From positions 672,001-736,000 of the forward strand of contig OY970359.1 of the NCBI GenBank assembly GCA_963718665.1: DNA of 64,000 nt, read 5' to 3'. Under the pieces are notes generated by a model. The model saw only the letters and a program-made list of their open reading frames with translations, ran no database searches and was not told where the DNA came from. This stretch comes from an uncultured Phycisphaerales bacterium (GTDB lineage Bacteria > Planctomycetota > Phycisphaerae > Sedimentisphaerales > Anaerobacaceae). Numbering within the stretch: the stretch's first letter is position 1; each line of letters opens with the position of its first letter. Position numbers and translations under genes: made by a program. Shown piece after piece: positions 1 through 64,000 of this stretch.

Positions 1-719
1 CAGATTGGGAAAGGATGCTTGTCCCGAAAAAAGATGTATTATTAGAATTGGCCAAAGAGGCAAAAGAACAATTTGGAGTACTTTGCAGACGCAGTATCAA
101 AGATATTGAAACAGAAGCCAAACGACAAGACCGCGTAGAATTTGAGGCGAAAGTTTTGGAAGGGTTAGGACTATCAGGAAAATTTTCAAGTGATATTTTG
201 GCAGCGGTAGTCGATCTTGTCGAGGAGCGACATTTACTGCCGAAGATGCGGACAGTGAAGAAAAAGAAACGAATCGAGCATGATTTGGAGAAGTTGAAGG
301 AGGAGGTTACGGAGGAAATATTGCCGAGCGGAGTGAAGAGATTTCCCAATGCATTTGTTAAAGCAGGCTCAAAGACGGAATGGGAAGAGATAGGGATAGG
401 GGCAGAGAGGATAAAATTAGGTGAGAGGGGAATAGGGGTGCAGGAGATATGCGACGCAGAGGAGAATCATTTGATGGAGGTGCGGTCGATTGAGAAGGCC
501 AAGTATATAGTGTATGGGAAGCAAAAAGATGAACAGATAGTAAAGGTGCCGGATAGCGCAATAGTAATAAAGAAGGCGGTAAAAGATTATGAGATTTACG
601 CACGCCAGATAAAAGAGGAATTATACAGGGCGTTTATGGAGAAGTGCGGCGACCATCCGCTTTCAGAAAATCTAACGATGCAGGTTCTTGAGGAATATGG
701 TTTACCGGATGCGAGGTGA
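1..719 (+). CDS. Partial CDS, open at window start; resembles the C-terminal region of a type IIG / N-6 DNA methylase restriction-modification enzyme
   Basis: Frame is open from the window edge. Segment DRVEFEAKVLEGLGL...ILAAVVDLVEER resembles RM enzyme tails, and a Bro-N gene follows. No methyltransferase motifs are inside the window. Confidence 0.4.
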   Translation, partial: DWERMLVPKKDVLLELAKEAKEQFGVLCRRSIKDIETEAKRQDRVEFEAKVLEGLGLSGKFSSDILAAVVDLVEERHLLPKMRTVKKKKRIEHDLEKLKEEVTEEILPSGVKRFPNAFVKAGSKTEWEEIGIGAERIKLGERGIGVQEICDAEENHLMEVRSIEKAKYIVYGKQKDEQIVKVPDSAIVIKKAVKDYEIYARQIKEELYRAFMEKCGDHPLSENLTMQVLEEYGLPDAR

Positions 720-756
720 GAGGTTTCTCAAGTATGTTTTTCGTAGTCGATAAGGG

Positions 757-957
757 GCGATAGTAGAAGGCAAGAAATAGCGTACAGCGTACAGCGGACA
801 GCGTGTAGTTGAAGATGGAACTTGAGGTGTCCGAAAAAATCGGACAACTGAAATCGCGATAGTAGAAGGCAGTGATAAGACAGAGGACGGAGGGCAGAGG
901 GCGAAAGAAGGAATCGTCCGGCGTTAAGTTGTCCATACTTTGTGTACAACTGAAAAT
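757..957 (+). repeat. Two ~100-bp tandem units: 16-bp direct repeat + heptamer run + palindromic Bro-N-like cassette
   Basis: GCGATAGTAGAAGGCA at 757-772 and 856-871; AGCGTAC-type and AGAGGAC-type heptamers; cassettes at 824-853 and 926-955 both end in ACAACTGAAA. Confidence 0.8.
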
Positions 958-977
958 AAAGGTGGTAGTTAAGAGGG

Positions 978-1826
978 ATGAACCGTATGGAAACGACAAA
1001 AATAGCCATTTTCAGAGGCAAACAGATAAGAAAAACCATTCATAAGGACGAATGGTGGTTCTCGGTTGTTGATGTGTGTGAGGCATTGACTGAAAGCCCT
1101 GATGCCGGAGCGTATTGGAGAAAGTTAAAACAAAGACTAAAAGAAGAAGGAAGTGAAGTCGTGACATTTTGTCACGGGTTGAAATTGGAAGCGCCGGACG
1201 GTAAAATGCGTGATACTGATTGCGCTGACACGGAAGGCGTATTCCGCATTATCCAGTCAATTCCCAGCCCCAAAGCGGAACCCTTCAAACGCTGGCTGGC
1301 AAAAGTCGGCTATGAACGCATCCAGGAAATTGAAGACCCTGAACTTGGAACAAAGAGAACTCGCGCACTATACAAGGCCAAGGGGTATCCCGACGGCTGG
1401 ATAGAGAAGCGTATGCGAGGCATTGCCATCCGCGAGGAATTGACGGAGGAATGGAAAGAACGGGGCGTAAAAGAGGAACCGGAATACGCCATCCTCACCG
1501 CGGAAATCTCGAAGGCAACGTTCGGACTGACGCCTTCACAATATAAACGGCTTAAAGGATTGAAACGCGAAAATCTGCGCGACCATTTCAACGACCTTGA
1601 GCTGATATTCAATATGTTAGGTGAGGCAGCAACAACGGAAATAACGAGGAATAAAGACGCGCAGGGATTTTTGGAGAACAAGGAGACAGCCCGCGAAGGA
1701 GGCGAGGTGGCGGGCAAAGCCAGAAAGGACCTGGAGTCGCGGACAGGCAGGAGAGTAGTATCCCGTAAGAATTATCTGGAGGGACCTCCGGACAGAAAGG
1801 CATTGCCGGAGAAGAACAACCGATGA
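978..1826 (+). CDS. Bro-N domain-containing protein (phage antirepressor-like)
   Basis: IRKTIHKDEWWFSVVDV...YWRKLKQRL...DGKMRDTDCAD...IIQSIPSPKAEPFKRWLA is typical of this family. Start may be 987. Confidence 0.88.
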   Translation: MNRMETTKIAIFRGKQIRKTIHKDEWWFSVVDVCEALTESPDAGAYWRKLKQRLKEEGSEVVTFCHGLKLEAPDGKMRDTDCADTEGVFRIIQSIPSPKAEPFKRWLAKVGYERIQEIEDPELGTKRTRALYKAKGYPDGWIEKRMRGIAIREELTEEWKERGVKEEPEYAILTAEISKATFGLTPSQYKRLKGLKRENLRDHFNDLELIFNMLGEAATTEITRNKDAQGFLENKETAREGGEVAGKARKDLESRTGRRVVSRKNYLEGPPDRKALPEKNNR

Positions 1827-1939
1827 GCGAGGTTGTTTCGGTCATTTCTGGTATGACCCTGATGTTTGGCGACAAGAGTTAAATCCGTCTGTTTATTTCG
1901 TGGTTGAGATTCTAAAAAAGAGCCGGTATCCTGTCAGCA

Positions 1940-2640
1940 ATGAATAACGATGTCGCATTAGGCCTTGCGTGGTACGTGGTATTCGTCCTGTCGCTGAGCT
2001 TTCACGAGGCGGCGCATGCGTTTGCGGCGATGAAACTCGGCGACAAGACCGCGTATTACGGCGGACAGGTCAGCTTGCATCCGTTTGCACACATGAGGAG
2101 AGAACCCATCGGGATGATTGTGCTGCCGATTATATCGTATATTTTAAACGGCTGGATGATTGGATGGGCGAGCGCGCCTTATGACACCGCCTGGCGCAGC
2201 GCCATCCGAAACGCGAGATAATGATGGCGATGGCGGGACCTGCGGCAAATCTTATTCTTGCTATCGCCGGCGTGGTGATAATCCGAGTGGGATACGCGAT
2301 GGGTTATTTTTCTCCGCCGGCAAGCATCACGTTTTCGCATATAGCTGACGTGGAGAGTGCGGGCTGGGCGAACAGCATAGCGGTAATGACGAGCATACTT
2401 TTTACGCTCAACTTAGTGTTGTTTATTTTTAACCTGTTACCTATACCGCCATTGGACGGAAGCTGCCTTGTGCCTCTGGTTTTGGACAGTGAAAACGCTT
2501 ATAAATACAAAGCCCTTATCAGTCAGCCATCCGTCGCGATTATCGGATTGGTAATCGCGTGGCAGGTTTTCGGTTATATATTTGCCCCGATTCACCTCTT
2601 CGCGATTAATCTTCTCTACGCCGGCCATCACTACGGTTAG
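1940..2640 (+). CDS. Site-2 protease (M50) family protein, split by a 1-nt frameshift near 2192
   Basis: HEAAH in ORF 1940-2221; AGPAAN and NLLPIPPLDG in ORF 2221-2640. Adding one G gives W-A-Q-R-H-P-K-R-E-I-M. Confidence 0.85.
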
Positions 2641-2715
2641 GCACAAAAGACATTTCTGATTTATGATTTTCGATTGATGATTTTGGGATGCGGATTTCGG
2701 AAGAACAGGACAGGG

Positions 2716-3789
2716 TTACTGTTTTGCGTTTTCGTCGGCTTCGGCGGCGGGGATGCCGAATTTTCCCATAAGGCGATTGAGCTGGCGGCGATCGATGCCG
2801 AGAATTCTTGCGGCGGCGATTTTTCGGCCTTTGGTGTATTCGATGGTCTGGGTAATGACCCTGCGTTTTACTTCATCGAGGGTCGGCAACTGGTCTTTTG
2901 GATAAGAAGGCGAATCAGCTATTATGATTTCGAAAGGCATTACGGCGGGCTGAATTTCGGGGCCCTCAGTGAGGACGTAAGCACGCTCGATGGCGTTGGC
3001 GAGTTCGCGGACATTGCCGGGCCAGGCGTAGCTAATCAGGAGGCGTCTGACGGATTCACTGAATGTCTTGGGCGGCTCGTTGTAGAAGGCCGACTGGTTT
3101 TTGAGGAAGTATTCGGCCAAATCGAGGATGTCTTCTTTGCGATGACGAAGTGGAGGCACCTCAAGCTGAACAACATTGAGGCGGTAATAGAGGTCTGAAC
3201 GGAACGTGCCCTTTTTGACCATATCCTGCAGGTCCTTGCAGGTCGCGCACAGGACGCGGGCATCGACGGGATACGACATAGCGGAGCCGAGGGGCGTTAC
3301 ACGTCGTTCCTGGAGGACGCGGAGGAGCTTTGCCTGAAGCTCGAGGGGAATTTCGCTTATTTCGTCGAGGAAAATCGTGCCGCCATCTGCCGCCCTGAAG
3401 AAACCGAGCGTGCTGTCAACGGCGCTTGTGAATGCGCCTTTGACGTGGCCGAATAACTGGCTTTCGAATAACTGGCCTGTAAGGGTGGTGCAATCGACGG
3501 GAACAAAAACGCGGTGGGCGCGACTGCCTGAGACGTGAATTTGGCAGGCGACCATTTCCTTGCCGACGCCTGTTTCGCCGGTAATAATAACCGGACATTC
3601 GCGGGTGGCAATAGCCCTGATAACTTCCATTACGGAGTTGAACGCGGCGGAACTGCCGAGAAAATGATTATGCGTGCGAGTATAAAATGACTGCGCAGAC
3701 GCAGAATCCTGCTGTCCGTGCTTGCCGCTTCCATTCTGAAAGCTCAGCTCTTTTGCGCCAGGAGGCACCTTGCGCGAACTATCACCCAT
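2716..3789 (-). CDS. Sigma-54-dependent transcriptional activator (AAA+ and Fis HTH, no receiver domain)
   Basis: GETGVGKE, ESQLFGHVKGAFTSA, FLDEI, FRSDLYYRLNV, WPGNVREL, C-terminal AARILGI. Confidence 0.92.
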   Translation of the reverse strand: MGDSSRKVPPGAKELSFQNGSGKHGQQDSASAQSFYTRTHNHFLGSSAAFNSVMEVIRAIATRECPVIITGETGVGKEMVACQIHVSGSRAHRVFVPVDCTTLTGQLFESQLFGHVKGAFTSAVDSTLGFFRAADGGTIFLDEISEIPLELQAKLLRVLQERRVTPLGSAMSYPVDARVLCATCKDLQDMVKKGTFRSDLYYRLNVVQLEVPPLRHRKEDILDLAEYFLKNQSAFYNEPPKTFSESVRRLLISYAWPGNVRELANAIERAYVLTEGPEIQPAVMPFEIIIADSPSYPKDQLPTLDEVKRRVITQTIEYTKGRKIAAARILGIDRRQLNRLMGKFGIPAAEADENAKQ

Positions 3790-4194
3790 TACTTATCGCC
3801 CCATCTCCAGTGCAGACACATTCTCCCCTGCACCGCTGCAAAAACACAATTTTGGCGAGAATACCCTGCGTGAAGGTGAGGGCACTCTCTCCCATTTCTT
3901 CTTCATATCTTATTCTACGTTACTTAAGGAACAAAGTCAAATGAATTATAGGACTTTTTGTTTTTTGTTGCAGAACAAGCAAAATTGGCATGATAGATAA
4001 AATTGGCTTGAGGTCTAAAAGCAGCCCCAAAAACAGCTAACTTGTTTTGCTGCAAGAGGTTACGACTAAAGGTACGGCGATTATTCAAGTGGATGGCAAA
4101 ATAGAGGACAAGCAATGCTATTTTCTAAGCCAAATTCAATATACTACAAAGCCCGTATGAAAACAGTTATTAGGCGACAAAAACCCTCAGCCCC

Positions 4195-6078
4195 CTACTT
4201 GCCAAGCAGCTCAAAGGGGGAAATATAATCCCCGTGCTGCTGGGCGGCGGATTTGAAGCGTTTTCTGGCTTCAGCGAAGGTATCGAACAGGATTTTGGGA
4301 GTATCGGGAACTTTTCCCCGATAAATCTTCTCGACACGGTCGAGTTTGGCGAGATTTTCGGGGACACGAATTGTGAACTGTTTTTCGTAATCGTCTTTCG
4401 TGAACTGGGTTTTGAGATGTTCTTTGAACAGTCGGGCGAGGTCATCATACATAGGTATGAAGCCGGTCGGCGTTTTGATTGCATCGACATCGCCATTGAC
4501 GCGAAGCTCCGCCCAGAGAATCCAGACGAGCTTGTCAGCCATTGTATTCAGATATTTCCCGTCTTTGCCTCTGAGGAAATAATTGACGGAGAAGATGAGG
4601 GGCGGTTTCTTGACGCCTTTGGCAAAGTCGAGATTGATTTGGACATATTTGCCGAGCGGTATCGAAACGAAGTCGAGATTCGACATAAGGTTGAATGTTC
4701 TGACACCCTGCTTGCCGATAGTAGCCGCGGTGGTTTCCGATTCGAGGGCAGCACCTTTCAGGATAATACCCTCGTTCCAGTCAAAGGCCTGTTCAACCGG
4801 ATTCCAGGTGTCACTGTCGCGGCCTCCGTAAACCATACCGCCAACGGAGACGCCATTTGGGTCGTTGAGCGCGGGGTCGCAATTGTCGAGGTCAGGGATG
4901 CTGAGGGTATAACGGGCGTTTTTGTGAGCGGGCGGAATGGGATTGCCCTGGTCATCGGATTTACCGTTGAACCATTCGCCGGAGAAATTGGTGCCTTCGG
5001 GCGGTATTTCACAACCCATACCGAGCCAGTAGGGTTTTTTATGAGCATCAAGGAGGACATTGGAGAAGATGACCTCCATTGGGTTTGTGAGGACCTTGTA
5101 AATGACGGGGTCGTCTTTTGCGCTGACGTCCTGGATGATGCCGAAGATGCCCTTTTCAACGTTGACAGCACGGATTTGGCCGCCTTTTTTGCGGAAATAG
5201 GCGATATCATCTCCGACGATTGTTTGGCCCGGCAACATCGAGGTTGAGGTCTTGCCGCAGGCGGAGGGGAAGGCGCCGGTGAAATAAGTAACGCGCCCTT
5301 TTGGTCCGTGTGCGCCCATAACGAACATGTGTTCCGCGAGCCAGCCCTCTCGTGAGGCCTTCTGGATAGCGAGTCGCAGGGCGAGTTTTTTGAGGCCCAT
5401 AGTGTTGCCGCCGTACTGGGTGTTTACGGAGTAAACCAATTCGTCTTCGAGGTCGATATAAACGCGGCGGAGTTTGTCGTTTTTGCTGATGCCGTTTTCA
5501 AGCTCGCCCTCGGAGTGGAGAAATCTGAAGAAGCCGTGGTTTTCGCCGAGTTTTTTGAACTGCTCGTAGCCGGGGCGATAGAGAAGCGATTCGCTGTGAA
5601 CGACATAGGGCGAATCGGTAATCTGAAGACAGGGGATGGTGAACTCGGAGCCGACGGGACCGAGCGTCCAGAAGCAAATAATCATTTCCCTGCCTGCCAT
5701 CGAGTTTTTGAGGAGGTCGCGGATTTCTTTGGTTCCTGCCTGTTTTTCGACGGATTTGAGTGATTCGCCAAGCGATGAGCCGGCGGGCAGGAGGTATCTT
5801 GTGCTGAAGGTATCGCGTCCCTGGTCGTTAATGCCGTCGAAATGACAGGTGTGGCCCTTAATGTCGAGTGGCATTTCCTCGCCGTTTTTGATGGCAAGGG
5901 CGCGGATATGCGCTACGTCCTCCGGCGAGTCGATGCAGACATAGACGGAAGCCGGATTTGTCAGCTCGATAGCGTCCGCGATAAAATGATGCATCTTAGG
6001 GTGGTCAACCGCAATTAATCGGTCATAGTGTTTTCCTTTAACCCTGTTTTTCAAAATATCTTTTACTTCACCAGCCAT
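4195..6078 (-). CDS. pckG: Phosphoenolpyruvate carboxykinase (GTP)
   Basis: GWLAEHM, AFPSACGKT, VGDDIA, HKNARYT, GGRD motifs; 627 aa. Confidence 0.95.
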   Translation of the reverse strand: MAGEVKDILKNRVKGKHYDRLIAVDHPKMHHFIADAIELTNPASVYVCIDSPEDVAHIRALAIKNGEEMPLDIKGHTCHFDGINDQGRDTFSTRYLLPAGSSLGESLKSVEKQAGTKEIRDLLKNSMAGREMIICFWTLGPVGSEFTIPCLQITDSPYVVHSESLLYRPGYEQFKKLGENHGFFRFLHSEGELENGISKNDKLRRVYIDLEDELVYSVNTQYGGNTMGLKKLALRLAIQKASREGWLAEHMFVMGAHGPKGRVTYFTGAFPSACGKTSTSMLPGQTIVGDDIAYFRKKGGQIRAVNVEKGIFGIIQDVSAKDDPVIYKVLTNPMEVIFSNVLLDAHKKPYWLGMGCEIPPEGTNFSGEWFNGKSDDQGNPIPPAHKNARYTLSIPDLDNCDPALNDPNGVSVGGMVYGGRDSDTWNPVEQAFDWNEGIILKGAALESETTAATIGKQGVRTFNLMSNLDFVSIPLGKYVQINLDFAKGVKKPPLIFSVNYFLRGKDGKYLNTMADKLVWILWAELRVNGDVDAIKTPTGFIPMYDDLARLFKEHLKTQFTKDDYEKQFTIRVPENLAKLDRVEKIYRGKVPDTPKILFDTFAEARKRFKSAAQQHGDYISPFELLGK

Positions 6079-6265
6079 AGTGCCTCCATAGCGTTTTTTA
6101 GTTCAAAAAATCGCAAGAGTATAAACCGCGTTCTTGCAGGCCGTCAACTTAATTTTTTAACAAAATTTCGTTTTTTTAGCCCGTTGTATTTGCCTCGTCC
6201 GCGCGGTAGTATCGTGAAAATAATGGAAAATGGAAACGTTAATGATACGGCCGGAGAATTAAGCG

Positions 6266-7849
6266 ATGAGAAAATGCCTAATCCACAACAACAGATTTAT
6301 CGCAGAGACCACAAAGGCCGCGGAGATTATTTTTTGTTTTATTCTCTGTGGTATCGGCGCACTCGGCGGTGAAAGCAAAGCGGCCCCCGACAGCGGCATT
6401 CGAGGGCAGGTGGGCCTTGGGGGGATGGATAAATCGGTAGTAATGATACGCAGCGCGGGGCAGGAATTCGATTATATAACACCGTGGAAGCCGAAGGCGA
6501 TGAGTCAGGGGGTCGGGTCAGGGTTTATCATCGAGGGCAACAGAATTCTCACTAACGCGCACAACGTGAGCAACAACAAATACATTGAGATTCAAAAAGA
6601 GGACGTGGCGAAACGGTATCCCGCAAAGGTGGCATTCATCGGGCATGACTGTGACTTGGCGTTACTGACAGTTGAAGACAAGAGCTTTTTCGATGACACA
6701 AAAGCGCTTGAGCTGGCGGAACTGCCGGGCGTAAACACGGCGGTCGAGACATTCGGATTTCCAATGGGAGGCAGGCGCATATCGGTGACAAAGGGCATCG
6801 TATCACGGATACAGGTGGACACATATTCGCACACGGGGGCGGATTCACACCTTGTGATTCAGACAGACGCGGCGATAAACCCGGGCAATTCGGGCGGGCC
6901 GGTGATGCAGGACGGCAAGGTCGTGGGCGTGGCATTCCAGGGGCTGAGGCAGGCGGAGAACATCGGGTATATGATTCCGACGACGGTGATAAGACATTTT
7001 CTGGCGGACATCAACGACGGCAAATACGACGGGTTCGGGACATTAGGCGTGATGCTGTACCCGGGGCTGCATAACCCGGCATATAAGGATTATCTTAAAG
7101 TGCCGGCGGACCAGCAGGGAATTGTCGTGATTGATACGATAATGCACAGCTCAGTCGAATCGATTTTGAAATCGGGCGACGTGCTGACGCAGATTGATCA
7201 GTACGCAATCGACAATGACGGGAGAGTGGAAATATACGGGTTGAAGCTCGATATGTCGGAGGTGGTGGAGACAAAACAAATAGGGCAAACAGTAGAGCTT
7301 GCATTTTACCGCGACGGGAAACTTACAAAGGCGACGGCGACGGTTGCACTGAACAGGACTGTTTTTGAATTTGCGAGGCAATACGATATCGAGCCGGAAT
7401 ACGTTTGTTTCGGGGGGCTTGTATTTGTGCCGGCGACACGCAATTATCTCGAAACCTGGGGAGCCGAATGGATTATAGATGCGCCGTTTGAGCTGCGGTA
7501 CCTGTTCCACAATTCGATGCAGCTAAACAAGGACAGGGCAAGGAAGGAATACGTGGTGCTTTCGGAGATAATGCCGGATGAGATAAACGCGTACGCGGGC
7601 GGATTCAAAAGCCAGGTGGTCGAAAGCATAAACGGGACGACAATTGAAGGGCTTGCGGACGTGTGGAAGGCGTTCGATAAGCCGCCTGAGGGTTATTACA
7701 CGATTGCGTTTATGGGTATGGACCGGCCATTGATACTGGACGCGAAAGAGGCGCACACACAACAGGCGAAGATACTCACAAAATATGATATACCGCAGCA
7801 GATGCGATTGCCTTCGACCGGTTCCAACAAGAGGGAGGTACAACAATGA
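6266..7849 (+). CDS. Deg/HtrA-type trypsin-like serine protease with PDZ domains
   Basis: GSGF, ILTNAHNV, HDCDLALL, DAAINPGNSGGP: intact His-Asp-Ser triad; N-terminal hydrophobic segment. Confidence 0.92.
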   Translation: MRKCLIHNNRFIAETTKAAEIIFCFILCGIGALGGESKAAPDSGIRGQVGLGGMDKSVVMIRSAGQEFDYITPWKPKAMSQGVGSGFIIEGNRILTNAHNVSNNKYIEIQKEDVAKRYPAKVAFIGHDCDLALLTVEDKSFFDDTKALELAELPGVNTAVETFGFPMGGRRISVTKGIVSRIQVDTYSHTGADSHLVIQTDAAINPGNSGGPVMQDGKVVGVAFQGLRQAENIGYMIPTTVIRHFLADINDGKYDGFGTLGVMLYPGLHNPAYKDYLKVPADQQGIVVIDTIMHSSVESILKSGDVLTQIDQYAIDNDGRVEIYGLKLDMSEVVETKQIGQTVELAFYRDGKLTKATATVALNRTVFEFARQYDIEPEYVCFGGLVFVPATRNYLETWGAEWIIDAPFELRYLFHNSMQLNKDRARKEYVVLSEIMPDEINAYAGGFKSQVVESINGTTIEGLADVWKAFDKPPEGYYTIAFMGMDRPLILDAKEAHTQQAKILTKYDIPQQMRLPSTGSNKREVQQ

Positions 7850-9363
7850 GAATCCTATCAATAAATCGTTTTGCTCTAATATTTCTGGTTGTGCTAAGCA
7901 TAACCGGCGTTTCAGCCAGGGCGGGAGAGGACCAGACACGCGAGGCGATGAAGGGGTCGATTGTATATCTGGAGATTTCATCATACGGTTACGACCAGAT
8001 ACGGCCGTGGAAAAATACCGATGTCCAGCAGAAAAGCGGAGTGGGCTGCGCGACGGGGGCATACCAGGTAATAACGCCGGCGTGGAACCTGACGGACGCG
8101 AAACTAATCAAGGCGAAGGTGTCGGGACAAAACGAATACATACCGGCGACGATAAAGACAATAGATTACGAGGTTGACCTTGCGCTGCTGGAGCTTGAGC
8201 CGAACGCAATGAAAAAGCCGTTGAAGCCGATAAGGTTCGAAGACAAGTTTCAGCGGGGAGCGAAGCTGAATTATTACTGGCTCAACACCAACGGGGAGAT
8301 GACCACGGGGCAGGGATATATGGACCGTGCGGAGGTGCTGCGCTCGACGGTTTCATACGCATATTTTTTGAATCTGATAGTTACGAATACATCGCAGGAA
8401 ACAGGAACAGGACAGGTTTTTTGTGACGGAGCAAATCCCATAGGGATTTCCTGCTGGAGCAAAAATACCACCGAGACGGGACTTATACCCGCAGTGATAA
8501 TCAACAACTTCCTTGCCAGAGCGAAAGACGGCAACTATCCCGGAGTGCCGGCGGTCGGGTTCACAACCGAGGCATTGCTCGACCCGACGACACGAGCATA
8601 TCTCAAGATACCCTCGACGATGAAAAACGGCGTGCAGGTTGCGAGCGTGTATAATATCGGGACGGGCAGCCCCTCGACTTCGCTCGGGACAGGCGATTCG
8701 CTGAAGGCGGGCGACGTGATTCTCACAATCGACGGCAAAGAGATTGACGCATACGGCAAATTCCAGTACCCGGCATACGACCGCATAATGTTCCATCATT
8801 TAATCACAAGTCACAAAGTCGGCGATGATATTGTTTTTGATATATGGCGAGACGGGGCTAAACAGCAGTTGCACGTGCAGGCGAAAAATTTCAACGTGGG
8901 CGAGATGCTTGCCCCCTACTACGAATACGGAGAGCAGCCGGAGTACGTGGTTACGGGCGGATTTGTGTTTCAGAAGCTGACGAGGCCATACCTGGCCAAC
9001 TGGGGCAAGGACTGGGAAGGTAAGGTTACGCCTCATTTGCTGCATTACTTCAGGGATATGGCGTTTAAGCCGACGGCCCAGCGCAGAGAGATTGTGATAC
9101 TGAGCTATGTTTTGCCCGCGCAGATAAACCTCGGCTATACCGACCTGTCCCAGATTGTCGTCAGCAAATTTAATGGTATGCCCATCAGCCGATTAAGCGA
9201 CATCGTCAAGGCGCAGAAGCTGAACCCAAGCGACAAATACGACGTCGTGGAATTCGAGCTGGATGAGCCGACGGTGGTCATACCGCGTCAGCAACTGCCA
9301 CAGGCGGACGCGATGATTGCGACGAACTACGGGATTCGCAAGGCGGTGAACGTTAAACAATAA
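7846..9363 (+). CDS. Deg/HtrA paralog with degenerate catalytic motifs (probable pseudoprotease), signal peptide
   Basis: Colinear with the upstream protease (DYEVDLALL, PEYVVTGGFVF), but TNAH is replaced by TPAW and there is no GNSGG; 4-nt ATGA overlap. Confidence 0.8.
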   Translation: MRILSINRFALIFLVVLSITGVSARAGEDQTREAMKGSIVYLEISSYGYDQIRPWKNTDVQQKSGVGCATGAYQVITPAWNLTDAKLIKAKVSGQNEYIPATIKTIDYEVDLALLELEPNAMKKPLKPIRFEDKFQRGAKLNYYWLNTNGEMTTGQGYMDRAEVLRSTVSYAYFLNLIVTNTSQETGTGQVFCDGANPIGISCWSKNTTETGLIPAVIINNFLARAKDGNYPGVPAVGFTTEALLDPTTRAYLKIPSTMKNGVQVASVYNIGTGSPSTSLGTGDSLKAGDVILTIDGKEIDAYGKFQYPAYDRIMFHHLITSHKVGDDIVFDIWRDGAKQQLHVQAKNFNVGEMLAPYYEYGEQPEYVVTGGFVFQKLTRPYLANWGKDWEGKVTPHLLHYFRDMAFKPTAQRREIVILSYVLPAQINLGYTDLSQIVVSKFNGMPISRLSDIVKAQKLNPSDKYDVVEFELDEPTVVIPRQQLPQADAMIATNYGIRKAVNVKQ

Positions 9364-9383
9364 AAATAATAAGGACGTGCAAT

Positions 9384-9503
9384 ATGTGTCAGACCTGCGG
9401 ATGTTCGCCCTGCGAGCTATGCGGGGCGCCGATAGAGGACGGGGTTTGCAGCGGTTGCGGCGAGCCGGCGGAAGAATGTGTCTGCATACCAAAGAAAGAA
9501 TAA
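9384..9503 (+). CDS. 39-aa Cys-rich microprotein (metal-binding / metallothionein-like candidate); not in the ORF track
   Basis: Translated by hand: MCQTCGCSPCELCGAPIEDGVCSGCGEPAEECVCIPKKE*. AAGGA RBS at 9371-9375; 20 nt after the previous stop. Confidence 0.75.
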   Translation: MCQTCGCSPCELCGAPIEDGVCSGCGEPAEECVCIPKKE

Positions 9504-9505
9504 GC

Positions 9506-9602
9506 TTATTGATTATTGATGAGTGATTATTGATACTGCAAACACTCAACAGATGGAATATACGTTTTCAAATTATCAATAATCAATAACCAATTATCAA
9601 TT
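9506..9602. repeat. Head-to-head heptamer arrays (TTATTGA)n ... (TCAATAA)n
   Basis: ttattgattattgat...gattattgat, then aattatcaataatcaataaccaattatcaat. Confidence 0.75.
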
Positions 9603-9606
9603 TCAT

Positions 9607-9635
9607 TGACAGTAGTCCCGCTAAAAGTTACCTTA
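9607..9635 (+). promoter_or_regulatory. Sigma-70-type promoter for pheT
   Basis: TTGACA-17 nt-TACCTT just upstream of the ATG at 9644. Confidence 0.5.
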
Positions 9636-9643
9636 TTTGACTT

Positions 9644-11656
9644 ATGAAAGTTCTATTAAGCTGGCTTAAGGATTATGTTGATATCGAGCTGTCGGCGCAG
9701 GAGGTCGCGGAGATTCTAAGCAATCGCGGATTCCCATACGAGGGTATCGAGCAACTCGATAATGACACGGTAATCGACGTTGAGGTAACGAGCAACCGGG
9801 GCGATTGCCTTGGGTATATCGGCATCGCGCGTGAGCTTGCCGCAGCGACGGGCAAAGAATTGAAACTGCCGAAGGTTGAACTTGCGGAATCATCGAAGCC
9901 GGCGTCGGAATTCGCGAGCGTTGAGATTCGCGAGCCGGGATTGTGCCAGCGTTATACGGCGAGAATTATCGAGGGGGTTAAGGTTGGGCCGACGCCTGAC
10001 TGGATGCGCAAACGGCTTGAGGCGATTGGGATGCGGAGCGTTAATAACGTTGTTGACGCGACGAACTACGCGATGATGGAGACGGGACAGCCGCCGCACG
10101 CGTTTGATTACAAGAAATTATTCGGCGGCAAAATTATCGTTCGCAAAGCACAAGCAGGCGAGCAAATCATCAGTATCGACGGCTCGAAATGCGAATTGAC
10201 TTCCGATATGCTCGTAATCGCCGACTCGAAATATCCGGTCGCGGTGGCGGGTGTTATGGGAGGACTTGATACGGAAGTAAGCGACGCGACAACAACGATA
10301 CTGCTTGAGGACGCATTTTTCTCGCCGTTGAGCGTACGGACGACATCTCGCAATTTGTCGCTGCCATCGGAGGCGGCGTTTCGGTTTTGCAGAATCGTAG
10401 ATATCGAGAATATCGACTGGGCATCGAAGCGAACCGCTCAACTGATGATTCAGGTATCGAGCGGCAAAGCAGCGAAAGGCGTTATCGACGCGTACCCGGG
10501 AAAGCCAAAACCAAAACAGGCGATGCTGCGTTTGGCGCGATTGAAAAAGCTGCTTGGTATCGATGTGCCGAATAACACGGTAATCCAGATTCTGACAAGA
10601 TTAGGTTTCCAGCCAAAGCAAAACGGCGAGCAGATAACCTGCTCGGTGCCGACGTGGCGAAACGATGTTTACCGCGAGGCGGATTTGATTGAGGAGGTCG
10701 CCCGCGTATATGGTTACGACAAAATACCGACGGAAAACGCGATAACGATTGAGGTTTCGCCGACCGATACCCGCAAGAAAACAATCGACGCGATAGGGAC
10801 ATACCTTACGGGATGCGGATTTTACGAGACGGTAACAATCAGCTTTATCGACAGCAGGGACGCGGAGCTGTTCGCTCAAAACGAAGATAAACGGCATTTA
10901 TCAGTCAAGGACGTTACGAGAACCGGGACGAATCTTCTCAGGCAAAGTGTTTTGCCTTCGCTGTTCGGCGTAATCAAAACCAATCACAACGTAGGCAACA
11001 CCCCCTGCCGGCTCTTTGAGATAGCAGACACCTATACACCAGCACAAGCAGGAAAGTTACCCGTTGAAAAGACACGTCTGACGATTACCTGCGACAGCGA
11101 TTTCAGGGACATCAAGGGCGTTGTCGATGGCTTGCTGAAAACAATAGCGGCAGATGCAGTTGTCAAATTTGAGCCAACGGAAATCAACTGGGCACAGGCG
11201 GGCGTAAAAGTCCTCGCCAATAACAAGCAGGTCGGCTTAGTCGGAATGGCATCGCAGCAAGTCCTTGACAGATTCGACTTCAAAAACACAACAATCTGCG
11301 GAGCGGAATTGGACCTCGAAGGATTACTTTCACTTCGGGCCGGCGTAGTAAAGGTTAAGCCATTATCCAAATTCCCCGCGATAAAACGAGACCTTTCGCT
11401 ATTGGTAAACGAGGACGTTGTCTGGGCGGATATCGAAGCCGGCGTAAACAAGAAGGCCCCTGCTGAATTAGAGGAATTGCAGTTTGTGGATATATTCCGC
11501 GGCAAAAGCATACCCGAAGGCAAAAAGAGCGTAACGCTTTCGTTATGGTTCCGCGACGCCGATGGCACACTGACCCACGAAGCCGTCGATGGCTTCCAGA
11601 CCAACATTCTGAAATCGCTGACCGAATCCATTGGCGCAGAATTAAGAACCGCGTAA
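9644..11656 (+). CDS. pheT: Phenylalanine--tRNA ligase beta subunit (short form lacking the B2/OB domain)
   Basis: MKVLLSWLKDYV, VTSNRGDCL, NNVVDATNY, GQPPHAFD, READLIEEVAR, FPAIKRDLS. Confidence 0.96.
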   Translation: MKVLLSWLKDYVDIELSAQEVAEILSNRGFPYEGIEQLDNDTVIDVEVTSNRGDCLGYIGIARELAAATGKELKLPKVELAESSKPASEFASVEIREPGLCQRYTARIIEGVKVGPTPDWMRKRLEAIGMRSVNNVVDATNYAMMETGQPPHAFDYKKLFGGKIIVRKAQAGEQIISIDGSKCELTSDMLVIADSKYPVAVAGVMGGLDTEVSDATTTILLEDAFFSPLSVRTTSRNLSLPSEAAFRFCRIVDIENIDWASKRTAQLMIQVSSGKAAKGVIDAYPGKPKPKQAMLRLARLKKLLGIDVPNNTVIQILTRLGFQPKQNGEQITCSVPTWRNDVYREADLIEEVARVYGYDKIPTENAITIEVSPTDTRKKTIDAIGTYLTGCGFYETVTISFIDSRDAELFAQNEDKRHLSVKDVTRTGTNLLRQSVLPSLFGVIKTNHNVGNTPCRLFEIADTYTPAQAGKLPVEKTRLTITCDSDFRDIKGVVDGLLKTIAADAVVKFEPTEINWAQAGVKVLANNKQVGLVGMASQQVLDRFDFKNTTICGAELDLEGLLSLRAGVVKVKPLSKFPAIKRDLSLLVNEDVVWADIEAGVNKKAPAELEELQFVDIFRGKSIPEGKKSVTLSLWFRDADGTLTHEAVDGFQTNILKSLTESIGAELRTA

Positions 11657-11985
11657 CTTCCAAAATCACCACAAAAAGATTTTACTGCAGAGACCGCAGT
11701 TGTTCATTGTTGTTCTTAGTTGTTCCTTGTTGTTGCACACTGTTGACGTGAGCATCTTCAGGCGTCTTTTCTAAACTCATCTGAAATCACAGCAACTCAA
11801 CACCAGCATTTCAAAGGGTTTAACGTCAGGTAAAAATTCCTTTGGAGAAATTATCAAGTGAAAGCCGATTCATTCTGCGCAGACCCGATAGAATCGGGCC
11901 TGCTACGAAGAATGAAATAGGCGAAGAAGGTAGTTACAAGGTCCGAAAAAAGCAGACGCGACAAGTTAATAAGGGGCGATTTTGC

Positions 11986-12014
11986 TTGCCTTTTTCTTTG
12001 AAAAAACGTATAAG
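11986..12014 (+). promoter_or_regulatory. Sigma-70 promoter of the 6S RNA candidate
   Basis: TTGCCT (11986-11991)-17 nt-TATAAG (12009-12014). Confidence 0.6.
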
Positions 12015-12023
12015 TAAATATAG

Positions 12024-12212
12024 CAGGCACCCCTGCGGTGTTTGGTATAGAAAGCCATATTTGAAAAAACCGATACCCTTAACCCTGGGAAATCAGGCCT
12101 TGAGGCCCGAAAACGCCTATTGAACTTGGACTTTCGGACACAAGCAACGATTGCCCACCTGAAATTAATGGGTCTTTCCAATTCGCTTTCTTACGGCATC
12201 TGCGGAGGTAAA
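12024..12212 (+). ncRNA. ssrS: 6S RNA
   Basis: About 190 nt. The 5' arm CCCTGCGGTGTTTGGTATAGAAAGC pairs with the 3' arm GCTTTCTTACGGCATCTGCGGAGG; A-rich central bubble; GCCCACCTG segment; located after pheT with its own promoter and terminator. Confidence 0.78.
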
Positions 12213-12225
12213 ACCTCCTAGAGAG

Positions 12226-12255
12226 AAGGGCCTGTTTACAACAGGCCCTTTTTTT
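12226..12255 (+). terminator. Rho-independent terminator
   Basis: AAGGGCCTGTT-TAC-AACAGGCCCTT followed by a T run. Confidence 0.85.
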
Positions 12256-12431
12256 GTCCCCTACAAGGCATCGGAGGGTGTATTTCAGGGTTTTTAGCGT
12301 TAAGCGGGGGTGTATTTTGGCCGATTATATGGGGGGTGTAAGTGTTTACGCTAATTAGCTTTATGGGACGGTCGGCGGGGTAAACCCCGCCCTACAACTG
12401 AAATGAAAAAGAGTTGCAACGCTGAGAAGAG

Positions 12432-15056
12432 GTGAAAATGCTTAAGATTCGTAACTACACGGTCCTGCCGGCGCTGCCTGAGGCTTTGACTGACCTTCAG
12501 GCAATCGCGGTAAACCTGTTCTGGTCATGGAACCCTGAATCTATTGATTTATTTTCGCGGATTGACCCGGCACTGTGGCAGAGCTGCGGGCATAATCCGG
12601 TCAAGCTGTTAGGCAGCGTTCCACAGGAACGGCTCAACGCGCTGGCGGAAAACCAAGGATTTATCGCTGAATTGAAAAAGGCGTCGGAGAAACTTCAATC
12701 ATATCTCGAAGGGCCGACGTGGTTTGATTCGGTATGTCCCGAATCGACGAAAATGACGCTGGCGTATTTCAGTGCGGAGTTCGGGATTCACGAATGTCTG
12801 CCGATTTACGCGGGCGGCCTGGGGATACTCGCGGGCGACCATATCAAAAGCGCATCGGACCTCGGTATCCCGTTAGTCGGCGTGGGGCTGATGTATCAAA
12901 AGGGTTATTTCCGTCAGTATCTCAACGTTGACGGCTGGCAGCAGGAGGCATACGTTGAGAACGACCTTTATAATATGCCGCTTGAACTGGTGCGCGGCAA
13001 AGACGGGCAGCCGTTGACAATCAGCGTGGAGTACCCGGGCAGAGCGGTATTCGCCCAGATATGGCTCTGCTCGGTGGGACGCACCAAGTTATATATGTTA
13101 GACACAAACCTGCCGAATAATTCCGCGACCGATCGGATGATTACGACGACGGTTTACGGCGGCGATACGGAGATGAGAATTCGCCAGGAACTTATGATGG
13201 GCATCGGCGGTATGCGTGCGCTTTACGCGATGGGCATCAAGCCGACGGTATGCCATCTTAACGAAGGACACACCGCATTTTCAGCTCTCGAACGAATGCG
13301 ATACATAATGAACGAGACAAAAGTATCCTTTGACGAGGCGTTCGAGGCAGTAAAGGCAGGGACAATTTTCACGGTGCATACGCCGGTCAGGGCCGGTGTT
13401 GACGAATTCAGCACGGAGCTGATGCACAAATACTTCGACAGTTATGCGCCATCGCTTGGAATAGACGCGAGACGGCTGATTTCCTTAGGCAGGATACTGC
13501 CGGATGACGAGGGCGAACCGTTCAAGATGCCTGTGCTGGCGATACGGGCCAGCAGTTACGCAAACGGCGTCAGCGAGCTGCACGGGCAGGTATCGCGCGA
13601 GATATGGTCGTGCCTGTGGAGAAGGGTTCCGACAAACGAGATTCCCATATCGTCAATCACCAACGGCGTGCACACAAGAAGCTGGCTTTCGGAGGAAATA
13701 GGCCGGCTGTATGAAAGATACATGGGACCAAACTGGGCGGATGAAAAAGTCGATTCGCCGGTATGGAACAATGTTGAGCAGATATCCGACGAGGAGTTCT
13801 GGAGATGTCATCAGCGATGCAAGGAACGGCTGATAGCGTTTGCCCGCAGGCGTCTGAAGGCGCAGATGGAAAGAAGAGGGACGTATCACAGCGAGCTAAA
13901 CCAGGCGGAAGAAATGCTCGACCCGGAGACATTGACAATCGGTTTCGCGAGACGTTTCGCGACGTATAAGAGGGCAACTTTGCTGTTCAGAGACCCCGAC
14001 CGACTGGCGAAAATGCTGACCGACACCAAAAGGCCGGTGCAGTTCATATTCGCGGGCAAGGCGCATCCGCGGGACAGCGAGGGCAAAGACCTTATCCGTG
14101 AAATCATGCATTTTGCGGAGAAGTTCGACGTAAGACGCCGGATAGTATTCCTCGAAGATTACGACATCAACGTCGCCAAGATGTTAGTGCAGGGCGTTGA
14201 CGTATGGCTGAATAACCCGAGAAGGCCGCTGGAAGCGAGCGGGACAAGCGGAATGAAGGCGGCGATAAACGGCGTGCTGAATATGAGCACGCTTGACGGG
14301 TGGTGGTGCGAGGGCTACAAACCCGATAACGGCTGGGCAATCGGCTCAGGCGAGGTATATGACGACGCCAACTACCAGGATACGATCGAGGCACAGGCGA
14401 TTTATAATATGTTCGAAAATGAAGTTGTGCCTCTGTACTATACCCGCTCGGCAGACAATCTGCCGCGGGCGTGGATATACCGTGCGAGAAAATCGATGAG
14501 ACGACTGACGCCCCAGTTCTGCACATCAAGAATGGTAAGCGAATATACGCAGCGATGCTATCTGCCCGCGCAGGCAAGATGGGACTATATGGTCAGTGAC
14601 AATATGAGCAGGGCAAAAACCCTTGCCTCGTGGAAGGCAAATACGCAGAGGGCGTGGTCGGAGCTGTTTATTAAAGACGTGAACGTGGAGATGGGCAACG
14701 GCGAAGGCGGAAATGCACTGGACGCCCAAAATCCGCAGCTAAAAGTCGGCTCAAAGCTTAAGGTTAACGCCGTCGTCAAGCTCGGCAGATTAAAACCGGA
14801 TGACATTTCGGTAGAACTATATCACGGCCCGCTGGACTCCCGCGGCAATATCATCGATGGGGAAGTAATCCAGATGGATTACAAAAAATCCACAGGCGTT
14901 GACAACGAGCATTTGTTCTGCGGGCTGACGCCCTGCTGTGCTTCAGGACGCAGAGGCATAGCGGTGCGAGTTGTTCCGAAAAACAAGGATTTGGCAACGG
15001 CTCACGAGCTTGGGCTGGTTCTGTGGGAATCACATACCGAACAGGGTAACGAGTAG
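12432..15056 (+). CDS. glgP: Alpha-glucan (glycogen) phosphorylase
   Basis: AYFSAEFG, YAGGLGILAGD, GFARRFATYKR, GKAHPRD, EASGTSGMKA. Confidence 0.96.
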   Translation: MKMLKIRNYTVLPALPEALTDLQAIAVNLFWSWNPESIDLFSRIDPALWQSCGHNPVKLLGSVPQERLNALAENQGFIAELKKASEKLQSYLEGPTWFDSVCPESTKMTLAYFSAEFGIHECLPIYAGGLGILAGDHIKSASDLGIPLVGVGLMYQKGYFRQYLNVDGWQQEAYVENDLYNMPLELVRGKDGQPLTISVEYPGRAVFAQIWLCSVGRTKLYMLDTNLPNNSATDRMITTTVYGGDTEMRIRQELMMGIGGMRALYAMGIKPTVCHLNEGHTAFSALERMRYIMNETKVSFDEAFEAVKAGTIFTVHTPVRAGVDEFSTELMHKYFDSYAPSLGIDARRLISLGRILPDDEGEPFKMPVLAIRASSYANGVSELHGQVSREIWSCLWRRVPTNEIPISSITNGVHTRSWLSEEIGRLYERYMGPNWADEKVDSPVWNNVEQISDEEFWRCHQRCKERLIAFARRRLKAQMERRGTYHSELNQAEEMLDPETLTIGFARRFATYKRATLLFRDPDRLAKMLTDTKRPVQFIFAGKAHPRDSEGKDLIREIMHFAEKFDVRRRIVFLEDYDINVAKMLVQGVDVWLNNPRRPLEASGTSGMKAAINGVLNMSTLDGWWCEGYKPDNGWAIGSGEVYDDANYQDTIEAQAIYNMFENEVVPLYYTRSADNLPRAWIYRARKSMRRLTPQFCTSRMVSEYTQRCYLPAQARWDYMVSDNMSRAKTLASWKANTQRAWSELFIKDVNVEMGNGEGGNALDAQNPQLKVGSKLKVNAVVKLGRLKPDDISVELYHGPLDSRGNIIDGEVIQMDYKKSTGVDNEHLFCGLTPCCASGRRGIAVRVVPKNKDLATAHELGLVLWESHTEQGNE

Positions 15057-15070
15057 CCGACGAAACTAAT

Positions 15071-15529
15071 TTACTCGTTTTCCTTGTTGGCGAAAAGCTC
15101 GCAAACCTCATTGGCGGAAGAGGCCTTCTGGAGCTTGTTCCTGAACGCCTCATCGAGCATCAATCGGCTTATACGGGCAAGCGCCTGAATATGCGGGCCT
15201 GTCTGGTCAAGTGGCGATAACAGCAGGATGACGATACTCACGGGCTTGTTGTCAACACTGTCAAAATCGATGGGCTGCGCGGCAATTCCCAGAGCAATCA
15301 CCAGCTCCTTTACAGCGTTGCATTTGCCGTGGGGAATCGCTATGCCGGAACCGATGCCTGTGCTTCTGACCTGCTCACGATTGAGAACGGCCTGGAGAGC
15401 AACATCTCTATTCAGCAGCAATTTGCCGGTGTCAAGGAGATTGACAAGCTCCGTTATGACCGACTGCTTATCCTTGCCCACGAGGGGCACCTTTACTAAA
15501 CTCGGCTGTAAAATCTGTGAAAGAATCAT
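15071..15529 (-). CDS. PTS EIIA type-2 (Ntr/fructose-like) protein
   Basis: REQVRSTGIGSGIAIPHG, DFDSVDNKPV, HIQALARISR; start taken at MILSQ. Confidence 0.9.
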   Translation of the reverse strand: MILSQILQPSLVKVPLVGKDKQSVITELVNLLDTGKLLLNRDVALQAVLNREQVRSTGIGSGIAIPHGKCNAVKELVIALGIAAQPIDFDSVDNKPVSIVILLLSPLDQTGPHIQALARISRLMLDEAFRNKLQKASSANEVCELFANKENE

Positions 15530-15724
15530 TTTTACCGCCCATAAACAGATTATATTACCCAAACGTCCCGAAGGGGGGAATAATACCAACTCAAAAGCCA
15601 TAATGCAACAAGCAACCTGTTATTTTGAGCAACCTTATGCAAATTTTTACAGGGCATTCGCGTCGCAAATCACCCGCTTATCGCCCTTTACATATCGACG
15701 AGGGGGGGCTAAAATAAAGCCGCT

Positions 15725-17287
15725 ATGGAAAAAATAAAAATATACGATACGACACTGCGAGACGGGATGCAGACCGAGGGAATCAGTTTTTCTCTTGAAG
15801 ACAAGTTGGCCATCGCCGGATGTCTTGACGAACTCGGCGTGGACTACATCGAGGGCGGTTATCCAGCATCGGGTCCAAAAGACACGCAGTTTTTCGCGGA
15901 GGTTGCGAAACTGGGTCTGCGGAACAGCAAAATAGCCGCATTCGGCAGTACACGCAGAATCGACAACAAGGCGGAAGACGATACCTCTCTTAACGCGATT
16001 GTTTCCTGCAAGGCCCCCGCCGCAACCATCGTGGGAAAGACCTGGGATTTGCACGTTACAAAAGTTCTCAACTGTTCGCTTGAGGACAATATCACGGTAT
16101 GCGCCGACTCGGTGAAATACCTTAAAAAGCACGGTCTTGAGACGATTTTCGACGCCGAGCATTTTTACGACGGCTACAAGGAAAATCCTGAGTACGCCCT
16201 GAAGGTGCTGCGGGCAGTGGCTGAGGCGGGAATCGACGCGATTGCGCTTTGCGACACCAACGGCGGCACACTGCCGAACGAGATTTATGAAATCACCAAA
16301 ACCATTTACGGACAGTTAAAGCCCCTGACTATCGGCATCCACACTCATAATGACAATGACTGCGCAATCGCCGGCTCGCTGGCGGCAGTCCACGCGGGCG
16401 CAAGGCAGGTCCAGGGGACAATCAACGGGCTTGGCGAACGCTGCGGCAACGCAAATTTGTGCACGGTTATCCCAAACCTGGCGTTTAAGATGGGCTTTGA
16501 CGTGCTGACGCCGGAAAAAATCAAGTCAATAACCGAAGTGTCGCGTTTTGTCTTCGAGATTTGCAACCTGACGCCGGTAACGAATATGCCATACGTGGGC
16601 GAAAGCGCATTCGCCCACAAGGCGGGGCTGCACGTTGACGCCCTGCGAAAAAACAAACGAACATACGAACACGTTGACCCGGCACTGGTCGGCAACGAGA
16701 GACGATTCCTTATCAGTGAGCTTAGCGGCAAATCAAATATCCTCGCGGAGCTGGAAAAAGCGAAAATAACCGAAGACAAAAAGCTGGCGAAAAAAATTCT
16801 CGAACGCGTGCAGAACCTCGAAAACGAGGGTTATCAATTTGAGGCGGCCAACGCGAGTTTCGAGCTGCTCGTGCAGAAGATTATGGGGACATATAAGCCG
16901 GCTTTCGAGCTTATCAGGTACGCCACGAAAGTCGAGAAACGCAATACCGGCGAGCTTATCACCGAAGCTACGGTCAAGCTGAAAATCGGCGAACAGGTTG
17001 AGCACGTGGTCGGCGAAGGCGACGGCCCGGTTGACGCACTCGACGCGGCGCTGCGAAAATCGCTTGAGAACTTCTACCCCGCAATAAAGGATATGCACCT
17101 TGTTGATTACAAGGTCCGCGTTGTCAACGGCCGTGAAGGAACTGCCGCCCGCGTCCGCGTAATTATCGAATCGCGAGACAAGAAAGATATCTGGGGGACC
17201 GTCGGTGTATCGGAGAACATCATCGAGGCGTCATGGCAGGCGCTCGTTGACTCGGTCGAATACAAGCTCCAGAAGGACCTTCGATAG
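15725..17287 (+). CDS. cimA: Citramalate synthase
   Basis: YDTTLRDGMQ, IEGGYPAS, FDAEHFYDG, HTHND, GERCGNANL, AFAHKAGLH, WGTVGVSENIIEAS. Confidence 0.92.
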   Translation: MEKIKIYDTTLRDGMQTEGISFSLEDKLAIAGCLDELGVDYIEGGYPASGPKDTQFFAEVAKLGLRNSKIAAFGSTRRIDNKAEDDTSLNAIVSCKAPAATIVGKTWDLHVTKVLNCSLEDNITVCADSVKYLKKHGLETIFDAEHFYDGYKENPEYALKVLRAVAEAGIDAIALCDTNGGTLPNEIYEITKTIYGQLKPLTIGIHTHNDNDCAIAGSLAAVHAGARQVQGTINGLGERCGNANLCTVIPNLAFKMGFDVLTPEKIKSITEVSRFVFEICNLTPVTNMPYVGESAFAHKAGLHVDALRKNKRTYEHVDPALVGNERRFLISELSGKSNILAELEKAKITEDKKLAKKILERVQNLENEGYQFEAANASFELLVQKIMGTYKPAFELIRYATKVEKRNTGELITEATVKLKIGEQVEHVVGEGDGPVDALDAALRKSLENFYPAIKDMHLVDYKVRVVNGREGTAARVRVIIESRDKKDIWGTVGVSENIIEASWQALVDSVEYKLQKDLR

Positions 17288-17316
17288 TATTATATCGACC
17301 CGCTTTGGCTAATTCA

Positions 17317-18052
17317 TCAGGCAACGATTTTTGCATCGGCCTGTTGCGTCTCGGCAGGCGTATCCATTCTTTTTCTTTTCCTGCGGTTTATGGTTCGCGA
17401 TATCTGCTCGACGGGTATTGAGCCGGTGGCCATTTCCAGCGCTTGTTCGGCTGTCGCGGCGAAGGCATCCGCGCCGATTTCCTGCCACAACCCTTCCGCA
17501 CGGTTGAACAATCCGCCTGAGACCATAATTTGCATATTCGGATTTGCGCTAACGTCTTTTATGCGGTCGATAAGCTGACGAATGGAAGGCGCCTGCCTGG
17601 GGCTTGTGCCGTAAACCAGTAATACATCGGGAGAGTATTCGTGGATGTAGGTAAGGATATCGTCATTGGTAAGTCCGCCGCCGAGGAAGCGCACGTCCCA
17701 GCCGTCGCTTTCGAAGAGGTCAGCGATAATCTGGCCGCCAAGCTCCTGCAACTCATCCGGCGCAGCATACCGCGATTTTTTTGTTTCGGGCCTGCCTTCG
17801 CGGCAGCTTGTTCTGCAACTGGTCAACTATTGTGCGACTGATTCTTGTGGCTAAGTGTTCCTGTGCGAGGGTTATCCGCTCGGCCCTTAACAGCCGTTCA
17901 ATCTCGACCATTGTGGGCCAGACAACCTCCATATAGACAAGATTAGTGGGCGTTCCGCTCTGCAGCGTCTCTTCGATGACTAACCGGGAATTTCTTCTAT
18001 CCCCTCTTAAAAGGGAATCCAGATACCTCTCGACGATTTCCTCTCTAATCAT
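17317..18052 (-). CDS. Cobalamin B12-binding domain protein (cap + Rossmann domain), frameshifted near 17762
   Basis: Cap domain (ITLAQEHLAT) in ORF 17753-18124; Rossmann part (ELGGQIIADLFESDGWDVRFLG, IMVSGG, IGADAFA) in ORF 17317-17826. Adding GC joins them as VCCAPDEL. Confidence 0.8.
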
Positions 18053-18337
18053 AATCTTTCTCCAAATATTTTGTCTGCCACAATCTTTGCCCATTTCAAC
18101 ATCAGCGGGACTCCAAAATCCCAAAATGTTAATATGGGTAATATATGAATCGGAAATGGCACTTAAAATTCTTTAGTTAAAATGGGTAATCTACGTAATT
18201 AAGGAAATATATAAAGGCGAGTTTTAACAGGCGTGAACCATTTTAGACCAATCATTGTGCAATCAAGCCGATATTATAGGGCTTTCTCGGCAAAACAATA
18301 GTAGCCGGATTTTTTTGCTTTGGTGTGAAAATTTAAT

Positions 18338-18796
18338 CTAACTATTTTCGACGTCAGGCCCCTGCCCCGTATCCGGAGGCGTGTGCGGCGGCGGATGGGG
18401 CATATTAACCTGTCTGCAAACGACCGACCGTTCGCCAAGCATAGTGTCGTTGGCAAACAACTGGAAACGATATTCGCCTGTGTGCTGAAAAACCACACCC
18501 ATCAGGTTAATCGCAACGGTTACGATTTGCCTGACATCCTTGAAATCCACGGGCTGGCCCTGCTCGAAGATGACCTTGTCCTGGTTATCTATATCGACGA
18601 GGCGAATCTTAAGGCGGGTAACGCCGTGGCCGTTGGTCATCTCGCAGAAAAATATGAGCTGGTCGTGGCGCACGGGGTACCTGGGGGCGTTGATGGTTTG
18701 AATAATGTTTATGATGCTGGGCATTCCCGATATGCGGTCGAAAATCACCCTGTCGCAGACAATAACGGAAAGCAGAATCGGAGCAACCTCATCCAT
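18338..18796 (-). CDS. Conserved hypothetical beta-sandwich protein (DUF6941-like)
   Basis: 152 aa; LLSVIVCDRVI and GEYRFQLFAND pattern. Confidence 0.65.
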   Translation of the reverse strand: MDEVAPILLSVIVCDRVIFDRISGMPSIINIIQTINAPRYPVRHDQLIFFCEMTNGHGVTRLKIRLVDIDNQDKVIFEQGQPVDFKDVRQIVTVAINLMGVVFQHTGEYRFQLFANDTMLGERSVVCRQVNMPHPPPHTPPDTGQGPDVENS

Positions 18797-18848
18797 TTTG
18801 AATCAATCCCTTCGTGCAAAGACGATATTAAAAAAATTATCCTGGTTT

Positions 18849-19703
18849 TCAGGCGTTGCTTTCAAGCATTCCGCGGAGTCGTTCCATTTCGCCGTCTTTC
18901 ATACGATAACAGTGTTCGGTATCGGGGTATTTGCCCGCCCTGACCTGGTTTGCGTATTCGGCGAAGGCGGCGATTGTGGCGTCGCCGAGGTTGGCGAAGC
19001 TTTTGGCGAACTTCGGCTGATGTCCCTGTGACAAGCCGAGAATATCAGGAGCGATGAGAACCTGTCCGTCGCAGTGCGGACCTGAGCCGCAACTAATAAC
19101 GGGGACATCGCTTTGCTCGGTGATTATTTTGGCGACTTCGGCGCAAACGCCTTCGAGGAGCAGCGAGATTGAGCCGGCGTTTACCATTTGCTTTGCAAGG
19201 GCGATAAGCTCGGCGGCCATTTCGGCGGTAGAGGCCTCGGCCTTGAACCTGCCAATCCTTGATATGCTCTGGGGCCTGATGCCGATATGCGCCATAACAG
19301 CCATACCGGCGTCGTTGACTGCTCTGATGACATCGAGGTATGCACTTGATGCCTCGATTTTTATCATTTGAGCGCCACATTCAGAGGCGAATCTTCCGGC
19401 GTTTTTGACCGCCTCGGCTATGCCTACCTGGTAGGACAGGAAAGGCATATCCGCAATGAGGCATACATCGGGGGCGGCTTTCCTGACGGCGGCGGTTATA
19501 GCGACCATAAAATCCATAGTCGCGGGGAGGGTGGAATCGTGCCCAAGGATAACCTGGGCGGCTGAATCGCCTACAAGTATAATCTCGACGTCGGTCTGGG
19601 CGACGAGCTTGGCCGTGGTATAGTCATAACAACTAACTGCCACAACCTTACGACCATGTTGTTTGGCGTCAATTAAATTGGCTACCGTGATTTTGCCTGC
19701 CAT
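18849..19703 (-). CDS. panB: 3-methyl-2-oxobutanoate hydroxymethyltransferase
   Basis: CYDY, LVGDS, ADMPFLSY, HIGIRPQ, GSGPHCDGQVL, PKFAK. Confidence 0.95.
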   Translation of the reverse strand: MAGKITVANLIDAKQHGRKVVAVSCYDYTTAKLVAQTDVEIILVGDSAAQVILGHDSTLPATMDFMVAITAAVRKAAPDVCLIADMPFLSYQVGIAEAVKNAGRFASECGAQMIKIEASSAYLDVIRAVNDAGMAVMAHIGIRPQSISRIGRFKAEASTAEMAAELIALAKQMVNAGSISLLLEGVCAEVAKIITEQSDVPVISCGSGPHCDGQVLIAPDILGLSQGHQPKFAKSFANLGDATIAAFAEYANQVRAGKYPDTEHCYRMKDGEMERLRGMLESNA

Positions 19704-19994
19704 TTGAATACCCCATAAAATAACAACCAACCTGTTAGAATATAGTGAACAAACAGGAGTAATCAAGCGTAAAATTGCAACGTTTTTATGATGATTTTCG
19801 GGTTTTGAGAAAATTTTACGGTTTTTTTAATAAGAGGACTTGAACTGAGACGTCTCTAAATGTGTAGTAATATAGGAAATTACCTTAAAGAATTTCGGGG
19901 TATTAAGGCGATTATTATAGAAAGGCAATAATGGAGCCACAGAGGACATTGACATAAGCAATCATTTTATTGGGCTTTTCATCACCCTCCTCCG

Positions 19995-20028
19995 AAGCCA
20001 GGTTCTTAAACAGGAATCTGGCTTTTTT
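19995..20028 (+). terminator. Rho-independent terminator-like hairpin
   Basis: AAGCCAGGTTC...GAATCTGGCTT followed by a T run. Confidence 0.65.
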
Positions 20029-20133
20029 ATTTCAATATTTAGAATATAGTCAATAATCACCTTATCGCTGCTGTTAATTTAGGCAAAATGGGGTTTTGGG
20101 GACATTTTAAACCCTTCGATTCAACATCACCTA

Positions 20134-20892
20134 TCAGGCATTGAGGATATACTTTGCCATTCTTGGTGGCCGACCAAGCATATCGGTAATATAGTGAATC
20201 AAGATGTCCTCTACATTTTTCAGGGTGGTTTGGGAGGCAGAGGCAAGCAATTTCGAGTCGGCCAGACATTTCGCCGCTTCAGCAGTCAGTCGTATTTTGT
20301 CGGGGAAAGGCCCCTGGCAATCCCTGCAAATCAGGCCCCTGGCGTTATTACTGAAATACGTTTCCGACCAGCGAGAATCGAAACGATTTCTGCAATTTAC
20401 GCAATAATCGAGAACGGGGCATAAGCCGATTTCCGTCAGCAGAACAAGTTGAAACACTATCAGGTTCGCCAGGATTTTGCGGTGCTCATCATTTGAGCTT
20501 CTTTCCTGGCTGCTATCATGAATGAACTGAAGCAAACTGTCAAACAGGCCCGGGTGGGGGTCATAATCATTGACCAGGGCATTCACAAGCTCGGCGGCAA
20601 GCAGGCAGGCGTTCAGCGCAAAGATATCCGCCGACAGCACCGGGTAATTCACCATGCCCGCAAGCGGCTCAAATTCAGCAAGGGTCGCCAGCTTGTCCCT
20701 GCCTGAATCCGAGAAGACAATATCGCCATAAGAAAATATTTCGATGGGGCCTCCGAAAGATGATTTCTGTCTTTTCGCGCCTTTGGCTATTACAGGAACT
20801 TTTCCCGTTTGCCTGGCAAAAAAAGTTACCACCTGCGATGTTTCGGAGTAGTCAACTGCCCGGATGCAGATGCCATGGTCATTGGTCAGCAT
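20134..20892 (-). CDS. recO: DNA repair protein RecO
   Basis: DYSETSQVVTFF, GKVPVIAKGAKR, CVNC...CRDC zinc finger. Confidence 0.92.
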   Translation of the reverse strand: MLTNDHGICIRAVDYSETSQVVTFFARQTGKVPVIAKGAKRQKSSFGGPIEIFSYGDIVFSDSGRDKLATLAEFEPLAGMVNYPVLSADIFALNACLLAAELVNALVNDYDPHPGLFDSLLQFIHDSSQERSSNDEHRKILANLIVFQLVLLTEIGLCPVLDYCVNCRNRFDSRWSETYFSNNARGLICRDCQGPFPDKIRLTAEAAKCLADSKLLASASQTTLKNVEDILIHYITDMLGRPPRMAKYILNA

Positions 20893-21374
20893 TTTGGACG
20901 CCGTTTATTCGAGATAATTTTTCGTTTTTTATCATATACCAGCCCGAATCCCTGCTGCTGCAGAATTTCATCTTCGAGCTGATGCATTATTTTTGCTTTT
21001 TTCGGCTGTAAGTCATCAAAGCCGAGATTATGCAGCAGACCATGGGTGATATAAAGGGCAAGCTCCGCCTGAGGGGAATGGCCCCGTTTAACGGCCTGCA
21101 TTTTCGCCCTTTCGCCGTTTACGACAAGCTCAAACAATCTTGGGCCGTTCTTACTTTCCGACAAATTGAACGCCAGGCAATCGGTAAAATTTTTATGGTT
21201 AAGGAATTCGATATTAAGCTTTCGCATACGGCAATTGTCGACTATAGCAATACTGACGGTTGCCTTTGTCAGGCGGAATCGCTTGCAGATTACGCGCACA
21301 AGTTTTATGAGCTTGCGACGCGGACAAGGGATATTTTTGAAATCGCGAATGATATGAACAGTTACGCCTTGCAT
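20886..21374 (-). CDS. ybeY: rRNA maturation RNase YbeY
   Basis: HGLLHNLGFDD motif; TDCLAF; adjacent to the phoH and HD genes. Confidence 0.9.
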   Translation of the reverse strand: MQGVTVHIIRDFKNIPCPRRKLIKLVRVICKRFRLTKATVSIAIVDNCRMRKLNIEFLNHKNFTDCLAFNLSESKNGPRLFELVVNGERAKMQAVKRGHSPQAELALYITHGLLHNLGFDDLQPKKAKIMHQLEDEILQQQGFGLVYDKKRKIISNKRRPKC

Positions 21375-21389
21375 AGTTGGTATATCGCT

Positions 21390-22892
21390 TTACTGGTCCT
21401 GTTCGGACGGCATATCGGGCGGCTTGGGATAGGCGATTCGCCCGTGGTAGTGGGCCGCGAGGGTTTTTGACACGCTCGCCTCAATCAGGCTAAGCTCTCG
21501 CAAAGACAAGTCGCACTCGTCAAATTGGCCGTCCTGCAGACGCTTCATCGCCATATTATGCACAACGGCTTCAATCTTTAATGGTGTCGCTTCCGGCAAA
21601 GTCCGTGTTGCACCTTCGACGGCGTCGGCGAGCATAACGATTGCGGCCTCTTTTGTCCGCGGCTTTGGGCCGGGATATCGAAACTCGCCTTCGGAAGGAG
21701 CCAGCAAATCAGAAGAATCACCTTGCTCGTGCTGTTTCATCGCTTCATTGTAAAAATACTCAACAAGCGTTGTGCCGTGATGTGTTTCGATGAATTGTCT
21801 CAGGACGGCAGGCAAACCGTACTCTTTTGCCAGTTCCATACCGTCTTTAATATGTCCGGCTATAATCAACTGGCTCATCGCGGGCGAAAGCTCCTTGTGC
21901 CAGCTTATTGAGCCGAGCTGGTTTTCGACAAAGTAGCCCGGCTTATTTATTTTGCCTATATCGTGATAGTATGACCCGACTCTGCACAAAAGGCCGTTGC
22001 GTCCGATTGCTTCCGCGGCGGCCTCGGCAATGATGCCAATGAGCAAACTGTGACTATAGGTTCCCGGTGCTTCCATAGCGAGCCGTCTCAGCAGGGGCTG
22101 GTTTGCGTCGCTGTAATCCAGAAGGGTCATACTTGTCGCGATTCGGAAAACCTTTTCGAGGACGGGCAGGAGGCCCTGTATCATCACGCCGACAAGAAGA
22201 GTAACCGCGGCGTTTGGGCCTGCGGCGGCGAATAAATTCCCCGGCAATTCGGGGGCAGAAAGATACCTCATAGCGGTTGACATTATAAAAACAGTTACAG
22301 CCGCCACCAAACTTACCTCCAGGAGCCGCATCCTGGTGCGGATTTCCTTGAGTAAGAAGCAATATGGCAGCGCACCGGCGAGCATAGTAAGCAAAACGCT
22401 TAAGTCCGTTACCTGCCCTGTCGCTAAAGAAGCAAGGACGCAGTAAACAAAGCTCATCGCCATAGCGAACCGCTGATTATACGCGATAGTTATGATAAGG
22501 GCCGTAGCGACGGCGGTGCCAGTGACCCAGAATACCTGGCCGGCCAGCAACACCGCTAATTTCGCACAAATCAACATTGAAATAATCAGAACGACCAGTC
22601 CTATCGTCCTGACGCGGTTTTTAATAAGTCGTTTTTGATATTGAGAGATATGGAATGCGGCGGCCAGTCCAACCAGGACAACCACTGTAACAATCGCGGC
22701 AAACCGGCCATAGGTCATCTGGCCTGTCGGGTCATATCCGAGCACCGCCACGGACAACAACACAAAGAGCAGCCAGACAGCCGACGAGTAAATGACGTCG
22801 GGGTCCGCCAGCCGGCTCAGGTCGGCAAACTGCTTTGCCACTTCCTTTCGCACCCGACTTCGCCGCTGATTTGTCCTGTTAAAAAATCCCAC
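21390..22892 (-). CDS. 7TM-HD (HDIG) phosphohydrolase, PgpH-like
   Basis: Multiple TM helices, then APGTYSHS, YYHDIGK, HHGTT, FRYPGPKP, MLADAVE. Confidence 0.9.
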   Translation of the reverse strand: MGFFNRTNQRRSRVRKEVAKQFADLSRLADPDVIYSSAVWLLFVLLSVAVLGYDPTGQMTYGRFAAIVTVVVLVGLAAAFHISQYQKRLIKNRVRTIGLVVLIISMLICAKLAVLLAGQVFWVTGTAVATALIITIAYNQRFAMAMSFVYCVLASLATGQVTDLSVLLTMLAGALPYCFLLKEIRTRMRLLEVSLVAAVTVFIMSTAMRYLSAPELPGNLFAAAGPNAAVTLLVGVMIQGLLPVLEKVFRIATSMTLLDYSDANQPLLRRLAMEAPGTYSHSLLIGIIAEAAAEAIGRNGLLCRVGSYYHDIGKINKPGYFVENQLGSISWHKELSPAMSQLIIAGHIKDGMELAKEYGLPAVLRQFIETHHGTTLVEYFYNEAMKQHEQGDSSDLLAPSEGEFRYPGPKPRTKEAAIVMLADAVEGATRTLPEATPLKIEAVVHNMAMKRLQDGQFDECDLSLRELSLIEASVSKTLAAHYHGRIAYPKPPDMPSEQDQ

Positions 22893-22923
22893 CTGTGCTC
22901 CCTTTGTTTATTTCACAAAGACA

Positions 22924-23895
22924 TCAAGGCGTTACGTTTTCCGTTCTTGGTTTCGGTTTCGTGGAACGGCCGTTCTGATAGGCGCGCACGATGCTCTGAA
23001 CGAGCCGATGCCGGACGATATCGACTTGCGTAAGCTCGACGACGCCGATACCCTTTATGCGGCGCAGGCGTTCGATTGCCTCGACTAAGCCGCTTTTTTG
23101 CCCGTGGGGCAGGTCTATCTGTGTTATGTCACCTGTGATTATCATCTTGGAGCCGCGTCCCAGCCGGGTAAGGACCATCAGCATCTGCAACGCCGATGTA
23201 TTCTGCGCCTCATCGCAGATTACGACCGACTCATTGAGAGTCCTGCCCCGCATAAAAGCAAGCGGTATAATCTCGATGATGTCCATATCCATAAATTCTC
23301 GCATCTGGCCGAAGTCCATCATATCTTCGAGAGCGTCGAACAGCGGGCGAAGATAGGGATTTACTTTTGCCTGAATGTCGCCGGGGAGAAAGCCGAGTTT
23401 TTCGCCTGCCTCGACCGCGGGCCGGGCGAGGATTATACGTCTTATCTGTTTTCTTTTGAGCATCGATACGGCGACGGCAACCGCGAGATACGTCTTGCCT
23501 GTCCCCGCGGGGCCTATGCAAAACGTAAGGTCATTGTTGAGCATCGCCTGGATATATTTGAGCTGTCTTTTGCTGGACGGCTCGATTACCTTTTTGTGCG
23601 AGTAAACGGCAATCGCCTCCGGTGACTGCGGCTCAGCGGAAACGTCAATATCCGAAAGTATGCTGCCGACGTCATCAGCGGTGAGCGAGGCACGTTTGAG
23701 CAGGTGCTTTTGCATTTTGTCGATAACTTCCACCGCCCTGTTGACGTTCTCTGCTTTGCCTGCAATGAGGAGATTGTCCTGCCGGGCGGTTATCCTGACA
23801 TCGAGGGCGTCGCGCACCATTCGAAGATTAGTATCAGCAGGCCCGAACAATTCGAGCTGTTTGCCGATCGAATCGAGTTGTATTGTTATCTCCAA
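22924..23895 (-). CDS. phoH: PhoH-family ATPase (YbeZ-like)
   Basis: GPAGTGKTYLA, RPAVEAGEKLGFLPGD, PLAFMRGRTL, DEAQN, VRHRLV. Confidence 0.95.
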   Translation of the reverse strand: MEITIQLDSIGKQLELFGPADTNLRMVRDALDVRITARQDNLLIAGKAENVNRAVEVIDKMQKHLLKRASLTADDVGSILSDIDVSAEPQSPEAIAVYSHKKVIEPSSKRQLKYIQAMLNNDLTFCIGPAGTGKTYLAVAVAVSMLKRKQIRRIILARPAVEAGEKLGFLPGDIQAKVNPYLRPLFDALEDMMDFGQMREFMDMDIIEIIPLAFMRGRTLNESVVICDEAQNTSALQMLMVLTRLGRGSKMIITGDITQIDLPHGQKSGLVEAIERLRRIKGIGVVELTQVDIVRHRLVQSIVRAYQNGRSTKPKPRTENVTP

Positions 23896-23904
23896 GAGTT
23901 TCCT

Positions 23905-24762
23905 TTAGTGTCTCAAAAAAGAAAAAAACAAATAGCCGAACGGCGCCGTGATTAAAATCGAATCAACGACATCCAAAATACCACCGAAGCCCGGGACGCT
24001 GTTTGATGAGTCCTTGGTTTCGGCATCACGTTTGAGCATCGATTCGGCCAAATCGCCAAGCTGACTTAAAAAGGCGAAAATAACACCGAAAACAATAGCC
24101 AGCCGCCAGGACATTATATCACAAAATACAGCAAAGGCCACTGCTACCACGGCCGCCAAAACCACCCCGCCCGCCATACCTTCCCAGGTTTTTTTGGGGC
24201 TGATTACTGGGGAAAACTTGTGTTTGCCGAAGAGCCGACCGGCGGTGTAAGCCCCTATATCAGAACACTTTACGACAAAAATCAGCATCAATAAATGCCA
24301 GGGGCCAAAGTCAATATATGTCGCTGGCGCAAACGCACCCAACAATCCAAGATATAATATCGAAAAGCAGGCGGCTCCGCAGTTGGCGAGAACTCCCGAC
24401 AAGCCATACCGAATTCTTTGATACAGGAAACACGCCATAAGGGCAAAACTCAGTAAAAAAAAGATGAACCCGCCCGTCAACGTCAAACGCGGAAGCCAAT
24501 AGCTGCTGGTCGCCAGCAATACCGAGACGGGAATCGAAACCGGCAGAAGGATTTTGGTTCCTTTCACGGCGGCAAGTTTTGATATCTCAAATAATCCTGG
24601 AATTATCAATAAAGCAACAAGAACAGCCACTGCCACGCCGCGAAACGGTTTGTCGTCAATAGTTGGGGCCGCCATAGAGCCATCGAACCGGCCACTTAGC
24701 AGGACGATGCCGATGAACGCGATGGTCATCAGTGTTCCGAAGATAAGCCGATATTTGAGCAT
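23905..24762 (-). CDS. cdsA: Phosphatidate cytidylyltransferase
   Basis: SDIGAY, ISPKKTWEG, GDLAESMLKR, KDSS...PGFGGILD. Confidence 0.95.
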   Translation of the reverse strand: MLKYRLIFGTLMTIAFIGIVLLSGRFDGSMAAPTIDDKPFRGVAVAVLVALLIIPGLFEISKLAAVKGTKILLPVSIPVSVLLATSSYWLPRLTLTGGFIFFLLSFALMACFLYQRIRYGLSGVLANCGAACFSILYLGLLGAFAPATYIDFGPWHLLMLIFVVKCSDIGAYTAGRLFGKHKFSPVISPKKTWEGMAGGVVLAAVVAVAFAVFCDIMSWRLAIVFGVIFAFLSQLGDLAESMLKRDAETKDSSNSVPGFGGILDVVDSILITAPFGYLFFSFLRH

Positions 24763-25548
24763 TTAGGCGTCCTTCGAATCAACAACGGAGCCGAAACGCC
24801 TTGTGCGTTTGGCGTATGCCAGTATCGCTTTTTCGAGGTCGGGCTGTTCTAAATCGGGCCAAAGCGTTTCGGTAACATAAAATTCGCTGTAAGAAATCTG
24901 CCAGAGCAGGAAATTGCTGACCCTGAGTTCATTTGCGGTTCGTATGAGCAGGTCGGGGTCGGGTATGCCCGCGGTGTAAAGATGGCTGCTGATGCAATTC
25001 TCATCGATATCATCCAGTTGAATCTTGCCCGCCTTGTGCCTGCGGGCGATTTCTTTTGCGGCGTCGATAATTTCCGCCCTGCCTCCGTAGTTGAGGGCAA
25101 GGGCAAAAATCATTCCTGTATTTTTAGAGGTTATCTCGATGGTTTTAAGAAGCTCGGTCTTGACTTCCTTCGGCAAAGGACCTATCCGGCCTAAGTGAAC
25201 CAGCTTGGCGTTATCCTCCATAAGCTTGGGACGCATCTTGACAAGATATTCGGCGTAGAGGTTCATCAGGGCGTTGACCTCTTCCATAGGCCTTTTCCAG
25301 TTTTCTATACTGAAGGAATAAAGGGTCAGTGCCTCGATTCCGAACTCGACGCAGAGGTGGGAAATTTTTTCGGCGGTTACTGCGCCCTGGCGGTGGCCTT
25401 CGGGGCGGGACAGGCCTCGTTTCTTCGCCCATCGTCCGTTGCCGTCCATTATTATCGCGATATGGCGCGGCATTTCTTCGGGTCTTATACCCAGCCGAGA
25501 GGCGGTTTGTGCAAGTTTGTTTTTCATCGATTTGATAATCGACAGCAA
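24763..25548 (-). CDS. uppS: Undecaprenyl diphosphate synthase (isoprenyl transferase)
   Basis: HIAIIMDGNGRWA, YSFSIENWKR, NYGGR, PDLLIRT, SNFLLWQ. Confidence 0.96.
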   Translation of the reverse strand: MLSIIKSMKNKLAQTASRLGIRPEEMPRHIAIIMDGNGRWAKKRGLSRPEGHRQGAVTAEKISHLCVEFGIEALTLYSFSIENWKRPMEEVNALMNLYAEYLVKMRPKLMEDNAKLVHLGRIGPLPKEVKTELLKTIEITSKNTGMIFALALNYGGRAEIIDAAKEIARRHKAGKIQLDDIDENCISSHLYTAGIPDPDLLIRTANELRVSNFLLWQISYSEFYVTETLWPDLEQPDLEKAILAYAKRTRRFGSVVDSKDA

Positions 25549-25550
25549 CC

Positions 25551-26832
25551 CTATCGTCTAAAAATCGTCTGCTTTCGATTAGGCCCCACGCCTATCATCG
25601 TAACAGGTCTTTTTACGCTCTTTTCTATGAAACTCACGTAATTTTGAGCATTCAACGGCAACTGGCCAAAATCTGTTACCTGTGTGATGTCTTCTTTCCA
25701 GCCGGGCAGGGTCTGATAGATACATTTGGCTTTTTCAAGTTTATCGATATTGGCAGGGAAAAACGAGGTCTGCTTGCCGTCGATTTCATAGGCGACGCAG
25801 ACCTTAAGCTCATCGAGGCCGGTAAGGGTATCGAGGTGCATCATCGCGACCGAGTCGATTCCTCCTATTGTTGCCGAATATGAAACAACAACCGCGTCAA
25901 ACCAGCCGCATCTCCTGGGCCTGCCGGTTGTTGTGCCGTATTCATGCCCTTTGTCGCGAATGTACCGGCCTATTTCGTTATCCAGCTCCGACGGGAACGG
26001 GCCTGCGCCGACTCTCGTCGTGTATGCCTTGGAGATGCCTACGAACTCATCGACCATTTTCGCGGGCACGCCGGAACCGGAGGGCATACCCAGGCCGCTG
26101 ACATTTGCGCTGGTAACGAAAGGAAATGTGCCGTGGTCGATATCGAGCATACTACCCTGCGCCTTCGAAAAGAATCGACTTGCCTTCGGCAATAGCGTTG
26201 TGTATGTATTCCGTCGTATCGATGGTAAAGGGCAGGAGCTTCTGGGCGTAGGATTTGCATTTTTCGATTATTGGTTTGGCGTCAATCGGCTCTGCTTTAT
26301 ACAGGGCCGAGAACAATTTGTTTTTGTAATCCACAATCGTGCGCAGTTTTATCTCAAGTGAGGCGATGTCGCGCAGGTCGCCCATTCTAACGGCGTAACT
26401 TCTGCCCATCTTGTCGGCGTTGCAGGGGCCGATGCCGCGAATGGTCGTGCCTATTTTCTTTTTGCCGAGCGACTCCTCGCGCAACTGGTCTTCTTTCTTG
26501 TGATAATCCAGCACCAGATGGGCGTTTTCACTGATAAAGAGACGCTTGTCTAACTTGATGCCTTTTTGGGTAAGGGAATCAATTTCGCCGAGGAGCGTTT
26601 CGGGGTCAACAACGACCGCGTTTGTGATTACGCAAATCGCTTTGGGCCTGACAGCGCCGCTGGGCAGCAGGTGCAGCGCGAATTTATCGTTTCCCACCAC
26701 AACGGTATGGCCCGCGTTTGCGCCGCCGTTATAACGAACGACAACGTCGCTGTCTTCGGCGAGGATATCAACGACCTTACCCTTGCCTTCATCGCCCCAC
26801 TGCAATCCTATAACACAACGATTCACGCTCAA
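25551..26832 (-). CDS. purA: Adenylosuccinate synthetase, frameshifted near 26160 (probably an assembly error)
   Basis: GLQWGDEGKGK, GGANAGHT upstream; DHGTFPFVTS, YTTRVGAGPFP, TTGRPRRCGW downstream. Adding GC restores FEGAQG. Confidence 0.93.
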
Positions 26833-26860
26833 CCTCTTAAATTTATGTTTAATATAACCG

Positions 26861-26890
26861 GCAAGCCCCCAGGTTTATCCCGGGGGTTTA
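26861..26890. repeat. REP-like hairpin
   Basis: AAGCCCCCAGG-TTTAT-CCCGGGGGTTT. Confidence 0.5.
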
Positions 26891-26925
26891 TGAAAAGAGA
26901 AGTTTAATCGCCAATGGGAAGGATT

Positions 26926-27384
26926 TCAACTGATTTTCGCCACGAGATGGTCCAGTACGGCTTTCAGGTTGTCGTAATTCCTGTCGCTGATTTTACGGTC
27001 GATTTCTGTGCCGTCAGGAGTTTTGTAAGTAAAGGTGAAATGACCCTTTTTGTCGAAATCGGTCTTGTCGATTTTCTGGACTGAATCGTAAGGAATGCTT
27101 GTTTTGCCGTCGATTACAAGGGCGTTGTCATCGGCAACGACTTTTTTATTGCGGATAACCAGCAAATACACACCTAACAATGCCGCCGCGCCAACAAGAT
27201 ACGCCGGAGCTTTCTGGTTGAATACCATTGTGCCGTCGGGTTTGCCGTCAGGGGAATGTTTTTCCCTGAACGACTCATTGAAGTGACCGTCGTAAACGCA
27301 ATAAGCGGCGAAACCAACCAGGACAGCCATATAAATCAGGTATGTCTTTACCTTGTATTTGCTTACGGGAGCCACAATCGCCAT
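26926..27384 (-). CDS. Hypothetical membrane protein (2 TM + PH-like soluble domain)
   Basis: Start taken at MAIVAPV; two hydrophobic segments. Confidence 0.7.
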   Translation of the reverse strand: MAIVAPVSKYKVKTYLIYMAVLVGFAAYCVYDGHFNESFREKHSPDGKPDGTMVFNQKAPAYLVGAAALLGVYLLVIRNKKVVADDNALVIDGKTSIPYDSVQKIDKTDFDKKGHFTFTYKTPDGTEIDRKISDRNYDNLKAVLDHLVAKIS

Positions 27385-27404
27385 AGTCAATCTCTTCCTG
27401 TGTT

Positions 27405-28160
27405 TTAGGTCAGTCGTTTTTGCGCAATAACATTGATAAGCGGGTGAACAAGATTTGGGACGATTTTGTCCGCCATCAGCTCGTCGGCGAGCATACACTG
27501 CCGGTCAAACGATTCCAGCGTGTCGAATTTGCCGGAGGCCGCGCGATACTGGCGAACTGTGAACGACAAGCTTATCGCATCTTCGAGCGTCTGCGGGGGT
27601 TTGTCGGGGTCGAAAATACTGGTTCGTGATTCGACGCTGATTCTGGCCTGGGTGCGGCAATCCTCGGAGAGCGCCACCACTATTTCGGGCGAATGGTCGA
27701 TTGCCTTTGCCAGCGGTATATCCAGCAGGCAGTTGAAAGCCGAGGAGCCAAGGGCTTCGGCTATAATCTGGTCGTGATTGCCTGCACAGAAAAAGTCCAT
27801 CGCATAGGTAACGTCGAGAGAATCCACGTCGAGATGACTTATGCCCAGCATATACGGAATCAGGCCCAGAACGAATTTGTCCTGGCTGTAAACTTCCGCG
27901 AACTCCACGGGGTTTACGATACCTGAGCTGACACGGTCCGCCTCCAGAGCCACCCAGCGGTATTGGCCGCTGCTGTGCTCCTCTTCGAGACAGTATTCGG
28001 TGTTTTCCCGGCGGGTAAAGCAGCCCATCGTGGGATACTGCTTTTGAAGCCGCTCAAAAAACGCCAGAACGGTGTCACTCTGGAGAGATAAATCAAGCTC
28101 GGTGTTGACGAACATATCCAGGTAAAAATCATCACACAGGGAACTATAGCCGTTGGCCAT
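27405..28160 (-). CDS. Conserved hypothetical protein
   Basis: 251 aa, YSSLCDDFYLDM...YRWVALE...LDVTYAMDF; coding-like, same orientation as neighbours. Confidence 0.75.
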   Translation of the reverse strand: MANGYSSLCDDFYLDMFVNTELDLSLQSDTVLAFFERLQKQYPTMGCFTRRENTEYCLEEEHSSGQYRWVALEADRVSSGIVNPVEFAEVYSQDKFVLGLIPYMLGISHLDVDSLDVTYAMDFFCAGNHDQIIAEALGSSAFNCLLDIPLAKAIDHSPEIVVALSEDCRTQARISVESRTSIFDPDKPPQTLEDAISLSFTVRQYRAASGKFDTLESFDRQCMLADELMADKIVPNLVHPLINVIAQKRLT

Positions 28161-28248
28161 AACTGAAGCCACCCTCAAAATATAAGCATTACTGTCCGTT
28201 CATATCCAAGTTTTATACCGGCATATTAAAGACCGGGTTCGCCCGCCA

Positions 28249-29673
28249 TTATACATTTAGATATTCGTTTTGCCAGATTTTTTCGGTTAGCTCCTCCAGT
28301 TGTTTGTCGTATGTGCTCAATATCCGCGTATATTCGGGCGATTCGAGGGCTTCTCTGGCTTTCCGGTCCGCAGGAAGGGCCTTTGCGGGCAGAACGGAAT
28401 TCCTGAATACCTCATAATGGTCTCTTATAGAGCATGGCATAAGCCAGTTTTTAGGGCACTTGCGGTTATCCAAACCGTATTCTCTCTGCCATTTTCTGCC
28501 ATTTTTCATAAAGTCGGAAAACAGGGCGTCAACCAGGTTTTTACCGTTTCGGTAAAGCTCGTATATATTATCAACATAATAGGGGATAAAGGTGCAGGGG
28601 GTAACGTTGCCGTTCCAGTCGACGTAGAAGTAGCCGCCGCCTCTGCCGTAGGCGATACAGCCACGGGATATTGTGCCGCTGTTCCAGAAATCTGCTATGC
28701 AGTATTTCTTTTCACTGAGAAGTTTTTCCCATTTTCTGTATAGCTCAAGGCGTTTGGATGGCGCAACCATCAGGTCAAGCTCGTCCTTGCCCCTGCCGAT
28801 TGGCATAAGCTGAAACTGCCACATATAAGAGGCGCCCTGCCGGTCAAAGTAAAGCTCATAAAATTTGTCATCGAGCAGAACGTCGGCGTTTTTGCTTGTC
28901 GCGGTAACGGAGATGCCGAAGGGAACTCCTGCTTTTCTGAGCCGTTCAAAAGCATCGATAACTTTGCGGTGGGTGCCGGCGCCGCGCCTGTGGTCGGTAT
29001 GCTCCTCAAAACCCTCCACTGATACTGCCGGCGTGACGTTGGCGCAATCCGCAAAACGCCGGGCGACGCCGTCGTTTATCAGCGTGCCGTTGGTGTACAT
29101 AAGAAAGAACATATCCCCGTATTTTTCAAATATATCGAAAAGCGTTTTTCCGTCGCTGTGATAGGTGAGCGGTTCGCCGCCGCTGATTGTTACGAACCTG
29201 CTGCCGCAGGTATCGTGCATTTCTCTCACAATCCTGTCAACGTATTGAAAAGGTATCGTGGCGGAAGCGTCGGCACCGGAAGAGGCATAGCAGCCGGTGC
29301 ATTTGAGATTGCATTTCTGGGTCGGCGACAGGACTATAAAAGTAGGAGGGTCTTCGCCGTATTTTTCTTTATATTTTTTGGCGGTTTCATAGTAGCTCCG
29401 GTCCTCGCCGGTAAAATTATTGCGAACGAGCACGTCTATAATCTTTTTGACGATTTTGTCCGAGACGTAACCTTTCTCGATGTTCATGACCATACAGCGC
29501 AGCATGGCCGAGAGAAACTGGTAGCGTTTCTCCTGGACCGGTTTTATGTCGTCAGATGAGTCGTTGACCACCTCCCTGTAGATATACCCGTCGATTTTTT
29601 TTACAAGGAATTTGCGGAGGTGTTTCTGGCTCACCATTTTAATCAGCACTGCGGATACGGATTCTGGTTTCAT
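28249..29673 (-). CDS. Radical SAM protein with SPASM/twitch-like C-terminus
   Basis: CNLKCTGC, SGGEP, YTNGTL; GCIAYGRG...YVDWNGNVTPC, PCSIRDH. Confidence 0.9.
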   Translation of the reverse strand: MKPESVSAVLIKMVSQKHLRKFLVKKIDGYIYREVVNDSSDDIKPVQEKRYQFLSAMLRCMVMNIEKGYVSDKIVKKIIDVLVRNNFTGEDRSYYETAKKYKEKYGEDPPTFIVLSPTQKCNLKCTGCYASSGADASATIPFQYVDRIVREMHDTCGSRFVTISGGEPLTYHSDGKTLFDIFEKYGDMFFLMYTNGTLINDGVARRFADCANVTPAVSVEGFEEHTDHRRGAGTHRKVIDAFERLRKAGVPFGISVTATSKNADVLLDDKFYELYFDRQGASYMWQFQLMPIGRGKDELDLMVAPSKRLELYRKWEKLLSEKKYCIADFWNSGTISRGCIAYGRGGGYFYVDWNGNVTPCTFIPYYVDNIYELYRNGKNLVDALFSDFMKNGRKWQREYGLDNRKCPKNWLMPCSIRDHYEVFRNSVLPAKALPADRKAREALESPEYTRILSTYDKQLEELTEKIWQNEYLNV

Positions 29674-29849
29674 TTTCTTCTCCCCTAAAACAAATAAAAC
29701 CGTCAATTCCAGGCCTGCATGATGCCGCCTTCCAACCGGCCATGGGTTCGATTATTGCACCAATCTTGCCATCCTACAAGCATAAATACGGCATATTGCG
29801 AATTTACGCTTTCTCGGCAGGTAAGTGCAATGAATACGCAGGGACACCC

Positions 29850-32354
29850 TCACTTGTTCAGGTCGGGGTCGGGCAGCATCATTTCGGCAACAATGGCCGC
29901 GATTGTGGCAAGAAGCGCGGAAGCAAAGGTGTGCATTGCGCACAACGTTATCAGTTTCGATGCCGTCGAACTATGGTCAAGCGCCGCCGCGGCAACAGTG
30001 GCGAATACCCCTATAGCCGCACCAGAGACAGTCGCGGCAATAATTCGTCTCCACAATGCCGCCCCGCCGGCGCCGAGGGTTACGGCAGCCCCGCAAAGTA
30101 CCGGCGCCAAAATAACAAGCCACCTGATATCTCTTAGCCGGGGCAGCGTCAGACATATGTTCAGATAGCTGTTATATACAAAGGCAAATACCGCAACCGC
30201 AGCGATAACATAGCCGACCGCGTGCCAATAGCGGGCAGGATACGCCGAGCGGATTTCGGCGCGGCGGGCCATACGCCGGCGAATCGTCAAAGGCCAGTTA
30301 TAGAACAGGCAGAACACCCAATGCTCCAATAACGCACCCCTCTCTCCAAATACCGGCACCACGTGGACAATCTCGGTTGCCCAGTGCCCCGCCATAAACC
30401 TCGCAAGGGCCGGGTAGCGATAGGTCATTTGAATCGGAAAAGCCAGGTACCCTATATACTTGAAAAAACTAAGAAACAGCGCAATGTTGTAATCTTTGAA
30501 ATTACGGTCATGAATCGCCAAGCTGACAGTATAACACCCTCTCGCAATTGAACCGGGAGAAATAGGTATAACCTGAAACAGGACAAGAATACCCAACCCT
30601 ACCGTCCAATCCTCGGCCCAGGTTAATTCAGGATGTTTAAGCACATAAACAACAGCGCAAATAGCCGCCACAATGTGCGTCGTAGGCATCAGCAACAGAT
30701 GGACGACCAAACTAACAAGATATTTCTGAATATACGGCTCATTTATCTGAGAAAGAATCGTCTCCGCGTCGTCGTCCGTCAGGATATGTTTTTTTTGACC
30801 ATCGGCGACCATATCTCGAAGCCACTGCTCACGCAATGAGGCGTGAAAATACAGTTTAAAAGGCCTGATGAATATGGCGGAAAGTTTTTCATTTCTGAAA
30901 GCCGAATCAGTCAGGAACCGATGCAGCCCCGCGGAGATAAGGAGCAAAAACGGCAAATGCAGGAAAAATCGCCACGGCTGGTCATAGATTCTTGACGCCT
31001 GGCTGATGCTTATGCGCCCGCACCGATACCAGCCGATGGTTTTTTCGAGAATTTTCCCGTTGACCGCCCTGCAAAAATAATCCCAGCGGGTAAACATCTC
31101 CGTGTAGTGGCGTCGCCAGTCGGCCCTTGCCCGGAACCGGCGGAAAATATCGCCCAAGAAAGGTATCAGGCCAAAAAGCAAAAATAAAACCATCCGCGAT
31201 TTTTTGCCGCGGAGTTTTGCCTCGCCTTCGTCGTCGATGATATTGCGAACCTTCCAGCCAGTAATTGAGCCGGCGAGAATCTGCGACCATAATTTACCGT
31301 CGTAAAGCAACCGGACACCGTTTCTGGTAATATCAGGAATGCTACTGCGGTAAATCTGTTCGTCGGCTTTAAGCTCGTCGAGCATTCCCCGCATATTCGC
31401 GAAATGTTGCGGGTTTGCCAGCACAAATGATTCAAGCTTCGATATGTCCCCGCGGTCAAACTGCACGATTGAGCCGCGCATAATGCCTTTAGCTATCAGC
31501 GAAAAATCACCGGGACTCATCGGCAAAAACGGCAGCAGCACAAGCCCGGGCCTGAAATCGACAGCCGTCAGTCCTTTCGCGGGCTGGTCTTCAGCACCTT
31601 TGCGTTTGAGGCAGTTGGGCTGGCTTTTGCAGGTTGACCATTCGTATTGCCTGGCGAATTCGTATGCGCCGATACCGTGAAGCATATTTACGAAATCAGC
31701 CATAAATTGCTTTTTTGCGCGGTATTCGGGCGAACCGAGGTAACGAGTATCAGTGATTTTACCTCGTCGCCAGAATTTAAGCAGGTCCATCCTGTCATCG
31801 GCTTCCAGCCGCCAGGTGCGTCCCTCAACCCATTCACTCAGCTCGCCGCAACTGCCGATTTTTTCATCGACAAAGGTGGCGTGAATATTAACGACGGCCA
31901 TCTCGTCACCGAAGCGGATTTTGGCCGCCTGCCTGATGAATTTTTGCCAAAGCGCGCCTGCTCTTGCCGCCGCAGGATTGACCTGAAGCTGGAAAGGCCC
32001 CTGAAAACCAATCTTATAAAGGATATCGCGGAACAGGCAGGCAAAACCCGAAGGTGGAACGAGAATCTTCATCGCGTAAACCCCGCCCCGCTCAATGCCC
32101 GCAATGGGGCCGGTCGCGTTTTGAATATCGAGGATTTTAACCCTGTAAACCTGGCCCGCAAATCCGCCTCCGATGAATTTTTCTATCAGCAAACGCACGC
32201 GGGCGGTTTCTGATTTTCCCAGGCCGGTAACATTGTAAATCAGCTCGGTTCCCGCGTCATACCGGCTGACCCGCATCGGACGATAAAGACCAAGACCCTG
32301 ATACTTCTCCTGAAGCTTCCCGCAAATATCGGGGCTGTATTCCGTTGTCGCCAT
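29850..32354 (-). CDS. Large membrane protein with protein-kinase-like N-terminal motifs
   Basis: IGGGFAGQVYRV, YAMK, KSQPNCL, AVDFR; C-terminal TM helices. Confidence 0.7.
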   Translation of the reverse strand: MATTEYSPDICGKLQEKYQGLGLYRPMRVSRYDAGTELIYNVTGLGKSETARVRLLIEKFIGGGFAGQVYRVKILDIQNATGPIAGIERGGVYAMKILVPPSGFACLFRDILYKIGFQGPFQLQVNPAAARAGALWQKFIRQAAKIRFGDEMAVVNIHATFVDEKIGSCGELSEWVEGRTWRLEADDRMDLLKFWRRGKITDTRYLGSPEYRAKKQFMADFVNMLHGIGAYEFARQYEWSTCKSQPNCLKRKGAEDQPAKGLTAVDFRPGLVLLPFLPMSPGDFSLIAKGIMRGSIVQFDRGDISKLESFVLANPQHFANMRGMLDELKADEQIYRSSIPDITRNGVRLLYDGKLWSQILAGSITGWKVRNIIDDEGEAKLRGKKSRMVLFLLFGLIPFLGDIFRRFRARADWRRHYTEMFTRWDYFCRAVNGKILEKTIGWYRCGRISISQASRIYDQPWRFFLHLPFLLLISAGLHRFLTDSAFRNEKLSAIFIRPFKLYFHASLREQWLRDMVADGQKKHILTDDDAETILSQINEPYIQKYLVSLVVHLLLMPTTHIVAAICAVVYVLKHPELTWAEDWTVGLGILVLFQVIPISPGSIARGCYTVSLAIHDRNFKDYNIALFLSFFKYIGYLAFPIQMTYRYPALARFMAGHWATEIVHVVPVFGERGALLEHWVFCLFYNWPLTIRRRMARRAEIRSAYPARYWHAVGYVIAAVAVFAFVYNSYLNICLTLPRLRDIRWLVILAPVLCGAAVTLGAGGAALWRRIIAATVSGAAIGVFATVAAAALDHSSTASKLITLCAMHTFASALLATIAAIVAEMMLPDPDLNK

Positions 32355-32384
32355 TAATGCTCCCTGTTACTGTTAACAGCAAAA

Positions 32385-32876
32385 TTATTTGAGAATCCAG
32401 AATTTAGCGGAAATGAACAACGCGATTCCCGCGTACACCCCCGCCATCAAATCATCGGCGAGAATCCCCCAGCCGGCGGGCAATTCTTCGAGCCGATACG
32501 AAGGCCAGGGTTTGACCGTATCGAACAAACGAAACAAAAAATAACCGAGCGCGACAATCGAAACAATCTGACCGCCCGAGGCATCAGCCATCAGCAACGG
32601 CATCGCCAGAAAAGTCAACGCCTGTCCCGCAACCTCGTCGGCCACCACCTCGTTGGGGTCTTCATTACCCGTTGCGGCGACGGCAACGTGTGAGAATTTA
32701 ACGCATACAAACGAGCCGGCTATTATAAGCGCAATCATCAGCGATACCGGAATCGCCGCCGACCCGCCGAAATAACAGGCAAGACCAAAGATAATCGCGG
32801 AAGGCAATGACCCCCACGACCCGGGCGCCACAGGCAACCAGCCAAGTCCGAAACAAGATGTAAGAAGACGTTTCAT
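32385..32876 (-). CDS. pgpA: Phosphatidylglycerophosphatase A
   Basis: GLGWLPVAPGSWGS, DPNEVVADEVAG, FRLFDTVKPWP, GILADDLMAG. Confidence 0.95.
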   Translation of the reverse strand: MKRLLTSCFGLGWLPVAPGSWGSLPSAIIFGLACYFGGSAAIPVSLMIALIIAGSFVCVKFSHVAVAATGNEDPNEVVADEVAGQALTFLAMPLLMADASGGQIVSIVALGYFLFRLFDTVKPWPSYRLEELPAGWGILADDLMAGVYAGIALFISAKFWILK

Positions 32877-32877
32877 A

Positions 32878-32958
32878 ACTATTGATAACCGATAATTGAT
32901 AATTGATTATTTTTCAAGGTTCACTCAATCATCAGTTATCAATAATCAATAATCAATT
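32878..32958. repeat. Head-to-head heptamer arrays (ATTGATA)n ... (TATCAAT/TCAATAA)n
   Basis: attgataaccgataattgataattgatt...ttatcaataatcaataatcaat; same family as 9506-9602. Confidence 0.75.
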
Positions 32959-34057
32959 AAATTTCTTTTAATGTTTTCAGACAGAAACGGTCCGTCATAC
33001 CCGCGATGTAATCGCAGACGGCCCGCTGGAGGCCCTGTTTTGCAATGAAACGCTGGAAATAGCCCGGCATAAGCTGTGGCTGACTGCAAAGATGCTCGAA
33101 AAGCCGGGTAAGCCACTGCTCGACTTTCTTGCCGACGGAAAGCAGCGAAGGATGCTGATAAAAATTGGCGAGAAGGAATCGCTCCAGCTCTTCCAATTCA
33201 GCATTACTTTTTTCGGGCAGGATAATCAAACATTCCCGCCGGCGGTATATGTCATCGAGCGTTTTAATTTTCGCCTGACGAATTGCCTGATTGCTTTGCT
33301 CGATACAATCGCCTACGAGTATATCTATAATCGCCTTGGCGCTCCTTGTCCGGCGGACTATCCTGTCCTCAATCCTGTCTGCCTGTGCCCGTTTTTTGGC
33401 TTCCTGAAACAACCTTATATCTTTTAACTGCTCCGCTTCAATAAGCCCGGCCCGCATACCATCTTCGAGGTCGTGCGAATTAACGGCTATCATATCAGCG
33501 ATATTCGCTATTTGGCCTTCGAGCGAACAATTCAGCTCAGGAAAATCAACGTCCTGTGGCTTATCGTACAGGCTGCTGTGTTTTGCCAGCCCCAGCCGGG
33601 TTTCGTAAGTCAGGTTAAGTCCCGCGAAATCCGGATAAGGATGCTCAAGCAGGTCAACGACCCGCAGCGATTGCCTATTGTGCTCGAAGCCGCCGAAATC
33701 AGCCATCAGCTTATTGAGGACGCTTTCGCCAGTGTGGCCGAAAGGCGAATGACCCAAATCGTGCGCCAGGCATATCGCCTCGGTCAGTTGCTCGTTGAGA
33801 TCCAGCGCCCTGGCGATAGTTCTGCCAATCTGGGCGACCTCGATTGTATGAGTAAGACGTGTGCGGTAATGGTCATCAAGACCGGGCGTGAAGACCTGCG
33901 TTTTGCCTTCGAGCCGGCGAAACGCCGCACAGTGAATTATCCTGTCGCGGTCGCGGTCAAAATCCAGCCGATAGGGATGCGGCTCTTCGGCAAACAGCCG
34001 GCCTTTGCCGGATTTTTCACTGACCGCGTAAGGGGCAAGCTCTGAACGCATAATCAC
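32957..34057 (-). CDS. dgt: Deoxyguanosinetriphosphate triphosphohydrolase
   Basis: RDRDRIIH, FRRLEGKTQVF, RTRLTHT, HDLGHSPFGH, DYIAGMTD. Confidence 0.95.
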   Translation of the reverse strand: MIMRSELAPYAVSEKSGKGRLFAEEPHPYRLDFDRDRDRIIHCAAFRRLEGKTQVFTPGLDDHYRTRLTHTIEVAQIGRTIARALDLNEQLTEAICLAHDLGHSPFGHTGESVLNKLMADFGGFEHNRQSLRVVDLLEHPYPDFAGLNLTYETRLGLAKHSSLYDKPQDVDFPELNCSLEGQIANIADMIAVNSHDLEDGMRAGLIEAEQLKDIRLFQEAKKRAQADRIEDRIVRRTRSAKAIIDILVGDCIEQSNQAIRQAKIKTLDDIYRRRECLIILPEKSNAELEELERFLLANFYQHPSLLSVGKKVEQWLTRLFEHLCSQPQLMPGYFQRFIAKQGLQRAVCDYIAGMTDRFCLKTLKEI

Positions 34058-34578
34058 AGAATTGGAAGATTGTTTTGGGCGCTTATTTGTTTTAATACCG
34101 CAAGAAGCTCCTCGATGCTCTGGCTGATGAGGTATGTATCGCTACAAACCCGGACGAAATTGGTATCGCCGTTCCAGCGAGGGACAACGTGGATGTGCAT
34201 ATGGTCGGGCAGTCCCGCGCCAGCGCATCTGCCGAAATTGATGCCGATGTTGAATCCGTGGGGCTTAATCGCAAGAGAAAGCGCCTTCTGGGCGTCCCTT
34301 GTCAATTTGGTCATTTCGAGAAGCTCTTCGTCGTTCGCTTCGCCAAAATCGGGGATGTGCCGGACAGGCGCAATGAGCAGATGCCCGTTGTTATAAGGGA
34401 AGCGATTCATCACCGCGATGCAGTTTTTGGAACGCCACAGGACAAGATTCTTGTCGTCATCCTGCGGGGTTTTGATATTTTTACAGATGAAACACTCGTT
34501 TTTGTCGGCGAGGCCTTGAATGTAGCCGATTCGCCACGGAGCCCAGAGATTCTTTTTTCTCAAACTGATAACCTCCAA
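34054..34578 (-). CDS. HIT family hydrolase
   Basis: LWAPWR, CFIC, NRFPYNNGHLL, HMHIHVVPRW. Confidence 0.93.
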   Translation of the reverse strand: MEVISLRKKNLWAPWRIGYIQGLADKNECFICKNIKTPQDDDKNLVLWRSKNCIAVMNRFPYNNGHLLIAPVRHIPDFGEANDEELLEMTKLTRDAQKALSLAIKPHGFNIGINFGRCAGAGLPDHMHIHVVPRWNGDTNFVRVCSDTYLISQSIEELLAVLKQISAQNNLPIL

Positions 34579-34597
34579 AACGCTTTCTTCCTGATTA

Positions 34598-35608
34598 TCA
34601 ATTCTTTTTCCCCGCGGCTATAAGCTGCATTGTTATTGTCTGCTCAATGGTTATCTTCGGATTTACGCCGCTAAGCCCCATAGGCATACCTGCCGTGGCA
34701 TGCATCGTGTATTTTTGAGTGTATTGCTCGGTTCTTCCGGCTTCTATATTGAAAAGTTCCTGTCCATGTCCCTGTATATCGAGCACTTTATATTCCCGCA
34801 GAAAACCAAATATCCCGCTCATCTGGAACACTTCTGTATAAGGAACAGGCCAATCCGAGGGATTTGGCCACAGCAGGGAATAGGAACCGCCTATTACTGC
34901 TATACGGTTATTGGGGTCATTGGGGTCCTGACGGATTTCTTCCAGCGTGTAATTCACGTTTCTGGCCGCAAAAAGAATCATCGTTGCGGGGGCAGAGAGC
35001 ACGGACTTCCACTTTTCGCCGACGGCAACACCTTTTGACGGGTTACTTATATGCGACACGGAATCCCACAGGAACCATTGCGTGGCAATGACATCATAAA
35101 GCATATCCGGCTCTTTGATGAGGCCATGGCTCCTGTCGGTCCTGAACGCCTGCTGACCCGCCTGATGAAGCACTTCAACAAACTGCGAGCCGTCCACAAT
35201 TTTGCCCCTCGCATCAACGGTGAACGTCCAGCTCTTGCCGGCGAAACTTTCCGCCGCCTCCTTCCAATTCTGCGGGCGGGCCGATTCCGAGGTGCGTTTT
35301 ACCCTCGCGGATTCACAACTTGCCTTGATTGTAGAAATACCGTATGGGTCCACTGTAACAGGCGTGTAAGAAACAACCATTTCCAGCGATTCCGACGACT
35401 TGTTTATCTTGTTTCCGCCGCCTCTCGCCGGGCCCCAGTCCACCGCCATCTCCCTGCTGCTGACAAACTTGTATTTAAAGGGCTGGTCGGGCTTGAAATC
35501 AACGGTCAACAGCGTTCTTTTTGAAGTCAACGCCGACTTTTGTGCCGGGGTGCAGCCGGCGATAATCCCGACAACAAGAACCGCAATAAGAATTTTCGTC
35601 TGGTTCAA
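34598..35608 (-). CDS. Hypothetical lipoprotein
   Basis: Lipobox IAGC; similar to the adjacent ORF (GEKW / GGKW, YTLEEIR / YTLKELR, FNIEAGR / FDVKAGR). Confidence 0.75.
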   Translation of the reverse strand: MNQTKILIAVLVVGIIAGCTPAQKSALTSKRTLLTVDFKPDQPFKYKFVSSREMAVDWGPARGGGNKINKSSESLEMVVSYTPVTVDPYGISTIKASCESARVKRTSESARPQNWKEAAESFAGKSWTFTVDARGKIVDGSQFVEVLHQAGQQAFRTDRSHGLIKEPDMLYDVIATQWFLWDSVSHISNPSKGVAVGEKWKSVLSAPATMILFAARNVNYTLEEIRQDPNDPNNRIAVIGGSYSLLWPNPSDWPVPYTEVFQMSGIFGFLREYKVLDIQGHGQELFNIEAGRTEQYTQKYTMHATAGMPMGLSGVNPKITIEQTITMQLIAAGKKN

Positions 35609-35634
35609 TCCGGTCCCTTTCTCTTAAATCCGAA

Positions 35635-36663
35635 TTATTTAATTCTTTCAACGCTGTACCCGCGTTCCGCGGACATATTCAGCACCACCGGCTCCGAGGT
35701 ATCACCCTGCTTTGCCGGAAGCGCGACAGTCCAGGTTGCCTGGAGATTTTCATTGTAATTTTCTATCCTGCCCGCTTTCACGTCAAATTCGCCAGCTCCC
35801 GTATACAATTCCTTCGAGTCGAATTTCTGCGACGCACCTTCTTCAGCTTTCATGCCGGTGTATCTTGGCTCAACTTCGGAGGTTGGTATCGCGTTCATAT
35901 CGATAACCGCAATTTCCCGCCCATCGTTTCGCAGTTCCTTAAGGGTGTAAATTTTTTCGTAGGATTTAATCCCCATTTTCCCGAATACAAAGGTCTTTAT
36001 TGAGCTCCACTTGCCCCCCGGCTTAAGCATTTCCTGCCCCTGTTTGGGCAATTGTATTGTGCTGTGCCTTTCTATTATCGAATCCGGCAAAACTATCTCG
36101 CGTCCTTCCTTGTCGGAAACAGTTTCGCCTTTCATCATAGTCGTGACCGGCGGCAAATCATCAACAAAAGACACAATGTTCTGCGGATTGAATTCTATAG
36201 TATAGGTTTCGCCGATTAACTGTATTAACGGGTTTTTGGAATCCGAATTCCTTGTGCTGTCGAAATCCACGGTTGTCTGCCCCTTGCTCGTGAAAAAGCA
36301 TTTCAGCCTGTCGATTGACACTTTCGCGGTGGCTACGCCGTTGGCGTCAACGGTTTGTATCCGTCGCGTAACGGCCATTTCGACGCGTTCTTCACTGAAG
36401 CTCTCGTCAAATGCCGCTTTGTTGGGAACCGGCCCCTGCCATTTTGTGGTTCTGCGAGCTACGGTTGTAATCTTATATTTATCCAGCTCACCGACGGTCG
36501 ATTTCAACGCGATTTTAACCTGCCCATTCGCCTGTTTTTGTGGTTGCGCCGATGATTTGGCCTCGGCCTGGCCTGTCTGTGCCTGCTTTTCACAGCCCCA
36601 TGCGAACACTCCACAACATATCGCCGCTACCACTAAACCCCTGAAAACACCTTTTGTTGTCAT
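35635..36663 (-). CDS. Hypothetical lipoprotein, paralog of 34598-35608
   Basis: Lipobox AWGC; beta-rich; shared motifs with the neighbour. Confidence 0.75.
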   Translation of the reverse strand: MTTKGVFRGLVVAAICCGVFAWGCEKQAQTGQAEAKSSAQPQKQANGQVKIALKSTVGELDKYKITTVARRTTKWQGPVPNKAAFDESFSEERVEMAVTRRIQTVDANGVATAKVSIDRLKCFFTSKGQTTVDFDSTRNSDSKNPLIQLIGETYTIEFNPQNIVSFVDDLPPVTTMMKGETVSDKEGREIVLPDSIIERHSTIQLPKQGQEMLKPGGKWSSIKTFVFGKMGIKSYEKIYTLKELRNDGREIAVIDMNAIPTSEVEPRYTGMKAEEGASQKFDSKELYTGAGEFDVKAGRIENYNENLQATWTVALPAKQGDTSEPVVLNMSAERGYSVERIK

Positions 36664-36830
36664 AATTTTTTGTCTCCCAAATAGTTATTTTTTCTCAATT
36701 AAACGATATTATTATACCCGCCGGCGATACCGAAACAACCTATTTTTCTTCAACAACAGCCGCCTAAACGTTACAATATACGCTTTGAAAATGCCAGGGT
36801 TTGGGTATGATTTTGCAGAAAGGAAGATAA

Positions 36831-38498
36831 ATGAGAAGCGACAAAATAAAGAGCGGTTTTCAGAGAGCGCCCCACCGCGGGCTTCTTCACGCCTGCGGCG
36901 TAGCCGAGGCCGATATCAACAAGCCATTCATCGCCATCGCAAACAGCTTTTGCGAGATAGTTCCCGGCCACGTTCATCTCGACAAGGTAGCCCGGATTGT
37001 TAAGCAGGCCGTGCGTGAGGCGGGCGGCGTGCCCTTCGAGTTCAATACCATAGCCGTATGCGACGGAATCGCGATGGGACATACCGGTATGAAATACTCG
37101 CTTGCGTCGCGCGAAATAATCGCCGACTCGGTCGAGACGATGCTGCAGGCACACTGTTTCGACGGAATGATTTGTATCCCGAACTGTGACAAAATTATCC
37201 CCGGTATGCTGATGGCGTCTGTCCGGCTCAATATCCCCACGATTTTCGTCTCGGGCGGACCTATGGCAGCCGGAAAAACCAAAGACGGTAGGTCCGTTGA
37301 CCTTATCAGCGTCTTCGAGGGCGTCGCCAAATTCAACGCAGGCAAAATCACCGAAGAGCAGTTGAAAGAGCTTGAGGCCGCGGGCTGCCCCGGCTGCGGA
37401 AGCTGTTCAGGGATGTTCACCGCCAATTCGATGAACTGCCTGTGCGAGGCAATCGGCATCGCCCTGCCCGGCAACGGCACCGTATTGGCAGTCAACCCGA
37501 AACGTGAAGAGCTTTATAAACAGGCAGGCAGGCAAATCATCTCCCTGATTGAAAAAGACATCAAACCGTTAGACATAATCAGCACCAAATCGATGGATAA
37601 CGCCCTTGCGCTCGATATGGCGATGGGCGGCTCGACAAATACCGTCCTGCACACACTGGCGGTCGCAAGCGAAGCGGGCATCAAATATGACCTTGACCGG
37701 ATAAATAAAATCTCCGCGAAGTGCCCCAATATCTGCAAGGTCTCGCCTTCAAGTGCGTTCCACGTCGAAGACGTTGACGCCGCGGGCGGTATCAGCGCGA
37801 TACTAAAGGAAATAAGCAAGGTTCCCAAGCTGCTCAATCTCGATGCGCTTACCGTTACCGGCAAAAAACTCGGCGAAAATATCACGGACGCGAAAATAAA
37901 TAATACCGCAGTAATTCACACAATCGAAAACGCATACTCAAAAACAGGCGGGTTGGCAATTCTCAAGGGCAACCTCGCACCGAAAGGCGCGGTCATCAAA
38001 ACAGCGGGCGTCGCGCAGAATATGCTCACCCACAAAGGCCCTGCTGTCATTTTCGACAGCCAGGAAGAAGCAGGCGAAGGAATCCTCGCGGGCAAGGTCA
38101 AGGCCGGCGACGTGGTCGTCATCCGCTACGAAGGCCCCAAAGGCGGCCCGGGTATGCAGGAAATGCTCAGCCCGACAAGTTATATTGTTGGCGCAGGATT
38201 AGGCGAATCAGTCGCCCTCATAACCGACGGCAGGTTCAGCGGCGGCACACGCGGCGCCTGTATCGGCCACGTCAGCCCCGAAGCAGCCGTCGGCGGGCCA
38301 ATCGGACTGTTGAAAAAAGGTGACATAATCGAAATCGACATACCCCACAACAAGATGAATGTGAAACTGTCTGCCAAGGAACTCGCCGCCCGCAGGAAAA
38401 AATGGAAGCCGAGAAAACCAAATATCACCACCGGCTGCCTTGCCAAATACGCTTCTATGGCCACAAGCGCAGATACCGGTGCCGTGCTGAAGTGGTAA
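36831..38498 (+). CDS. ilvD: Dihydroxy-acid dehydratase
   Basis: [58 protein letters not shown]. Confidence 0.97.
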
Positions 38499-38598
38499 GC
38501 CGGGATATTTGACGCGAAAAAAACTGATTTGAAATGCACCCTCAGGATTAACACCCAAGCCGGGATTGGGCAACTAAGTCCTATAAAATCTTTTGTGC

Positions 38599-38765
38599 TT
38601 GAAAATTCTGCGGGAAAATGATAGAAGAACGGAGCGGAGGAGTGGAAGTGAAATTTCACTCCCAGCTGCGACTCCCAGCACCTGTTTTGTAAACTGGGTA
38701 TCATTCGCCTACAGGCGATTTTGTCACCAAAACAGGTTCGGGCTATGCTCAGTCGAGTCGCAATC
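38599..38765 (+). promoter_or_regulatory. Putative promoter and structured 5' leader of the coiled-coil gene
   Basis: TTGAAA-17 nt-TAGAAG; nested helices TGCGACTC/GAGTCGCA, ACCTGTTTTG/CAAAACAGGT, TCGCC/GGCGA. Confidence 0.45.
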
Positions 38766-38802
38766 AGAATGGAAACTGATACAGAAGTTTTTTGGGCTGA
38801 CA

Positions 38803-41800
38803 ATGGACGTTGACAGGACAAGGGAAAAAGGGGGCTCCAACCCACAGGATGGTCAGGAGAAATTTGTCCCGACCTGCCCGATATGCGGAGACAAACACTG
38901 GCCGCATCATCCCCTTGCGCCATGCTTCAACGCCAAAAAAGTAAAAGAAAGAGCCAAGGCAGAAGCAGTAGCAAAGGCGCTCGCTGAAAAACAGGCGAGG
39001 ATTGATGCCAAACTTCAGGCAAAAGAGCAGGCCCGCGCGGAAAAACTCGCAAAAATCGAAGCTAAGGAGCAGGAAAAAGCCGATAAGCAGGCGTATTACG
39101 AAGCGATAAAAAAAGCGGATGAAATTGCCAATAACGAGGCGCAGGCAAGAGCCGAGGCACAGAGAATCGCCAAGGCGGAAACCAGGGCAAGAATCGTCGC
39201 AGAGGAAAAGGCGAGGACTGAAACCGAGGCCAGAATAAAGACCGAACAACAGACGAGAATCAAGCTCGAAGAAAAGACCCGCGATTTTCAGGAATCCCAG
39301 CGACAGCTCGAAGGGAGATTGCAGGCCGAATTATCGAACAAGGCCCAGTTGCAAAAGCAGATTGACGAATACCACCTGCTGATTAGCGAACTTCGGGAAA
39401 ACCTCGAGGCACAAACAAAAGCCCGCGGTATCGCAGAACAACAGTTTTACGCCGAATCGCAGGCCAGAAAACAAACCGAATCGGATTTGCACGAAAAGGC
39501 ACAAACCTTCGGCAAAGCGATAGAGGATATCCAGGCAAAATTGAACGCCCAGACGCAGTCGCTCCAGGATACGGAAGACAAGCTCAAACAATACGTCGGG
39601 AACCTGATTCAGACAGAAACCCGGCTGCGAGAAGAACAGCAAGCCCGGCGCGAAGCGGAAGAAAAATCAGAAAGGGAATCGCAGGCGAGAGCCATTGCCG
39701 AGGAGCAGGCAAAGCAACAGGGCGAACAGAGAATCAAAGCCGAGACCCGGGCCGAACAGGCCGAACACCAGATACAAATAGAAACACAGGAGAAAATCAG
39801 GGCCGAACAGCAGGCAAGAGCCGAATTAGAACAAAAAGCGACCGCATACGGGCAGGCAATCGCCTCAGCCGAAGAAAAAATACGTCAATACGCCGAATCG
39901 CTCGCCGAGGCAAGGCAGCAGACCGAGGCACAAACCGAAGAAGCCGGAAAATACCAACAACAACTAAACAGTCAGGCGGAAAAATCGGCCGCACTGGAAG
40001 CGAAATTCAAACAGGATATTGAAAAGCTGCAGGCACAATTAAACGAGACAAAACAGCAAATCATCCTCGAAACCAATGTCGCGCAGGACGCCGAAGACCG
40101 GCTAAAGGCGGAAATTGAAGCCAGGTTGAAAGCGGAAGAAAAAACTCAAAACGAGGCACTACAAAGAGCAAGAGCAGAGGCCCTTGCTGAAGCACAATCA
40201 AAAGAAACAGCACAGGCGCAATTAAGGGTCGAGGAACAGGCCCAAAAATGGCAGCAGGTCGAGCAGCAGATAAGGACTGAGCTTGAAGAAAAAGCGACAA
40301 GATACGGTCAGGCGATAGCGAAAGCCGAAGAAAAAACCAGGGCAATCGCTGAGTCATTTAAATCAGCACAGGATCGCCTGAAAGAGGAGACAGACCAGCG
40401 AAACCAAATCGAGGAAACACTGCGCAGTTACCAAAAAACGTTAGCCGACGCGCAGAACCAGTTAAACATAGAGGAACAAACAAGGGCGCAGACAGAGGAA
40501 CAGCTTGTCGCCGAACGCAAAGTTACGGCACAATTGCAGGAGCAGTTGTCGGCTTACGCTGAGCGTCTCAACCAGATAGAGCGAGACCTCAATAGCGAAG
40601 CCACGGGCAAAGCAAAAGCCCAGGAACAGCTCAAGACGATTCTCGAAGAAAGACAACAGCTCGAAGAAAAGGCGCAACTGGAAGCAATGGAAAGGGTCAG
40701 GGCACAGGCGATTGCGCAATCGCAGACCGAGGCGAGAGAAAAAGCGGAAAAGCAATTACGCAATTACGCCGGGCAGCTTGACGAGCTTAAGAGAAACCTT
40801 GAAACACAGGCCGCCGTTATGGCACAACTGCAAACAAACCTCGCAAACGAGACACAGCTAAAAATGGAATCGCAGACCCTTGCACAAAAACACGCCGAAG
40901 AAAAGGCACGAGCGGAAGCAATCGCGCAGGCCGAAACACAGGCGCGAGCCGAAACAGAGCAAAGGGCCAAAGAAACAATTGAGTCAGCAGAACGAAAAGC
41001 CAGAGAAGCAATCGAATCGGCAGAACAAAGGACCAAAGAGGCAATTGAATCAGCGGAGCAGACAAGACAGCAAACCAAAATCGAACTTCAGGAACAAATG
41101 AAAAGCTTCACCACAACACTGGCGAATATACAGGAACAGTTAAACCGCCAAATCGAAACTCGGGTCGCGGCGGAGCAGCAGATAAGAACGCTTGCCGCGA
41201 CAATCGAGGAATTAAAAGAACAGATATCCTCACAATCGCAGAACAGGGCCAAAGTAGAACGAAGCGTTAAAGACCTCGGCGACGCGCTTGCCGAAGCCCG
41301 TAGAAAACTCGATGCCGAAAGCCAGGCAAGAAACCGGGCAGAAGAACAACTCGAAGCCGAGGCAGCAACAAGGACAGATGCCGAAGAGAGATTGACCGGT
41401 TTGGCGGCCCAACTTGCTAAAGCCCAGGGCAGAGCAGAAGCCGAAGAAAAAGCGAGACGGTTGTCGGAGGAAAAAGCCCGCGTCGAAATCGAGGCAAAAG
41501 CGAAAGCCGAACAGCAGTCGCGCGCACAACTGGAAGAAAAAGCGAGAGTTTACGGCGAGGCAATAGCCACCGCACAGGAAAAAGCAAGGTATTACGCCGA
41601 AGCCCTTACCGAAGCGAAAAATAAGCTCGCCGAACGGGAAAAATCAACCGAAGACATTCGCAATCGGCTCAACAGTGAACTCCAGATACATCAGAAGCTC
41701 GAAGAGCAGGTCGAGCTTTATCGCCGGCAGATAGCGCAGGCCGAGGCACAGGCCAAAACACAGGCCTCGGAATTAACCGGCATCGAAAAACAACTGCGAA

Positions 41801-42651
41801 CCCAGTTGACCAGCCAGACAAAAGTTTACGAGGAACGAATCACCCAGCTCGAAGAAACGATTGTTGCGGAGACAGACGAAAAAGAAAAACTCCGCCGGCA
41901 ATACGAAACCGAATCCGAAGCCAAAAATGCCGCCGAACAGCAGTTGCAGCAAAAAACCGAGGCATACGAGCGGGTAATCGAAGCCGCGGAAGAACATCTA
42001 AAAAGCGAATCACAAAAGGTCTCGCAAATCGAGGCACAGTTGACGGCCTTGCAGCAGGCAAAAGCGGAAGCCGAACGCAAACTCGAAGCGGAAACCGAAT
42101 ACAGAATATCCGCACAGGAAAATCTCAGGACATACGCCGACCGATTAGCCGAGCTTGAAAAACATCAGGCGAATCTTGCCTCCACAAACGGCGAAACGCT
42201 GAAAAAAATCGTCGCCGAGACGCAGGCAAAAGAGCAAATGCAAAAGCAAATCGAGCTGCTGACCGCCGAGATAACAAAAACCGAACAACAATTGCGCGAG
42301 GAACGTCAGGCAAGAACAGAACTGGAGCAAAAACTCAAAGCCCAGATTGACGCCCGATTAAAAGCCGAAGAACAGGCCAGGATAGAATCTCAGAAACGCG
42401 CCGAAATCGAGGAAGAGCTTAGCATCCAGAAGGAATTAACGGCCCAGGCCAACGCCGAGGCCGGCGTGCAGGAAGAGGCAAACGCACAGCAGAGAAAAAC
42501 ACTGCCCTTCGATATCCGCGAGATACCCGCCCCGGAAAAGACACAGCCCTGCGACTGCTGTGGCCGAAACGACCTTATGCCGAGCGAGCTGCACAAAATT
42601 GATTCCGGCCACCTCTTCTGCCCCGACTGCTTCGCTGCTCTAAAAAGATAA
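38803..42651 (+). CDS. Very long coiled-coil protein (~1280 aa) with N- and C-terminal Cys/His zinc-finger-like motifs
   Basis: E/Q/A/K/R-rich rod; CPICGDKHWPHHPLAPC near the N-terminus, CDCCGR...HLFCPDC at the C-terminus; start taken at MDVDR. Confidence 0.85.
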   Translation: MDVDRTREKGGSNPQDGQEKFVPTCPICGDKHWPHHPLAPCFNAKKVKERAKAEAVAKALAEKQARIDAKLQAKEQARAEKLAKIEAKEQEKADKQAYYEAIKKADEIANNEAQARAEAQRIAKAETRARIVAEEKARTETEARIKTEQQTRIKLEEKTRDFQESQRQLEGRLQAELSNKAQLQKQIDEYHLLISELRENLEAQTKARGIAEQQFYAESQARKQTESDLHEKAQTFGKAIEDIQAKLNAQTQSLQDTEDKLKQYVGNLIQTETRLREEQQARREAEEKSERESQARAIAEEQAKQQGEQRIKAETRAEQAEHQIQIETQEKIRAEQQARAELEQKATAYGQAIASAEEKIRQYAESLAEARQQTEAQTEEAGKYQQQLNSQAEKSAALEAKFKQDIEKLQAQLNETKQQIILETNVAQDAEDRLKAEIEARLKAEEKTQNEALQRARAEALAEAQSKETAQAQLRVEEQAQKWQQVEQQIRTELEEKATRYGQAIAKAEEKTRAIAESFKSAQDRLKEETDQRNQIEETLRSYQKTLADAQNQLNIEEQTRAQTEEQLVAERKVTAQLQEQLSAYAERLNQIERDLNSEATGKAKAQEQLKTILEERQQLEEKAQLEAMERVRAQAIAQSQTEAREKAEKQLRNYAGQLDELKRNLETQAAVMAQLQTNLANETQLKMESQTLAQKHAEEKARAEAIAQAETQARAETEQRAKETIESAERKAREAIESAEQRTKEAIESAEQTRQQTKIELQEQMKSFTTTLANIQEQLNRQIETRVAAEQQIRTLAATIEELKEQISSQSQNRAKVERSVKDLGDALAEARRKLDAESQARNRAEEQLEAEAATRTDAEERLTGLAAQLAKAQGRAEAEEKARRLSEEKARVEIEAKAKAEQQSRAQLEEKARVYGEAIATAQEKARYYAEALTEAKNKLAEREKSTEDIRNRLNSELQIHQKLEEQVELYRRQIAQAEAQAKTQASELTGIEKQLRTQLTSQTKVYEERITQLEETIVAETDEKEKLRRQYETESEAKNAAEQQLQQKTEAYERVIEAAEEHLKSESQKVSQIEAQLTALQQAKAEAERKLEAETEYRISAQENLRTYADRLAELEKHQANLASTNGETLKKIVAETQAKEQMQKQIELLTAEITKTEQQLREERQARTELEQKLKAQIDARLKAEEQARIESQKRAEIEEELSIQKELTAQANAEAGVQEEANAQQRKTLPFDIREIPAPEKTQPCDCCGRNDLMPSELHKIDSGHLFCPDCFAALKR

Positions 42652-42723
42652 GGGCCTGCCCTTCGTAGTGAAACGAAGAAGGGCCTGCCACAGGAGGAAA
42701 GCGACAGACCCCATTTCGAAAAG

Positions 42724-43893
42724 TTACTTCGCAACCTTGAATTCGTATTTCTGAACGATGTCCTTATCGAGGTCTTTACCCTGACCGGTCAATGTGAACC
42801 CGGCGTCGGTCTTTTCGTATAGAAAGTCCTTGCCGCTAAATAGGTCCTTCGGCAATCCCGCCGGAAGCTCATCCGGCAACTTGCCTGTCTTTGCCCTGAT
42901 TATGTAAATTTCAATTCCCGCAATGACGGCATTGAATTGCGTTTTATCCCTTGTATCTATCATTAAAACCCGGTTAATCGCAGGAAGCAAAACTCCAGCT
43001 ATAACCGCCTCGGGCTTATCCTTGGCGGTTTTTTTGACCTCCCCGCATATATCATCAAGCTTCTGTTTTGCCTGGGCATAAGGCAAATCATAAGCAATCT
43101 GCATCCTGGCTATAATGCTTTGATAATACTCTCTTGCCCTGATGTAGAACTCATTATCACCCTGCTGGTGGAGAATCTGGTTCAGCTTATCTTGGTCGTC
43201 TCTGGATATACCACAGGCGTCAGCCACGATATCACGCAACCCTTCTTTGTTTTTCATAGAATTTCCACAAACTATCGCTTCATTACCAATCGCTGTTCTT
43301 ATTGAAGAATACCCGCTGTATACATCAGCAAGCTGCCCTCTAAGCCGCTGGAGCGCTTCGGTATCATTTGATATTTGCGGAAGTATTTCCACGATACGCT
43401 TGTTTGCCAGAACACCAGTTGCCCTGCCGACTAATCCCTGGACTATTATATCATCGCCAACGTGTCTGCCCATTTTGTGCATCGTAATGCACCTCTCAAG
43501 GGCTGTTTTGTAATCGCCTTTTTCGGCCAAGACCTTCGCATCGGCAGCGAGCAATTTCGCCATATCCCTGCACTTGGCAAGAGGTGGCAGAGGCATAGCG
43601 AATCCTTCTGATAAATCCATACCCCAGTCGCAGTTTTTAATATCTGCAGCCGTTACTATTTCTTTGATGAATTTCCGATTGTCTTCAAGGTAAAGTCGTA
43701 TTTGTGCATCCGACTCGGTATCACCCCTCAATACTTGCCCTATCATGTTTTGGTCGGCACTGTTCGGCTCCTTCATAAGCATAAAGACCTTATAGTAGAG
43801 AACCGCCGCGTTATCAGGCGGATATGCGAACGCCTGCCCAGCCGAAACCAACAACACTGCGCCAATCAAAATTACTTTTAATGTCGTTTTCAT
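42724..43893 (-). CDS. Secreted helical protein in the ECF sigma operon
   Basis: Signal peptide ending AFA; DNAAVLY, CDWG, GKLPDELP...KDLFSGKDFLY. Confidence 0.75.
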   Translation of the reverse strand: MKTTLKVILIGAVLLVSAGQAFAYPPDNAAVLYYKVFMLMKEPNSADQNMIGQVLRGDTESDAQIRLYLEDNRKFIKEIVTAADIKNCDWGMDLSEGFAMPLPPLAKCRDMAKLLAADAKVLAEKGDYKTALERCITMHKMGRHVGDDIIVQGLVGRATGVLANKRIVEILPQISNDTEALQRLRGQLADVYSGYSSIRTAIGNEAIVCGNSMKNKEGLRDIVADACGISRDDQDKLNQILHQQGDNEFYIRAREYYQSIIARMQIAYDLPYAQAKQKLDDICGEVKKTAKDKPEAVIAGVLLPAINRVLMIDTRDKTQFNAVIAGIEIYIIRAKTGKLPDELPAGLPKDLFSGKDFLYEKTDAGFTLTGQGKDLDKDIVQKYEFKVAK

Positions 43894-43922
43894 AAATCAT
43901 TCCTTTCCGGCTTTTGGCCGTT

Positions 43923-44348
43923 CTAATTCAGCAGTTCACCGATTGATACATTTGTGTTTTTTTGCCCCAATAATTCGTATGCCTTTTTACTCTGCTCATC
44001 CACCGCGTCCAAACCGCCCTGACGATACGCAAGCGACAGGGACAGCATAGACAGCATCTTCGCCGGAGATTGCTCGGACTTTTCGAAAACCACCGGTTCA
44101 ACGTGTCCGGGCCTGCGTGACATAAATAATACCACGAGCGCTGCGATTGCGATTACGGCAGCTATCCTGATAAGCGGATGCGCCAACGAAAATCGCTGAA
44201 CATTCGGACGCGTCCTTGCTCGCGAGATAAGCTTCTGATACTCGGCCGAGTATTTTTGCTTCCATTGTTCGCCGTCGAATTCGACCTTGCCGGAGTCAAT
44301 CGTCTTTTTGAGCTGCTCATCCAGCCATTTTTCATTTCGCTCGTTCAT
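43923..44348 (-). CDS. Putative anti-sigma factor (single TM)
   Basis: Overlaps the ECF stop codon (ATGA); one TM, RIAAVIAIAALVVLF. Confidence 0.7.
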   Translation of the reverse strand: MNERNEKWLDEQLKKTIDSGKVEFDGEQWKQKYSAEYQKLISRARTRPNVQRFSLAHPLIRIAAVIAIAALVVLFMSRRPGHVEPVVFEKSEQSPAKMLSMLSLSLAYRQGGLDAVDEQSKKAYELLGQKNTNVSIGELLN

Positions 44349-44881
44349 AATTGGTCCTCGTAAAACCCGCTCTTTTTCAGATATTCAGCAATTTTCTCTT
44401 TGGCCCTTCGCAGCCGGCCGTTTATCGCCTGCTCCGAAATCCCCAGCGCCTTCGATATCCGCTCATAAGGCAATCCGTCATAGTAGCGAAGGTAAATCAC
44501 TTCTCTCGCCTCAGGCGCAAGACCGGCGACCGCTTCACGGACCGCCTCGGTATCAGGCGAATCCTCCTGCCAGGCCGGCAATTTCGAGAGCTTATCGACG
44601 TCACATATTCTCTGCTGCTTGCGACCAATATCGTTTGCCGAATTTCTGCATATCACCCCAAGCCAGCTTGCGAAACTGCCAGCCTGTCGCAATTCAGGCA
44701 GTTTCACCGCCGCAACCGCAAACGCCTGCTGGGCAGCATCCTCCGCAAGGTGTCTGTCTCCGATTATAGAGTGAGCAATCGCGACCATTGCCGGGTAATA
44801 CCGCCCGCACAGCTCGGTAAAGCTGTTGCCGTCGCCCCGCAGGGCCGATTCCACCAACTGCCTGTCCGGTCTTTCAGTCAT
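44345..44881 (-). CDS. ECF RNA polymerase sigma factor
   Basis: DRQLVESALRGD, AEDAAQQAF, FASWL, LRYYDGLPYERISKALG...RLRRA; start taken at MTERP. Confidence 0.92.
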   Translation of the reverse strand: MTERPDRQLVESALRGDGNSFTELCGRYYPAMVAIAHSIIGDRHLAEDAAQQAFAVAAVKLPELRQAGSFASWLGVICRNSANDIGRKQQRICDVDKLSKLPAWQEDSPDTEAVREAVAGLAPEAREVIYLRYYDGLPYERISKALGISEQAINGRLRRAKEKIAEYLKKSGFYEDQL

Positions 44882-44984
44882 TAACTTGTCATCTCCAACG
44901 CATCGGAACTCGCCGGCGAGAGCCATGCTCTCATATTTAAGACGCCCAACACCCCCCAAAATGGGCGCAAAAAAACAATTTTCT

Positions 44985-45020
44985 CCTGCCCTGTCCTCCG
45001 TAGCCTTAGCGAAGGAGGAG
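44985..45020. repeat. Short palindromic dispersed repeat
   Basis: TCCTCCGTAGCCTTAGCGAAGGAGGA. Confidence 0.5.
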
Positions 45021-45116
45021 TTTTTCATTATAATCACTGGTCTGGTGTGTGGAAAATAGATTTGACGCAACGGCGACGCATTACTATACTTATCCGTTTA
45101 ATAATGGCCAGACCGG

Positions 45117-45170
45117 AGTGGCACGGCCATCTTGGCCGTGTTTTTCACACGGGCTGGAAGCCCGTGCTAC
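45117..45170. repeat. REP doublet
   Basis: GTGGCACGGCCATCTTGGCCGTG and CACGGGCTGGAAGCCCGTGCTAC in inverted arrangement; GTAG end on the minus strand. Confidence 0.7.
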
Positions 45171-45197
45171 ACAATGCAATAAACTTCGGAGAATAAG

Positions 45198-46670
45198 ATG
45201 GATAAGAACAAAATCATCGCAGAAGGTATAACATTCGATGATGTCCTGCTGATACCCGCCAAGAGCGACCTTGTGCCCAGCCAGGCCGACACAAGAACCC
45301 GCCTCACCAATAACATCATGATAAATATCCCCCTTGTCTCCGCGGCAATGGACACCGTTACAGAATCCTCGCTGGCAATCGCGCTCGCTCAGGAAGGCGG
45401 TATCGGCATAATCCACAAAAACCTGCCCGTCGCCGACCAGAAAAGAGAAGTCGTCAAGGTCAAACGCTCCGAAAACGGCGTCATAATAGACCCGATTACT
45501 CTCTCGCCCGATGAGCCGGTCCGAAAAGCACAACAGATGATGAACGAGCAGAACGTTTCCGGAATACCGATTGTCGAGGGCAGAAAACTGCGTGGCATCC
45601 TGACCAAAAGAGACCTCAAATTTCTCAAGGATTACGACGCCAAAATCAGCTCGGTAATGGTGAAGAACAATCTCGTAACAGCCCCGCCGAATACCACGCT
45701 CGAACAGGCCAAGGGAATCCTGCAGGAACATAAAGTCGAAAAGCTGTTGTTGGTCAATGATAATGGCGACCTGACGGGGCTGATAACGATGAGGGACATC
45801 GACCGGGTCGAGCGATACCCTCTTGCGGCCCGCGACCAGAGAGGCCGATTAAGAGTCGGCGCCGCCGTCGGCGTCCACGATTACGAAAGAGTCGAGGCCC
45901 TCATAGCCGCCGAAGTCGATGTAATCGTTGTCGATACCGCTCACGGCCATTCGCAAAACGTCATCGACACCGTAAAAACAATCAAAAGCAATTACAGCAT
46001 CGATGTCATCGCGGGCAATATCGCGACCGCCGATGCCGCCAAAGACCTCATTGAAGCAGGCGTAAACGCCGTCAAAGTCGGAATCGGCCCCGGCGCTATC
46101 TGCACAACAAGAATCATCTCCGGTGCAGGAATGCCCCAGGTCTCCGCGATAATGAACTGCCTCTCAGAGGCCTCCAAACACGATATCCCCGTCATCGCCG
46201 ATGGCGGTATCCGCCACTCAGGCGACATCACCAAGGCCATTGCCGCCGGCGCCTCAACCGTAATGCTCGGCTCGCTCTTCGCGGGCCTCCGCGAAAGCCC
46301 CGGCCAGTTGGTCATCTACAAGGGCAGGCAGTTCAAGGAATACAGAGGTATGGGCTCTCTCGGTGCGATGGTCAAAGGTTCCGCCGACAGATATGGCCAG
46401 AAAGCCGCCGCCTCCAAAGACAAGCTCGTCCCCGAAGGCGTCGAAGGTCGTGTCCCCTACCGCGGGGCGCTGAGCGATTTCGTTTACCAGCTCGTCGGCG
46501 GACTAAGGGCCGGTATGGGCTACTGCGGAACAAGAAATATCGAAGAGCTTCGGACCAAATCACGTTTCGTCCGCGTAAGCTCCGCCTCCGTCAGCGAATC
46601 GCACCCGCACGATATAAAAATAACCAAAGAATCGCCAAACTATTCAACCGTTGAACCACTTGAGGACTAA
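45198..46670 (+). CDS. guaB: IMP dehydrogenase
   Basis: [47 protein letters not shown]. Confidence 0.97.
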
Positions 46671-46743
46671 ACAAATTGTTCATAGTCCATTGTTCGTAGT
46701 TCATTGCAACGAACAATGAACACAGAACAACGAACGGAAGACA

Positions 46744-48285
46744 ATGAACCACGAAACAATTGCGATTCTCGACTTCGGCAGCCAATATGTGCAGCTTATC
46801 GCAAGGCGTGTCCGCGAGCATAATGTTTACTCCCAAATCTTCCCCGCCAATACGCCCGCGAAGACACTGGCGAAGGAAAACCTCAAAGGAATAATACTCT
46901 CAGGCGGCCCTGCCAGCGTCTATGACAAAGACGCAATCAAATGCGACGAGAAAATCTTCGACCTCGGCGTTCCCATCCTCGGCATCTGCTATGGCATGCA
47001 GCTTGGCTGCTCCGTCCTCGGCGCAAAGGTCGTCCCCGCCAAGAACAGGGAATTCGGCAGGACAAACCTCACCATCACGGGTAAATCTGGCCTCTTCGCA
47101 AACCTTCCCGATTCAACTACTGTCTGGGCAAGCCACGGCGACCAGATTGAGGACGCCGACCACAACTTCATCAAGCTCGCCCAAACAAAAACCTGTCCCT
47201 TCGCCGCCGTAAAACACAAAAAACGAAAATTCTTCGGCGTCCAGTTCCACCCAGAGGTCTCGCATACTCCCAAAGGCGCGATTATCCTGAAAAATTTCCT
47301 TTACGATATCTGCAGCTGCGCAGGCGACTGGAAAATGAGCGACTTCGTCGCCGATACCGTCAAAAAAATCGATAAACAGGTCGGCGACCACACCGTTATC
47401 TGCGGCCTCAGCGGAGGCGTCGATTCCTCCGTTACCGCCGCCCTGCTCCACAAAGCCGTAGGTGAACGCCTCGTCTGCATCTTCGTCGATAACGGCCTCC
47501 TCCGCAAAAACGAACGCCAGCAAGTCGAATCCACCTTCCGCGACCATTTCCACATCGACCTGCGCGTCGTTGACTGGTCAAAACAATTCCTCTCGAAACT
47601 CGTTGGCATAACCGACCCCCAGCAAAAACGCAAAATAATCGGCGCAGAATTCATCGCCGCCTTCAAATCCGAAGCGTCCAAAATCAAAAACGCCAAATTC
47701 CTCGCACAGGGAACCCTCTACCCCGACGTCATCGAGTCCGGCGCCAAAGATGGCAACCCCGCTGCGAATATAAAGCTGCACCACAACGTGGGCGGCCTCC
47801 CCAAAGAGCTTGGCTTTGAACTGGTCGAGCCGTTAAGGGATTTATTCAAAGACGAAGTTAGAGTTGTTGGCGAATACCTGGGTTTACCTGAACACATCGT
47901 CTGGCGTCATCCCTTCCCGGGGCCTGGATTAGCAGTGCGCGTAATCGGCGAAATTACACCCAAACGCCTCGAAGTCCTGCGTGCCGCCGACGAAATCCTC
48001 ATCGATGAAATCAAATCCGCAGGCCTGTACAGAAAAATCTCGCAGGCCCTCGCCGTCCTTGTCCCCGTCCAGACCGTCGGCGTTATGGGCGATGGCAGAA
48101 CCTTTGAAAACGTCATCGCTATCCGCGCCGTCGAAACCCCCGACTTTATGACCGCTGACTTTTCGCAGATACCTTATGAGGTGCTGGGGCTTATTTCGAG
48201 CAGAATCATAAACGAGGTCCGCGGCGTAAATCGCGTCGTTTACGACATCTCCAGCAAACCCCCCGCCACTATCGAATGGGAATAA
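46744..48285 (+). CDS. guaA: GMP synthase (glutamine-hydrolysing)
   Basis: [50 protein letters not shown]. Confidence 0.97.
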
Positions 48286-48520
48286 GTCCCCTTCCTCATC
48301 CGCCCTACTGCTCAACTGTTCCACTTTCCAATCTCTTGCGCAGCGCAGGGGACCCATTTTCAAACTACCCCCCTTGGTTGAAATTCCCTCTGAAATCGAA
48401 AGTTTGAAACATAAATTTTCTGTGCCCTCGGCATTATCTACGGTAAATATCGTCATAACCTCTGTGTCAGTCCGTGTTTAAGCCCGTGTCGGTCAGTGTT
48501 TAAAAAATGTTATATTTTTA

Positions 48521-48549
48521 TTGAACACGCCGTTCTTGTTTGATATAAT
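48521..48549 (+). promoter_or_regulatory. Strong sigma-70 promoter with extended -10
   Basis: TTGAAC-17 nt-TATAAT, preceded by TG. Confidence 0.7.
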
Positions 48550-48708
48550 ACCCCCCGCTGAGTCAGGAGCTCAGCGTAGTTGCACAGAAGTGCAAGGCAT
48601 CAGGAACAGGAGTTCCATTTCGAATTGTAACTAAAACAATAAAACTCTGTGAACTCTGTGGCCTCTGTGGCTAAAAAACTTGCTCTGTGGCAAGAGAGGA
48701 GATGAAAG

Positions 48709-49317
48709 ATGACTACTATTCAAATCAAGGTTCCCAACTGGCTCGACAAAATTTTCGCCTGGCCCGTGATGCTTTATCGCAAACAAAAGTATGGCTATTC
48801 CTATCGAAGAATTTATCTGGGCGAGGATGAATGGACAATTCTCGACGCACAAGATTATTACCGCCTCAACCATTTCAAATGGTTCCTTACCGGCCGTCTG
48901 CATAAATTCTATGCCGCCAGAACCATTAAAATTGATGGTAGGACAAAATTTAGGCGTATGCACAGGGATATTATGAATCCCCCCGATAATCTTCTGGTTG
49001 ACCACAGAAACTGTGACGGCCTCGACAATCGCAGAGAAAATCTTCGCTTCGCGACTAAATCCCAGAATATTTGTAACAGTAGAAAGAGAAAAAATACCTC
49101 TTCCGTTTACATCGGCGTTCACCTTCGTAAAAAGCAAAACCGATGGGAAGCCGAAATTACGCACAATAGGAAAAAAATATGGCTCGGCTCTTTCGATAAC
49201 GAAATCGCCGCCGCACGCGCCTACGATAAAGCCGCGAAAAAATATCACGGAGAATTTGCGCGACTCAATTTTCCGGAGGAAAACAACAACGTCGAAATAC
49301 AAAATACGAACGACTAA
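48709..49317 (+). CDS. HNH endonuclease-AP2 domain protein
   Basis: MHRDIM...VDHRNCDGLDNRRENLR...QN (HNH); SVYIGVH...WEAEI...LGSFDNEIAAARAYDKAA...ARLNF (AP2); RBS GAGGAG. Confidence 0.92.
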   Translation: MTTIQIKVPNWLDKIFAWPVMLYRKQKYGYSYRRIYLGEDEWTILDAQDYYRLNHFKWFLTGRLHKFYAARTIKIDGRTKFRRMHRDIMNPPDNLLVDHRNCDGLDNRRENLRFATKSQNICNSRKRKNTSSVYIGVHLRKKQNRWEAEITHNRKKIWLGSFDNEIAAARAYDKAAKKYHGEFARLNFPEENNNVEIQNTND

Positions 49318-49351
49318 ATACGAATTGTCTGTCAATTTCCAAATAAAATGT

Positions 49352-51277
49352 TTAGCCGCCGGCGGCCGGCTGCTGCGATTGGCCGGATCGCATTTGAGTC
49401 AGGTGAATATTGTAAGCCGCCAAAATGTCCTGGCGGCTAATTATGCCGATTACAGAATTATGTTCTTTATCTCCGACTACCGGTAGCTCGTCATAGGGCA
49501 TCTTGGCGAATTGAATCATAGCAACAGAAAGGTCTGTATCAGGCCAGAGTGGTTCTATGTTTGTTATAAGTAAATCTTGAGCAATGGCAACTTGTTCAAA
49601 CTGATGGTCGTAGAGGAACTCTCGGACATCTGACAAGCTGATTAGACCTTTATATTTCCCATCGGAATCTATTACAGGAAAAATCGTTTGTGTTGTCTGG
49701 GGAATTAACTCCAGAAGCTTCTGAAGCGGCATATCCAGCGGAATGGTAACAATCTTTTTGTTTGCCGGCTGCCAGATTTTATCTATGGTCAAGCCATCGA
49801 GCACGCCGATAACAAGGTCCCCGCGATGAGCCGGAGAATCCAGGCGAGTAGAAACTTGTTCGTGATAAATGGTCCAGCCGTGACTAAGAGCATAAGCCAG
49901 TGCCGACACCCACATTGCAGGCAGGAGCAGTTCATAACCGGATGTCAGTTCCGACACCATTATAATGGTGCTGACGGGCGTTTTTGCGGCGGCTGAAAAA
50001 AAACCGGCCATTCCCAGTATTACGAACACATCTATCCGTGTGACTGTCGAAGGCATCCAGTACTGCAGTATCAGCCCCAGCGCTCCGCCGAGACTGCCGC
50101 CGATAACCATACTTGGCCCGAACACTCCGCCGGAACCGCCCGAGCCGATGGTTAGTGATGTCGTGAAAATCTTACCCAAACCCACAGCCAATAGCAGGAC
50201 AATCAGCGTTCCCGAACCATAATGCATCTGGTCGGAGAGCAGTTTTTGAAGTATGCCGTAACCGAACGACAACGTGCTGAGGCTGCTGTTGCTGACTTCC
50301 TGCCCTAATGGGAGAAGAAGATAAAAAATACCCAGTGCCAGCAGCCCCGTCGCCAGCGCTCCTATTGCCGGTTTAAAGTGAGGCGGTATCCTGAGTCGCT
50401 TGAACATACCCTGTACCCCATAGAACGACCGGACATATAACCACGACACGACCGCCATTAAAACAGCCAGCACAGTCAATGGGATAAGCAATAAAGGATT
50501 GTTGAACTTCAAACCGCTTTGAATGGTAAATATCGGTTCAAAGCCCATCCTCGTCCCAGAAATATAGAGTGTACACAGCCCGTATGTGCAGTAAGCCATT
50601 GTGCATGAGATGAAGGCTGGAATCAATGCCTCTGCCTCGAAATCCTCGTCACGGTACAATACTTCTATGGCGAAAATCGCGCCTGCTAACGGCGCTTTGA
50701 ATATAGCGGCTATGCCTGCCCCCATCCCCGCCGCAAGCAGTATGCGCCTCTGCGACTCTGAAAGTTTCAACATCCTCGCCAGATAAGACCCGAAACCGGC
50801 TCCTATTTGAGCAATAGGTCCTTCTCTTCCCCCTGAGCCGCCCGTGCCTATCGTGATGGCCGAGCAAATTATCTTGACTAACGGAACACGCACGCGAATC
50901 AGGCCTCTATCGTGGTGGTAGGCCCTGATGGCCGCATCAGTTCCATGGCCCTCTGCTTCAGGCGCCAGCGAATACACTATTATGCCGGATATTAATCCGC
51001 CGATGGTAATGACAACGAGTAACATCCATGGCACAAAGGTGCCGAATAAAGGATGAAGGTGTTTGTACATATCCCATTCGCCCAGAGGGGCAGTCGGCTT
51101 ATAGCCCGCCGCAAGTTCCAGAGTATAATTTATGACCAGATGCGACAGCAGTTGAAACACTACCGCACCAAGTCCTGCTACTATGCCGACCACGCTGACC
51201 ATAGCAATGAGTTTTCCCATCGAGCGAAGATGGCTGGTCCTAACATGCGGGTGTTGCTTGATTTTTGCTTCTTTCAT
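49352..51277 (-). CDS. ClC chloride channel/antiporter with CBS domains
   Basis: GHGTD, GSGGREGP, FKAPLAG, GGSGGVFGP; C-terminal CBS pair. Confidence 0.93.
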   Translation of the reverse strand: MKEAKIKQHPHVRTSHLRSMGKLIAMVSVVGIVAGLGAVVFQLLSHLVINYTLELAAGYKPTAPLGEWDMYKHLHPLFGTFVPWMLLVVITIGGLISGIIVYSLAPEAEGHGTDAAIRAYHHDRGLIRVRVPLVKIICSAITIGTGGSGGREGPIAQIGAGFGSYLARMLKLSESQRRILLAAGMGAGIAAIFKAPLAGAIFAIEVLYRDEDFEAEALIPAFISCTMAYCTYGLCTLYISGTRMGFEPIFTIQSGLKFNNPLLLIPLTVLAVLMAVVSWLYVRSFYGVQGMFKRLRIPPHFKPAIGALATGLLALGIFYLLLPLGQEVSNSSLSTLSFGYGILQKLLSDQMHYGSGTLIVLLLAVGLGKIFTTSLTIGSGGSGGVFGPSMVIGGSLGGALGLILQYWMPSTVTRIDVFVILGMAGFFSAAAKTPVSTIIMVSELTSGYELLLPAMWVSALAYALSHGWTIYHEQVSTRLDSPAHRGDLVIGVLDGLTIDKIWQPANKKIVTIPLDMPLQKLLELIPQTTQTIFPVIDSDGKYKGLISLSDVREFLYDHQFEQVAIAQDLLITNIEPLWPDTDLSVAMIQFAKMPYDELPVVGDKEHNSVIGIISRQDILAAYNIHLTQMRSGQSQQPAAGG

Positions 51278-51530
51278 CTAACGCATTTTACAAGCGAGAC
51301 CGATTCCCGGCAACTAACCTTTTGTCCAAATTTCTCCTGGATTAGTAGAAAAAACCGAGACGTCTGTGGCAAAGAAAAATAATTGCTTCTTTTTGTCTAA
51401 CCGCCTATTATTTTATGAACTTTTTGTGCATTTTTGTGGTTATATAAATTTCTCTGTGACCTCTGTGTGCTCTGTGGCTAAAACACGGAGCGAAGCGACG
51501 AGCCCGTTTCGGAAACTCTGTGGCTAAACA

Positions 51531-51824
51531 ATGGAGACGCAAATGTTCAAGGTAAATGAATACTTCGGCGGAAAGGTTAAATCCATCACCTTCAAGACAA
51601 ATCAATCCCCCGCCACCGTCGGCGTCATCGCCCCGGGCGAATACGAGTTCGGCACATCAACCGTCGAAATTATGACCGTCATCACAGGCAAACTCTCCGC
51701 ACTTTTACCTGATAGCGCAAAATGGGCCGACTTCGGCCCCGGCAAATCATTCACCGTCCCCGCCAACAAGAAATTCAAGGTAAAAGCCGACGAGGATACA
51801 AGCTACCTTTGCCTCTATTCGTAG
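51531..51824 (+). CDS. ppnP: Pyrimidine/purine nucleoside phosphorylase (YaiE)
   Basis: [34 protein letters not shown]. Confidence 0.92.
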
Positions 51825-51959
51825 CGTAGCGAAGACCCCCGCGTCTCGTTTTACGAAGCCACGCCTTGCGGGGCAAAGTAAAACGGCGGGGGGGTAGCAT
51901 TGCCTCCCCCGCCAAACACTCAAGCCAACCAATTTCTACTGGTGCTTGATTAAAATGCT

Positions 51960-51991
51960 CATAGTCCTTTTGACTAATCAAAAGGACTATG
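51960..51991. repeat. 32-bp palindrome, copy 1
   Basis: CATAGTCCTTTTGA-CTAA-TCAAAAGGACTATG. Confidence 0.9.
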
Positions 51992-52056
51992 GATAATATA
52001 TTCACATCTATTTATGAATATGCCTGTTTGGTAAAGTGTCCAATAGTGCCGGCGAT

Positions 52057-52299
52057 TTAAATTCCCGCTCTCTGCGTCATTTGAATAAATTCCAGGATAA
52101 TCCTCGCCTTACCCTTGACCCCCGCCTTGCGAAAAATATTCCCAAGATGAGCACGCACCGTATTATACTCAATGCGAAGTTCTTTTCCTATCTGCTCATT
52201 GTCCATGCCGTCGCAGACCAGTTTGGCAACCTCCACCTCTCGCCGCGTCAAATGCCATATCTTACTCAGATACTCCCACTGCTTTGCCGTGAAGACCAT
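52057..52299 (-). CDS. Stand-alone LuxR-type HTH protein
   Basis: LTRREVEVAKLVCDGMDNEQIGKEL...TVRAHLGNIFRK; 80 aa. Confidence 0.88.
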   Translation of the reverse strand: MVFTAKQWEYLSKIWHLTRREVEVAKLVCDGMDNEQIGKELRIEYNTVRAHLGNIFRKAGVKGKARIILEFIQMTQRAGI

Positions 52300-52326
52300 A
52301 TCTCAATCCCCATAATATAAAAAGTT

Positions 52327-52358
52327 CATAGTCCTTTTGATTAGTCAAAAGGACTATG
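52327..52358. repeat. 32-bp palindrome, copy 2 (exact reverse complement of copy 1)
   Basis: CATAGTCCTTTTGA-TTAG-TCAAAAGGACTATG. Confidence 0.9.
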
Positions 52359-52538
52359 AACATAATACACTTCCATGCTGTGAGTATCCATATTTGTTTT
52401 TAAATAAATGAACTGCCTTTTCTCAATCCCCAAAAACGCGACACGAAGCAAAACGAAGAGCCCCCCTCGGGAATCCGCGTAATTCGTGGCTTAAAATATC
52501 GCTGCGGTCTCAGCGTCCTCTGCGGTAAGATGAATTCA

Positions 52539-53174
52539 TCAACACGGTAAGTTCTGAACATACCGTTTGGCGATTTCGATAATCGCTTTCCAGTCGCCCT
52601 TCTCGATAAATTCTTTTCTCACGACTGATGTGCCGATGCCGATAGCCACGCATCCCACTGCGAAAAATTCCGCCATATTCTCAGGCCGCACCCCATCGAC
52701 CGCCACAAAATCCACATCGTCAATCGGCCCCCGCAGCGCCTTTATGTAATTTACGCCGAGAGCGGAGGCGGGGAAGATTTTGACCATTTTCGCTCCGTGC
52801 CTTTTGGCGGCGAGAATCTCGGTAGCTGTCGCGGCCCCAGGCAAAATCGCAATATCATTTTTGACGCAATAATCAATCACCTCAGTATTGGTATCCGGCG
52901 CAATGATAAATTCCGCACCCGCCTTGAGCGCCTTTTGGGCTAATTGCGTCGTTATTACGGTCCCAGCGCCGATGCACATTTTGCCGCCCATCTTATCGCG
53001 GAGCATCTTTACCATTTCAAAGACGCCGTCGGTGTTGCAGGTAACTTCGAGCATTTTGATGCCGCCCGCGAGAATCGCTTCCGCAAGATTAACAACCTGG
53101 TCAATCCTGACGCCTCTCGCTATGGCGATTATCTTCTCTTCGCGTATGAGTTTGTAAACCTTTTCCGCCCGCAT
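52539..53174 (-). CDS. eda: KDPG/KHG aldolase
   Basis: IIAIARG, LEVT, IGAGTV, PGAATATE, VKIFPA; start taken at MRAEK. Confidence 0.9.
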   Translation of the reverse strand: MRAEKVYKLIREEKIIAIARGVRIDQVVNLAEAILAGGIKMLEVTCNTDGVFEMVKMLRDKMGGKMCIGAGTVITTQLAQKALKAGAEFIIAPDTNTEVIDYCVKNDIAILPGAATATEILAAKRHGAKMVKIFPASALGVNYIKALRGPIDDVDFVAVDGVRPENMAEFFAVGCVAIGIGTSVVRKEFIEKGDWKAIIEIAKRYVQNLPC

Positions 53175-53294
53175 ATAATCTCCAACAAATTTCTTAACTG
53201 CCCATTTTGCCAACGATTATACCCACCTCTTGCCAAACGTCAATTTCCGCCAGTCCTCCGCAATTGCGAGTGCGATTCGAGTTTGATTCGGCGG

Positions 53295-53362
53295 GGCCCT
53301 TCGACGACTGTTCGACTTTGCTCACAACAGGCAAGCTCAGGGTAAACAAGCCCCGCCCTACG
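53295..53362. repeat. Nested short palindromic repeats (CCCTTCGAC...GCTCAGGG family) plus a REP half
   Basis: CCCTTCGAC[...GTTCGACTTTGCTCACAACAGGC]AAGCTCAGGGTAAAC, then AAGCCCCGCCCTAC. Confidence 0.6.
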
Positions 53363-53611
53363 ATTATTATGAAAACTCTCAAAAGGTCTTATAAAAACAG
53401 CGTAATCATCGAAATAATGCGGGCTTATCGACGAAAAACCACAAGGCATATCGATACCCCCTATAAAACACCGTGCAATTGCACTAAAAAACGGGTTTTC
53501 ATAATAATTTTTTTATGCTTGACAAACCCCCTATCCGACAGTTAAATTAGGGCAATGAGGTAATTTAGATAGACCGGTGAAGCAAGGGTAAATAAAACAG
53601 GAGAGTGTGAT

Positions 53612-54190
53612 ATGAAGGAGCTATTCACAACTGGAGAGGCAGCAGAAATTTGCCGGGTCAGCCAACAGACAATAATTCGCTGTTTTGATTCGGGTCGGCT
53701 GGAGGGTTTCCGTGTGCCCGGGTCGAAGTTCAGAAGAATCCCCCGCGAAAGCTTAGTAAAATTCATGAAGGACAATGCCATACCATTGGACGGTATGGAG
53801 ACGGGGAAAAAGAAGGTGTTGGTCGTCGATGATGACGCTGAAATCGTCGATTTGCTGGTTGAGGTGCTGTCGCATGACGGCCGATTCGACGTCAAGACGG
53901 CCACCAGCGGATATGAAGCCGGGATACAGACGCAGCGGTTCAGGCCTGATTGCATACTGCTGGATTATATGCTGCCTGATGTAAACGGGAACGTGGTTTG
54001 CCATACCATCCGGAAAAACCCGGAGTTCGAGAACATAAAGATTATCATCGTAAGCGGGGTAATAAAGCAGGAAGAAATAGACCAGCTATTGAAGTCCGGG
54101 GCACAGGATTTTGTGAAGAAGCCGTTCGATATTAATGATTTGATAAATAGAATTTGTGCTACGCTTGAAATGCTGCAAAAAAGCGCATAG
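53612..54190 (+). CDS. Response regulator with N-terminal excisionase-like HTH
   Basis: FTTGEAAEICRVSQQTIIRCFDSG; receiver VLVVDDD, LLDYMLP, KKPF. Confidence 0.93.
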   Translation: MKELFTTGEAAEICRVSQQTIIRCFDSGRLEGFRVPGSKFRRIPRESLVKFMKDNAIPLDGMETGKKKVLVVDDDAEIVDLLVEVLSHDGRFDVKTATSGYEAGIQTQRFRPDCILLDYMLPDVNGNVVCHTIRKNPEFENIKIIIVSGVIKQEEIDQLLKSGAQDFVKKPFDINDLINRICATLEMLQKSA

Positions 54191-54269
54191 TGCCGGCTGG
54201 TTGGCACATCTGTAAAAACCTGCTTGGGGAAGCACCGAAAATTGTCAAGAAAGCAGCGATAGCTGATAT

Positions 54270-56543
54270 GTGAGGATGGGCAATATGCCGGAACAAAATC
54301 CGGACAATTCCGCCGGCCGCAGGGTCGAGCTTGCGGTGGGTCAGTGTGAATCAATCTCAATTCTGCCCTCGGTGGCGTCGCGGTTTCTGACGCAGCTTGG
54401 CAGGATGGAGCTTACCCCAGGGTCGCTGGCAGAGCTTGTGGAATCCGACCCGGCGATTACGGCGTTGATACTGCGATTCTGCCACAACAAGGGAATCGTA
54501 ATCAAACAATGCGATACGTGGCTTTTGCAGGTAATGGAAAACATATCACTGCGGGAGATTCGGGACGCGGTTTTGTCGGCAGAGGTTTTCGGGGGATTGT
54601 CGGACGACGGGGGGAGCGATTTCAGGAAAGAATTGACCCGTCATTCATTAGCGTCGGCCTGCTGCGCCAAACAATTAGCGAAACTTGTATCGCCTGCAAT
54701 TGACGGTGATACCGCTTACTTAGCAGGTTTGCTGCACGATATAGGCAAATTCCTGCTCGATGAAGTGATGCCGAAAAGTTTCGATACGCTGCTTGAACAG
54801 GCGAAGACAGGCAAAACGAGTTTTTGCCAGGTCGAGCAGGCCAATTTCGGTATTGACCATACGATATTAGCCAAGCGATTCGCGCAGAGTATTCGTCTGC
54901 CGAGCGATATTATATTGGGGGTTTGGCTGCATCACAGTCACGCGGGGGCGATACCGCGGATGCCGCAGGCGAGGATAGCCGGAATTGTGGAGGTTGCGGA
55001 TATTATCGTTCGCGGGGCGGGTATCGGCGAATCGGGCAATTACGAGGAGCAGCTCTCGGCTGAAGTAATTGCGGGGACATTGGGGCTAACAGCCGAACAG
55101 GTGAAACAGGTTGAGCAACAGCTGCCCGATCTGGTCCAGCAAAAAAGCGAAGCGGTGGGGCTGAACATCCTGAAGCCGGGGTGGGCATATTGCGACGCAT
55201 TGCGAACCACGGCGGGACAATTAGCTTCCGACAGCTCGAAATTATTCGAGGAAAGCTCACGGCTGCAAAGCAGCGCGAGTTATTTCGATTTTATAAAAGA
55301 GCTGACACCAAAAATCAACTCATCCATGCCTGCGATCGAGCTGGCGAAAAATTACGCATTAGTATGGCAGAATTTTTATCATACAGGACCTGTGTGTGTT
55401 TATCTTACCGACCAGCTCGAAGAAGGCATCGTCGAAGGGGTAGTTGCTGAGAACCAAGCAAGCGCAAAAACAATTTTGCTTGAAGTGCCCGGCGACGCGG
55501 AATTAATCCCGCAGCCGATGAGTGAAAAATTTGTAGTATTGGACGCTGAAGATAATATCGATTGGCTGTTCGAGCAGTGCGACGTCAAGTTCGACCTGAG
55601 CCGGACCAAGATTGCCCCACTTCAGGCAGATGAACGAACTGTTGGAATAATCATATTCGAGCTTCGCCACCCAGCGGGAGGCGATATCGCTGAACGATTC
55701 GGGCCTGCGGCGAGATTTGGGGGCACAATCCTCGATATGCTGGAGACAATCGGCAGCCAGCAATGGTATGCGGAACGGTTTGCGCAAGCGATGGGAAGCC
55801 AGCGTTCAGCGGACAGCGTTCAGCGGACAGCGTTCAGCGGGCAGCGTACAGCGGACAGGGAACTGAAAACAGAAAACGGTTCGGAGGCGATGGTGGAAAT
55901 GGCGGCGGGAGCAGCACACGAATTGAATAATCCGCTGTCGGTTATTTCGGGACGGGCACAGTTATTAGCCAAAAGCGAAAACGACCCAGACAGAAAACGC
56001 ATCTTAGAGCAGATTCAGCAAAACGCGGGCGAACTTTCGGCGATTATCGACGACCTGATGAGCTACGCAAACCCGGAACAGCCGAGGGCAACCGAAACAG
56101 CCGTGGGACAAATAATCAATGACGCGATTGATTTGACAAAACAGAAAAAGCAAATGAATCAACTCGATATCAAAATTGATATTACGACTGATACGCCGGT
56201 GGTTTTTGTTGACTCGGCGCAGATTGCCTGCGCGATATCAAACATTCTCTGCAATGGTCTTGAGGCATATCCGTCTCAAGCGGGTCCGATTGTAATAGAG
56301 GTTACAGCCGACAAAACAAATAATACTGTGAGTATGCAGGTGATTGACTCAGGCGGGGGTATGGATGAGCAGACGCTTGCCAAAGCGACGCATCCGTTCT
56401 TTTCGGCAAGGCCTGCGGGCAGGAAACGCGGAATGGGCCTTGCACATGCGCAACGGCTGATAGAGATTAACCACGGAAAACTTTCATTAGCGAGCCAGCC
56501 GGATAAAGGAACGACGGCTACTGTGACGCTACCCAGCGTATAG
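54270..56543 (+). CDS. HDOD-domain sensor histidine kinase
   Basis: ESDPAITALIL, AGLLHDIGK, DHT, HH; AHELNNPL, NILCNG, DSGGGM, PFFS, GMGLA. Confidence 0.92.
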   Translation: MRMGNMPEQNPDNSAGRRVELAVGQCESISILPSVASRFLTQLGRMELTPGSLAELVESDPAITALILRFCHNKGIVIKQCDTWLLQVMENISLREIRDAVLSAEVFGGLSDDGGSDFRKELTRHSLASACCAKQLAKLVSPAIDGDTAYLAGLLHDIGKFLLDEVMPKSFDTLLEQAKTGKTSFCQVEQANFGIDHTILAKRFAQSIRLPSDIILGVWLHHSHAGAIPRMPQARIAGIVEVADIIVRGAGIGESGNYEEQLSAEVIAGTLGLTAEQVKQVEQQLPDLVQQKSEAVGLNILKPGWAYCDALRTTAGQLASDSSKLFEESSRLQSSASYFDFIKELTPKINSSMPAIELAKNYALVWQNFYHTGPVCVYLTDQLEEGIVEGVVAENQASAKTILLEVPGDAELIPQPMSEKFVVLDAEDNIDWLFEQCDVKFDLSRTKIAPLQADERTVGIIIFELRHPAGGDIAERFGPAARFGGTILDMLETIGSQQWYAERFAQAMGSQRSADSVQRTAFSGQRTADRELKTENGSEAMVEMAAGAAHELNNPLSVISGRAQLLAKSENDPDRKRILEQIQQNAGELSAIIDDLMSYANPEQPRATETAVGQIINDAIDLTKQKKQMNQLDIKIDITTDTPVVFVDSAQIACAISNILCNGLEAYPSQAGPIVIEVTADKTNNTVSMQVIDSGGGMDEQTLAKATHPFFSARPAGRKRGMGLAHAQRLIEINHGKLSLASQPDKGTTATVTLPSV
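55800..55862 (+). repeat. In-frame heptamer tandem repeat (CAGCGNN)x9
   Basis: cagcgtt cagcgga cagcgtt cagcgga cagcgtt cagcggg cagcgta cagcgga cagggaa. Confidence 0.85.
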
Positions 56544-56992
56544 CGGACAGCGTTCAAAAAAGACACCAGACCATAAAGAGCGTACAGCGGGCAGTCCTTC
56601 AATTCAAAAATCAAAATGCAAAAAGTAAAAATGTGGTATCCTTAAGGGATGATTTTGCAACTGTGTAAAGCGGATAGCGGGCAGTGGGTAGGATGTCAGT
56701 TTTAAGTGTTTAGTGTTTAGTGTTTAGTTTTGAGTTAGGAGGATGCGGAAGATTAAAAAACTTGCTTTTATTGCCGGTTTGACGATATATTGGCAATTTA
56801 TGGCTGGAATAAATATCTTTTGACACTGATTAACACGGATTGACACGGTCTTATTAACAACGGAAATAAAACTTAGTGCCTTAGGGGCTTTGTGGTAGTA
56901 GAAGATAAAAATTACGGCAGGATGAAAAATGGCGAAAATAGGAAATCGCCCTTAGTTTTCCTATTTTCAACAAAAAGAGGATTTTTGGCAAG

Positions 56993-57895
56993 ATGACGAA
57001 AAACGGTAACAATCAATTACTTCGAGAATTTAGTAATGAGGACATTAAGAACGCGGTGTATAATATGTTCAAATTTTTGCGGCCCGTAAGTGATGAAAGA
57101 ATATATCATTATACTACACTCAGTGCTTTTAAAGGAATTTTAGAAAGTCGGTCATTGCACTTAAGTCACATTTTATGCTCAAATGATTATACCGAGTTTG
57201 AAAATGGGATCAAATTTTTTTGGGAAGACTGGTTAAGTTCAGCAAAAGAAAAATTTAGTAATCTGACTAGCTGCATTAAAAATCATGAGTCACTTAAAGA
57301 AACTCTTTTGAACGCACACAACAAAACCAACCATTCTTGTTTTTTCTCCTGTTGTTTTGGTGAAAAAGGCAACGATAAGTTAAATCAATGGAGAGTTTAT
57401 GCACAGGACGGATTTGGGGTTGCTATAGGGTTTGATACGCAGGTAATGTTAGAAATATGTAGATTAAAGGGTTTTTTTCTTGGAAAATGTCTCTACCTGA
57501 AAGACGATAAAATCAAGGCGTGCGATACGTTAGCCGAGCAATTGCAACATGATATCAAGAATAAGAATTTTCGAGACCTTTTAATGATAGACACGCAAAT
57601 TTTCAGTTTGTTTGCTAAAGATGAATGTTTTGAGGAAGAACGAGAAGCACGGATCGCAACGCACCCCATAAATATAAGTCTGGATATTAAAGAAAGAAAC
57701 AATCGGTTAGTGGCATTTTATGCTTTAGACATAAAAGAAGTAATGACGAATCTTATAAGAGAAGTGAGAATAGGTCCCTCCCATAAATCTTACGAAATAC
57801 GTAAAATGATAGAAATCCTATTAGAAAAAGCAGGAATTGTTAATTGCGTTATAAAAGAATCAAATATCCCATACCGAAGTTATAAGATCCAATGA
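56993..57895 (+). CDS. DUF2971-like protein (AT-rich accessory gene)
   Basis: IYHYT, SND..E, QWRVYA..G.GVAIGF, K..CFEEEREAR, VRIGP. Confidence 0.8.
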   Translation: MTKNGNNQLLREFSNEDIKNAVYNMFKFLRPVSDERIYHYTTLSAFKGILESRSLHLSHILCSNDYTEFENGIKFFWEDWLSSAKEKFSNLTSCIKNHESLKETLLNAHNKTNHSCFFSCCFGEKGNDKLNQWRVYAQDGFGVAIGFDTQVMLEICRLKGFFLGKCLYLKDDKIKACDTLAEQLQHDIKNKNFRDLLMIDTQIFSLFAKDECFEEEREARIATHPINISLDIKERNNRLVAFYALDIKEVMTNLIREVRIGPSHKSYEIRKMIEILLEKAGIVNCVIKESNIPYRSYKIQ

Positions 57896-57984
57896 AGTAT
57901 ACTATCTTATATGAAGAGATAGCCAGTACAACAATCATAATCCAACCATTTTCCCAACTTGGCACTGCGCGATGGGGTTGAGAA

Positions 57985-58470
57985 AGTAATCCGCCTGCGG
58001 CAGATAAACCCTGCCACTCGCAGAGTAACCCCTTAATAAATTGAGGGGCTAAATTTCTGGATTCCGCAACAGGTGCGGAGTGACAAAAACCCCTGTGAGA
58101 TAGGCAAGGCCATCTAGCCCCGGCCTACGAATTTTAAGACCCTGCCCACCCCTGCCAACGACATGCTGGGACAGGCAGGAGGCAGGACTAACCAAAAAGT
58201 AATCCTCGCGAGTGCAACCCCGGCCAGAGACCGGGGCTATATACAAACACCCGATGGGGGCGTTGAAGAGAAAATATCGCCGCCGTTCCGGCGGCGGCTA
58301 AACAATAAGAAATAAACCTCTGTGAGACAGGCCACAGTGGGATAACGGAAACCGTATCCCACGTGGTAAACAATCTCACGGGGTAAGCCCCGGCATACGA
58401 ATTACCCCCAGGCGGGCCTGGGGGCTAACCGATAAGAAATAACCCCGGCCGCAGGAGCCGGGGCTAACCG
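57985..58470. repeat. Mosaic cluster of REP-like hairpins
   Basis: Five GC-rich hairpins ending in GGCTA(A), plus several short direct repeats. Confidence 0.75.
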
Positions 58471-58689
58471 AAACAGTTAAGTCCTAAAAACAGTGAGTTT
58501 GGGGGGGAAACAAACCGCAAACGATACAATCGGCATAGGGGTAACGCAATAAAACTGATAGGACGTTAGTTATGGGGCTGGTGTGGCTTAAAACAGGCGG
58601 GTAAAGCCAAGGGCGGGAAAGGTCGATTTTTAAGGTGTGGGAAGGGACACCGACCATCAATAACTTTATGATTTTTAAGCGAGGACGCG

Positions 58690-59338
58690 GTGAACGACGA
58701 AAGACGAAATAAACGGCTGCGCCTGTTGATCAGGAAATTTAACAAGCAGCGTAAAAAGCAGGCAAAGCAAATTGATATTCTTTGCAATGATATTATGACG
58801 GCGCACAAGGACTTTCTAAAGGCGCTGCGCAATCGGCTTCGCAGCGGACTTTTACAACGCGATAATCGGTATTACCGACCTGAACGAATTACTTTGCACC
58901 GCGGGCAGCTACATCCAGAAGCATACGCCTGACGTACATATAGCGTTTTTCCTGCTTGCCCAGAGCGGAGTCGAGGGGGCGCAGCCGGATAATTTCGAGC
59001 TGCATGTGTTCGAGAGCGACTTAGCCATTGACCTCGATGACAGGCGGGTGGAAAACTTTTTTAACACCGAATTAGTCACCAATATCAGCAAATCCAACCA
59101 GATTTGCACAGTCGAAGATATGGTGGGAATGGGACTTCAATGCTCTCCCGTGTTCTTAGAGAAAATCTCGACGGCTGCGATACCATTAGCGACGGCGGGC
59201 AGCTCAATGGGTTTTATGCTCGTCTATCGGTCATCGCGTAATCCGCTGACAGCCGAAGAGCTTAAATCCTTGGCGCAGATTACACCCGGACTGGCACGTT
59301 CAATCGCATCCTGCCGGAACCTTATCAGCAGTATCTAA
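58690..59338 (+). CDS. Hypothetical protein (coiled coil + GAF-like domain), frameshifted near 58828
   Basis: ORF 58690 continues in the +1 frame (IGFAADFYNAIIG...ELHVFE) into ORF 59006-59338; adding GC joins them. Confidence 0.7.
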
Positions 59339-59441
59339 TTGTTTCTGAAACGCCAAAAGCCCTCCCCAAAACAGTTGCACAAACCCCAATATCCTGCGCA
59401 TAATAACGGCGTAAAATAACTGACGCCGGAGAGCTTCAAAT

Positions 59442-59762
59442 ATGGCAGGCAAAAACGAAACAAGCGAAGAGGCCTTTGAGACGGTCGAGCCGGTAGGCAA
59501 ACGAGTGCTTATCCGCAAAGACGAGGACAAAAAACAGACCAAGGGCGGGATTCAACTGCCGGACAATATCGAGATTCCCACAATAACGGGCAGAATCGTG
59601 GCGATATCGGCTGAGGTTGAAAATATGCCGGAGATACCGCTTGCAAAATACGACAAGGTGCTGTTCAATCCCAAGGGGGCCATACCTGTTGACTTCGAGG
59701 GAAATAACCGGCTGTTTGTGGTAGAGGTTGAGAACGTCGTGGCGGTATTCAGAAAGACATAG
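59442..59762 (+). CDS. groES: GroES-family co-chaperonin (no adjacent groEL)
   Basis: EPVGKRVLIR, TKGGIQLPD, GRIVAI, DKVLF. Confidence 0.85.
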   Translation: MAGKNETSEEAFETVEPVGKRVLIRKDEDKKQTKGGIQLPDNIEIPTITGRIVAISAEVENMPEIPLAKYDKVLFNPKGAIPVDFEGNNRLFVVEVENVVAVFRKT

Positions 59763-59800
59763 CCGGCTTATCGCGGCAATTATTGAAACGCGGATAAAAA

Positions 59801-59836
59801 AATATGCCAGAAGGCGCTTGAATCCTTCTGGCATTT
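59801..59836. terminator. Hairpin between convergent genes
   Basis: ATGCCAGAAGG...CCTTCTGGCAT. Confidence 0.6.
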
Positions 59837-59884
59837 CCGGGTTGCCTGACCGAAATCGGCAAACAGGGGGATAAGCTCTGATTA

Positions 59885-60508
59885 TTACATTTTGTCTGTT
59901 AGATTTACGCCATTTTTGCGGCGATTGACCAGCATAAGGAACGCTGTAAAGAACAATGTTACCGTCGCCGGCTCAGGAGTCGGAACCGGGGGCGGCTCAG
60001 GAGCAGGGGGCGGGGCCGGAGTGTAGTGGTACGTCGGATACGTATATTTTTGTTGGGCCTCTTCAAGAGACGAGTCAGATAACCCTTCACTTCGCACCAT
60101 CCCGCCGCCATTGTCGCCGCCACCACCCAAATAACCACTTTCCACTCCGGGCGTCTCATATTCGGACCGCTCAAAAACAGCGATGACCATTTTGGGCGAA
60201 TTAAGAAATACGGTGGTGGAGCTGGTTACAGAGTTGCTGACGCTGCCCAGCCAGCAAACGAACTGATAGCCGGGCTTAGGTGTGGCTTTCAGCGTAACAT
60301 CCGAGTATATGTCGTAAGCATGAACACCTGTCGGGATGTTAAGAAAGCCACCTTCCACGGGACTCGCCTCCAACATTAAAGATGTCCCGTTTTCCTGAAC
60401 TGATGCCTGCGCGGAAAAACAAAAAAGCAGCGTTGCACAGCAAATAATCACCGCAGAACACCAGGATTTCGAATTATTTCTTTTCATCTTATTCATCATC
60501 CCTCGCAC
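59885..60508 (-). CDS. PEP-CTERM protein with InlB B-repeat-like domain
   Basis: Signal peptide; VTLKATPKPGYQFVCW; PTPEPATVTLFF + TM + RRK. Confidence 0.8.
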   Translation of the reverse strand: MRGMMNKMKRNNSKSWCSAVIICCATLLFCFSAQASVQENGTSLMLEASPVEGGFLNIPTGVHAYDIYSDVTLKATPKPGYQFVCWLGSVSNSVTSSTTVFLNSPKMVIAVFERSEYETPGVESGYLGGGGDNGGGMVRSEGLSDSSLEEAQQKYTYPTYHYTPAPPPAPEPPPVPTPEPATVTLFFTAFLMLVNRRKNGVNLTDKM

Positions 60509-60550
60509 GATTGCAATTACCCGCCCAACAAAACCAGGCGTGTGTCGGCT

Positions 60551-61186
60551 CTACACCGCCTGGCGTTTTCTACCCCGCTTCGCTGCATATAAAGCCGATG
60601 CGATGCCAAATAATGCCATTGTGCACGGTTCCGGAGTCGGAACAGGCGGCGGAGTTGTGGAAGCGGCGTTAACTGCAAAATCACCCGTGGTTGGTGCATA
60701 GTTGCTGCTATATACCAAATACCATGAATGGTCGTTGGCAAGCAAATAACCGACGCCGGAGGACCATACCCACACTCCCGGAGTTACACTAACAGACGGA
60801 TCCGGCGAAATACCGCCGCTACCGTCCGACTGTGAGCAGGTCTGGTGCATCAGCGATGATGCAACAGCGCTTTTGTCGCTATTCAGCACGCTAAAGCTTT
60901 CGACGCTTTCGGTGCTGCTGCTTTCATTGAACAACTGGTAAACGTAGATGTATGGGTCGGTGCTGGGCATAGGCACTCCACCTCCCCAGGTAAACTCGCC
61001 GGAACTCGCAGTATAAACATTAAACACCACTTCCACATTAAGCCCGGCACCATCCGAGTAGGTATTGTAGCCCCCCCACTTTCCTCCATCGAGAGAGCTG
61101 GAAGGCAAAGCCAACGCATTCTGCGCCAGCACGGTTATGACCATTATTACAGAGAGTACAGCAACTATGTTTTTCATCACCTTCAT
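60551..61186 (-). CDS. PEP-CTERM sorting domain protein
   Basis: Signal peptide; PTPEPCTMALFG + TM + KRGRKR. Confidence 0.88.
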   Translation of the reverse strand: MKVMKNIVAVLSVIMVITVLAQNALALPSSSLDGGKWGGYNTYSDGAGLNVEVVFNVYTASSGEFTWGGGVPMPSTDPYIYVYQLFNESSSTESVESFSVLNSDKSAVASSLMHQTCSQSDGSGGISPDPSVSVTPGVWVWSSGVGYLLANDHSWYLVYSSNYAPTTGDFAVNAASTTPPPVPTPEPCTMALFGIASALYAAKRGRKRQAV

Positions 61187-61257
61187 CGTTTCCTTTCACA
61201 CACACTTTACTTTTTCGCCAAATTACACAAAAACCGGATACAATTCGTCTTCTCCGG

Positions 61258-61920
61258 TTAAGCTTTCTTTTGTTTTCTTCGGACAGCCATAAAAGCCCCG
61301 CCGATTAACAGGCCAAACGTTGCCGGCTCGGGAATGCAAATGGTATTGATAGTAACGCTGTCAACCATGATGTCGCCCTTGAGAACAAGCCATTCGCTTG
61401 AAGGATTGGGATAAACGTTGAGTTTGAAAAGCGTAGTTGTCCAGCCGTCATTAAGTGGGGTTTCCTGGCGTGAAATCAGCACACTGTCATAATCGCACTC
61501 GATTCCCAAAAGCGGCTTATCCGGCACAAAACTACTAAGGCCCGCGCCTTGCCACGTTACCTCAACCCATATATCTTTTTCGGGCTGAGCAACCGGGTAA
61601 TTGGGGATAATAAAATCCATTTCGCCATTAAGCGTCCAAACGCCGCTGTGCTGCCCAACGGAACTATTCCATTGAGAACTGGTACTAACAACCAGCTGCG
61701 GGGTACCGAAAGGATTATTCCAGCCGTTATCCGGCAGCACCGGGCCATAATTCCACGCCGAAAACGACCACTGCTCAAAAGTAGTCGTAGGCCCTGGGCT
61801 CCAGGGCGGCGATGTGTAAGCACTGACATCCGCGACAACCACCGTACTCAGAACAACCAAAGATATGAACGCCATCCCGGCTCGCAACCAATTTTTTTGT
61901 ACTTTTTTACTATTCATCAC
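61258..61920 (-). CDS. PEP-CTERM sorting domain protein
   Basis: Signal peptide; IPEPATFGLLIGG + RRKQKK; RBS GGAGG. Confidence 0.9.
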   Translation of the reverse strand: MMNSKKVQKNWLRAGMAFISLVVLSTVVVADVSAYTSPPWSPGPTTTFEQWSFSAWNYGPVLPDNGWNNPFGTPQLVVSTSSQWNSSVGQHSGVWTLNGEMDFIIPNYPVAQPEKDIWVEVTWQGAGLSSFVPDKPLLGIECDYDSVLISRQETPLNDGWTTTLFKLNVYPNPSSEWLVLKGDIMVDSVTINTICIPEPATFGLLIGGAFMAVRRKQKKA

Positions 61921-62524
61921 CAGGCCTCCTTGTTGACTCTTCGCCTTTCTTTATTTTTACATCAAAGCACAACGGCAGACCGTGTGCATAACGCCTCGAC
62001 CTGCGCACCGTCCGCAATCTGCGCGCAGAATCGGCGCACAATTCTTCTCAATTCTCTTCTCGTAAAATTCCCCTGCCCTACCCCAATAGCAAGACCCCTT
62101 GCCCGGCTATTGGCTCGAATGGCTGTAAGCTGCTAAAAATAAAGCACTTACAATGCCTTCACTATGTGATTTCCCTCTTCCCCCGCTTCTCAAACGGTAC
62201 TACTGTGACACATAATGAGAAATCACTCACTGTCAAAGAGCATATACAACTACCCTTACTACTAGTGAGTTTTCTCGTCAGCCCCCAAGCTGATAGTTGC
62301 ATTAAACCATATTGCCTAAATGAAGTCAAGAGTTTTTTTGGAATTTTTTAAAATTTTTTTTCAGCCCCAAAATGCCGTCAAGGTCCTAATAAATTGTAAA
62401 GGTCCCAAAATAACAGCGGATTACAGAGTTAATTTGCCTATTATACCAAAAGATGGTTGCGGCAATCAGCCCCAAATACGTCAACGCACGGCTTTAAAGC
62501 CGACCGTTCTTAATCGAGGACGTT

Positions 62525-64000
62525 CTATTTAGGCGGCAATAATTGATAGCTTACAAACGCGACGCGTTTGCTGTCGGGCGACCAGGACGGGACGTTTATA
62601 GTTCCCTGCCCGCCAAATAAATTTGCCAGAATTTTCGGTTTTCCTCCGCTAAGCGGCAAATATCTCAGGAGAACGTCCTGGTTCGCGGGATGCCCCTTGA
62701 CACTTTTGTCGTAGGACACAAACACAAGCCCTTTGCCGTCTGGTGAAGGATGGGCGAACCAGTCGGCGTAATCTTTATCGGAAGTAACCTGCTGCTGGTC
62801 GCTGCCGTCGGCGTTCATGCGCCAGATTTTCATCAGGCCTGTTCGCTCGGAATTGAAGAAAATATATTTGCCATCGGGCGAATAATCAGAGCCGTCGTCT
62901 TTGCCCGGAGCATTGGTCAACCGGGTTTCTTCGCCGCCTGCAACGGGAATCGTGTAAATATCAAATTCATTGTTTCTTTCGGCACAATAGGCAAGGGTCT
63001 TGCCATCGGGAGACCAGCCGTGCCAGTAAGAAGGTCCCTTCGGGGTTACAAGGCGAGCTGTGCCGCCCGTGATTGGCAGGACGTAAATCCGGGATTTGCC
63101 GTCGGGATTATGCTGGCTGCTGACAGCGAGAAATTTGCCGTCGGGCGAGAGGCCGTGGTCGTTGTTGCATTTTTTGGCTTCGCCGGTATCGAGCAATTGA
63201 GGTTTGCCGCCTTCGACGAGAATCGTATAGATAAGCCCATTGTTGTTAAACACGAGTGTTTTGCCGTCCGGGGTCCAGTTTGGCGCCTCAAAATGCTGTC
63301 GGGCACGATATATGGTTTTTCGTTCGCCGTTTTCGACGGAGATTGTTTCGAGTGTGCTTTCGAGGACGCGTCCTTTCATATTTACCACCCCTTGTTTTTC
63401 AAGTTTAACATTGGTGAATACAGCCGTTTCTGCGGTGTTGACATCGTGAGAGCAAACCACCAAACCCGCATAAACCGGGTCGGTCAGCTTCATTGTTACC
63501 GAGCCGACAATCTCGAATGTTTTGCCGTCAGGAGCGATGGAAAGCGTGTAATTATCGGCGTGGCGTTCGAGCTTTATTGTTATTGACGTGAAACCTTTTA
63601 CTGTTCGGACGATTTCAAGGTCGTCGCTCATTTCGCCGCCTTTGACTGGACGCCACTGCAAAGCGATAAGGCCGTCGCCGTGGACTATTGCGCCGATAAA
63701 AGCAGAATCCTTGTCAAGCGTCTGGCGGACAATCCAGCCGGCCTTGCGGTGTGCGACTTTGCCTTTTCCGACAAAGTTAATGTCCGCAACCATAGTCAGG
63801 TCGCCTTCGAGCCGATTATAGAGGAAATAAAAAGCGTCCCTGTTAAACCACATATTGTAGCCGCTGGCGGTGATTCTGTATTCGTTTTTAGCAGCGTCAA
63901 ATGACGCGGAGCCGGGTATGCCGATATCGCAGGCATCGCCAACGTCGCCCTGTCCTTCGAACTGACCAACCGCCGCCATTGAGATATTAGTAAGAATCGC
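62525..64000 (-). CDS. TolB-like beta-propeller (PD40 repeats) with an N-terminal beta-sandwich; 5' end outside the window
   Basis: Repeated WTPDGK / SPDGK / WSPDSK motifs; frame open to the window end. Confidence 0.85.
   Translation of the reverse strand, partial: AILTNISMAAVGQFEGQGDVGDACDIGIPGSASFDAAKNEYRITASGYNMWFNRDAFYFLYNRLEGDLTMVADINFVGKGKVAHRKAGWIVRQTLDKDSAFIGAIVHGDGLIALQWRPVKGGEMSDDLEIVRTVKGFTSITIKLERHADNYTLSIAPDGKTFEIVGSVTMKLTDPVYAGLVVCSHDVNTAETAVFTNVKLEKQGVVNMKGRVLESTLETISVENGERKTIYRARQHFEAPNWTPDGKTLVFNNNGLIYTILVEGGKPQLLDTGEAKKCNNDHGLSPDGKFLAVSSQHNPDGKSRIYVLPITGGTARLVTPKGPSYWHGWSPDGKTLAYCAERNNEFDIYTIPVAGGEETRLTNAPGKDDGSDYSPDGKYIFFNSERTGLMKIWRMNADGSDQQQVTSDKDYADWFAHPSPDGKGLVFVSYDKSVKGHPANQDVLLRYLPLSGGKPKILANLFGGQGTINVPSWSPDSKRVAFVSYQLLPPK

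Follow-up and report, generated by a model that had tools for sequence, protein, structure and literature searches.

Why should a protein-coding sequence contain a DNA palindrome, and why should the non-coding DNA just upstream hold two further palindromic segments of similar design? These questions are raised by a Bro-N gene near the start of a 64,000-nt stretch of DNA, referred to here as the window (C1:672001-736000 of the 2.61-Mb genome G000), for which the closest named loci with a Bro-N homologue belong to the Phycisphaerae. The segments sit between a 1165-aa type IIG restriction-methylase gene and the 282-aa Bro-N gene, the third copy lying within the latter. The original prediction, made from sequence alone, read the upstream segments either as a store of exchangeable variants for a DNA-contacting part of the protein or as scars or operators left by related genes. 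The principal features are as follows.

1..719 (whole gene C1:669222-672719), + strand: 3' end of the type IIG restriction-methylase gene, 1165 aa (open reading frame; PADLOC REase_MTase_IIG, E 3e-83)
978..1826, + strand: Bro-N gene encoding protein P0001, 282 aa, winged helix plus helical C-terminal domain (Pfam PF02498, E 2e-14; PDC-S13, E 3e-125; structural model, pLDDT 84)
1156..1180, + strand: in-gene palindrome, the putative operator, centre 1168, ±12 (pairing, homologue comparison and residue-base code)

All three 30-nt segments (824-853, 926-955 and 1155-1184) translate as had been claimed, with palindromes centred on the middle base of codon 5 (positions 837, 939 and 1168), while the flank preceding the first is one base out of register with the gene. 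Pairing occurs at ±3..9 in the first upstream copy (cassette 1), at ±2, 4, 5 and 7-12 in the second (cassette 2), and at ±2..8 in the gene.

P0001 scores 54.4 bits against PF02498 (curated cut-off 25.6), and Bro-N is its sole Pfam domain at E <= 0.001, with no Rha-family domain at that level. The PADLOC match to PDC-S13 spans residues 4-272, and the DinD model NF008573 falls below its curated cut-off (21.2 versus 242 bits), matching residues 152-251 only. The family comprises at least 8000 proteins at E <= 1e-30.

Homologues preserve the palindrome through sequence change

To determine how general the in-gene palindrome is, we assembled 104 distinct genes from the best 80 of 553 loci in a species collection and 30 loci from relatives, leaving out 5 duplicates and genes that do not cover the region. 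Across this set, palindromic pairing along the gene peaks at codon 64, with 7.54 of 9 pairs formed (next best position 5.24; median 3.6), and every homologue exceeds its own synonymous-recoding null (104/104; 7.67 versus 4.82 pairs). The ten-codon segment occurs in 44 peptide variants. Thus, the prediction that these codons would be hypervariable yet palindromic was borne out for both properties, except that the variability is not peculiar to them: at the protein level, residues 41-79 are about as variable. In 26 hand-picked variants, 92% of cells are paired, as against 28-39% in slid controls; 10 of the 11 pairs change on both sides, and pairing reaches ±12. These comparisons establish both the palindrome and its covariation.

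The peptides encoded by the upstream copies were likewise expected to occur in intact genes, and they do. VSEKIGQL, from cassette 1, is present in 11 of the 104 homologues, and a cassette 2-like peptide, LSTLCVQLK, is present in P0090, where the arms are one base from those of cassette 2. Within the G000 genome there is no further copy of either in-gene site at up to one mismatch, so no regulon is visible. An internal promoter overlapping the palindrome (1179-1207) was considered as a separate candidate and rejected, its -10 element being unconserved in homologues.

Palindrome bases track specific residues of the helix and wing

We then asked whether the palindrome varies together with the protein that surrounds it. 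In the structural model, the palindrome encodes a short helix and the first strand of a wing (hairpin 66-83), and it lies between a helix formed by residues 43-56 and residue 78. The helix is basic and varies in step with the palindrome. Two further features are needed here.

1104..1121, + strand: codons 43-48, start of helix 43-56, residues tracking the inner palindrome (class comparison and model)
1209..1211, + strand: codon 78 (Arg), in the wing, tracking palindrome bases -11/+11 (residue-base tables)

Palindrome classes sort with the start of the helix: GAYWRK accompanies CGTGACA, RKYWNK accompanies GGTGACA, xVYWRV accompanies CGTTACA and RNYWKV accompanies GGTTACA, with RDYW/GTCGACA, RKYWxD/GTCCGA and RRYWxD/GTACGA as additional classes. 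The outer arms follow the wing. Among the 80 genes of the protein-found set that are not of W type, a wing Arg goes with A(-11)/T(+11) in 47/47 and a wing Tyr with G/C in 32/33; classes of W type (Ile46) are mostly absent from these tables, 24 of 104 genes having been dropped here and 15 of 180 from the pooled set described below.

The code was tested out of sample with sites picked by DNA pattern alone. In 119 metagenome loci chosen for C(+11), the wing residue is Tyr in 81/81 of those whose 3' part is intact (80 called by pattern and 1 by eye), and the helix reads RK..D in 88/90 of those with an intact 5' part. Conversely, 22 virus loci chosen for T(+11) yielded a wing Arg in 5/5 distinct intact genes, and the wing rule is kept in 7/7 further, more distant virus genes. 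When all sets were pooled, giving 165 Trp46 genes of the 180 extracted, the wing rule holds in 165/165 (Arg with A/T, 58/58; Tyr with G/C, 107/107), although roughly half of these genes were retrieved with a single pattern in which the inner arms and +11 are fixed, so that the counts are not independent trials. In the same pool, Arg43 goes with G(-8)/C(+8) in 125/126 and Gly, Gln, Pro or Ala43 with C/G in 31/33; Asn43 departs from both rules (6/6), and Val48 goes with a single core (11/11). Most combinations of the three determinants occur. One truncated gene, L264, combines a wing Arg with G/C and thus breaks the wing rule; it had been dropped by the intactness rule.

Base -11 is a third codon position that lies 52 bases from codon 78 and outside the inner palindrome. 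The codons concerned are GAA, CAA or AAA with Arg and GAG or CAG with Tyr, while GAA/GAG use elsewhere is alike in the two groups. On a tree built from codons 9-59, wing type is close to random, with 23 changes against 25.5 after shuffling, and -11, which adjoins codon 59, nevertheless follows it. Bases +14..+37 partly predict wing type (66/80), and old linkage combined with selection for symmetry could mimic part of the code.

In sum, the letters of the palindrome follow particular residues in a near-perfect and, we consider, established code, the inner arms following the helix to their left and the outer arms the wing to their right, which suggests that the protein likely binds its own gene. 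Helix and wing residues that track inner and outer bases, silent ones included, are what would be expected of a dimer on its operator. The idea that one stretch serves both as coding sequence and as predicted binding site is among the best-supported readings of the locus.

The predicted fold resembles DdrC

The best fold match to the P0001 model is the DdrC dimer of Deinococcus radiodurans (PDB 8u0g, 7udi, 7qvb; Foldseek E 6e-8; Z 13.3, rmsd 14.1, 213 residues aligned). The likeness extends over both domains, winged helix and C-terminal helical bundle, and holds for the N-terminal domain on its own (Z 8.5, rmsd 3.8, 95 aligned). The two proteins are only 11-15% identical, and the DdrC winged helix is acidic, in contrast to the basic helix 43-56 of P0001. 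DdrC is reported to bind breaks and ends, and its negatively charged winged helix is thought not to bind DNA (PMC9303277; PMC11347143). A shared fold thus does not give function.

Subsequent matches are to Dachshund/Ski and, weakly, to the KilA-N/APSES proteins Mbp1 and PCG2 (Z 4.8 and 4.1, 83-85 aligned). Work on PCG2 describes a helix in the DNA major groove with the wing in the minor groove (PMC4333399), both elements being used on DNA (PMC4862756). These fungal factors differ, however, in having a fixed site in target promoters, and the low Z scores indicate a shared arrangement only. A sequence search of the PDB with an 81-sequence profile returned no matches at E <= 1, and no solved Bro-N-DNA structure was found there. 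On the model, P0001 is best read as a DdrC-shaped winged-helix protein and a candidate DNA binder.

Helix, palindrome and wing are exchanged as one block

If class and helix vary together, how do alleles change? Palindrome class changes 45 times on a tree of the C-terminal part (minimum 6; shuffled, 60) and 31 times on a tree of codons 9-44. Identity within 17 close pairs of unlike class falls to 0.43-0.63 over codons 28-82 and stands at 0.83-0.88 past codon 100, while in 16 same-class pairs it stays at 0.80-0.90. These profiles establish an exchanged block.

1059..1241, + strand: exchanged specificity block with boundaries near codons 28 and 88 (sliding-identity profiles of close pairs)

Since this block is what differs between close alleles, the exchange unit holds helix, palindrome and wing. 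The window gene is itself closest to a gene of another family (L083) over codons 28-89, and to genes of the same genus or family beyond. The proposed store of exchangeable 30-nt cassettes fares poorly against these data. Allele differences span ~180 nt rather than 30 nt, which leaves the donor-cassette idea unsupported; each palindrome class has its own helix, so a 30-nt swap would mismatch helix and palindrome; and the block in the window gene is nearest to that other-family gene, not to the copies upstream of it.

The upstream units are mosaics of identifiable pieces

We next traced each part of the leader to its source.

757..780, + strand: first 16-mer, the last codons (AIVEG..stop) of another type IIG-like restriction-modification (RM) gene (aligns, heptamers included, with the end of an intact 1022-aa gene upstream of a homologue in L002/L139)
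781..808, + strand: heptamer run 1, of CGTACAG type, dispersed (recurs at numerous unrelated sites of the genome and the family; follows the RM tail in L002)
811..854, + strand: SEKIGQ-class allele scrap with orphan palindrome 825-849, centre 837 (0 mismatches to in-gene copies, e.g. L089)
850..871, + strand: second RM-gene tail (EIAIVEG), with the second 16-mer (21/22 nt identical to the RM-gene end in L002)
879..899, + strand: heptamer run 2 (GACAGAG type), a different dispersed repeat (matches at unrelated places)
900..958, + strand: ESSGV-flank allele scrap with orphan palindrome 927-951, centre 939, LSTLCVQ class, decayed (matches an intact G049 gene at 88% across 59 nt)
953..977, + strand: probable type III methylase gene tail, by likeness, plus spacer before the start (methylase ends directly before a homologue in L083 and L016; leader versions in L317 and L249)

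The two upstream units are therefore mosaics, each combining the tail of an RM gene with a run of dispersed heptamers and a fragment of another allele centred on the putative operator. The origin of the leader pieces is established, the tail at 953..977 being probable only. The AIVEG tail also stands directly before a homologue in L032, and the cassette 1 scrap and the RM tail that follows it share 5 nt (850-854), where the two are joined. The units had been described as ~100 bp long, each beginning with one 16-mer and continuing with heptamers; the 16-mer is exact at both starts, but the heptamers differ and the units are not copies of each other. The 16-mer has exactly 2 copies in the genome (757 and 856) and one copy with 1 mismatch at C1:2255359. 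We rejected it as a cassette or recombinase signal, given that it is the end of RM genes, and rejected the heptamers as a Bro-N-specific feature, given that they are dispersed repeats.

Cassette 1 is undecayed. The arms of cassette 2 have 1/22 mismatches to the LSTLCVQ class and 4/22 to LSTLCRQ; its leader recurs in G002, G074 and G540, there before genes of three different classes, and decay in cassette 2 and its orthologues, symmetry-breaking changes included, proceeds roughly as fast as in the flank. Two classes separated by three base differences occur in one shared leader. An alternative assignment of cassette 2, to a decayed symmetric LYTxCVQ class, was discarded after 18 virus matches, none of them in a Bro-N gene; a virus scan for the LSTxCVQ core found 1 locus, without a usable gene. 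In contigs assembled from public runs, one spans 500-1420 and another run's spans 692-938, both identical to the window, which backs the assembled leader, although the run that gave the longer contig may itself be the source of the assembly.

Heptamer-run families are dispersed in the genome and the family, often right after stop codons, with further runs at window 2653-2700 and 55800-55858 and in L322, where the frame 3' of the run encodes what we take to be a four-helix-bundle-like protein. Our literature search found no description of such runs.

Orphan palindromes recur in relatives

Similar upstream copies were expected beside homologues, and a search of their leaders did find them, albeit rarely. 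In the protein-found set they precede 6 of 98 genes (10 copies, 10/10 unlike the gene's own class), and in metagenome loci 4 of 45 genes (5 copies, 2 of the gene's own class); of the downstream control stretches, 2/99 contain a copy. Whole 5' halves that end just after the palindrome lie directly before an intact gene in L091, L092, L204 and L249, and the L249 leader is found in L168 and L009 with the palindrome alone remaining. The SEKIGQ site was located 120 times, in 79 cases within an intact gene, in 38 as a broken copy and in 3 at the edge of a contig. Most breaks fall close to one end of the palindrome: 23/33 of the 3' breaks are in codons 68-73 and 23/26 of the 5' breaks within 8 codons upstream, subject to approximate edges and to a bias of the exact-match search towards young scraps. 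A pattern search of 401 genomes of the class gave 5 with a match, too few to count orphans.

Some loci hold compact arrays of palindromes of different classes. L237, 559 nt in all, holds one with ~8 classes, and others occur at ~875-960 in L224 and ~900-950 in L200 and L209, the last two sharing a common palindrome pair at 33-nt spacing. In L290, three stacked palindromes (640-725) lie in a gap between coding sequences, close to a transposase-like frame and a pair resembling a toxin-antitoxin system; this locus lies in G509, a complete 32.6-kb virus record that has no match to P0001. In L287, an unrelated virus frame of 106 aa begins with two different palindrome scraps (~700-750), both read in frame.

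A model for self-binding alleles and their scars

Taken together, we favour, as somewhat more probable than not, a reading in which codons 60-68 spell out a 25-bp palindrome to which their own product, a Bro-N/DdrC-like protein, likely binds as a predicted dimer; the ~180-nt block of helix, palindrome and wing is what distinguishes one allele from another; and the upstream cassettes are scraps of other alleles, likely the scars of replacements at an RM-linked site. Helix residues 43, 44, 47 and 48 would read bases ±2..8, and wing residue 78 would read ±11. An operator inside the gene may cause self-repression by blocked elongation, possibly damping the genes behind. Homologues are frequently found inside a host operon (between mod and res, cas4 and cas1, or mlaE and mlaF), and since they ride inside the operons of others, an in-gene operator would give self-repression that is independent of the promoter, as would suit a promoterless passenger gene.

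A new specificity would allow an incoming allele to escape its residents, and helix and site would have to move together, presumably by homologous recombination in the conserved flanks. Occasionally an allele may arrive with its own upstream DNA (RM-gene tail and heptamer spacer), with a short shared sequence immediately 3' of the resident's palindrome serving as the point of joining. The 5' half left behind could then erode to an operator-sized scrap, and the window leader would record two such events. That the upstream motifs are scars of related genes, one of the options first proposed, ranks among the best-supported readings. It draws on the traced leader pieces, on the relatives whose whole 5' halves would preserve earlier stages, on the clustering of breaks, on the 10/10 protein-found copies unlike the gene's own class and on the flank-like decay of cassette 2. 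The scar model leaves unaccounted for the scrap ends at both palindrome edges, dense arrays such as L237, the three-base class switch in the shared leader and the 2 of 5 metagenome copies that are of the gene's own class.

These loose ends keep alive a second account, which shares the self-operator but holds that the upstream palindromes are retained as working sites for other alleles, through cross-repression or as decoys. Roles of this kind have been proposed for arrays of Roi sites in phage satellites. The account is helped by orphans often lying 25-60 nt before the next start, by the tight different-class arrays of L237, L224, L200, L209 and L290, by the last of these belonging to a virus without a P0001 match, and by the undecayed state of cassette 1 and the scraps that end at both edges. 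We nevertheless judge it unlikely: G000 contains only two P0001 matches, neither of the SEKIGQ or the LSTLCVQ class; the changes in cassette 2 and its orthologues break symmetry at about the flank rate; and 92/98 homologues have no upstream copy.

More improbable still is that the palindrome matters as a hairpin or cruciform, whether as a recombination or copying signal or as a template-switch hot spot, its link to residues being old linkage. The high pairing with changes on both sides, the junctions at palindrome edges and the partial link of +14..+37 to the wing would all suit this explanation, as would an excess of G-T over A-C mismatches on the coding strand (23 versus 6). However, 20 of the 23 G-T mismatches fall at a single position, ±9, and ±8 has 5 A-C against 1 G-T. 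Mismatches persist at ±2, ±9 and ±10, so symmetry is not perfected, and ±11 shows no G-T intermediate in 62 distinct cores. Repair towards symmetry could go either way, yet -11/+11 match the wing in every pooled gene, and the separate tracking of inner arms with the left-hand helix and outer arms with the right-hand wing also counts against a purely structural role. An Rfam search of 1-3000 gave no match at gathering level.

Silent 30-nt donor cassettes, copied into the gene to alter its DNA-contacting segment, are very improbable: the occurrence of both cassette types in intact genes, the 45 class changes and a shared leader whose two classes might reflect an operator-sized conversion are set against the discrepancy between a ~180-nt block and scraps of 44-59 nt, a near-absence of helix/palindrome mismatch in intact genes, the other-family match of the window's block, the scarcity of upstream copies and the lack of any swapped form or swap joint in 4 runs, searched as assembled contigs, which drop rare forms.

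Relation to known systems

Our literature search, to which most subscription papers were inaccessible, found no account of a coding palindrome or a self-operator in any Bro-N gene. The nearest parallel is Roi of coliphage HK022, a Rha-type regulator that reportedly, in work ascribed to Clerget and Boccard in 1996, binds a site inside its own gene. Both would be phage-type DNA-binding proteins with an internal site, binding being suggested here by the code. P0001 differs in matching Bro-N rather than Rha in Pfam, and its predicted site is written into the stretch that encodes the DNA-binding domain, exists in numerous allelic classes and obeys a residue-base code. The locus is best read as a case of intragenic autoregulation with a readable code, for which this analysis worked out the three-position code, with its out-of-sample tests, and the make-up of the units.

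Silent-cassette gene conversion, as in pilE/pilS and vlsE, places variant pieces beside an expressed gene. Here, by contrast, a donor role for the scraps is unsupported, they fail to cover the varying tract, and the array is not conserved beside the expressed gene. In lambdoid immunity regions, specificity moves as a block with its site; the difference is that the predicted repressor and operator would here be the same DNA. Controller (C) proteins such as those of PvuII and Esp1396I are small helix-turn-helix regulators that travel with RM genes and have palindromic sites near their own gene; they differ in fold and size, with operators at promoters, outside their own coding sequence.

P0001 shares its candidate defence status with PDC-S13, which it matches almost end to end, and it follows a type IIG gene. 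The criterion for a phage defence candidate (PDC) was a position embedded within defence operons (Payne et al., bioRxiv 10.1101/2024.01.29.577857); the main text names neither PDC-S13 nor Bro-N and gives no function or palindrome. Among homologue loci, the nearest long frame is an RM or cas gene in 13/51 (E <= 1e-12), a minimum figure given that it derives from 260-aa pieces.

If the favoured reading is true, every gene names its own binding site, and thousands of protein-site pairs would be readable from sequence, providing data from which to learn recognition codes and a set of orthogonal repressor-operator pairs. Bro-N proteins would gain a DNA target, in a family that would until now have lacked a known function or site; a silent constraint on protein sequence would be explained; a 'Deinococcus-only' repair fold would be linked to a widespread family; and a control point would be placed inside RM and CRISPR operons. 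A bolder and rather doubtful extension is that of a very large family of mobile passenger genes in which one DNA stretch is both the code of the DNA-binding domain and its operator, yielding a natural, legible protein-DNA recognition code with swappable specificity blocks. Leaders and viruses would collect rival operators as memory or decoy arrays, and the DdrC-like C-terminal part could couple operator release to DNA breaks, tuning downstream restriction or cas genes.

Genomic setting and further observations

The type IIG gene and the Bro-N gene, the only two long frames, form a ~5-kb island that ends near window position 1881. It is missing from the same-genus genome G006, which has 25 unrelated nt at the site between flanks 89-95% identical. 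By eye against G006, the island ends show no direct repeat. Integron cassettes are marked by attC hairpins with extrahelical bases and conserved core ends, together with an integron integrase; for comparison, the Rfam search of 1-3000 gave no match at gathering level and the 25-bp site has no bulges. The only structured-RNA signal from Rfam was a sub-threshold mir-196 match elsewhere.

Beyond the window, homologues lie within CRISPR operons in L011, L021, L036, L049, L058 and L060, adjoining cas4, cas6e, cas7 or cas1, and in L009/L090 between an MlaE-like permease and its ATPase, 3' of a heptamer-like run and an orphan palindrome. The G000 paralogue (C1:2064545-2065420, - strand, 49% identity) has an RKYWNK helix and a Tyr wing and obeys the code; an orphan palindrome of another class lies ~55 nt 5' of its start.

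Just past the island, an M50 peptidase gene (window 1940-2640) is split into two frames where G006 and G013 have a single frame. Further along, at 38593-42651, a 1352-aa frame rich in Glu, Gln and Ala, with Cys/His motifs at both ends, underlies a strong A-over-T skew at 38-42 kb and is probably a coiled coil.

A second scar cluster is found elsewhere in G000, before a Fic-like frame (C1:2254150-2255450, - strand). It comprises the RM-gene end also present at window 680-756, the 1-mismatch 16-mer, both heptamer types and a near-palindromic scrap, presumably DinD-like from its appearance, and a WGQIATPL palindrome scrap lies 3' of the Fic-like gene.
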